This document shows positions 1 to 2,594 of a DNA stretch of 2,594 bases, piece by piece; within the stretch, counting starts at the first letter, position 1, and each line of letters starts with the position of its first letter. The translations under genes and the position numbers were made by a program. The stretch comes from Dictyostelium discoideum. Lineage: Eukaryota. A model generated the notes under the pieces. That model had not been told where the DNA came from. It saw nothing but the letters and a program-made list of their open reading frames with translations, and did not search any database. The stretch lies in the NCBI GenBank assembly GCA_000004695.1, contig CH709149.1:1-2594 (forward strand), in the 5' to 3' direction.

Positions 1-420
1 TTCTTCCTTAATTTTATTTAAAAACGATTCATTGCATTGGAAATTATCATATTTACGAGATAAGAAATCAGCTATAAAATTCTTTTTACCACTTATATGT
101 CTTAATTCATAATCAAATTCTTTAATATATTTCATATAATTATCTTGTCTCTTTGTGTACGTTTTATCGTTTGACTTATTGATAATATATGTAAGATTTT
201 GGTGATCAGTGTAGATTGAAACCTTTTTACCAATTAATAAATGTTGAAACTTCTTTAGAGAATCAATGATTGAAAGGAACTCTCTATCACCTATGCTGTA
301 CCTCTTTTGAGTGTCAGTAAGTTTTCTACTGTGGAGCCAAATGACTTTGAATTTATCACCTTGAATTTGATATAATACACCTGATAATGCTTTATCACTA
401 ACATCACAATACAAGTGAAA
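1..420 (-). CDS. Partial pol polyprotein: RNase H domain plus the integrase N-terminal linker. It is truncated at both ends (N-terminal RT missing, C-terminus off the window).
   Basis: Same frame as above. Recognisable homology starts at 'FHLYCD' (codon covering 420-418). Codons further upstream (421-546) are read-through of the tRNA-flank repeat and are not part of pol. Confidence 0.75.
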
Positions 421-423
421 ACT
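1..423 (-). mobile_element. 5'-truncated Ty3/gypsy-type LTR retrotransposon fragment (Skipper/DGLT-A-like). It retains RNase H and the start of the integrase linker and continues past the left edge of the window.
   Basis: The minus-strand frame reading 438->1 has no stop (146 codons). It translates to ...FHLYCDVSDKALSGVLYQIQGDKFKVIWLHSRKLTDTQKRYSIGDREFLSIIDSLKKFQHLLIGKKVSIYTDHQNLTYII...RHISGKKNFIADFLSRKYDNFQ.... These are the three RNase H catalytic blocks (D in 'CDVSD', E in 'DREFLSII', D in 'YTDHQNL') followed by the canonical Ty3/gypsy 'GKxNxxADxLSR' motif that precedes the integrase. No RT-coding sequence lies upstream; composition changes abruptly at ~423/424. Confidence 0.8.
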
Positions 424-461
424 ACCCTTTTCAGAAGTTCCGCGGATGGAATGTTTTATAT

Positions 462-473
462 GGGAATCGAACC
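462..473 (-). promoter_or_regulatory. External B box (ex-B), a TFIIIC-binding-type motif downstream of the tRNA-like gene.
   Basis: The minus strand reads GGTTCGATTCCC, which matches the tRNA B-box consensus GGTTCGANTCC. It sits 57 bp beyond the internal B box and ~30 bp beyond the T6 terminator, which is the arrangement described for Dictyostelium tRNA genes. No terminator or acceptor-like sequence follows it, so it is not a second tRNA. Confidence 0.6.
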
Positions 474-502
474 TGAGACCTCCCTTTCCGGAAGTTCCGT
501 TT

Positions 503-508
503 AAAAAA
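503..508 (-). terminator. Pol III oligo-T terminator (T6) immediately 3' of the tRNA-like gene.
   Basis: The plus strand is aaaaaa at 503-508, so the minus strand is TTTTTT, directly after the predicted discriminator base at 509. Confidence 0.5.
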
Positions 509-581
509 TGTTGCATATGGAAATCGAACCCGTGACCTCTTACATTCTAAGCTATCTATCTACCATATGAGCTAAATAAGC
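509..581 (-). tRNA. tRNA-like Pol III gene, probably a decayed tRNA pseudogene, with a possible AAT (Ile) anticodon loop. The acceptor stem is not complementary.
   Basis: Minus-strand sequence: GCTTATTTAGCTCATATGGTAGATAGATAGCTTAGAATGTAAGAGGTCACGGGTTCGATTTCCATATGCAACA. The A box TAGCTCATATGGTAGA is at 559-574 and the B box GGTTCGATTTCC at 519-530. There are 53 nt from the 5' end to the T loop, as in a class-I tRNA, and a T6 run follows. However, the 5' arm GCTTATT does not pair with the 3' arm ATGCAAC, the T stem ACGGG/TCCAT is weak, and the D region carries a tagatagatag slippage. The overall pattern resembles tRNA-Ile(AAT) with many C->T and G->A changes. Confidence 0.5.
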
Positions 582-621
582 TTTGATTATTTTTCATTAT
601 TAATAGCTGAAATATTAATGT

Positions 622-690
622 AAAAAAAGTGAGTAAGAAAAAAAACATCAACAACAACAACATTTTTCATATAAAAAAAAGACATAAAAA
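622..690 (+). repeat. Direct repeat copy 1 (~70 bp) with a (CAA)5 core and an A-rich tail.
   Basis: aaaaaaagtgagtaagaaaaaaaacatcaacaacaacaacatttttcatataaaaaaaagacataaaaataaaataaaa matches 797-880 at ~85% identity. Confidence 0.8.
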
Positions 691-796
691 TAAAATAAAA
701 TACACAAAGAGTAAATCATTGGCCTTCTTTATTTTAATGTAATTAATTTTTTCTTTTTTTTTGAAAACTTTGCGAAGGCAAATTGAAAAAAAAAAG

Positions 797-872
797 AAAA
801 AAATCTCAGTAAGAAAAAAACATCAACAACAACAACATTTTTATTGATATTTCATTTTCATATAAAAAAAGA

Positions 873-903
<31 letters not shown>
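797..903 (+). repeat. Direct repeat copy 2 (~75 bp plus a 16-bp internal insertion), ending in a pure A29 homopolymer (875-903).
   Basis: aaaaaaatctcagtaagaaaaaaacatcaacaacaacaacattttt[attgatatttcatttt]catataaaaaaagactaaaa... followed by 29 consecutive A residues. This looks like a retroposon oligo(A) tail. Confidence 0.8.
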
Positions 904-906
<3 letters not shown>

Positions 907-1257
907 ACCTCACTTATCAGAAATTTCAAATAATAAATGTCAGAGAGCATTTATCTCGATTGGTCAATAAACATTAAAATATTAACTAAGAAAAAGAATT
1001 CACCATATATATTAAATCCAACTTTGAAAAAAATTAAATCTCTTACGTATCTAGTAATACAATAGTAATCAGTTGCAAATCAGGATGGACAGGAGTTCAC
1101 ACCGACAGCATTCAAGTAGTTAGGGATGCTAGTAATTCATTCAAACAAACAAAAATAAAAAATTCCACAATTATTAGTATTACATCAAAATTTCCAGTTG
1201 ATCACAAAGAATATCTCACAACAATGTCCACTGAGTTAAAAAATAAATTCATCAAAT

Positions 1258-1737
1258 GTGAACCAGGAAATCAACCATTCTACCTTTACCCATATCGGAG
1301 TAAACACTGAATGGGAACCAGAATCTAAAATAAAAGCACTTAACGACTTCACTGTTATAAATATCACTAAATGGAAAATTTTAAAATATAAAGAATCTAT
1401 GGCCAAAGAAGAAAAAACCAATGAAAAACAACAAAAAACAAATAATAGTGACAATACATCTTTCACCTCTCCACCCAAAGATAAAGATGAACCATCACTC
1501 AATTTAAGTTCTCAATTCGAAGTTAGCATTTCTATGCTTAATACTGACTTTATCTTTGATGACTCTTCACCAATACCAAATAAATTATTAGAGCTGATTT
1601 CACCTGAACCAATTGTTTTTAGCATCAGAGAATTGGATTCTCCAACTAAAGATAACATACTAAATGAACTACTTTATCAACCAGAACAATCAATTTATGT
1701 TCCTCCTCCTCCCCTCCACCCCCTCCACCACAATTAA
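1258..1737 (+). CDS. ORF1-like hypothetical protein, Asn/Lys/Pro-rich. It probably needs a frameshift to join the frame-3 ORF at 1668-1978; the only in-frame ATG is at ~1399.
   Basis: This ORF comes from the six-frame track (it is GTG-initiated in the track). It ends in a poly-Pro/C-rich tract, tcctcctcctcccctccaccccctccacc. Third codon positions are A/T-biased, as in Dictyostelium coding DNA. No zinc knuckle or other motif was recognised. Confidence 0.35.
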   Translation: MNQEINHSTFTHIGVNTEWEPESKIKALNDFTVINITKWKILKYKESMAKEEKTNEKQQKTNNSDNTSFTSPPKDKDEPSLNLSSQFEVSISMLNTDFIFDDSSPIPNKLLELISPEPIVFSIRELDSPTKDNILNELLYQPEQSIYVPPPPLHPLHHN

Positions 1738-1978
1738 ACAAACCAAGCAGACCAAAATTCAACATTAAACAAAAAAAGATTAAAACGATCGAAGAAAATA
1801 TAGAGGAACACCTCAAAGATACTTTAAATAACTCATCAGAAACAATATCAACAAAGAGAAAATACCAGGAGGAGCCAAATCAAGAGAATGATCTCGAACA
1901 AATATCCACAATTATGAACAACAATTTACAAAAGATTAATAAAAACTTATCAATCTCACTAACTAATGAACACAAGTA
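1668..1978 (+). CDS. Likely continuation (C-terminal part) of ORF1 in frame 3, reached by a -1/+2 shift within the Pro-codon tract.
   Basis: Frame 3 is open from 1668 to the TAA at 1976-1978 (…PPPPPPQLNKPSRPKFNIKQKKIKTIEENIEEHLKDTLNNSSETISTKRKYQEEPNQENDLEQISTIMNNNLQKINKNLSISLTNEHK*). It overlaps the frame-1 ORF by 70 nt and has no ATG until 1912. Confidence 0.35.
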
Positions 1979-2148
1979 AGATAGCAATATGGAACGCCCA
2001 AGGACACAGCAAAGAAAAATGCACCTTTAAAGCCAATTTAAAGCAAATACAATTTAAATTTGCTTTAAATTGTGTAAAAGTCACTCACACTAATCTTCAA
2101 TCCATTGTCACATTTGTTCAATCTTTAATCAAACAGTCCAATCTTTAA
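1966..2148 (+). pseudogene. ORF2 remnant: the N-terminal 60 codons of an apurinic/apyrimidinic-endonuclease-like (APE) domain, after which the rest of ORF2 is deleted or decayed.
   Basis: MNTSKIAIWNAQGHSKEKCTFKANLKQIQFKFALNCVKVTHTNLQS...* The WN-x-x-G motif and a '..C.K.THtNL' block at the same spacing (~27 aa) as L1-type 'NINGL ... CIQETHL' support an APE start. The catalytic Glu position is Val. A stop follows at 2146-2148, and the remainder of the window is AT-rich non-coding. Confidence 0.45.
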
Positions 2149-2282
2149 AGTAATGTTTTTTAATATGAAGGATAGAAAGAGTGAAAGACTAATATCATAA
2201 AAGTAAACATACTTAAAAGAGATAATTAAAAGTAAGGGCGTTATGAGAACTAAACCGAAAATCAGAATTTTATTATTTTTTT

Positions 2283-2377
2283 TAAATTTTAATTTAATTT
2301 TTTTTTATTTAATTTAATTTTTTATTTTTCAACTGAAAAAATAAAAAATTAAAAAATAAAAATTAAAATTAAATGAA
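2283..2377. repeat. Long AT-only imperfect palindrome. A hairpin is centred on tttatttttc-AACT-gaaaaaataaa (centre ~2332), with arms of ~45 bp.
   Basis: The reverse complement of the left arm (gaaaaataaaaaattaaattaaataaaaaaaaattaaatt...) aligns with the right arm (gaaaaaataaaaaattaaaaaataaaaattaaaattaaat...) with a few indels. Confidence 0.55.
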
Positions 2378-2504
2378 ATATTTTTACATGGAGATGCGCG
2401 AATTTGTTACGTTGTTGAGCTCATACTAACTTTAAATTAATTTAGTTTTGAGTCTCTAACACCTTCCCCTTCCTTCTTTAGGCTAGCTTTGGCTTAGAGG
2501 TGGA

Positions 2505-2594
2505 CTATAATCTCTTCGGTGTAACTTTTCTTCCTGATCTTGTTGTTTTAATTTGTAAACTAAGATCAAGTTCATCATCATCACTTGAAGTATT
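2505..2594 (-). CDS. Possible C-terminal end (29 codons plus stop) of a minus-strand protein-coding gene that enters from the right edge.
   Basis: The minus frame reads ...NTSSDDDELDLSLQIKTTRSGRKVTPKRL* with the stop at 2507-2505. Third codon positions are strongly A/T-biased, as expected for Dictyostelium genes. It is very short, and a second frame is also open, so support is weak. Confidence 0.2.
   Translation of the reverse strand, partial: NTSSDDDELDLSLQIKTTRSGRKVTPKRL

What the first reader, a model, noticed from the sequence alone, without database searches (positions are those of the whole stretch)
1..2148. Two retroelement classes stacked around one Pol III (tRNA-type) gene: gypsy-like remnant downstream, non-LTR remnant upstream and head-to-head
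A minus-strand tRNA-like gene (509-581) is flanked on its 3' side by a Ty3/gypsy-type pol fragment (1-423, minus). On its 5' side lie poly(A)-ended repeat fragments (622-903) and a plus-strand non-LTR ORF1/ORF2 remnant (1224-2148). This is the arrangement expected when retroelements integrate using the Pol III transcription complex as a landmark, as known for the Dictyostelium TRE5 (upstream), TRE3 (downstream), DGLT-A and Skipper-2 families. The plus-strand non-LTR fragment has its 5' end facing the tRNA 5' end, which fits my recollection of the fixed TRE5/DRE orientation. A gypsy-type fragment that abuts the downstream ex-B region matches Skipper-2-like or TRE3-like site choice rather than the classical upstream DGLT-A position.
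Basis: partly seen in the sequence, partly recalled or inferred. Interest (0 to 1): 0.7.

Follow-up and report, generated by a model that had tools for sequence, protein, structure and literature searches.

The report
Dead TRE5 retrotransposon beside tRNA pseudogene
This is an ordinary piece of Dictyostelium discoideum repeat DNA: a decayed TRE5-type jumping gene sits at its textbook distance upstream of a worn-out tRNA gene, and the gypsy-type pieces on both sides are Skipper-1 fragments unrelated to the tRNA gene.

Summary
The window is D. discoideum repeat DNA. A decayed TRE5-type non-LTR element lies on the plus strand at about 629-2003. Its 5' end is 47-50 nt upstream of, and head-to-head with, a tRNA-derived Pol III unit (509-581, minus). 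That is the published TRE5 geometry, and two full-length relatives sit the same way at tRNA-Lys and tRNA-Glu genes.

The tRNA-like unit is not chance, but it is a pseudogene. All invariant nucleotides are in register, with B box, ex-B box and a T6 terminator. Only 12 of 21 stem pairs remain, and ARAGORN and Rfam find nothing.

The "poly(A)-ended repeat fragments" (622-903) are the element's own tandem 5'-UTR modules, not separate 3' ends. ORF1 starts at 937, not 1224.

The gypsy fragment (1-428) is Skipper-1: 90% identical to the published Dd_Skipper-1 RNase H, 36% to Skipper-2, 28% to DGLT-A. It is broken inside pol, so it marks no integration site, and Skipper-1 does not target tRNA genes.

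A second Skipper-1 piece was missed at 2073-2594: pol C-terminus, polypurine tract and a 389-nt 3' LTR.

This is a known kind of locus and of low interest.

The parts
1..428 (-). Skipper-1 (Ty3/gypsy chromovirus) pol fragment covering the RNase H domain and the start of the RNH-IN linker. It runs off the left edge and is broken at its 5' side inside pol.
   Evidence: Pfam RT_RNaseH E=5.8e-26. 92% nt identity to L005 10713-11138, with homology ending at 426-428. 109/121 aa identical to the Dd_Skipper-1 row of Fig S2 in PMC5006619, against 36% for Skipper-2 and 28% for DGLT-A.
425..538 (-). Two tandem 57-nt units (482-538 and 425-481, 77% identical). Each unit is tRNA positions 44-73 plus a 28-nt trailer. 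The distal unit supplies the ex-B box.
   Evidence: the repeat finder family D2. Local alignment score 45 against a shuffle maximum of 24.
463..473 (-). External B box (ex-B), GGTTCGATTCC, 35 nt downstream of the tRNA-like 3' end.
   Evidence: Exact match to GGTTCGANNCC. Ex-B boxes are present at about 80% of D. discoideum tRNA genes (PMC5911963).
503..508 (-). T6 run, a Pol III terminator-like signal directly after tRNA position 73.
   Evidence: Read from the sequence.
509..581 (-). tRNA-derived pseudogene of 73 nt, probably from tRNA-Ala(AGC). It has +1 G at 581, an A-box region at 564-574 and a B box at 520-530.
   Evidence: Invariant template in register, 0 hits in 20,000 simulated windows, but only 12/21 stem pairs. 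No ARAGORN or Rfam hit. MFE z=-0.12. 19/24 match to the AlaAGC-specific primer, next best 16/24.
582..628 (.). 47-nt spacer between tRNA position +1 and the TRE5 5' end.
   Evidence: Three-way alignment of the 5' junctions.
629..936 (+). TRE5-type 5' UTR. It holds about 1.5 tandem A-module-like repeats (632-807 and 808-903, the latter ending in A29 at 875-903) plus a 33-nt leader (904-936).
   Evidence: Collinear with L001 9645-10000 (1.5 modules) and L006 9427-10000 (2.5 modules), including the internal A run and the leader.
937..1979 (+). TRE5-type ORF1 remnant (ATG 937, stop 1977-1979). It has frameshifts near 985, 1271 and 1700-1780, and a deletion of about 190 nt near 1431.
   Evidence: tblastn of P0025, P0026 and P0027. 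Protein search E=8e-80 and 8e-79. 97% nt identity to L002-L004 over 1028-1431.
1966..2003 (+). First 13 codons or so of ORF2 (MNTSKIAIWNAQG), overlapping ORF1 by 14 nt. Homology to full-length ORF2 ends here.
   Evidence: L001 ORF2 starts MNTINIAIWNVQG. The nt alignment to L001 ends at 2003.
2004..2072 (.). Unassigned repeat fragment of 69 nt ('Y', homology from 2003).
   Evidence: 82% to L001 17150-17220 (rc), and also matches L008 3743-3781. The ORF2/Y junction is shared with Logan contigs L002-L003, identical over 1990-2033.
2073..2461 (-). Skipper-1 3' LTR, 389 nt, TG...CA.
   Evidence: Collinear with L007 12333-12660 and 6464-6722, and with a solo LTR in L001 (10776-11142) flanked by the 5-bp target-site duplication (TSD) GAGTG. 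The published Dd-Skipper-1 LTR is 390 bp.
2462..2479 (-). Polypurine tract AAAGAAGGAAGGGGAAGG, immediately 5' of the LTR.
   Evidence: Read from the sequence.
2505..2594 (-). C-terminal end of Skipper-1 pol (...NTSSDDDELDLSLQIKTTRSGRKVTPKRL*, stop 2507-2505). It runs off the right edge.
   Evidence: L007 has ENTSSGDDELDLSLQIKTTRSERKVTHKRL* directly downstream of integrase and a chromodomain-like stretch.

Best explanation
The locus is a decayed tRNA-gene/TRE5 insertion site that now lies among Skipper-1 fragments in D. discoideum repeat DNA.

Inferred history, following the published TRE5-A model. A Pol III transcription unit, most likely a tRNA-Ala(AGC) gene with an ex-B box, bound TFIIIC through its B boxes and positioned TFIIIB upstream. 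A TRE5-type L1-like retrotransposon, whose ORF1 protein contacts TFIIIB, integrated by target-primed reverse transcription 47-50 nt upstream of tRNA position +1, with its 5' end facing the tRNA 5' end.

Shown here:
- The geometry of the insertion.
- Homology of the element to full-length TRE5-type copies that sit the same way at intact tRNA genes.
- The A-rich repeats are the element's own tandem 5'-UTR modules.
- Both partners are dead. The element has frameshifts, a deletion, and no ORF2 beyond about codon 13. The tRNA has 12/21 stem pairs.

The Skipper-1 pieces on both sides arrived by a different route. They reflect chromodomain-guided integration into repeat-rich heterochromatin followed by rearrangement, not Pol III targeting. 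The right piece is a normal 3' LTR end. The left piece is a pol fragment joined about 80 nt downstream of the tRNA-like unit by a non-integrase event with 2-3 nt of microhomology.
For: - Organism and families: protein hits are 65-95% identical to D. discoideum proteins.
- TRE5 geometry: element start 629-632 against +1 G at 581. In L001 tRNA-Lys(UUU) is at c9521-9595 and the element starts at 9644-9646. In L006 tRNA-Glu(UUC) is at c9310-9382 and the element starts at about 9427 with TSD GTTTCGGTTTC. Both relatives carry an RVT_1 ORF2.
- Literature: TRE5 inserts 40-54 bp upstream, in opposite orientation, and depends on the B box.
- tRNA origin: invariant template gave 0/20,000 chance hits. B box and ex-B occur against 0.06 expected. 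T6 terminator present. 19/24 match to the AlaAGC primer.
- Skipper-1 identity: for the left piece; for the right piece, with LTR, polypurine tract and pol C-terminus.
- Skipper-1 is not tRNA-targeted.
Against: - The TRE5 3' end and its target-site duplication are missing, so in-situ integration rests on spacing and orientation alone.
- The tRNA-like unit is not recognised by any tRNA finder. It cannot be shown to have been a working gene when the element arrived.
- The TRE5 subfamily (A, B or C) could not be named. Three TRE5-A-specific primers do not match, and no reference TRE sequences were available.
- The same Skipper breakpoint recurs in another locus (L008 9570) and is unexplained.
Confidence: 0.82

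Rival explanations
1. The target was never a real tRNA gene. [quoted passage not shown]
For: There is no cloverleaf (12/21 pairs; z=-0.12) and no ARAGORN or Rfam hit. TRE5-A integrates 37-50 bp upstream of the +1 G of non-tRNA A/B-box loci (PMC5391098).
Against: The unit has exact tRNA length and register, with T8, A14, G18G19, A21, T33, T54T55C56 and A58 all in place. It matches a tRNA-Ala(AGC)-specific primer 19/24. The rDNA loci are described as having no similarity to tRNA genes beyond the boxes.
Confidence: 0.1
2. The gypsy fragment was also placed by Pol III-directed targeting downstream of the tRNA gene, in the manner of Skipper-2 or TRE3, so two element classes used the same landmark.
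For: The fragment lies 80 nt downstream of the tRNA-like 3' end and 34 nt beyond the ex-B box, in the same orientation as the tRNA. This falls numerically inside the TRE3 window of 40-150 bp.
Against: The fragment is 90% identical to Skipper-1 and only 36% to Skipper-2. The junction is inside pol, not at an LTR end. D. discoideum Skipper-2 inserts 8-23 bp downstream. Skipper-1 shows no tRNA association. No TRE3 sequence is present. A second Skipper-1 piece at 2073-2594 shows that the region is simply Skipper-rich.
Confidence: 0.03
3. The juxtaposition is secondary. Segmental duplication, recombination between repeats or an assembly join brought a TRE5 5' end next to a tRNA-like sequence, and the 47-nt spacing is coincidence.
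For: The region is a mosaic of fragments. The TRE5-ORF2/Y junction is shared with another genomic copy (L002-L004), which shows block duplication. Related loci L005, L007 and L008 are patchworks.
Against: The spacing and orientation match the narrow TRE5 window exactly, and match two independent full-length copies at intact tRNA genes. The element's 5' terminus coincides with the family's 5' terminus to within about 3 nt.
Confidence: 0.05

Closest known systems
TRE5 family (TRE5-A/B/C, formerly DRE) of D. discoideum, L1-like tRNA gene-targeted non-LTR retrotransposons
   Same: The element has two overlapping ORFs, a 5' UTR built of tandem modules of about 200 nt, a position 47-50 nt upstream of a Pol III unit and a head-to-head orientation. 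Full-length relatives with an RT-bearing ORF2 sit at intact tRNA genes with target-site duplications.
   Different: This copy is dead and truncated, with ORF2 lost after about 13 codons and no 3' end. It is not TRE5-A by the primer test. Its full-length relatives lack the 3' B-module of TRE5-A.1, so it is closer to the B or C type, but the subfamily was not resolved.
Skipper-1 (Skipper), Ty3/gypsy chromovirus of D. discoideum
   Same: The RNase H is 90% identical to the published Dd_Skipper-1 sequence. The 389-nt LTR (published 390) runs TG...CA with a polypurine tract in front. The pol C-terminus is collinear with integrase plus chromodomain copies, and neighbouring loci also carry DIRS-1-type (tyrosine recombinase) genes.
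   Different: Only fragments are present. The left piece is broken inside pol, and the two pieces are not in the order expected of a single element.
D. discoideum tRNA genes with an external B box, and the TRE5-A-targeted A/B-box loci of the rDNA palindrome
   Same: The unit has +1 G, an A-box region at +8, a B box, a T-run terminator and an ex-B about 35 nt downstream. A TRE5 element lies at about 47 nt.
   Different: The cloverleaf is lost. The A box matches only 6 of the 8 specified positions of the D. discoideum consensus TRRYNNARYNG. The ex-B here is a 57-nt tandem duplicate of the tRNA 3' third plus trailer, which is not seen at the two intact tRNA genes examined.
   Same: They belong to the same superfamily (Ty3/gypsy) and share the RT_RNaseH fold.
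   Different: RNase H identity is only 36% and 28%. They insert with LTR ends 8-23 bp downstream or 13-33 bp upstream of tRNA genes. Here an internal pol sequence lies 80 nt downstream.

Membership tests
TRE5 (tRNA gene-targeted non-LTR retrotransposon, upstream type) | Integration 40-54 bp upstream of the tRNA mature coding sequence | tested here: met
   The element starts at 629-632 and tRNA-like +1 is at 581, leaving 47-50 nt. Relatives sit 48-50 nt (L001) and about 44 nt (L006) upstream.
TRE5 (tRNA gene-targeted non-LTR retrotransposon, upstream type) | Fixed orientation, with the element's 5' end facing the tRNA 5' end | tested here: met
   The element is on the plus strand and the tRNA-like unit on the minus strand. 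L001 and L006 are arranged the same way. The rule is stated in PMC5391098.
TRE5 (tRNA gene-targeted non-LTR retrotransposon, upstream type) | ORF1 plus an overlapping ORF2 that encodes APE endonuclease and reverse transcriptase | tested here: inconclusive
   The window keeps ORF1 (decayed) and only about 13 codons of ORF2, with a 14-nt overlap. The full-length relatives L001 and L006 have RVT_1 ORF2 products of 1000 and 1069 aa.
TRE5 (tRNA gene-targeted non-LTR retrotransposon, upstream type) | Oligo(A) 3' end and target-site duplication | not testable with these tools
   The 3' end is absent from the window. The relative L006 has an A9 end and TSD GTTTCGGTTTC.
TRE5-A specifically | AB-ORF1/ORF2-BC architecture and sequence identity to TRE5-A | tested here: not met
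   The TRE5-A-specific primers Rep-190, Rep-109Q and Rep-157Q have no match in the window, L001 or L006 elements. The full-length relatives show no 3' copy of the 5' region. No reference sequence was available for a direct alignment.
Skipper-1 | Pol sequence identity to Dd_Skipper-1 | tested here: met
   109/121 RNase H residues are identical to the Dd_Skipper-1 row of Fig S2 in PMC5006619. The left piece is 92% identical in nt to L005.
Skipper-1 | LTR of about 390 bp, TG...CA, preceded by a polypurine tract, with 5-bp TSDs | tested here: met
   The LTR at 2461->2073 is 389 nt and the polypurine tract is at 2462-2479. A solo LTR in L001 has TSD GAGTG. The TSD of the window copy lies outside the window.
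Skipper-2 / DGLT-A (tRNA-targeting gypsy elements) | Sequence identity to the family, and an LTR end 8-23 bp downstream or 13-33 bp upstream of a tRNA gene | tested here: not met
   RNase H identity is 36% and 28%. The junction is an internal pol breakpoint 80 nt downstream.
TRE3 (downstream-targeting non-LTR) | [quoted passage not shown] | tested here: not met
   Positions 429-508 hold only the tRNA trailer and the ex-B duplicate. No non-LTR homology lies downstream of the tRNA-like unit.
Functional tRNA gene | Cloverleaf-forming sequence recognised by tRNA models | tested here: not met
   ARAGORN finds none. Rfam finds none at E<=10. Only 12/21 pairs survive and MFE z=-0.12.
Pol III type-2 promoter unit (A box, B box, terminator) | +1 G, A box at +8, B box 30-60 bp downstream, T-run | tested here: met
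   +1 G is at 581. The A-box region TAGCTCATATG fits the permissive TNNNNNANNNG and 6 of 8 specified positions of TRRYNNARYNG. The B box matches 10/11, the ex-B 11/11, and a T6 run follows (consensus). Occupancy by TFIIIC was not tested.

The most novel reading that the evidence does not exclude
The left Skipper-1 piece might not be rearrangement debris. It could be a 5'-truncated retro-copy of Skipper RNA placed by a TRE3-type (LINE) machinery.

Points in favour:
- It has the same orientation as the tRNA-like unit.
- It starts 80 nt downstream of that unit and 34 nt beyond the ex-B box, which is TRE3 geometry.
- It is joined with 2-3 nt of microhomology.
- A second locus (L008) carries a Skipper fragment that starts at the same nucleotide.

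If true, this would be LINE-mediated trans-mobilisation of an LTR-retrotransposon transcript to a Pol III landmark.
Probability: 0.04. Interest if true: 0.5.

Novelty: already known. Interest (0 to 1): 0.12.

Why it matters
It matters little beyond annotation. TRE5 elements about 48 bp upstream of tRNA genes, and Skipper fragments in repeat clusters, have been described in D. discoideum for decades.

The useful results are corrections:
- The tRNA-like unit is a pseudogene that still carries Pol III promoter boxes.
- The A-rich repeats are a 5'-UTR module array, not separate insertions.
- The gypsy fragments are Skipper-1 and say nothing about Pol III-directed targeting.

If the pseudogene still binds TFIIIC, it would be one more example of a non-coding A/B-box site that TRE5 elements can read.

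Tried and rejected
- ARAGORN in default and relaxed modes gave no tRNA at 509-581. The two intron-containing calls at -ps80 are spurious.
- Rfam on the whole window at E<=1, and on 400-640 at E<=10, gave only two chance hits.
- Pfam on the ORF1 and ORF2 remnants gave nothing significant. TRE5 ORF1 has no Pfam family.
- Exact-product look-ups of three window ORFs, meant to find the source contig, gave nothing on record.
- Glöckner et al. 2001 (complex repeats of D. discoideum) is not held in the library. The supplement of PMC5006619 holds no TRE sequences as text.
- Subfamily naming with TRE5-A primers was negative, so A, B or C remains unresolved.
- I tested whether the sequence upstream of the shared Skipper breakpoint in L008 is homologous to the window's tRNA-like region. 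It is not (score 19 against a shuffle mean of 19.7).
- I tested whether 2003-2165 is a TRE5 3' UTR or C-module, as in an ORF2-deleted TRE5-A.2-like derivative. There is no convincing alignment to the 3' ends of L001 or L006, and 2073 onward is Skipper LTR.
- The weak tblastn match of ORF2 out to 2100 (35% identity) is rejected as chance beyond codon 13.
- The third protein-database search, the representative search, structure prediction and collection scans were not used. They could not change the verdict.
Full report
**Source and overall picture.** The window is AT-rich. Every coding remnant in it finds its best relatives among Dictyostelium discoideum proteins, at 65-95% identity. Related DNA was fetched from a D. 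discoideum assembly (GCA_054859355.1; loci L001, L005-L008) and from Logan contigs that encode the AX4 protein DDB_G0294178 (L002-L004). Read from left to right, the window is a mosaic:
- a Skipper-1 pol fragment (1-428, minus)
- a tRNA-derived pseudogene with a duplicated 3' part (425-581, minus)
- a 47-nt spacer
- a decayed TRE5-type non-LTR element (629-2003, plus)
- an unassigned fragment of about 70 nt (2003-2072)
- the 3' end of a second Skipper-1 copy (2073-2594, minus)

**The tRNA-like unit.**
- ARAGORN finds no tRNA in the window.
- Rfam finds none at E<=1 on the whole window, nor at E<=10 on 400-640.
- The sequence is nevertheless tRNA-derived and not a chance A/B-box match. On the minus strand, 581->509 is 73 nt long. 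T8, A14, G18G19, A21, T33, the purine at 37 and G53-T54-T55-C56-R57-A58 are all in Sprinzl register. A template of these positions matched nowhere else in the window and in none of 20,000 first-order Markov simulations of it.
- The B-box consensus GGTTCGANNCC occurs at 520-530 with one mismatch and at 463-473 exactly. Only 0.06 matches are expected by chance.
- A T6 run (503-508) follows position 73.
- Only 12 of 21 cloverleaf pairs can form. The RNA folds no better than shuffles (z=-0.12). It is therefore a pseudogene.
- Against the 33 family-specific D. discoideum tRNA primers in S1 Table of PMC5391098, the best match is AlaAGC (19/24) and the next is ThrAGU (16/24). A tRNA-Ala(AGC) origin is a reasonable lead, with the anticodon now reading AGA.
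- The ex-B box is unusual. It lies in a 57-nt tandem duplicate (425-481) of tRNA positions 44-73 plus the 28-nt trailer (482-538), at 77% identity. The local score is 45 against a shuffle maximum of 24. At the intact tRNA-Lys and tRNA-Glu genes of L001 and L006, the ex-B resembles the gene's own T-arm over only about 15 nt.

**The non-LTR element.**
- ORF1 starts at ATG 937 (MSESIYLDW..., compare P0025 MSESNLISDW...), not at 1224. It ends at 1977-1979.
- tblastn of P0025, P0026 and P0027 shows frame changes near 985, 1271 and 1700-1780, and a deletion of about 190 nt near 1431.
- ORF2 starts at 1966 (MNTSKIAIWNAQG; L001 has MNTINIAIWNVQG) and overlaps ORF1 by 14 nt. Homology to full-length ORF2 stops at about 2003.
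- The decisive comparison is with two full-length relatives. In L001 the element starts at 9644-9646, which is 48-50 nt from the 5' end of a minus-strand tRNA-Lys(UUU) gene (c9521-9595). In L006 it starts at about 9427, which is about 44 nt from tRNA-Glu(UUC) (c9310-9382). The L006 copy is bounded by the target-site duplication GTTTCGGTTTC. Both have ORF2 products with RVT_1.
- In the window, shared element sequence begins at 629-632, which is 47-50 nt from +1 G at 581, again head-to-head.
- This matches the published rule. TRE5 elements integrate 40-54 bp upstream of tRNA genes with the element's 5' end facing the tRNA 5' end, integration depends on the B box, and non-tRNA A/B-box sites are also used at 37-50 bp (PMC5391098 and PMC5911963).

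**The "poly(A)-ended repeat fragments".** The two repeats 176 nt apart and the A29 run at 875-903 are real. They are collinear with the 5' UTRs of L001 (1.5 modules of about 205 nt) and L006 (2.5 modules). Both relatives also have the internal A run, followed by a homologous short leader and the ORF1 ATG. The repeats are therefore the element's own tandem A-module-like 5'-UTR array, not stacked 3' ends of other insertions.

**Subfamily.**
- Three TRE5-A-specific primers do not match the window, L001 or L006.
- The full-length relatives lack a 3' copy of their 5' region, unlike TRE5-A.1 (AB-ORF1/ORF2-BC).
- L006 has, after the ORF2 stop, an A57 run followed by 125 nt and A9. This resembles the 3'-transduced C-module described for TRE5-A and TRE5-C, but that reading is inference.
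- I therefore call the element TRE5-type, not TRE5-A, with the subfamily unresolved.

**The gypsy fragments.**
- The minus strand of 1-428 encodes an RNase H domain (Pfam RT_RNaseH E=5.8e-26).
- It is 109/121 identical to the Dd_Skipper-1 row of the RNase H alignment in the supplement of PMC5006619, against 36% for the Dd_Skipper-2 row and 28% for the Dd_DGLT-A row. That text was read by machine, so the figures are approximate.
- It is 92% identical in nt to a Skipper copy in L005. Homology stops at 426-428, inside pol, where canonical Skipper continues upstream. This is not an LTR terminus, so it cannot mark an integrase-made insertion site.
- Skipper-1 has no tRNA-gene association and accumulates at centromeres. 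Skipper-2 inserts 8-23 bp downstream and DGLT-A 13-33 bp upstream of tRNA genes.
It holds the last 29 codons of pol (collinear with an integrase plus chromodomain-like copy in L007), a stop at 2507-2505, an 18-nt polypurine tract (2462-2479) and a 389-nt LTR (TG...CA, 2461->2073). The published LTR length is 390 bp.
- The same LTR occurs as a solo copy with the 5-bp duplication GAGTG inside ORF1 of the L001 TRE5 element, where the gene model treats it as an intron.
- It follows that the 60-aa ORF at 1966-2148 is a chimera of 13 ORF2 codons, the unassigned fragment and antisense LTR.

**Mechanism.**
- Shown: the geometry, the family relationships and the decay of both partners.
- Inferred from the published TRE5-A model: TFIIIC bound to the B and ex-B boxes positions TFIIIB upstream. 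The TRE5 pre-integration complex contacts TFIIIB through ORF1 protein and integrates by target-primed reverse transcription at about 48 bp.
- The Skipper-1 pieces reflect a different route, namely chromodomain-guided accumulation in repeat-rich DNA followed by rearrangement. Neighbouring related loci are similar patchworks that also hold tyrosine-recombinase (DIRS-type) genes.

**What remains open.**
- Whether the tRNA gene was intact when the element arrived.
- Which TRE5 subfamily this is.
- What the 70-nt fragment at 2003-2072 is. Its junction with ORF2 is shared with another genomic copy, L002-L004, identical over 1990-2033.
- Why a Skipper fragment in L008 starts at the same nucleotide as the one here, with an unrelated upstream partner.
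- The left Skipper piece has TRE3-like geometry: same orientation as the tRNA-like unit, 80 nt downstream of it and 34 nt beyond the ex-B. A LINE-mediated retro-copy is therefore not excluded, but there is no positive evidence for it.

**Verdict.** The TRE5/tRNA half is a textbook case. The gypsy half is coincidental Skipper-1 debris. This is a known kind of locus and of low interest.

Noticed in passing
L001 10776-11142: A solo Skipper-1 LTR (367 nt, TG...CA) with the 5-bp target-site duplication GAGTG sits inside ORF1 of a full-length TRE5-type element. The deposited gene model (P0025) splices it out as an intron.
   Followed up: yes
L008 9570 compared with window 426-428: A Skipper-1 RNase H fragment in another locus starts at the same nucleotide (GGTAGTTTTCAC) as the one in the window. 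Its upstream partner is unrelated (alignment score at shuffle level). The breakpoint is either recurrent or inherited, and is unexplained.
   Followed up: partly
window 425-538: The ex-B box of this tRNA-like unit is a 57-nt tandem duplicate of the tRNA 3' third plus its trailer. At two intact tRNA genes (L001 tRNA-Lys, L006 tRNA-Glu) the ex-B resembles the T-arm over only about 15 nt. This may hint at how ex-B boxes arise.
   Followed up: partly
window 2003-2072: An A/T-rich, partly palindromic fragment of 70 nt has no assigned family. It recurs at L001 17150-17220 (rc, 82%) and L008 3743-3781. Its junction with TRE5 ORF2 codon 13 is shared with Logan contigs L002-L003 (identical over 1990-2033) and L004 (to 2009), so the composite has been copied as a block.
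   Followed up: partly
L006 9427-14807: This is an apparently intact TRE5-type copy of 5.4 kb at tRNA-Glu(UUC). It has TSD GTTTCGGTTTC, 2.5 tandem 5' modules of about 205 nt, and after the ORF2 stop an A57 run followed by 125 nt and A9. That arrangement looks like a 3'-transduced C-module. There is no 3' B-module.
   Followed up: partly
window 2288-2378: Inside the Skipper-1 LTR lies a 42-nt A/T-rich inverted repeat (2288-2329 / 2337-2378, 83% complementary, 7-nt loop). The A/T-rich LTR core, with variable TTAAA/TTAAAT-type repeats, is also present in the L001 and L007 copies.
   Followed up: no
L001 15690-15965: Two successive A runs are each followed by GTTAATTAT and preceded by similar sequence (…GAGTGCACTGTAATTTA…). 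This looks like a tandem duplication of the 3' end and flank downstream of the TRE5-type element.
   Followed up: no

Follow-up and report, generated by a model that had tools for sequence, protein, structure and literature searches.

The retrotransposon Skipper was reportedly described by Leng et al. in 1998. Dd_Skipper-1 is a Ty3/gypsy element described with a chromodomain, and has an LTR of 390 bp, as compared with 208 bp in Dd_Skipper-2 (formerly DGLT-P) and 265 bp in DGLT-A (PMC5006619). About 60 copies of Skipper-1 are recorded, 2 of them full length and 58 not; 10 of the copies are solo LTRs (PMC5006619). The element shows no targeting of, or preference for, tRNA genes (Table 1 and text of PMC5006619). 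Its copies are concentrated in centromeric clusters rich in DIRS, where, in the published wording, "most elements are highly fragmented". Copies of Skipper-2 lie 8-23 bp downstream of tRNA genes and those of DGLT-A 13-33 bp upstream (PMC5006619). Published rules exist for two non-LTR retrotransposon families. TRE5, in which ORF1 is followed by an APE-RT ORF2, lies upstream of a tRNA gene at 44-54 bp and is oppositely oriented to it; TRE3 lies 40-150 bp downstream in the same orientation, keyed to the B box or the external B (ex-B) box. An ex-B box is present in approximately 80% of the tRNA genes of D. discoideum. Supplementary Fig. S2B of Spaller et al. 2016 (PMC5006619) prints, as text, the RNase H core of every dictyostelid LTR element.

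The window analysed here is a stretch of 2,594 nt of D. discoideum DNA, A/T-rich throughout (16-38% G+C), the features of which are listed in Table 1. Its protein matches all lead to D. discoideum. It holds no host gene; three transposon pieces are nested around a defunct tRNA gene. Segment 1-426 is an inactive, 5′-truncated piece of Skipper-1, probably joined to the downstream flank of the decayed tRNA gene by a rearrangement that did not involve integrase, inside this transposon nest.

Table 1 Sequence features of the 2,594-nt window, with positions counted from its first nucleotide
Feature	Position	Strand	Description and basis
Dd_Skipper-1 pol fragment	1-426	minus	Complete RNase H (DEDD intact) and 17-aa linker towards integrase; open frame exits left window edge; ORF, Pfam and Ty3 alignment
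Distal 57-nt unit of tRNA-flank tandem repeat	425-481	minus	Perfect ex-B box GGTTCGATTCC at 463-473
Proximal 57-nt unit	482-538	minus	3′ part of tRNA relic (variable loop, T arm, acceptor 3′ strand), T6 terminator at 503-508, trailer
Decayed 73-nt tRNA-like relic	509-581	minus	A-box-like TAGCTCATATGG and B box with one mismatch kept; cloverleaf stems broken
TRE5-type non-LTR retrotransposon, ORF2-deleted derivative	629-2072	plus	Homologs P0025-27, loci L003-L006
Complete 3′ LTR of second Skipper-1 piece	2073-2461	minus	389 bp, TG...CA ends; aligned to L002 and L007 LTRs and to L006 391-bp solo LTR
Polypurine tract	2462-2479	minus	AAAGAAGGAAGGGGAAGG, immediately upstream of LTR
Skipper-1 pol C-terminus	2505-2594	minus	29 codons and stop (NTSSDDDELDLSLQIKTTRSGRKVTPKRL, then stop); matches L002 element, protein P0024; exits right window edge

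In order to characterise the left-hand fragment, its reading frame was translated and compared with profiles and structures. The reverse complement of 1-423 reads as 141 codons without a stop (SFHLYCDVSDK...GKKNFIADFLSRKYDNFQCNESFLNKIKEE), with 8-27 stops in each of the remaining five frames, and a fully open frame, counting any frame, arose in 2 of 20,000 shuffles of the segment. The fragment covers positions 6-105 of the 105 in the Pfam profile RT_RNaseH (PF17917, score cut-off 24.8 bits), scoring 90.9 bits (E=6.8e-26), and the closest solved structures, the Ty3 RT/RNase H entries 4OL8 and 7Q5B, were matched at E ~5e-12 (phmmer against the PDB). Alignment to these chains places D7 (in YCDVS), E50 (GDREF), D74 (YTDHQ) and D118 (IADFLSR) of the 141-aa fragment at the four D-E-D-D carboxylates; the position of D74 is occupied by N (rtNh) in 4OL8 and by D (rtDh) in the otherwise identical Ty3 chain 7Q5B. 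The motif GKxNxxADxLSR is found in the fragment as GKKNFIADFLSR. Yeast Ty3 has the same domain and the same four catalytic carboxylates over 123 aligned residues, but is distant in sequence (~30% identity) and, unlike the piece in the window, is itself complete, active and tRNA-targeted. The preliminary description of the locus, which reported the RNase H catalytic blocks and the GKxNxxADxLSR motif, assigned them to a gypsy-type (Ty3/Metaviridae) RNase H with a linker towards integrase, and expected the ORF to go past position 1, is borne out on each of these points by the Pfam match, by the alignment of all four DEDD residues to Ty3, by the identity to Skipper-1 given below and by a frame that is still open at window position 1; in intact relatives an integrase zinc finger follows shortly after the sequence that matches this position. 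In an intact element the role of RNase H in reverse transcription is to digest the RNA strand of the RNA:DNA hybrid, by means of the D-E-D-D metal-binding site. The copy in the window still encodes that site but has no RT, gag or promoter-bearing 5′ LTR, and is therefore unable to work as a transposon.

Comparison with the printed rows of Fig. S2B (PMC5006619) showed that the fragment is identical to the Dd_Skipper-1 RNH row at 109/123 positions (88.6%, with OCR errors in the printed rows scored as mismatches), as against 35% identity to the Dd_Skipper-2 row and 36% to a DGLT-A row. The alignment to DGLT-A and Skipper pol that had been proposed earlier thus assigns the fragment to Skipper-1. 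DNA identity to many D. discoideum paralogs is 90-95%, the nearest of them (locus L007) differing from the fragment by ~5%, and these paralogs show the domain order PR-RT-RH-IN, extended by an SH3-like (GPY/F) domain and then a chromodomain-like tail. One degenerate element at locus L002 joins the LTR seen at the right of the window and this RNase H with RT, an H2C2 zinc finger, an integrase core and a chromodomain-like tail, and it is from this single element that the link between the 389-bp LTR and the RNase H family is drawn. In the same degenerate copy the 5′ LTR end (...TTTTACAG) is followed directly by polypyrimidine TTTTTTTTATTTT, in place of a tRNA primer-binding site. The length of the LTR in the window (389 bp versus 390 bp published), its TG...CA ends, the polypurine tract and the pol C-terminus likewise agree with Skipper-1. 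Many fragmentary copies cluster with DIRS-like sequences: the transposon clusters at the paralog loci L001, L002, L007, L008 and L010 contain tyrosine-recombinase or RT genes of DIRS type but lack a tRNA. Two differences from the described element stand beside these likenesses. The chromodomain lacks Pfam confirmation in the relatives examined, where the motif YEVE..I......YL.KF..YPEPEW...D..C.EL was recognised by eye in L002 and P0174 with no Pfam Chromo match at E<=0.01; and the window copy has nothing 5′ of RNase H and abuts a tRNA-gene flank, despite the lack of a tRNA preference in Skipper-1.

DGLT-A and then Skipper-2 had been considered as the source family, on account of the degenerate copies, the ~6.2-kb L002 element and the position downstream of a tRNA, and both were ruled out by the 389-bp LTR and the published alignment. 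A DIRS-type retroelement, which the preliminary description had named as the finding that would speak against a gypsy-type one, was also rejected, as the fragment belongs with Skipper-1, and H2C2 zinc-finger and rve integrase domains are present in the paralogs of that element. The D. discoideum matches in the first protein search with the fragment were all short pieces. The sister species D. firmibasis has an apparently intact Skipper-1-like pol of 1224 aa (P0174, P0175) with the order PR-RT-RH-IN-SH3-like and 70% identity over the fragment. The window breakpoint falls at residue ~539 of this D. firmibasis pol, so that at most the 3′ 2.5 kb of the 7.0-kb element is present. Such a truncated copy is the norm and no anomaly, because 58 of the ~60 copies of Skipper-1 fall short of full length and the elements in centromeres are described as highly fragmented; the earlier view that the truncation is unusual does not hold. 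The tRNA-associated integration that was implied in the preliminary description falls with the family assignment: since the element is Skipper-1, which is without tRNA targeting (PMC5006619), its proximity to a tRNA is not a targeting event of the DGLT-A or Skipper-2 type, and its position beside the relic says nothing about tRNA targeting by LTR elements. The adjacency reflects transposon nesting and rearrangement, with no targeted integration.

The exact end of the fragment was located by alignment with its paralogs. DNA homology to paralogous copies ends at 424-429 and the codons GGT AGT (Gly-Ser) at 421-426 still fit the family consensus ...NNGSFHLYCD, which places the breakpoint between 426 and 427. 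Paralogous D. discoideum copies go on upstream as ...IPIDIEKVKASTDMPIHSDNNNLNNGSFHLYCD. At the DNA level, read-through of the form ...AATCTAAACAAT/GGTAGTTTTCAC (the slash marking the breakpoint) was seen in 8/10 copies, with ...CTTCTGAAAAG/GGTAGTTTTCAC in the window; the 23-mer that spans the window junction is CTTCTGAAAAGGGTAGTTTTCAC. The GG at 425-426 is common to both junction partners and makes a 2-nt overlap. An abrupt start of homology next to a tRNA-flank repeat had been noted before, and the abruptness was confirmed, whereas the position moves three bases further, from between 423 and 424. The truncation is flush with the ex-B repeat, as had been claimed, the end of repeat unit 425-481 coinciding with the breakpoint within 2 nt, and neither RT, protease, gag nor LTR lies in between: 427-640 had no match to any Skipper sequence in all fetched loci. 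On the minus strand of 427-516 a further 31 codons of open Skipper frame precede the junction; they cross the ex-B unit and reach back to an ATG within the tRNA relic (MQHFLNGTSGKGGLRFDSHIKHSIRGTSEKGSFHLY...), and this extension is probably due to chance in a locally G+C-richer stretch.

The neighbour on the other side of the breakpoint, which had been taken for a Pol III gene, is a decayed relic. No tRNA was found in it by ARAGORN at default and relaxed thresholds, nor by Rfam at E<=1 and E<=10, where the only matches were at chance level (snoU2_19, Plastid-ycf2). Its MFE fold is not a cloverleaf (z=-0.12), and by eye the stem pairs left are ~3/7 in the acceptor, 2/4 in the D-stem and 3/5 in the anticodon-stem. 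Against the B-box consensus, the internal B box at 520-530 has 1 mismatch and the ex-B box has none, with 0.04 such perfect matches expected by chance; the ex-B box lies 57 nt beyond the internal B box (minus strand 530-520 versus 473-463). The two 57-nt units of the direct repeat, 425-481 and 482-538, are 77% identical (13/57 positions differ). Because this similarity extends beyond the B box, the ex-B box here is attributed to a tandem duplication of the tRNA 3′ half together with its trailer, and segment 425-538 shows one way in which ex-B boxes can originate. The 23% difference between the units also supplies a rough clock: as the Skipper piece differs from L007 by only ~5% and its frame is still open, the flank duplication is older than the junction.

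Upstream of the relic the TRE5-type element begins at ~629, which is 47-48 nt upstream of relic nucleotide 1 (581) and in the opposite orientation (head-to-head), in agreement with the published TRE5 rule. A full-length relative at L006 has its 5′ end 48-50 bp upstream of a tRNA-Lys(UUU) and carries ORF1 and an RVT_1 ORF2. A TRE5 in its canonical place, 48 bp away, speaks for former Pol III activity, and this geometry indicates that the relic was once a Pol III-bound tRNA gene. The TRE5 copy in the window is itself degenerate. Its ORF1 (937 to ~1965) has frameshifts and an internal deletion of ~190 bp, and its ORF2 is cut down to the first ~13 codons (1966-2003), which run directly into the beginning of the 3′ region (2003-2072). 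The ORF2 junction was compared at window 1966-2072, L003/L004 1218-1256 and L006 15130-15200. The short-read contigs L003 and L004, from other D. discoideum runs, cross the deletion junction and match window 1995-2033 at 100%, to the contig ends, and by analogy with TRE5-A.2 this shared deletion suggests a propagated non-autonomous subfamily. TRE5-B is the suspected subfamily, given the length of the element and its low copy number; the supplement of PMC5006619 prints no sequence for TRE5-B. The 5′ module of ~175 bp is tandemly duplicated (~629-803 and 804-905, with 639-667 and 814-842 exactly the same), and its second copy ends in a 35-nt A-run (868-903).

At 2072/2073 the TRE5 element is cut by the LTR of the second Skipper-1 piece. 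The open frame at 2505-2594 was also considered as the 3′ end of a cellular gene and was rejected as such, being the Skipper-1 pol C-terminus by its match to L002. Inside the LTR, 2266-2390 is an A/T-only imperfect palindrome with arms of 42 nt (2288-2329 and 2337-2378) that are 83% complementary. A Skipper-1 LTR inside a TRE5-type element was also seen elsewhere: L006:10766-11148 is a solo Skipper-1 LTR of 391 bp that shares 95% identity with the LTR in L007 and interrupts ORF1 of an otherwise near-complete TRE5-type element, the one 48-50 bp upstream of tRNA-Lys(UUU). The L006 gene model spans the position of this solo LTR and has a product ~467 nt shorter than the genomic span.

What each piece is, where the breakpoint lies, that the junction has no LTR and how the parts rank in age are shown by the sequence itself, whereas the mechanism that joined the fragment to the tRNA flank, and any choice between deletion and duplication, are inferred. 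In the likely order of events, a once-active tRNA gene received TRE5 at the canonical site 48 bp upstream, Skipper-1 then inserted into TRE5, and the whole locus has decayed since. Integrase did not make the junction, since integrase joins LTR ends and the junction lies in the middle of pol with no LTR end; no target-site duplication is visible, the 3′ end of the fragment being outside the window. It is instead a flush scar with a 2-nt GG overlap, probably left by non-homologous or microhomology-mediated joining. Two routes would lead there. A deletion may have taken away the 5′ ~4.4 kb of a Skipper-1 copy that had landed near the locus, or a segmental (tandem) duplication of ~4.1 kb may have had its ends at the ex-B flank (427) and at the RNase H start of the right-hand Skipper-1 copy. 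The two Skipper-1 pieces of the window are in the same orientation, and duplication of the segment from 427 to the RNase H start of the right-hand copy would give exactly the observed junction between RNase H and the ex-B flank. Deletion, tandem duplication and cDNA capture would nevertheless give the same picture within the window. The age difference between flank duplication and junction disfavours a single event that made both. For the same reason, a deletion mediated by the duplicated flank, as suggested in the preliminary description, is unlikely: the units differ by 23% versus ~5% for the Skipper piece, and the overlap at the junction is just 2 nt.

Two coincidences are not predicted by purely random rearrangement and count against the explanation preferred here. 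One is the end of the 57-nt unit within 2 nt of the breakpoint. The other is a 128-bp Skipper-1 scrap in another strain (GCA_054859355.1, JBTAPG010000009.1; L008:9570), which begins at the same nucleotide next to an unrelated flank (...ATTGAAGGT/GGTAGTTTTCAC). A search for copies sharing the breakpoint had been advised, and this was the one found in the loci examined, where eight others read through. Common descent of the window and L008 junctions was considered and rejected, the similarity of their flanks not exceeding that of shuffled controls. About 55 Skipper fragments or fragment ends are present in the loci examined, and given that number the chance of a same-site coincidence within +/-2 nt is, by a rough estimate, 5-10%. 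A mundane cause of the recurrence may lie in the sequence GGTAG, the only G-rich island in an A/T-rich stretch, which would make a favoured microhomology anchor. It is unlikely, by our reckoning, that Skipper-1 has a preferred internal end at the first nucleotides of RNase H (an RT stop, an internal RNA end or a fragile site), with partial copies inserted without integrase in a non-LTR manner, here at the TRE3-type zone downstream of a Pol III gene.

Among the other origins that were weighed, retro-insertion accounts for several features of the junction and is, on balance, judged rather unlikely. An incomplete Skipper-1 cDNA would have been captured at a break, or a Skipper-1 RNA would have been reverse-transcribed in trans by a TRE3-type machine (target-primed) downstream of the tRNA gene. 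The fragment shares the orientation of the tRNA and starts on its downstream side, 82 nt beyond the relic 3′ end and 37 nt past the ex-B box, and thus fits the published TRE3 geometry in position and orientation. The TRE3 window is broad, however, so that position discriminates weakly, and the L008 fragment has no detectable tRNA beside it and lies in a scrambled region. L1 5′ junctions show microhomology, and non-LTR copies and processed pseudogenes are typically 5′-truncated. The truncation in the window, with its 2-nt microhomology, recalls these junctions, and the likeness to 5′-truncated LINE copies, processed pseudogenes and Ty1 cDNA capture at double-strand breaks extends to a place and orientation compatible with the TRE3 zone; it is a matter of resemblance only, and unlike in those copies the 3′ end is outside the window, and with it any poly(A) tail or target-site duplication. 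On retro-insertion one would expect, at the left end, an LTR truncated where it is polyadenylated and followed by an A-run, together with a second copy of ...CGGAACTTCTGAAAAG. The second fragment with the same start and an unrelated flank would be expected if an RNA or cDNA ended at a fixed point there or if RT met a strong stop, but intact copies have neither a polypurine tract nor an obvious structure ahead of the breakpoint, and the recurrence has its possible alternative in the GGTAG anchor.

A chimera of two repeat-rich reads, formed in assembly or cloning and absent from the organism, is very unlikely. The window consists of repeats throughout, its junction is flush, and by exact match 0/4 ORFs complete inside the window (112, 60, 159 and 42 aa) were found in a public gene-position index; such an absence, however, tells no more than that the index has no entry for this allele or gene call. 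Protein searches with the 29-aa C-terminal peptide and with a TRE ORF1 corrected for frameshifts gave paralogous loci (L002 and L003-L006) and no hit to the locus of the window. An overlap of 2 nt between two intact flanks is just as characteristic of a genuine rearrangement, and the TRE5-tRNA geometry on the other side is biologically coherent. Integration of a full-length tRNA-targeting gypsy element, DGLT-A or Skipper-2, by the tRNA gene with later loss of its 5′ part is exceedingly improbable. These elements share the Ty3/gypsy class with the fragment and have degenerate copies near tRNA genes, and the fragment does adjoin a tRNA relic on its downstream side, where D. discoideum Skipper-2 lands (PMC5006619). 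The RNase H identities (88.6% to Skipper-1 versus 35-36%) nonetheless refute this origin through the family assignment, and the piece lies 82 bp downstream with no LTR at the junction, whereas 8-23 bp downstream or 13-33 bp upstream and LTR-flanked junctions characterise the two elements. The rearrangement of a Skipper-1 piece inside the nest stays the preferred reading.

The fragment is an ordinary dead piece of a known family, of little importance beyond annotation; the literature already covers Skipper-1, TRE5, ex-B boxes and the fact that transposon nests in Dictyostelium are heavily fragmented. A useful correction to the annotation is that the "tRNA gene" is a pseudogene. Should the recurrent breakpoint prove non-random across the genome, a defined replication intermediate of Skipper-1 or its trans-mobilisation by TRE machinery could lie behind it, which would be of moderate interest to transposon biologists.

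Gene models of bacterial or organelle type were observed beside Skipper-1 fragments in two places, L009 (JBTAPG010000108.1, 24.8 kb) and L007:7000-7848. Pfam matches there include ribosomal S11, L2 and L16, aminoacyl-tRNA synthetase pieces, DAHP synthase, epimerase and RecX, and these models could be insertions of organelle or bacterial DNA or could reflect assembly contamination.

Follow-up and report, generated by a model that had tools for sequence, protein, structure and literature searches.

A tandem copy of a tRNA-like 3' end as the probable source of an external B box in a Dictyostelium discoideum retrotransposon nest

We examined a window of 2,594 bp that makes up a complete unplaced contig of D. 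discoideum AX4 and carries repeats throughout. On its minus strand, a tRNA-like pseudogene is followed by an extra B box, and this box was found to lie within a degenerate head-to-tail copy of the end of the pseudogene. Probably, the region is what remains of a tRNA gene transcribed by Pol III within a retrotransposon nest, with the gene's 3' end duplicated in tandem. The locus family represents one concrete route to an extra B box at the typical distance from a gene, namely a tandem copy of the gene's last ~38 bp together with ~19 bp of its flank. The weight of this finding is limited by the fact that the gene is a pseudogene, that it lies in a repeat cluster and that the pattern is absent at two intact tRNA genes.

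A 57-bp tandem array downstream of the tRNA-like gene

A repeat search of positions 380-640 reported a single direct repeat, in which 425-481 aligned to 482-538 over 57 nt without gaps, at 77% identity and with a spacing of 57. On recount, 44 of the 57 positions were identical, as were 33 of the 45 that remain when the 12-nt B box is left out. Exactly this pair gave the top score among lags 20-120 over the entire window. The null model consisted of 1000 first-order Markov simulations of 380-640, for which the scores averaged 28.2 (sd 1.6) with a maximum of 34, and none of the 1000 reached 44. The array at 425-538 was missed by Tandem Repeats Finder, an outcome to be expected when just two copies of 77% identity are present. 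The tandem duplication claimed in the original prediction is thus upheld, with a period of 57 rather than 58 bp, and the self-alignment shows similarity that reaches beyond the 11-bp B-box motif instead of being limited to it.

Read as the reverse complement, positions 519-530 give GGTTCGATTTCC (the internal B box) and positions 462-473 give GGTTCGATTCCC (the external B box), and both boxes therefore lie where they had been predicted. As had also been proposed, the external box is not an independent motif, since it sits inside a duplicate of the variable loop, T-arm, acceptor 3' strand and trailer plus ~19 bp of flank. The sequences ggaagttccg and catatgg were both named as part of the duplicate; they do recur, although not as exact copies, because the distal versions (agaagttccg and tatatgg) differ by one base each. 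Positions 503-508 are A6 on the plus strand and T6 on the gene strand, immediately past the tRNA-like 3' end, and no run of four or more T was found on the gene strand of the distal unit in the window.

The boundaries of the repeating unit were taken from the aligned copies, which together give CGGAACTTCCGG(C/A)AAGGG followed by AGGTCACGGGTTCGATTCCCATATAAAACATT(T)n, with the 57-bp sequence CGGAACTTCCGGCAAGGGAGGTCACGGGTTCGATTCCCATATAAAACA. About 38 bp of this unit share homology with the gene: they start at the variable loop (AGGTC), take in the T-arm with its B box and the acceptor 3' strand, and reach the first trailer bases. The remaining ~19 bp (CGGAACTTCCGG[A/C]AAGGG) are the former 3' flank of the gene. 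The homology between gene and unit spans AGGTC...GTTCGA...CCATAT..AACATT, followed by a palindrome-containing module, and the non-pairing CCATAT is an oddity common to the gene and the units. The module is kept in 5 of 5 copies at 3 loci (15-18 of 18 positions), and an alignment of all copies showed no counterpart of it in the tRNA-like body.

On the gene strand, the window runs from the gene through T6AAA, a module (499-482), a T-arm copy (481-444) and a further module (443-425) to the junction with a Skipper-type element. All of these features lie on the minus strand. The trailer of the tRNA-like gene (500-508), assigned from the sequence, includes the T6 run (503-508) of Pol III terminator type, and it is followed by the proximal palindrome-containing module (482-499; gene strand CGGAACTTCCGGAAAGGG), which makes up the portion of the 57-bp unit that is not tRNA. 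Extra unit 1 (444-481; gene strand AGGTCTCAGGTTCGATTCCCATATAAAACATTCCATCC) is the copy of the variable loop, T-arm, acceptor 3' strand and trailer that contains the external B box at 462-473. It agrees with the published consensus GTCnnnnGTTCRAnYC and matches the gene's own T-arm segment at 27 of 32 positions, and the units of two related loci, L007 and L009, at 28-29 of 32. The last 19 bp (425-443; gene strand GCGGAACTTCTGAAAAGGG) are the remnant of a second extra unit, of which the palindrome-containing module is left, with 16 of 18 positions identical to the proximal module and 15 of 18 to the L007 and L009 modules. From this phasing, the distal unit of the direct repeat combines the tail of unit 1 with the head of unit 2. 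The window array once had at least two extra units, like that of L007, and the second is cut after 19 bp at 426/427.

Two further ideas about the unit were considered and set aside. A structured RNA encoded by the units was rejected, as their folding was no better than that of shuffled sequences (z from +0.7 to -1.35). The palindrome module was also rejected as a type-II tRNA variable arm, as on inspection 11 nt separate it from the T stem.

The tRNA-like gene is a decayed pseudogene

The original prediction spoke of a tRNA gene, a description that does not hold for 509-581. Read on the minus strand from 581 to 509, these 73 nt (GCTTATTTAGCTCATATGGTAGATAGATAGCTTAGAATGTAAGAGGTCACGGGTTCGATTTCCATATGCAACA) are tRNA-sized and carry an A-box-like segment (TAGCTCATATGG, ~563-574) and a B-box-like segment, the internal B box. 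ARAGORN at default settings found no tRNA in the window, and Rfam gave no tRNA match (RF00005) at E<=10, either for the whole window or for 420-600 alone (181 bp); a permissive Rfam search produced merely a spurious antisense 'Plastid-ycf2' match (E=2.7). Only when the ARAGORN threshold was lowered to 70% was the sequence called, as 'Ser aga', and its paralogue at L007 was called 'Thr agt'. Stem pairing reached 3 of 7 in the acceptor and 4 of 5 in the T stem for the window copy, and 4 of 7 and 1 of 5 for the L007 copy, compared to 7 of 7 and 5 of 5 in the genuine tRNA-Glu and tRNA-Lys controls. The minimum-energy fold of the window copy is not a cloverleaf, and its internal B box (GTTCGATTT) fails the published core GTTCRAnYC. 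The segment is a decayed tRNA pseudogene that lacks the marks of a functional gene.

Related arrays at two other loci

The related loci L007 and L009 were found with Skipper RNase H homologues as bait for tRNA loci. Among the retrotransposon clusters obtained in this way (L001, L002, L006-L009, L017 and L018), ARAGORN called no tRNA. Scans of metagenome and genome contigs with GGTTCGANTCCCATATAAAA returned merely unrelated AT-rich tRNA arrays.

L007 comes from another strain's assembly and is surrounded by DIRS and Skipper genes close to the end of a chromosome. Its positions 11807-12046 are ~80% identical to window 425-628 and include a tRNA-like gene that matches the window pseudogene at 58 of 74 positions. 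It keeps ~46 bp of the gene's upstream flank and carries no TRE5 element; since its homology to the window ends at 628, L007 serves as an empty-site reference. Two complete extra units (11864-11920 and 11807-11863) follow its gene and are 93% identical to each other (53/57), so that the locus has three B boxes spaced by 57 and 56 bp. The most distal of these units ends in T8. The prediction that only the proximal unit keeps a T6 terminator accordingly describes the window correctly and fails for the family. Immediately distal to the B-box array, L007 11600-11780 holds an AT-rich repeat, tandem or palindromic, built on TAAGTATACTTATTAA.

At L009, a solo unit was found at 6186-6240 with no tRNA-like gene beside it, and this unit is the closest copy to the unit consensus. 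Across loci, the extra units are 28-30/32 identical, while a unit matches its own gene's T-arm at 27/32 in the window and 23/32 in L007. The core GTTCRAnYC is present in 4 of 4 extra units and absent from both internal boxes, those of the window and of L007. The extra B-box copies can thus outlast the gene's own promoter element. Their retention may reflect a constraint independent of the gene, or chance among few copies.

Several observations concern the surroundings of the solo unit. In L002, L008 and L009 (GCA_054859355.1), bacterial-type gene fragments are interspersed with Skipper/DIRS genes, and they include aminoacyl-tRNA synthetases, Polysacc_synt_2, DAHP synthase, RecX and DUF6314. 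At L009 these fragments form an island (1900-6299) with a GC content of 0.31-0.46 between flanks of 0.13-0.22, and the solo 57-bp unit lies exactly at its right edge. The bacterial-type genes could reflect lateral transfer, symbiont contamination or chimeric assembly. An 'RVT_1' gene at L009 was rejected as a TRE ORF2, as its reverse transcriptase motif looks DIRS-type.

Retrotransposon surroundings

On its distal side, the array adjoins a Skipper-type Ty3/gypsy pol fragment (1-426, minus strand) recognized by Pfam and by protein and DNA homology. Pfam assigns the minus-strand ORF at 1-420 to the RNase H domain (RT_RNaseH, E=1.3e-25) of a Ty3/gypsy reverse transcriptase, and its closest relatives are all D. 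discoideum proteins at 88-98% identity. The fragment has the orientation of the tRNA-like gene, and its start, at the array junction, falls abruptly within pol. The leftmost 2-5 bases of the distal copy, at 425-429, overlap the end of the Skipper-type homology, which indicates that the array is truncated there. In the Skipper-type copies at L001, L002, L006, L007, L017 and L018, homology likewise stops at 426-429 and unrelated sequence follows, from which it follows that the array is cut by an abrupt mid-pol junction.

On the other side, a spacer of ~48-49 bp (582-629, minus strand) separates the tRNA-like 5' end from the 5' part of a TRE5-type non-LTR retrotransposon (630-2003, plus strand), the L007 homology running to 628 and the TRE5 homology starting at 631. 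The segment 630-2003 is colinear with elements at L015 and L016 that have ORF1 and an RVT_1 ORF2; they were reached via P0023 and then P0025, the look-up of P0023 giving merely 1.2-kb Logan contigs that span ORF1. Both elements lie ~40-50 bp upstream of, and head-to-head with, genuine tRNA-Glu(UUC) and tRNA-Lys(UUU) genes, and this placement is the defining position of TRE5 (PMC3159450, PMC5391098). We assigned 630-2003 to the TRE5 type because its colinear relatives sit at the canonical position beside genuine tRNA genes. In the window, the ORF at 1258-1737 encodes the ORF1 product P0024, which matches DDB_G0294170 (strain AX4) at 100% identity; ORF1 of the element is frameshifted and its 5' module is duplicated (~630-805 and 806-903). 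Within this doubling, ~632-688 resembles 808-872, and the second copy leads into a 40-nt stretch of A (864-903). The L015 element has its 5' module doubled in a similar way.

The window itself shows the same geometry, as the tRNA-like G1 at 581 places the gene head-to-head with the element and ~49 bp away from it. Integration of TRE5 needs a functional B box and probably also TFIIIC/TFIIIB in bound form (PMC3159450, PMC5391098). The canonical position of the element, combined with these requirements, suggests that Pol III factors probably sat on the locus at an earlier time.

It was also noted that the remainder of the contig has relatives elsewhere. The very start of a 4.7-Mb D. cf. discoideum contig (L018, 1-2061) holds homologues of window 2004-2070 and of window 2180-2594, and a copy of window 1-281 stands ~1 kb away from them; all of these are inverted. 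This layout makes the two ends of the window neighbours elsewhere, and the contig may belong to a bigger repeated composite, or may represent such a composite assembled in circularly permuted form. Window 2166-2471 is an inverted copy of L016 10766-11063 (85.5% over 311 bp), a stretch that sits in the TRE5-type ORF1 region of L016 and is missing from the window's own ORF1. A ~70-bp motif, gcaaagaaaaatgcacctttaaagccaatttaaagcaaatacaatttaaatttgctttaaattgtgtaaaagtc, at window 2000-2072 has at least 10 copies in the DIRS/Skipper cluster of L006, where it stands in either orientation, and further copies at L016 17150-17220 and L018 1994-2061. It holds an inverted repeat with a weak Rfam match as a miRNA-like hairpin, and is probably the terminal or internal repeat of another mobile element.

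External B boxes of two genuine tRNA genes

Two genuine D. discoideum tRNA genes, tRNA-Glu and tRNA-Lys, were compared with their own external B-box (ex-B) flanks. Outside the 12-nt core, the flank of the ex-B box matched the gene's T-arm and trailer at 16 of 45 positions for Glu and 13 of 45 for Lys, approximately the chance level of 32% expected from base composition, and neither gene gave a significant tandem signal at any lag. The two ex-B boxes (L015 9270-9300 and L016 9480-9510, minus strand) resemble each other, with AAAATAAT ... TAGATCnnnnGTTCGAyTCC and 38 of 70 positions identical. Their context, in which TAGATC stands four bases before GTTCGAyTCC, is absent from their own T-arms (n = 2 genes). 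The ATC agrees with the published absence of a GTC signature at such boxes (PMC3159450). When the 400-bp 3' flanks of Glu and Lys were aligned, the similarity was limited to low-complexity sequence.

The original prediction had offered local duplication of a gene's 3' end as a general origin of ex-B boxes in this genome, to be sought in the 3' flanks of other tRNA genes. That origin is well supported for this small family, in which the L007 array repeats the pattern, and it fails at Glu and Lys, which are too few to speak for the genome as a whole. If typical ex-B boxes arose likewise, their flanks outside the core would have decayed beyond recognition.

Origin of the array

As the most probable course, unequal exchange or replication slippage, in at least one round, would have turned the gene into a gene followed by two units. 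This duplication would have preceded the copying of the whole locus elsewhere, given that the paralogue L007 carries this pseudogene as well, with two complete units behind it in the same phase. In the window, the junction with the Skipper pol fragment cuts the second unit after 19 bp. TRE5 inserted ~49 bp upstream of the gene, presumably with TFIIIC/TFIIIB assembled on the locus at that time. The near-identity of the L007 units may be due to later homogenisation or to a second independent round. The extra B-box copies would act as additional TFIIIC sites, the role proposed for ex-B boxes.

We sought to weigh this course against other explanations of the same sequence. The units could have arrived as a pre-formed module, in which case the 57-bp unit would be a dispersed, self-standing element (half tRNA-like, half palindromic flank) inserted or recombined downstream of the gene, and its T-arm likeness would be due to common tRNA ancestry. 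The solo L009 unit, which has no adjoining tRNA-like gene and is closest to the consensus, fits such a module, as does the slightly greater likeness of the units across loci than to the adjacent internal T-arm, which is a counter-point to local origin. However, faster decay of the internal T-arms accounts equally for these identities, and the homology runs through CCATAT, the acceptor 3' strand and the trailer CATT, which are shared derived oddities rather than generic tRNA features. The units are moreover strictly head-to-tail and in phase with their own T-arm at 56-57 bp at two loci, and they have neither terminal repeats nor target-site duplications nor coding capacity. We therefore regard the arrival of a ready-made module as unlikely. 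A broader proposal is quite unlikely in our judgement: that the 57-bp module is a self-standing TFIIIC-binding unit on which selection acts without regard to any tRNA, its small arrays and solo copies marking centromere-proximal Skipper/DIRS clusters much as fission-yeast B-box clusters or ETC sites would, with ordinary ex-B boxes being decayed 50-57-bp duplicates of gene 3' ends in which the TFIIIC contact alone was kept.

Two readings would deny a duplication altogether. The boxes might be independent functional motifs, an internal B box and an ex-B box, with the surrounding similarity due to chance or composition; the lag of 57 is typical of D. discoideum ex-B boxes, and at the genuine tRNA genes similarity is truly confined to the core. 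This reading is extremely improbable here and is refuted by the identity outside the core, by the simulations and by the L007 units, 53 of 57 positions of which are the same. Alternatively, misassembly of a short, unplaced contig made of repeats alone might have created the duplication. The source is indeed a floating AX4 contig with two ends that adjoin elsewhere and an abrupt mid-pol Skipper junction at 426/427, and because the contig is 2.6 kb of repeats without a chromosomal placement, that junction could be an assembly join. The copies nevertheless differ at 13 of 57 positions, unlike a collapsed or duplicated read, and the same arrangement, there with three B boxes, stands in the independently assembled genome of another strain. 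This second assembly confirms the array as such, and an artefactual duplication is very unlikely. Local tandem duplication of the gene's 3' end thus remains the preferred explanation.

Implications

Ex-B boxes, TRE5 targeting and the isolated B boxes of the rDNA palindrome are already known, and ex-B boxes shape the landing sites of TRE retrotransposons. We found no statement of a duplicative origin of ex-B boxes in the searchable literature, with key older papers lying outside its reach. With the present locus family, the question of how ex-B boxes originate becomes testable genome-wide.

Comparison with known B-box systems

For the ex-B boxes at D. discoideum tRNA genes, PMC3159450 (summarising Hofmann et al. 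1991 and Siol et al. 2006) gives a presence on 66% of the genes and a position ~41 bp downstream. Like them, the external box of the window is an additional B-box match a few tens of bp downstream of a tRNA-type gene: GTTCGATTC (462-473, reverse complement) fits GTTCRAnYC and is oriented like the gene. Its GTTCGA starts 36 nt past the gene end at a lag of 57 from the internal B box, which is close to the 29-31 nt and lags of 50 and 52 for the genuine Glu and Lys boxes and in line with the published ~41 bp. Typical ex-B boxes are described as being without the GTC that, 5-7 bp upstream, is the signature of internal B boxes (PMC3159450). The window unit has GTCtcagGTTCGA, an internal-type GTC, where the genuine Glu and Lys boxes have ATC, and judged by this signature its box is an atypical ex-B box. 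Unlike the typical boxes, it lies within a clearly recognizable copy of the T-arm, the acceptor strand and the trailer; its family has arrays of up to two extra copies; and the gene it accompanies is a pseudogene. The boxes of the genuine Glu and Lys genes have no homology to their own genes beyond the core. On present evidence, the window copy would best be described as an atypical, recently made ex-B box.

The extra-TFIIIC (ETC) sites of budding yeast and the B-box clusters or chromosome-organising clamps of fission yeast (cited in PMC3159450 and PMC5391098) are likewise B boxes outside a functional Pol III gene. The present units are regularly spaced among Skipper/DIRS-type repeats, and their B-box consensus persists while the gene beside them decays. 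They differ in that any TFIIIC binding or boundary function is putative, in that 3 loci were seen, and in that their origin is visibly a duplication of a tRNA 3' end.

The solitary B boxes present on the rDNA palindrome also occur without a tRNA gene, and some of them have the GTC signature. The published TRE5-A target AGGGTCGCGGGTTCGATTCCCC resembles the unit core GGTCACGGGTTCGATTCCC, and both those boxes and the present locus can direct TRE5 integration at a tRNA-like distance. Apart from the B box itself, the palindrome boxes were reported to have nothing in common with tRNA genes, and their origin has been called elusive (PMC3159450), whereas in the units of the window the tRNA-derived flanks are still readable.

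Follow-up and report, generated by a model that had tools for sequence, protein, structure and literature searches.

The window, a stretch of 2,594 nucleotides of Dictyostelium DNA, raises the question of whether a segment that has lost the RNA structure of a tRNA can still serve as a landmark for a retrotransposon that integrates next to tRNA genes. It contains a 73-nt unit with the length and register of a tRNA gene, which faces a TRE5-type element across a short spacer. Our reading, which we consider likely, is that this unit (581 to 509) is the relic of a class-I tRNA gene that kept its promoter and was targeted by TRE5, and that its structure was dead before the insertions took place. The unit and its promoter elements are the following:

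509 to 581, minus strand: tRNA-derived unit of 73 nt without a cloverleaf, with the +1 G at 581 and the discriminator A at 509
503 to 508, minus strand: run of six T residues resembling a Pol III terminator, directly 3' of the discriminator
564 to 574, minus strand: A box TAGCTCATATG at +8 to +18, with two mismatches to the Dictyostelium motif TRRYNNARYNG and none to the permissive motif TNNNNNANNNG
521 to 536, minus strand: internal B box GTCACGGGTTCGATTT at +46 to +61, with one mismatch (last C to T) to GTCnnnnGTTCRAnYC

Read on the minus strand from 581 to 509, the sequence is GCTTATTTAGCTCATATGGTAGATAGATAGCTTAGAATGTAAGAGGTCACGGGTTCGATTTCCATATGCAACA, followed by TTTTTT at 508-503. The initial annotation had described a tRNA-shaped Pol III-type gene with intact boxes, the canonical spacing of a class-I tRNA and a discriminator followed by TTTTTT. 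The spacing and the T run were borne out on the minus strand: the unit has the canonical length of 73 nt, T54 lies in the canonical register, and U8, A14, G18, G19, U33, R37, G53, T54, T55, C56 and A58 are all present in register. The tRNA invariant C61 is a T in this unit, as is R15. The T6 run constitutes an oligo-T terminator sequence, and runs of T4 to T7 occupy the equivalent place in genuine neighbouring tRNA genes. From the +1 G (581) to the first T of the A box, at +8, the distance is 7 bp, and the internal B box begins ~33 nt after the A box, inside the accepted range of 30–60 bp.

The boxes themselves were compared with the A-box motifs of PMC5391098 and the B-box consensus of PMC3159450, and they are near-consensus, not intact as had been claimed. 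The A box departs from the stringent motif at R15 and Y16, which makes two mismatches versus none in three genuine tRNA genes, and the internal B box is altered in its final base. At a tolerance of one mismatch, the B-box consensus occurs twice in the window, against 0.07 occurrences expected. TRE5-A requires a functional B box and is strongly assisted by the A box (PMC5391098; PMC3159450). The GC content of the unit is 38%, compared with 50–62% in genuine tRNA genes.

What distinguishes the unit from a functional tRNA, which should form four stems with ~21 pairs and be recognised by covariance or heuristic tRNA models, is the missing cloverleaf. In register, 12 of the 21 stem positions pair (acceptor 3/7, D 2/4, anticodon 3/5, T 4/5), compared with 8.7 ± 2.2 in shuffled sequences (p = 0.09) and 20–21 in genuine Dictyostelium tRNAs, and the z-score of the minimum free energy against shuffles is −0.12. 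ARAGORN, run with introns allowed, called no tRNA in the unit at its default, 95% and 90% thresholds; a call appeared from 85% downward (thresholds tried to 50%), which at 70% was a spurious intron-containing 'tRNA-Lys'. The mitochondrial and tmRNA modes gave no call at the unit. A search of 201 nt with the Rfam model RF00005 returned no match to the unit at E ≤ 10, the genuine tRNA-Thr serving as a control scoring 65.5 bits. Other Rfam families produced noise only at the unit (E ≥ 2), and a non-tRNA Rfam family was rejected. A cloverleaf with other boundaries or an intron, the outcome named beforehand as fatal to the proposal, was not found by ARAGORN with introns or by Rfam.

Structure is absent as the initial annotation stated, yet several of its structural details need adjustment. 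The T stem ACGGG/TCCAT, which had been listed as defective, does contain one unpaired position, but with four of five positions paired it is the best preserved stem. The suggested pairing of CATATGG with CCATATG does occur and forms part of the minimum free energy fold; that fold, however, is no better than those of shuffles, and a functional hairpin formed by these segments was ruled out on this ground. In the D arm, a TAGA repeat is present as described, but it does not amount to a slippage insertion, since the canonical length and register of the gene leave no net insertion.

The identity of the parent gene also had to be revised. A tRNA-Ile(AAT) parent had been proposed from an anticodon loop AGAATGT, which is displaced by two nucleotides from the register and has no U33; read in register, the loop is TTAGAAT and contains U33, R37 and the anticodon AGA. 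A hand-entered Ile-AAT reference matched the unit at 47/73 positions and needed three gap columns, whereas among the references, mostly entered by hand, the best match was an Ala(AGC)-like tRNA with 51/73 identities without gaps and 31/47 outside the boxes. Most differences had been said to be transitions. A count against reference tRNAs, again mostly hand-entered, did not show transitions to predominate, with 12 transitions and 13 transversions relative to the Ile reference and 6 and 16 relative to the best reference. A directional bias does hold, since 13–19 changes run from GC to AT and 1–6 in the opposite direction. The parent is best sought in an AGN-anticodon tRNA similar to Ala(AGC) rather than in Ile(AAT), but this is a lead only, because the references from outside Dictyostelium were entered by hand.

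The 3' half of the gene proved to be part of a 57-nt tandem repeat, at 482-538 and 425-481, which was absent from the initial annotation:

482 to 538, minus strand: tandem repeat unit 1, comprising the variable loop, T arm, 3' acceptor strand, T6 and trailer CGGAACTTCCGGAAAGGG
425 to 481, minus strand: tandem repeat unit 2, 77% identical to unit 1 and holding the second B box
464 to 479, minus strand: second B box GTCTCAGGTTCGATTC, a perfect consensus match within repeat unit 2

The two units are identical at 44 of 57 positions and, outside the B-box core, at 33 of 45, where 12 ± 3 would be expected by chance. A sequence-only tRNA profile matched both T-arm units, with E = 2.5e-4 (541-514, envelope 566-509) and E = 6.6e-5. 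The 73-nt unit therefore joins primary-sequence descent from a tRNA to loss of structure, the combination by which we define a relic. The core GTTCGA of the second B box starts 36 nt past the gene end and 57 nt past the first B box, compared with a spacing of 50–53 nt between the two boxes in four genuine tRNA genes, and this is where the external B box of Dictyostelium tRNA genes is placed, whose core lies ~41 bp downstream of the gene. Unlike typical external boxes, it bears the internal-type GTC signature, and the region around it matches the 3' half of its gene at 37/50 positions, versus 15–18/50 for genuine genes. The second B box is a recognisable partial gene duplicate at the external-B-box position. 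Apart from a relative at the locus L010 and genuine tRNA genes, nothing in 206 kb of Dictyostelium DNA repeats the region 427-628, and the tRNA-like unit was accordingly ruled out as part of a transposon.

Upstream of the unit, and at both ends of the window, lie the sequences that record the activity of mobile elements:

582 to 628, no strand assigned: AT-rich spacer of 47 nt (13% GC) that separates the +1 G from the 5' end of the retrotransposon
629 to 2003, plus strand: TRE5-type non-LTR retrotransposon, head-to-head with the tRNA-like unit
1 to 426, minus strand: Skipper-like pol fragment (Ty3/gypsy chromovirus) running from RNase H onwards, cut at 426/427 and abutting repeat unit 2
2119 to 2594, minus strand: second Skipper-like copy, with an LTR at 2119-~2461 and the pol C-terminal end ...DELDLSLQIKTTRSGRKVTPKRL* at 2462-2594

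The window is thus a mosaic of Skipper and TRE5 fragments. The 5' module of the TRE5-type element is duplicated (629-804 and 805-~980), its ORF1 is degenerate (~1200-1980), and ORF2 begins with MNTSKIAIWNAQG at 1966; the copy carries frameshifts and deletions, and its 3' end is lost, with Skipper sequence in its place. The idea that the A-rich stretch 629-903 represents an independent element, truncated at its 5' end and terminated by poly(A), was rejected, since the stretch is the duplicated TRE5 5' module, as in the loci L006, L007 and L011. Likewise, the pol fragment was ruled out as an insertion of the tRNA-targeting elements DGLT-A or Skipper-2: it is an internally truncated fragment of a Skipper-like chromovirus, with 6.9-kb relatives and a weak chromodomain match, joined at a breakpoint and not at an LTR end. 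The flanking proteins of the window are 93–95% identical to D. discoideum proteins. No orthologous junction was found through the proteins encoded in the window and their closest matches (P0003, P0005, P0009).

The geometry of the insertion agrees with that of TRE5 elements at tRNA genes. The terminus at 629-633 lies 47–51 nt upstream of the +1 of the unit, head-to-head, and TRE5 elements integrate 40–54 nt upstream of +1 in the opposite orientation (PMC5911963; PMC3159450), their 5' ends ranging from 34 to 95 bp upstream (PMC5006619; PMC5911963). The same terminal sequence, ...GTTGTTGTTGATGTTTTTTTT..., is found in identical orientation 41–49 nt upstream of tRNA-Lys (L006) and tRNA-Glu (L007), and the spacer ends in ...AATCAAA, resembling the leaders of genuine tRNA genes. 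The suggestion that the unit marks a retroelement target was therefore sound as regards position, terminal sequence and geometry. Ordinary D. discoideum genes for tRNA-Lys(UUU), tRNA-Glu(UUC) and tRNA-Thr(AGU) (L006, L007 and L012) agree with the window locus in leader, T run and downstream B box, and in where the TRE5 element sits and which way it points. They differ in forming 20–21 of 21 pairs, scoring 65 Rfam bits and having an external box that matches at 15–18/50, where the window unit has 12/21 pairs, no Rfam match and 37/50.

The order of decay and insertion can be approached through L010, from an assembly labelled 'Dictyostelium cf. discoideum', where positions 2636-2708 form a second 73-nt tRNA-like unit that was not called as a tRNA. 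The two units have in common the length of 73 nt, the +1 G, ATATGGTA, GAGGTCA.GGG.TCGATT, CAACA followed by T6, and a second B-box unit. In L010 the A box differs from the stringent motif at four positions, and neither B box matches the consensus perfectly. Overall, the units are 64% identical (36% different). Outside the boxes they agree at 27/47 positions, L010 agreeing with any reference tRNA at no more than 18/47; the gapped gene-body identity between the two, 50 positions, is not above that of the window unit to its best reference tRNA (51/73). Their defects coincide: eight of the ten broken pairs in L010 are among the nine broken in the window unit (hypergeometric P = 0.0017), and four mismatches are identical (T4.C69, T6.T67, G10.A25 and A29.A41). 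In simulations of independent AT-biased decay from one parent, both observations arose jointly 0 times in 4000 runs per setting.

The element beside L010 is a different and young one. Exactly 48 nt separate the terminus of this TRE5-type repeat, 'Y', from the L010 unit downstream of it, and the same terminus recurs 48 nt upstream of the genuine tRNA-Thr in L012. Copies of Y are 92–93% identical, and in the window the ORF1 region is 90–97.5% and the Skipper fragment 96% identical to their relatives. Because eight broken pairs and four identical mismatches are common to the two units and a different young TRE5-type element adjoins L010, the cloverleaf was probably lost before the TRE5-type insertions, an order drawn from one related 73-nt locus at which gene conversion may have acted. 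The idea of a gene with dead structure and usable boxes, which the initial annotation had put forward as a landmark for retroelements, thereby gains indirect support from defects shared with a locus where a different, younger TRE5-type element sits at −48. No third family member was detected in the 206 kb of Dictyostelium DNA sampled, which included an extra transposon-dense locus (L013), and a metagenome scan for the family signature gave no match.

An ordinary pseudogene would have the reverse timing: an intact, active tRNA gene would have received the TRE5-type insertion and decayed afterwards, for example in a silenced transposon cluster, and there would be nothing special about its boxes. 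Such a history fits the degenerate state of the window TRE5 copy (frameshifts, deletions, lost 3' end) and the finding that in L011, too, a TRE5 5' end looks onto nothing but broken remnants of tRNAs, so that decayed targets may be common in these clusters; it fits, too, that conservation between the window unit and the L010 unit is not significantly higher in the boxes (20/26) than elsewhere (27/47; Fisher p = 0.13). However, the broken pairs and identical mismatches common to L010 date the structural loss to before the divergence of the loci, and the elements adjoining the two loci differ and are far less diverged from their relatives (90–97.5%) than the units are from each other (64%). Neutral divergence of 3–10% would give ~2–7 changes in 73 nt, too few for nine broken pairs, and we regard a late decay as unlikely. 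The same comparison of boxes weakens the proposal that selection maintains the locus as a non-tRNA Pol III unit or as a TFIIIC site, for a short transcript ending at T6 or as a TFIIIC/TFIIIB chromatin landmark, with the TRE5 insertions as a by-product. Its appeal lies in the exact length, +1 G, motifs, T6 and second B-box unit kept in both loci despite 36% divergence, in the perfect consensus match of the second B box in the window, and in the precedent of the A/B-box loci in rDNA, which are transcribed and are TRE5-A targets (PMC5391098). We find it quite improbable nonetheless, because the excess of box conservation is not significant (p = 0.13), the L010 A box has four mismatches and its B boxes are both imperfect, there is no signal of RNA structure (z = −0.12), and there are just two members. 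That the window unit and the L010 unit belong to a selected family of tRNA-derived Pol III units lacking a cloverleaf and carrying doubled B boxes (TFIIIC/TFIIIB pads, e.g. chromatin boundaries within transposon clusters, or a short non-tRNA transcript), a chromosomal counterpart of the rDNA loci whose 57-nt duplication would show external B boxes to arise when the 3' half of a tRNA gene is copied in tandem, we hold to be a low-probability proposition.

A further possibility, compatible with the preferred reading of a promoter-bearing relic, is that unequal recombination between an internal and an external B box produced a chimera in which the 3' acceptor strand was replaced. Such an event would copy the 3' half with a period matching the distance between the two boxes, and it would explain the lost acceptor pairing. 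The repeat period of 57 nt is close to the 50–53 nt of genuine genes, the acceptor strands depart from complementarity through transversions too and not through transitions alone, and the B-box units, two in the window and two in L010, are 70–82% alike, by reading of the sequences. Against it, genuine external B boxes have no extended T-arm similarity (15–18/50), and the acceptor mismatches are common to L010, so that any such event predates the split of the loci; the other three stems are damaged too, and point decay would therefore be needed even then. We consider this origin unlikely. It is scarcely credible that the unit resembles a tRNA by chance, or that it encodes a working tRNA of uncommon form, be it interrupted by an intron, differently bounded or organellar in type. 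For a tRNA speak the canonical length and conserved single residues only, and neither the ARAGORN searches with introns at 90–100% nor Rfam at E ≤ 10 detected one, pairing being at chance level; chance resemblance is contradicted by two B-box matches where 0.07 are expected, by the tRNA profile match (E = 2.5e-4) and by the genuine-tRNA-gene context.

The preferred reading, a relic whose promoter outlived its RNA structure, suggests the following course of events. A class-I tRNA gene would have lost its cloverleaf long ago through GC-to-AT-biased substitutions while retaining the Pol III type-2 features (+1 G, near-consensus A box at +8, near-consensus B box at +46 to +61 and T6), and tandem copying of its 3' half would have created the second, perfect B box 57 nt on. 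The sequence anatomy, the missing structure, the insertion geometry and the defects held in common with L010 are shown by the analysis; factor binding, transcription and the sequence of events we infer. TFIIIC would bind the B and A boxes and place TFIIIB ~50 bp upstream of +1, and the TRE5 ORF1 protein would recognise TFIIIB, so that a TRE5-type element inserted 47–51 nt upstream with its 5' end toward the gene. If the RNA structure was dead at insertion, as the comparison with L010 suggests, the landmark would need promoter DNA only, and not RNA function.

Experiments had already demonstrated the principle of which the window locus is a naturally occurring case, and the locus does not represent a new type of element. 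Work with artificial baits and the rDNA element has shown that TRE5-A reads the Pol III promoter and not the tRNA. The A/B-box loci in Dictyostelium rDNA are without tRNA similarity, are struck 37–50 bp upstream of the +1 G and are transcribed to T5/T6 runs (PMC5391098; Siol et al. 2011, PMC3159450). Like the window unit, they have the +1 G 7 bp before the A box, a B box of the form GTCnnnnGTTCRAnYC, tRNA-like spacing between A and B boxes, oligo-T ends, no tRNA function and TRE5-type integration 37–50 bp upstream of +1. In the rDNA loci the likeness to tRNA is confined to the boxes, they reside on the rDNA element and their transcription has been demonstrated, whereas the window unit is chromosomal, tRNA-derived throughout and known from its sequence; unlike the rDNA loci, it also has a duplicated 3' half and a transposon-mosaic setting. 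Current understanding is not overturned by the window locus. Together with L010 it provides natural chromosomal cases that point the same way, with structure long lost and two different TRE5-type elements at −47/−48. Sites of this kind are invisible to tRNA finders and would therefore be missed in integration-site annotation; they may account for 'orphan' TRE insertions and may mark Pol III factor sites within transposon clusters.

Two other systems offer instructive comparisons. ZOD1 of yeast (PMC5911963) is likewise a tRNA-derived relic that is no longer a tRNA, and it is a Pol III-dependent landmark for a retrotransposon. There the integrase of Ty3 is at work and factor occupancy has been demonstrated; the window unit would involve the TRE5 ORF1 protein and target-primed reverse transcription, and is known at the level of DNA sequence. 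ETC ('extra TFIIIC') sites and solo B boxes resemble the second B box of the window, which could likewise bind TFIIIC alone. However, neither an A box nor TFIIIB or Pol III is found at ETC sites, whereas the window unit combines an A box at the canonical +8 with a TRE5 element lying at the canonical distance from +1, and solo B boxes draw TRE5-A at <1% of the efficiency of tRNA genes (PMC5391098). The duplication of the 3' half at the external-box position offers, in addition, a testable hint on the origin of external B boxes.

On the minus strand, positions 581 to 509 read GCTTATTTAGCTCATATGGTAGATAGATAGCTTAGAATGTAAGAGGTCACGGGTTCGATTTCCATATGCAACA and are followed by TTTTTT. This unit is 73 nt long, in the exact class-I tRNA register, with U8, A14, G18, G19, U33, R37, G53, T54, T55, C56 and A58 in place. 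Pairing in register gives 3 of 7 acceptor, 2 of 4 D, 3 of 5 anticodon and 4 of 5 T-stem pairs; the total of 12 of 21 compares with 8.7 ± 2.2 in composition-matched shuffles (p = 0.09) and with 20–21, by the same count, in genuine tRNA-Lys and tRNA-Thr genes from a comparison set of thirteen Dictyostelium loci (206 kb in total; L numbers below). The minimum free energy of the unit showed no excess stability over shuffles (z = −0.12). ARAGORN with introns allowed found no tRNA in the unit at the default, 95% or 90% thresholds; a call emerged at 85% or lower, and at 70%, the setting examined, it was a spurious intron-containing "tRNA-Lys". No call at the unit came from the mitochondrial or tmRNA mode of the program. 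The Rfam tRNA model gave no match to it at E ≤ 10, even with a 201-nt search space; a genuine tRNA-Thr in L012 served as control and scored 65.5 bits. The window locus is not a functional tRNA gene. The initial annotation was right that a cloverleaf is missing: pairing is at the shuffle level, neither program made a credible tRNA call, and no overlooked cloverleaf or intron was found with them. Two of the defects it listed need correction, however. The T stem, described as broken, is mostly paired, and although a TAGATAGATAG repeat is present in the supposedly slipped D arm, a net insertion is excluded by the canonical length and register of the unit.

The proposed descent from a tRNA-Ile(AAT) fared less well. 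The AAT anticodon requires the loop AGAATGT, which is 2 nt out of register and lacks U33, and the in-register loop, TTAGAAT, contains U33 and R37 around the anticodon AGA. The unit was compared with 3 tRNAs from the Dictyostelium loci and with 21 reference sequences from human or yeast, a search that provides leads only. The top reference, an Ala(AGC)-like sequence, matched at 51 of 73 positions without gaps (31 of 47 outside the boxes), as against 47 of 73 with 3 gap columns for Ile(AAT); an Ala(AGC)-like parent is thus a candidate, as a lead only. Decay mostly by transitions is unsupported for any candidate parent (12 transitions and 13 transversions against Ile(AAT), 6 and 16 against the Ala(AGC)-like sequence). 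For every candidate, changes from GC to AT (13–19) outnumbered those from AT to GC (1–6), and the GC content of the unit is 38%, compared with 50–62% in genuine genes.

The Dictyostelium promoter motifs are TRRYNNARYNG for the A box and GTCnnnnGTTCRAnYC for the B box (PMC5391098, PMC3159450). Rather than intact, as originally described, the boxes of the unit are near-consensus: the A box, TAGCTCATATG, departs from its motif at 2 positions, and the internal B box, GTCACGGGTTCGATTT, at 1, where T replaces the last C. A 57-nt tandem repeat, overlooked earlier, occupies 482–538 (repeat unit 1) and 425–481 (repeat unit 2) and copies the variable loop, T arm, 3′ acceptor strand and trailer. The repeat units are identical at 44 of 57 positions, and at 33 of 45 outside the B-box core, as against 12 ± 3 for random 57-mers. 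The B box of repeat unit 2, GTCTCAGGTTCGATTC (479–464), matches the consensus perfectly, which brings the B-box matches in the window to 2, where 0.07 are expected. The two boxes are 57 nt apart, compared with 50–53 nt between internal and external B boxes in four genuine genes. Outside GTTCRA they agree at 37 of 50 positions, versus 15–18 of 50 in the genuine genes, whose two boxes have only the core in common, and the window's second box shows the GTC typical of internal boxes. The sequence thus marks it as a partial copy of the gene, still recognisable, in the place of an external B box. The trailer beyond T6 contains a GC-rich palindrome, CGGAAcTTCCG (489–499, minus strand), which recurs in repeat unit 2 as CGGAACTTCTG (432–442) and is absent from the related locus L010. 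The trailer is 43% GC and the adjoining spacer 13%.

TRE5 elements insert ~40–54 bp upstream of tRNA genes in opposite orientation, with family ranges of 34–95 bp (PMC3159450, PMC5006619, PMC5911963). The window's non-LTR element agrees with this rule in position and orientation, its terminus at 629–633 being 47–51 nt from the +1 G. Copies of this non-LTR element also sit 41–49 nt upstream of a genuine tRNA-Lys(UUU) in L006 and tRNA-Glu(UUC) in L007, with their 5′ ends turned towards that of the tRNA gene and with the terminal sequence ...GTTGTTGTTGATGTTTTTTTT... seen in the window. This context argues that the locus is that of a real former tRNA gene, and it is a tRNA relic. The TRE5-type element lies 100 nt from the unit's internal B box and 157 nt from the second; the shorter distance suits the boxes inside the unit, not the one in repeat unit 2. 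Judged by sequence, the locus would qualify on every testable feature as a TRE5 target and type-2 Pol III unit, with borderline box quality.

It is established that TFIIIC binds the B box and, with A-box help, positions TFIIIB upstream of +1, that the TRE5-A ORF1 protein binds TFIIIB subunits, and that targeting is lost when the B box is mutated. A B box by itself has <1% efficiency as a TRE5-A target (PMC5391098). The window unit has all DNA features of such a target locus, and we infer that TFIIIC and TFIIIB would have been on its DNA when the TRE5-type element inserted, and may still be. The yeast ZOD1 locus, a Pol III-bound tRNA relic hit by Ty3 (PMC5911963), embodies the same concept as that proposed for the window locus. 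Given ZOD1 and the rDNA A/B-box loci, a dead tRNA that remains a live landmark is of a known kind; what is new is one particular chromosomal case, a second, related case with defects in common, and a copy of the 3′ half where an external B box would lie.

That second case was the top match in a sensitive search of the comparison loci with the "host" segment 427–628, ahead of genuine tRNA-Thr genes. It lies in L010, whose source assembly carries the label Dictyostelium cf. discoideum; positions 2636–2708 there span exactly 73 nt, beginning at a +1 G and ending in CAACA, with TTTTTT and a second B-box unit after them. ARAGORN made no call on it at the default threshold and only a spurious intron-containing tRNA-Trp at 90%, and 11 of 21 pairs form. 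The two units are identical at 47 of 73 positions without gaps (64%); outside the boxes they share 27 of 47, and the L010 unit shares at most 18 of 47 with any reference tRNA. Of the broken pairs, 9 in the window unit and 10 in L010, eight coincide (hypergeometric P = 0.0017), and four of these have identical mismatches: T4.C69, T6.T67, G10.A25 and A29.A41. In simulations in which copies of one functional parent decayed independently with an AT bias (4000 runs per setting), an overlap of at least 8 arose with P = 0.002–0.009 and at least 4 identical mismatches with P = 0.004–0.007; both together occurred in 0 of 4000 runs per setting. The simplest reading of this one 73-nt relative, paralogue or orthologue, would be that the common ancestor already lacked a cloverleaf, although gene conversion between the two loci may complicate the dating.

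The window and L010 units carry different TRE5-type elements, each at the canonical distance. The L010 element, here called Y, ends exactly 48 nt upstream of +1, as it does upstream of the genuine tRNA-Thr in L012. Copies of Y are 92–93% identical, and the window ORF1 region is 90–97.5% identical to its nearest copies. With elements 90–97.5% alike and tRNA-like units 64% alike, the insertions are probably much younger than the structure loss, and, judging from one 73-nt relative, the cloverleaf was probably lost before the TRE5-type insertions.

Other tRNA-like sequences occur at or near TRE5-type ends. The first ~70 nt of Y (L010 2519–2585, minus; L012 9391–9450, plus) are tRNA-like over nearly their full length (sequence-only tRNA profile, E = 8e-6 and 0.02, respectively), with an A-box-like TAGTGCAGTGG and a GGTTCGATTTCC variant as in the window unit; neither ARAGORN at its default threshold nor Rfam called a tRNA there. 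Y may have a retrotransposon 5′ end with Pol III-promoter-like boxes. Opposite another TRE5-type 5′ end (~7950), L011 7790–7900 contains only broken remnants, a plus-strand 5′ tRNA half (AGCCGGCTTTGGCGCAATGGTAGCGCGATTGACTGTAG...) and a minus-strand degenerate B box (AGGTCGCAGGGTCGATTCT), with no ARAGORN or Rfam tRNA call.

The window is AT-rich eukaryotic DNA. Around the tRNA-like sequence it is a mosaic of transposons, in which two Skipper-like segments flank the tRNA-like and TRE5-type sequences:

1–426, minus strand: Skipper-like pol fragment, 96% identical to 6.9-kb full-length copies, cut cleanly between 426 and 427
2119–2594, minus strand: second Skipper-like copy, LTR and pol C-terminus

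The minus-strand translation of 1–460 contains an RT-RNase H domain (Pfam PF17917, E = 3.6e-26), and its closest relatives are all from Dictyostelium discoideum, up to 95% identical. The pol frame does not close at the breakpoint but runs on into the tRNA-like duplicate (427–460, minus strand; IKHSIRGTSEKG...), which is a chance extension because paralogous copies have unrelated sequence at that place. A full-length Skipper-like relative gave a weak chromodomain match (E = 2.2e-4; 21.5 bits, below the Pfam cutoff of 25.1 bits). The LTR contains a long, AT-rich imperfect palindrome (2266–2390; arms 2288–2329 and 2337–2378, 83% complementary).

From ~1200, the plus strand carries ORF1, with frameshifts, and the beginning of ORF2 (MNTSKIAIWNAQG at 1966); their translations are 65–93% identical to D. 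discoideum proteins. The interval 2003–2118 separates the start of the TRE5 ORF2 from the Skipper LTR and contains a recurrent ~70-nt piece (2003–2072), found beside Skipper-like sequence in L006 (17150–17220), L009 (1994–2061) and L012 (16651–16721). In three loci (window 629–2594, L011 7946–19553, L012 9387–19588), a plus-strand TRE5-type element is followed directly by a Skipper-like element on the minus strand; between L011 and L012, identity is only 70% for the TRE5 parts and 98% for the Skipper parts. This recurrent order could reflect insertion preference or duplication history. The ~176-nt 5′ module of the window's TRE5-type element is present in two tandem copies (629–804 and 805–~980), the second containing a 29-nt A run (875–903) whose internal location sets it apart from the poly(A) tail it resembles, and the same module duplication is found in L007.

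Follow-up and report, generated by a model that had tools for sequence, protein, structure and literature searches.

Between about positions 629 and 2165 of the DNA analysed here (a stretch of 2,594 nucleotides from Dictyostelium discoideum; hereafter ‘the window’) lies what is very probably a non-LTR (LINE-like) retrotransposon copy of the TRE5 group, both dead and non-autonomous, some 50 bp upstream of a degenerate tRNA gene. A sequence-only reading had taken 1258-2148 to be one decayed, bicistronic, dictyostelid TRE5-type non-LTR retroelement with its ORF1 split at a C-tract; our analysis supports that identification but not its limits, as the element covers about 629-2165. In the layout we propose, a duplicated A-like 5' UTR and a B-like leader would precede ORF1, which would in turn be followed by 13 codons of ORF2 plus the ORF2 C-terminal end, and then by a truncated 3' end; the 5' end would face the degenerate tRNA gene, the canonical position for TRE5. 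Elements of this kind have two ORFs, with APE-RT encoded in ORF2 (PMC5006619, PMC5391098), and the group is recognised here by an ORF2 that combines an APE endonuclease with a reverse transcriptase and a zinc finger. Seen as a whole, the window presents a ‘nest’ in which pieces of transposons surround a degenerate tRNA gene, as is typical of Dictyostelium.

The closest relatives are three Logan contigs (L002-L004), to which the window is 90-97% identical and which encode the AX4 protein DDB_G0294178 exactly. L001 and L006 are more diverged. By blastn, window positions 661-1436 match 5694-6513 of L001 at 81% identity and 1425-2003 match the same locus at 78.5%; against L006, 608-1395 aligns with 5606-6468 at 75%, and identities over 608-1395 and 1534-2004 lie at 69-75%. 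The ORF2 of L001 starts MNTINIAIWNVQG and contains a reverse transcriptase (RVT_1, E 3.5e-32), along with a weak Exo_endo_phos match (E 5.7e-4, which does not reach the Pfam threshold), and in L006 ORF1 is likewise followed by an ORF2 with a precomputed RVT_1 hit. A protein search with the N-terminus of ORF2 returned one Dictyostelium protein only, and no named TRE protein.

The 5' UTR (629-936, plus strand), as delimited by direct repeats and by blastn to L001 and L006, contains an A-module-like unit in tandem duplicate (about 608/629-783 and 784-905), after which a B-module-like leader continues to the ATG of ORF1. Direct repeats D3-D7 and D9 recur within it at a spacing of 175-176 nt, and the same A-module-like duplication is found in L001 (5645-5945). 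A long run of A (874-903) closes the second A-module-like unit.

On the minus strand, 48-53 bp from the 5' end of this element, sits the presumed integration target, a tRNA-like remnant (510-581) with a B-box-like GGTTCGA motif, which aligns in register with the tRNA-Lys of L001 and the tRNA-Glu of L006. Neither ARAGORN nor Rfam called a tRNA in the window, even when 400-640 was scanned with Rfam at permissive settings, and we therefore infer the identity of the remnant from motif and register. In L001, an element beginning near 5646 faces a tRNA-Lys(UUU) gene on the opposite strand whose 5' end is at 5595; in L006, the element's start near 5425 faces the 5' end, at 5382, of a tRNA-Glu(UUC) gene, again on the opposite strand. 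Both elements thus lie about 43-50 bp upstream of a tRNA gene, ‘head to head’ with it, which falls inside a published range of 34-90 bp; TRE5 integration has been described as occurring upstream of tRNA genes at ~50 bp (34-95 bp), the element turning its 5' end towards the tRNA (PMC5006619, PMC5391098). A 57-nt tandem repeat (D2; 425-481 and 482-538, minus strand), the two units of which are 77% identical, carries a B-box-like GGTTCGATTCC in each unit, and L007 contains a 76%-identical paralogue of this B-box repeat region (5801-6110), in which the B-box units number three and are not followed by a TRE5.

The ORF1 remnant (937-1979, plus strand) was traced by tblastn with the repaired (fused) ORF1 of L006, 462 aa in length, together with a four-way DNA alignment and its list of indels. 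These place the true start at the ATG at 937, and not at 1258 as had been suggested, with the N-terminus reading MSESIYLDW... as against MSESNLISDW... in a related Dictyostelium protein of 439 aa (P0001). From there the coding path runs in frame 1 (937-949), frame 3 (~990-1268), frame 1 (1273-1737) and frame 3 again (1707-1979), set against an ORF1 of about 460 aa in intact relatives. Upstream of the C-rich tract it has lost 7 nt after 949, is interrupted by an in-frame TAA at 1035-1037 and has gained 1 nt near 1268; deletions that keep the frame have removed a further 198 nt (after ~1429), 18 nt (after ~1532) and 21 nt (after ~1748). With at least three other disabling lesions, the frameshift at the C-tract is only one of several, and repair of the tract alone would leave ORF1 broken.

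Searched against 5.8 billion protein clusters, a conceptual fusion of the two frames has no more than four relatives, all of them Dictyostelium ‘hypothetical proteins’ with the character of ORF1: P0001; P0002, which is DDB_G0294178 / Q54AV6 of AX4 (254 aa); P0003, from D. cf. discoideum (144 aa); and P0004 (358 aa). The BLASTP-type check that had been suggested for the fused frame therefore matched Dictyostelium ORF1-like proteins only, and no cellular, non-TE protein. Homologues were found for both frames (E 6e-82 to 1e-23), whilst Pfam recognised no domain in the ORF1 of the window or in the 60-aa ORF that follows it, and an exact-protein look-up of three window ORFs for further copies gave no match.

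Purifying selection is evident on both sides of the tract, each in its own frame, with dN/dS of 0.06-0.19 upstream and 0.09-0.30 downstream; shifted-frame controls on the same alignments gave values of about 0.4-5.7, mostly near 1 or above. Selection on both halves of ORF1 implies that the master lineages translated both.

Three-frame translation bore out the overlap of two frames at the C-rich tract TCCTCCTCCTCCCCTCCACCCCCTCCACC (1701-1729, plus strand). Frame 1, with a stop upstream at 1237-1239, is open from 1258 to the TAA at 1735-1737, and frame 3 is open over 1668-1976, following a TGA at 1665-1667. The arithmetic of a fused product of ~240 aa is also correct, in that a net gain of 1 nt (or loss of 2 nt) in the tract joins 1258-1979 into 240 codons. 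The tract encodes poly-proline and is 72% C, compared with a GC content of 31% for ORF1; it is built of CCT/CCA repeats and C-runs, C4 and C5 amongst them, and falls a net 1 nt short of being in frame.

We compared the tract in five copies, namely the window, L001, L002, L005 and L006. None of the five is in frame from ...QSIY to ...KPKFN, and every one is broken within about 60 nt of the tract, each in its own manner. The window stands at net -1. L002 stands at +1, with a tract 2 nt longer than that of the window, and L005 is also at +1; L006 is at -1, within a C5 run, this being its sole ORF1 lesion across 462 codons. In L001 the tract itself, SIYVPPPPPPLPPQLN, reads in one frame, and an 8-nt insertion lies immediately 3' of it. 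The probability that L006 and L001 should each have one of their two small lesions in this 60-nt zone by chance is ~6e-4, and the breaks cluster in a non-random way. No copy examined has the whole SIYV...KPKF stretch in one continuous ORF1; the in-frame tract of L001, taken with the dN/dS values, nevertheless points to an ancestor that was in frame. Two protein models, P0003 and P0001, might have been thought to pass through the tract in frame, but were rejected as such, since their predicted introns skip the frameshift and the genomic DNA (L005 and L001, respectively) is out of frame.

As the breaks fall at different sites and run in opposite directions, they point to an indel ‘hot spot’ and not programmed frameshifting. 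In the window, a small indel (net -1 nt) within the (CCT)n/C-run proline tract has very probably split ORF1 into two halves that are out of register, and slippage during replication or reverse transcription would be the simplest cause of such a hot spot. In practical terms, any attempt to build a consensus for the TRE5 family of the window, or to test it for activity, will need to check the C-rich proline tract of ORF1.

The best-surviving alternative for the window itself, though an unlikely one, is that the frameshift arose in sequencing or assembly, as an error at a C homopolymer, the real ORF1 being in frame at this point. In its favour are the C4 and C5 runs within the tract, and single-nucleotide discrepancies in C-runs do occur among the related loci taken from long assemblies; L001, L005 and L006 all belong to assemblies of Mb scale, where errors in homopolymers may occur, and C-run errors are possible in L005, L006 and the window alike. 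Against this, three lesions would keep even a repaired ORF1 defective (the insertion near 1268, the TAA at 1035 and the 7-nt deletion after 949), and the paralogous tract is identical in L002-L004, three independent Logan assemblies, where it is likewise out of frame. Assembly error as the source of all the lesions in the relatives was rejected, because those in ORF2 comprise a deletion of ~75 codons and a duplication of roughly 7 nt.

Less probable still is that the change of frame is programmed, with ribosomes slipping by -1 or +1 on tRNA-Pro at the C-runs, possibly aided by stalling on poly-proline, such that functional elements would make both a short and a long ORF1 protein. We attach the same very low probability to a broader form, in which the tract acts as a functional recoding or slippage site at the level of the ribosome or of the polymerase/RT, the elements then making a shortened ORF1 protein and, where slippage occurred, the complete one. 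If true, a recoding or slippage site would explain why all copies are out of frame there whilst both halves are under selection; it would accord with the break lying within about 60 nt of the tract in five of five copies, with the purifying selection on either side of it and with an L006 ORF1 that is otherwise intact over 462 codons, and the CCCCC run in the window and in L006 would in principle allow re-pairing of tRNA-Pro in the -1 frame. However, the direction varies, being -1 in the window, L006 and L001 and +1 in L002 and L005. Moreover, in L006 the shift would be needed before a TAA inside the tract, and in L001, where the tract itself is in frame, after two stops 3' of it, so that the stretches within which the two would have to shift are mutually exclusive. 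There is no conserved slippery heptamer and no conserved start codon, and the other, genuine lesions in the copies mark them as decayed. A programmed -1 frameshift at a conserved site was accordingly rejected, and the differences of sign, together with the non-overlapping shift stretches of L006 and L001, make programmed frameshifting unlikely.

That 1258-1737, 1668-1979 and 1966-2148 might be unrelated chance ORFs or fragments of cellular genes deserves next to no credence: the DNA is AT-rich (GC 16-38% in 200-nt windows), 21/1000 mononucleotide shuffles of 900-2200 yield an ORF of 104 codons or more, and neither ORF1 nor the 60-aa ORF has a Pfam domain, but the idea is refuted by colinear nucleotide and protein homology over 661-2003 to RT-encoding elements beside tRNA genes, and by the frame-specific purifying selection on both halves.

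Returning to the decayed TRE5-type element, the junction between its two ORFs is an overlap of 14 nt (1966-1979, plus strand), from the ATG at 1966-1968 to the TAA at 1977-1979. It had been given as 13 nt, with the stop of frame 3 at 1976-1978; those three bases read GTA, the stop lies one base further on, and the overlap with the ATG at 1966 is hence 14 nt. In L001, L006 and L005, whose identity to the window is 69-80% and among which a second species-level lineage is represented, the junction reads AAAATGAAC, such that ORF1 ends K-TGA and overlaps the start of ORF2 by 4 nt (ATGA). The window and L002 instead have AC-TAATGAAC, which is 1 nt shorter; this 1-nt deletion before the ATG means that the TGA is no longer read in the frame of ORF1, and ORF1 consequently extends to the TAA at 1977-1979. 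Since ATGA is found in diverged relatives and the deletion is common to the window and L002, the 14-nt overlap is derived and not ancestral. The earlier claim of an overlapping ORF1/ORF2 junction therefore holds insofar as the overlap is real, but its present extent is secondary to a 1-nt deletion, and the overlap in the relatives is one of 4 nt.

Junctions at which the stop of ORF1 and the start of ORF2 overlap are found in other non-LTR retrotransposons, the UAAUG of Bombyx SART1 being an example. The ATGA of L001, L006 and L005 resembles these in that stop and start share bases, and is compatible with termination-reinitiation; the window differs, its stop being placed 10 nt further downstream through the 1-nt deletion. 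In working relatives, ORF1 would end ...SISLTK-TGA with the stop overlapping the ATG of ORF2, an arrangement suited to termination-reinitiation, and to judge from the sequence the two ORFs may be translationally coupled at the ATGA. Both ORFs of the window are defective, and no coupling function is thus to be expected there. Two overlapping ORFs have already been recorded for TRE5-A (PMC5633606).

The frame that opens at the ATG at 1966-1968 (frame 1) comprises 60 codons and ends at 2148. It had been read as ORF2, and it is derived from ORF2, but with its 13 N-terminal codons, MNTSKIAIWNAQG, where the endonuclease domain begins, joined in frame to the C-terminal end of the protein (HSKE...). 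Homology to the 5' end of ORF2 in L001 and L006 stops at about 2003. Beyond this, window positions 2005-2043 (CACAGCAAAGAAAA..., encoding HSKE...) match the 3' end of the L001 ORF2 (LQLHSKENHTLKSYLNL) at 81.6% and in the same frame, the bases after 2004 aligning with the last roughly 30 codons of that ORF. The fusion point therefore lies at about 2004/2005, with ~47 C-terminal codons kept, and the 60-codon ORF (1966-2148, plus strand) is an ORF2 lacking about 1000 internal codons. Pfam found no reverse transcriptase in this remnant.

The same breakpoint is present in L002-L004, although L002 continues for only 34 nt beyond the junction. As these contigs have other indels and a different 5' truncation from the window yet share the junction, the deletion predates both copies. 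By analogy with known elements we suggest that a deletion derivative was mobilised in trans; the common breakpoint could alternatively reflect segmental duplication rather than retrotransposition.

The last bases of the element (2149-2165, plus strand) abut an LTR fragment, with LTR-like sequence matching from 2166. A poly(A) tail, a further criterion of the TRE5 group, is absent at 2165 because the element is truncated there; the elements of L001 and L006 both end in poly(A). L001 also contains two TRE5 3'-end fragments arranged head to head (13130-13370), of which the plus-strand fragment comprises the C-terminus of ORF2 (WNSPLHIVEIPSNLNKYVTSLNTLFTPQL*) followed by poly(A), and the minus-strand fragment starts GACACAGCAAAG, at the same point as the breakpoint of the ORF2 deletion in the window, a coincidence that might mark a site prone to recombination or truncation. 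A conserved sequence of ~100 nt (…AATAAAATGAGATTTATCTCAAGAAGAAGCAA…TTCCATTCAAAAAAA) occurs after TRE5 poly(A) in L006 (10626-10810) and in L001 (13366-13470 and 13550-13640), and may be a C-module; the C-module is said to have been acquired via 3' transduction (PMC4559204).

With regard to subfamily, membership of TRE5-A was rejected on three counts. Rep-190 and Rep-109Q are primers specific for the ORF1 of endogenous TRE5-A (PMC5391098 Table S1), and neither found a site in L001, L002, L006 or the window when 4 mismatches were allowed (5 for the window, L001 and L002); Rep-190 does match a TRE5-A-like element in L007, with 3 mismatches. BLASTP found no similarity between the ORF1 of the window family and that of the TRE5-A-like element in L007. 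Finally, a repeat search found no second (3') copy of the B-like leader in the window, whereas TRE5-A has the layout AB-ORF1/ORF2-BC. The absence of the TRE5-A primer sites, of ORF1 similarity and of a 3' B-module together indicate that the element is not TRE5-A.

This leaves TRE5-B and the poorly defined TRE5-C as comparators, to which the likeness rests on the exclusion of TRE5-A and on length. In common with both, the family is non-LTR, has a lineage-specific ORF1 and an APE/RT ORF2, and is placed ~50 bp upstream of tRNA genes, its 5' end towards the gene; the lack of detectable similarity to the TRE5-A-like ORF1 is also in line with the ORF1 proteins of TRE5-A and TRE5-B being only 25% identical (PMC3159450). 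In favour of TRE5-B, the L001 element measures about 5.9-6.0 kb without its LTR-like insertion, close to the length of 5971 bp for Dd_TRE5-B (PMC5006619 Table 1). The 3' C-module, on the other hand, is absent in TRE5-B and present in TRE5-C (PMC3159450), and the C-module-like sequence after the poly(A) of the L006-type relative would fit TRE5-C and not TRE5-B. The window copy is unlike either in its deletion of ORF2, a kind of derivative that has been described for TRE5-A (PMC3159450).

That derivative, TRE5-A.2, is an ORF2-deleted TRE5-A (AB-ORF1-BC) that is mobilised in trans (PMC3159450, PMC5633606). The window element resembles it in retaining the 5' modules, ORF1 and the 3' end while having lost almost the whole of ORF2, and in the existence of at least two diverged copies with the same breakpoint, as expected of a propagated derivative; it differs in belonging to a non-A lineage and in having no 3' B-module repeat. 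An ORF2-deleted derivative present in more than one copy has thus arisen in a lineage other than TRE5-A as well. The object in the window is an ORF2-deleted, decayed copy of an already known class of Dictyostelium retrotransposon, in which the recurrent break at the tract is mildly unusual.

These findings bear on gene annotation, as the stretch should be masked as TRE5-derived and not given gene models for hypothetical proteins. DDB_G0294178 of AX4 is a truncated TRE5 ORF1, and the ‘hypothetical protein’ models in GCA_054859355.1 and GCA_054859205.1 (P0001, P0003, P0004 and a model containing an integrase) are transposon remnants. In the models at L001 6001-7784, L005 6001-6879, L006 6001-7206 and L007 1483-6714, predicted introns bridge frameshifts or insertions. 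DDB_G0294178 and several models of the newer assemblies are, in short, annotation artefacts, some of them with invented introns.

The remainder of the ‘nest’ is made up of LTR-retrotransposon pieces. On the minus strand, 1-429 holds an open frame with an RT_RNaseH domain (Pfam PF17917, E 3.7e-26) that adjoins the B-box repeats, and this represents part of a Ty3/gypsy LTR retrotransposon of broadly DGLT-A/Skipper type. At the other end, also on the minus strand, 2166-2594 comprises the 3' end of an LTR retrotransposon, with the C-terminus of an integrase (...DDDELDLSLQIKTTRSGRKVTPKRL*) and a truncated Ty3/gypsy LTR that is about 300 nt long and shares 88% identity with L007. Given that this LTR lacks its terminal ~85 nt (by comparison with L001 and L007) and that the TRE5 element lacks its poly(A), the boundary at 2165/2166 is a double truncation. 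Related LTR pieces occur in L007 (6636-7042 and 11883-12166) and in L001, where the same LTR-like piece (6768-7131) is inserted within the ORF1 of the TRE5 element.

Follow-up and report, generated by a model that had tools for sequence, protein, structure and literature searches.

The open reading frame of 60 codons located by an ORF scan of the window, the whole 2,594-nucleotide stretch of Dictyostelium discoideum DNA under study, runs from ATG to TAA at positions 1966-2148 of the plus strand, as reported in the preliminary description. Very probably it consists of the first 13 and about the last 23 codons of a TRE5 ORF2, after which the frame reads on into the end of a Skipper element unrelated to the TRE5. 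The best explanation, put forward with good confidence on the basis of sequence comparisons, is a TRE5 element that lost about 3.3 kb of its ORF2 in frame and was cut by the LTR of a Skipper element lying in the opposite orientation. The window as a whole appears to be a mosaic of D. discoideum transposon relics, in the apparent order Skipper pol fragment (minus strand), tRNA remnant (minus), deleted TRE5 (plus) and Skipper 3' LTR with the end of pol (minus). The entire stretch is AT-rich, the GC content per 200 bp being 16-39%. The 60-codon frame is plain transposon debris, and the element is of a known kind, a non-autonomous TRE5 with a deleted ORF2, akin to TRE5-A.2. The biological weight is little, as the window represents one more decayed nested retrotransposon cluster of a type long documented near D. 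discoideum tRNA genes and in repeat-rich regions. The features are collected in Table 1.

Table 1. Features of the window and their positions
Feature	Position	Strand	Remarks
Skipper-type (Ty3/gypsy chromovirus) pol fragment, RT-RNase H region	1..430	minus	truncated, without an adjoining LTR
Two tandem 57-bp units	425..538	minus	each with a B-box-like GGTTCGATT(C/T)CC; repeat family, 77% identity
tRNA-shaped remnant with A-box-like TAGCTCATATGGTAGA and B box	510..581	minus	from sequence; not a recognisable tRNA gene
TRE5 5' UTR	632..936	plus	two A-module-like repeat units ~176 bp apart, A30 run at 874-903, short leader
Degenerate TRE5-type ORF1	937..1979	plus	six-frame translation, protein matches, alignment with L002
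True TRE5 ORF2 start	1966..2003	plus	ATG and 12.7 codons, MNTSKIAIWNAQG; carries the first endonuclease motif
TRE5 ORF2 3' end, in frame with codon 13	2004..2072	plus	last ORF2 codons, HSKEKCTFKANL..., and the sequence after them
Skipper-type 3' LTR, 389 bp	2073..2461	minus	reads TGTTAGAGACTC...GACTTTTACA on the minus strand
Polypurine tract AAAGAAGGAAGGGGAAGG	2462..2479	minus	directly upstream of the 3' LTR; identical tract in L007 and in both L006 copies
Skipper-type pol, C-terminal 29 codons and stop (...NTSSDDDELDLSLQIKTTRSGRKVTPKRL, stop)	2505..2594	minus	from translation; runs off the window

Upstream of the 60-codon ORF, three reading frames jointly encode a protein-like sequence of 300 residues broken by frameshifts. 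This ORF1 has its ATG at 937, at least two frameshifts (near 1268 and 1716) and stop codons within its first ~110 bp (937-1046). Comparison of the reconstructed ORF1 with D. discoideum proteins gave matches to P0001 (E=3.4e-117), P0002 (DDB_G0294178, strain AX4; E=2.1e-79) and P0003 (E=1.2e-54). The loci coding for P0001 and P0003, L001 and L005, were used as full-length TRE5 references. Both contain an ORF1 homologue and, after it, a long ORF2 carrying an RVT_1 domain, and in both the element's 5' end is located 45-50 bp from an opposite-strand tRNA gene, head to head (tRNA-Lys in L001 and tRNA-Glu in L005). TRE5 non-LTR retrotransposons are recognised in the literature by a 5' end near an opposite-strand tRNA gene (PMC3159450, PMC5391098). 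The 5' end of the window TRE5 (about 632) is found 50 nt from the tRNA-shaped remnant on the opposite strand, also head to head, and this remnant, which was called by neither ARAGORN nor Rfam, is presumed to be the original insertion target. ARAGORN and Rfam (E<=1) searches of the window returned no tRNA and no other RNA family. Direct repeats of the 5' UTR (D3-D9) were found by a repeat search, and a matching architecture is present in L001 (9636-10001) and in L005. A run of about 30 A separates the second A-module-like repeat from the leader of ORF1 in the window (874-903) and in L001 (9913-9941), its position being conserved. The run in the window is a feature of the family's 5' UTR and not the tail of a separate insertion. 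Compared to its paralog L002, the window ORF1 lacks 198 bp at 1431/1432 and 18 bp at about 1541, both deleted in frame. It also shows a +1 frameshift (GGAAAT vs GG-AAT) and, within its CCT/proline run, a -2 change (sites ~1268 and 1716); L002, for its part, is without window 876-1023.

The window ORF1 and the start of ORF2, which overlaps the end of ORF1 by 14 nt, are homologous to TRE5 elements. The window sequence MNTSKIAIWNAQG matches MNTINIAIWNVQG of the two full-length D. discoideum relatives, whose ORF2 proteins begin with MNTINIAIWNVQGASTINSASLVKTVLDSFNPDASIITETNIKQ... (L001) and MNTIRIAIWNVQGSSTITSASLTKTVLDKFDPDIALLTETNIKQ... (L005). When residues 1-13 were scored against the ORF2 of L001, none of 2000 shuffles reached the observed score. 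The DNA of the ORF2 start aligns to L001 11781-11818 and to L005 from 11385 onward, and the window, L001 and L005 agree through CAAGG (ending at window 2003), with complete divergence beyond. The first motif of the L1-type APE N-terminus (PF03372), hydrophobic-x-hydrophobic-W-N-x-x-G, is homologous in the window by way of the TRE5 ORF2 proteins, the N-terminal Asn motif (WN.xG) being present as IAIWNAQG in the window and as IAIWNVQG in the ORF2 of L001 and L005. The endonuclease-derived part of the 60-codon ORF appears to be these first 13 residues only.

From 2004 onward the window aligns to the opposite end of ORF2. Positions 2004-2072 matched a TRE5 3' fragment at L001 17220-17150 (blastn, 82% over 71 nt, E=5.5e-13) and, in a weaker alignment, L001 15130-15167, the end of L001's own ORF2. 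The match extends to the peptide in frame with codon 13, window HSKEKCTFKANL corresponding to HSKENHTLKSYL. In a comparison of window GHSKEKCTFKANL with the C-terminus of the L001 ORF2, ...LQLHSKENHTLKSYLNLISSPAWKSRKNQFLSNF before the stop, 19 of 2000 shuffles were at least as good. The in-frame match to the ORF2 C-terminus suggests that codon 13 was fused to the last codons of ORF2. The deletion at junction 2003/2004 amounts to 3311 bp in L001 coordinates (11819-15129), as mapped against relatives that are 78-81% identical in DNA, which makes the 3' breakpoint accurate to a few bases at best. A deletion of this size, ~3.3 kb, would remove essentially the whole endonuclease, the RT and the zinc finger. 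Compared to an autonomous TRE5, the window ORF2 is reduced to 13 plus ~23 codons without APE, RT or zinc finger; the LTR severs the 3' UTR at 2072, the poly(A) end lying beyond the window. The window copy is a non-autonomous, truncated TRE5 member.

The junction was also found at a second locus. The short-read contigs L002-L004, which code for DDB_G0294178, show 100% identity with the window over the 2003/2004 junction (window string GGAACGCCCAAGGACACAGCAAAGAAAAATGCACC), as far as the contigs extend (window 2033 or 2009). They depart from the window by roughly a dozen substitutions, by six indels, among them the 198-bp and 18-bp deletions of the window ORF1, and in their 5' structure, which indicates that L002-L004 represent another, paralogous copy and that the junction predates both. 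The window and L002 copies appear to have decayed independently of each other. The preliminary description had regarded the ORF as the beginning of an ORF2 from a non-LTR element associated with tRNA genes, lacking the RT and the remaining endonuclease and belonging to an internally deleted, non-autonomous element. The 13 residues matching the ORF2 of L001 and L005, the large ORF2 deletion and the junction common to a second copy bear this out in outline for a TRE5-type element. Alignment to full-length ORF2, which it had recommended for mapping the breakpoint, placed the breakpoint at 2003/2004 and not at 2148.

The joint at 2003/2004 could be explained differently, as the border of two TRE5 insertions: an older, heavily 5'-truncated copy of which only the last ~70+ nt of ORF2 and the 3' UTR are left, next to a copy that stops at codon 13 through 3' truncation or recombination. 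TRE5 tandems have been reported at tRNA genes (PMC5391098), two abutting TRE5 3' ends are present at L001 17150-17366, and 5' truncation is common among non-LTR elements. However, the two halves share both orientation and reading frame, neither a poly(A) nor the 3' UTR of an upstream copy is found at the joint, and the identical junction recurs in a second, structurally different copy, as expected for an inherited deletion but not for independent insertions. On the grounds of the shared frame and orientation, the missing poly(A) and the recurring junction, two abutting insertions were judged less likely than an internal deletion, and this explanation of the joint is considered improbable.

The TRE5 sequence ends at the boundary 2072/2073. 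AATTG is found at window 2068-2072, past which an uninterrupted TRE5 3' UTR would continue as GCTTTAAAGG..., and the other TRE5 3' fragment continues ...AAATTGGCTTTAAAGG at the point where the window switches to the LTR. Codon 36 (TGT) of the ORF spans 2071-2073, and codons 37-60 (VKVTHTNLQSIVTFVQSLIKQSNL) together with the stop are made of LTR sequence. By chance, no stop codon interrupts the ~23 codons derived from the 3' end of ORF2, and 24 LTR codons then follow until the first in-frame TAA. The reverse complement of 2073-2461 aligned end to end with both the 5' and the 3' LTR of a full-length element in L007, and equally with two L006 copies and the solo LTR of L001; L006 and L007 were retrieved through pol fragments. 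Window 2166-2594 showed 86-88% DNA identity to L006/L007 in reverse orientation, and blastn gave 86% over 296 nt for the LTR. The terminal 93 nt of the LTR are more diverged, yet none of 1000 shuffles was as good against the L001 solo LTR and L006, and the alignment reaches the terminal ...GACTTTTACA. A near-perfect, AT-only palindrome at 2288-2378 (42-nt arms, 83% complementary) was rejected as a special feature, as it corresponds to the AT-rich LTR core, which all aligned LTR copies share.

Beyond the polypurine tract, pol coding sequence was found on the minus strand at 2508-2594, with the stop codon at 2505-2507. The pol tail ...DELDLSLQIKTTRSGRKVTPKRL before the stop (RSGRKVTPKRL) is common to P0037, P0041 and P0043. 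A chromodomain in P0043 (PF00385, E=1.4e-4) scored below the Pfam cutoff, and the chromodomain region itself is beyond the window. These properties resemble those of Skipper-1, the D. discoideum Ty3/gypsy chromovirus, with its LTR of ~385-390 bp bounded by TG...CA, a polypurine tract preceding the 3' LTR, a chromodomain-bearing tail at the end of pol and many fragmented copies. The full-length L007 copy also has a polypyrimidine run after the 5' LTR, a trait described for Skipper-1 (PMC5006619), for which a chromodomain, the polypyrimidine run and heavy fragmentation have been published (PMC5006619, PMC5633606). The likeness to Skipper-1 is one of description, and the window LTR is ~86% identical to the other copies. 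Unlike Skipper-1, the second Skipper piece in the window (1-430) has no LTR beside it.

No endonuclease signal was observed beyond residue 13. When residues 14-60 were compared with APE domains, shuffles were at least as good in 1304 of 2000 cases for L001, in 1182 of 2000 for L005 and in 1319 of 2000 for human L1, and all three scores were at or below the shuffle mean. A Pfam search with the 60-residue product at E<=10 gave no match to PF03372, the profile that the preliminary description had proposed as a check, with a missing APE hit as its refuting outcome, and a spurious UTP15_C was the sole match; this search has low power, the full 357-residue N-terminal regions of the relatives' ORF2 reaching only 20-23 bits against a cutoff of 24.5 bits. 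With the same product, a search of PDB sequences returned nothing, a word-indexed homologue search returned no candidates and an exact-product lookup found no gene on record. An exhaustive phmmer search of 1.84 billion representatives resulted in three multi-stretch matches to bacterial-type repeat proteins and no endonuclease, and BLASTP against the best of these repeat proteins gave no alignment. Neither the catalytic Glu motif (ETN/ETH, ~28 residues downstream) nor the later D/N/H motifs were found, and the ORF stops at residue 60. The position of the expected Glu motif is occupied by DNA of the ORF2 3' end and then by Skipper LTR DNA. In comparison with an L1-type APE, the window ORF is without all catalytic motifs but the first, and what seems to be the second is encoded by the LTR.

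A mutated N-terminal piece of APE, comprising the first ~45 residues with the Glu changed to Val and with a deletion or truncation only after 2148, is highly improbable on these results. The spacing from WN to VTH, 29 residues, resembles that from N14 to E43 in L1, and genuine TRE5 ORF2 has 'IITETNI' 28 residues past the Asn, superficially like 'KVTHTNL' of the window. However, the ORF2 DNA homology stops at 2003, and 2073-2100, which encodes VKVTHTNL, is the conserved terminus of the Skipper LTR, present in five other copies. Moreover, residues 14-60 performed no better than shuffles against APE domains and were supported by neither Pfam, PDB nor the exhaustive phmmer search. The endonuclease pattern of 45 residues proposed in the preliminary description is retained for its first motif, homologous over 13 codons, and has to be abandoned for the remainder. 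The proposed second motif, C-V-K-V-T-H-T-N-L (2071-2097), is a chance resemblance, the DNA from 2073 being the terminus of a Skipper-type LTR, and a catalytic Glu replaced by Val has no meaning for a codon within that LTR. The sequence after 2148 had been regarded as AT-only and non-coding; it comprises the rest of the LTR (2149-2461, with the AT-rich core at ~2270-2390), the polypurine tract (2462-2479) and pol (2508-2594). A match of motif and spacing made by eye can come from unrelated in-frame LTR sequence, and mapping relative to full-length elements resolved the origin of the ORF where a domain HMM could not.

It is barely conceivable that a functional small protein is made from the 60-codon ORF, or that the chimeric region was co-opted, for example as a regulatory RNA. 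In favour of a function, the frame is open across two junctions. Against it, the frame extends for just 47 codons of AT-rich sequence past the first of them, the only significant relatives of the product are repeat proteins, no gene with this product is on record, the neighbouring ORF1 is frameshifted and no Rfam family was matched. The ORF has no function.

The window can be explained by the following series of events, starting from the internally deleted TRE5. A TRE5-type element would have been situated head to head ~50 nt upstream of a tRNA gene that has since decayed. The lineage of this element would have lost ~3.3 kb of ORF2, by which codon 13 was joined in frame to the last ~23 codons. 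The deletion may have arisen once, for instance when the reverse transcriptase switched templates or through recombination, and is probably older than the window copy. As the identical junction is present in a second, independently decayed copy, the deletion probably predates the copying. Copies with the deletion may have been mobilised in trans by the ORF2 protein of full-length elements, as documented for TRE5-A.2. The presence of the junction at two loci could also be due to a segmental duplication instead of retrotransposition of a deleted master copy. At a later stage, a Skipper-type chromovirus in the opposite orientation would have entered the 3' region of the TRE5 at 2072/2073, presumably by insertion and not by recombination; the far end of this Skipper copy, where a target-site duplication would be expected, is beyond the window, as is the rest of the TRE5 3' UTR. 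A frameshifted ORF1 and a severed 3' end would leave the window copy immobile.

The window, L001 and L005 form three lineages with 69-84% DNA identity. The primers Rep-190 and Rep-109Q for endogenous TRE5-A (PMC5391098 Table S1) were absent from the window, L001, L002 and L005 when up to 6 mismatches were allowed. The full-length relatives P0001 and P0003 carry Trp as ORF1 residue 10, compared to Ile in TRE5-A. The absence of the primers and Trp10 in the relatives suggest that the element is probably neither TRE5-A nor TRE5-A.2. A 3' duplication of the B-module, the defining trait of TRE5-A (PMC3159450), was found in neither of the full-length relatives L001 and L005. The window element is probably not TRE5-A and hence not TRE5-A.2 itself. 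It would belong to TRE5-B, TRE5-C or a variant, an assignment made by exclusion, TRE5-A being set aside on indirect evidence. TRE5-B and TRE5-C have the target position and orientation presumed for the window element and are reported to be without the 3' B-module (PMC3159450); L001 and L005, with ORF1 and an APE-RT ORF2, likewise have no 3' copy of a 5' module. The ORF1 of TRE5-B is reported to be only 25% identical to that of TRE5-A, a divergence that fits the ORF1 search returning no further family.

TRE5-A.2 is a non-autonomous deletion derivative of TRE5-A.1 with the layout AB-ORF1-BC, mobilised in trans by the TRE5-A.1 ORF2 protein (PMC3159450). Like the window element, TRE5-A.2 has repeated A-module-like units in the 5' UTR, an ORF1 and an ORF2 stub left by a ~3.3 kb deletion. 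TRE5-A.2 lies ~50 bp upstream of a tRNA gene toward which its 5' end points, as the window element would relative to its putative tRNA remnant. Unlike TRE5-A.2, the window and its relatives lack the TRE5-A primers, the relatives have Trp10, and the window copy is decayed and interrupted. The TRE5-A.2-type structure named in the preliminary description is appropriate in that the deletion derivative is of the same kind, but the element itself is probably not TRE5-A or TRE5-A.2. In the place of the BC region of TRE5-A.2, made up of a 3' B-module copy and a truncated C-module, the window 3' region past 2072 is displaced by the Skipper element. A TRE5-A.2-like 3' B-module at 2004-2148 was considered and rejected, as the 5' region is not repeated there in either direct or inverted form and the sequence from 2073 onward is LTR.

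No published deleted-ORF2 derivative of TRE5-B or TRE5-C was found in the papers available for this analysis. It is a tentative and rather doubtful suggestion that the window and the DDB_G0294178 locus form an undescribed non-autonomous subfamily of a non-A TRE5 (TRE5-B/C-like), characterized by the fusion of 13 and ~23 codons and amplified in trans. If true, the architecture of TRE5-A.2 would have had an independent, convergent origin, and ORF1, the ends of ORF2 and the UTRs might form, in more than one lineage of TRE5, the smallest unit that can be mobilised. The results hint at ORF2-deleted, TRE5-A.2-like derivatives outside TRE5-A, which, if confirmed, would bear on the parts of the TRE5 RNA needed for trans-mobilisation.

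The upstream Skipper fragment (1-430) was identified by PF17917 (E=1.3e-25) and PF17919 (E=4.8e-18) and is 96% identical in DNA to L007 4826-5254 and to L006 411-840; its protein matches include P0004. One predicted protein, P0033, joins the RT-RNase H region corresponding to window 1-430 with the pol tail. The Skipper pieces on both sides of the TRE5 have the same orientation and are two Skipper copies or one rearranged copy. The RT-RNase H fragment abuts the 57-bp tandem duplication and tRNA-like region in a joint without an LTR. The duplication repeats the B-box region of the tRNA remnant (425-581, minus strand), and the region may represent a tRNA gene that has decayed and whose B box is duplicated or external.

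In the N-terminal 357 residues of the L001 and L005 ORF2, PF03372 was matched from residue 9 with 20.2 and 22.9 bits, respectively. The complete endonuclease regions (L001 11781-12851 and L005 11385-12455) are thereby below the PF03372 gathering cutoff, and precomputed domain tables for the two ORF2 proteins give RVT_1 only. With scores under the cutoff, routine annotation would miss the TRE5 endonuclease domain. The TRE5 3' ends at L001 17150-17366 are of different subfamilies and abut in opposite orientation, one being an L001-type ORF2 end, HSKENHTL..., and the other, ERFSKQWNSPLH..., being of the L005 type and carrying a poly(A) tail. The solo Skipper LTR of L001 (10779-11137) is located inside ORF1 of the full-length TRE5 and has a 5-bp target duplication, GAGTG. 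Removal of the LTR and one copy of GAGTG restored the TRE5 ORF1 reading frame. In the public gene model P0001 this solo LTR is spliced out as an intron, resulting in an artificial protein.
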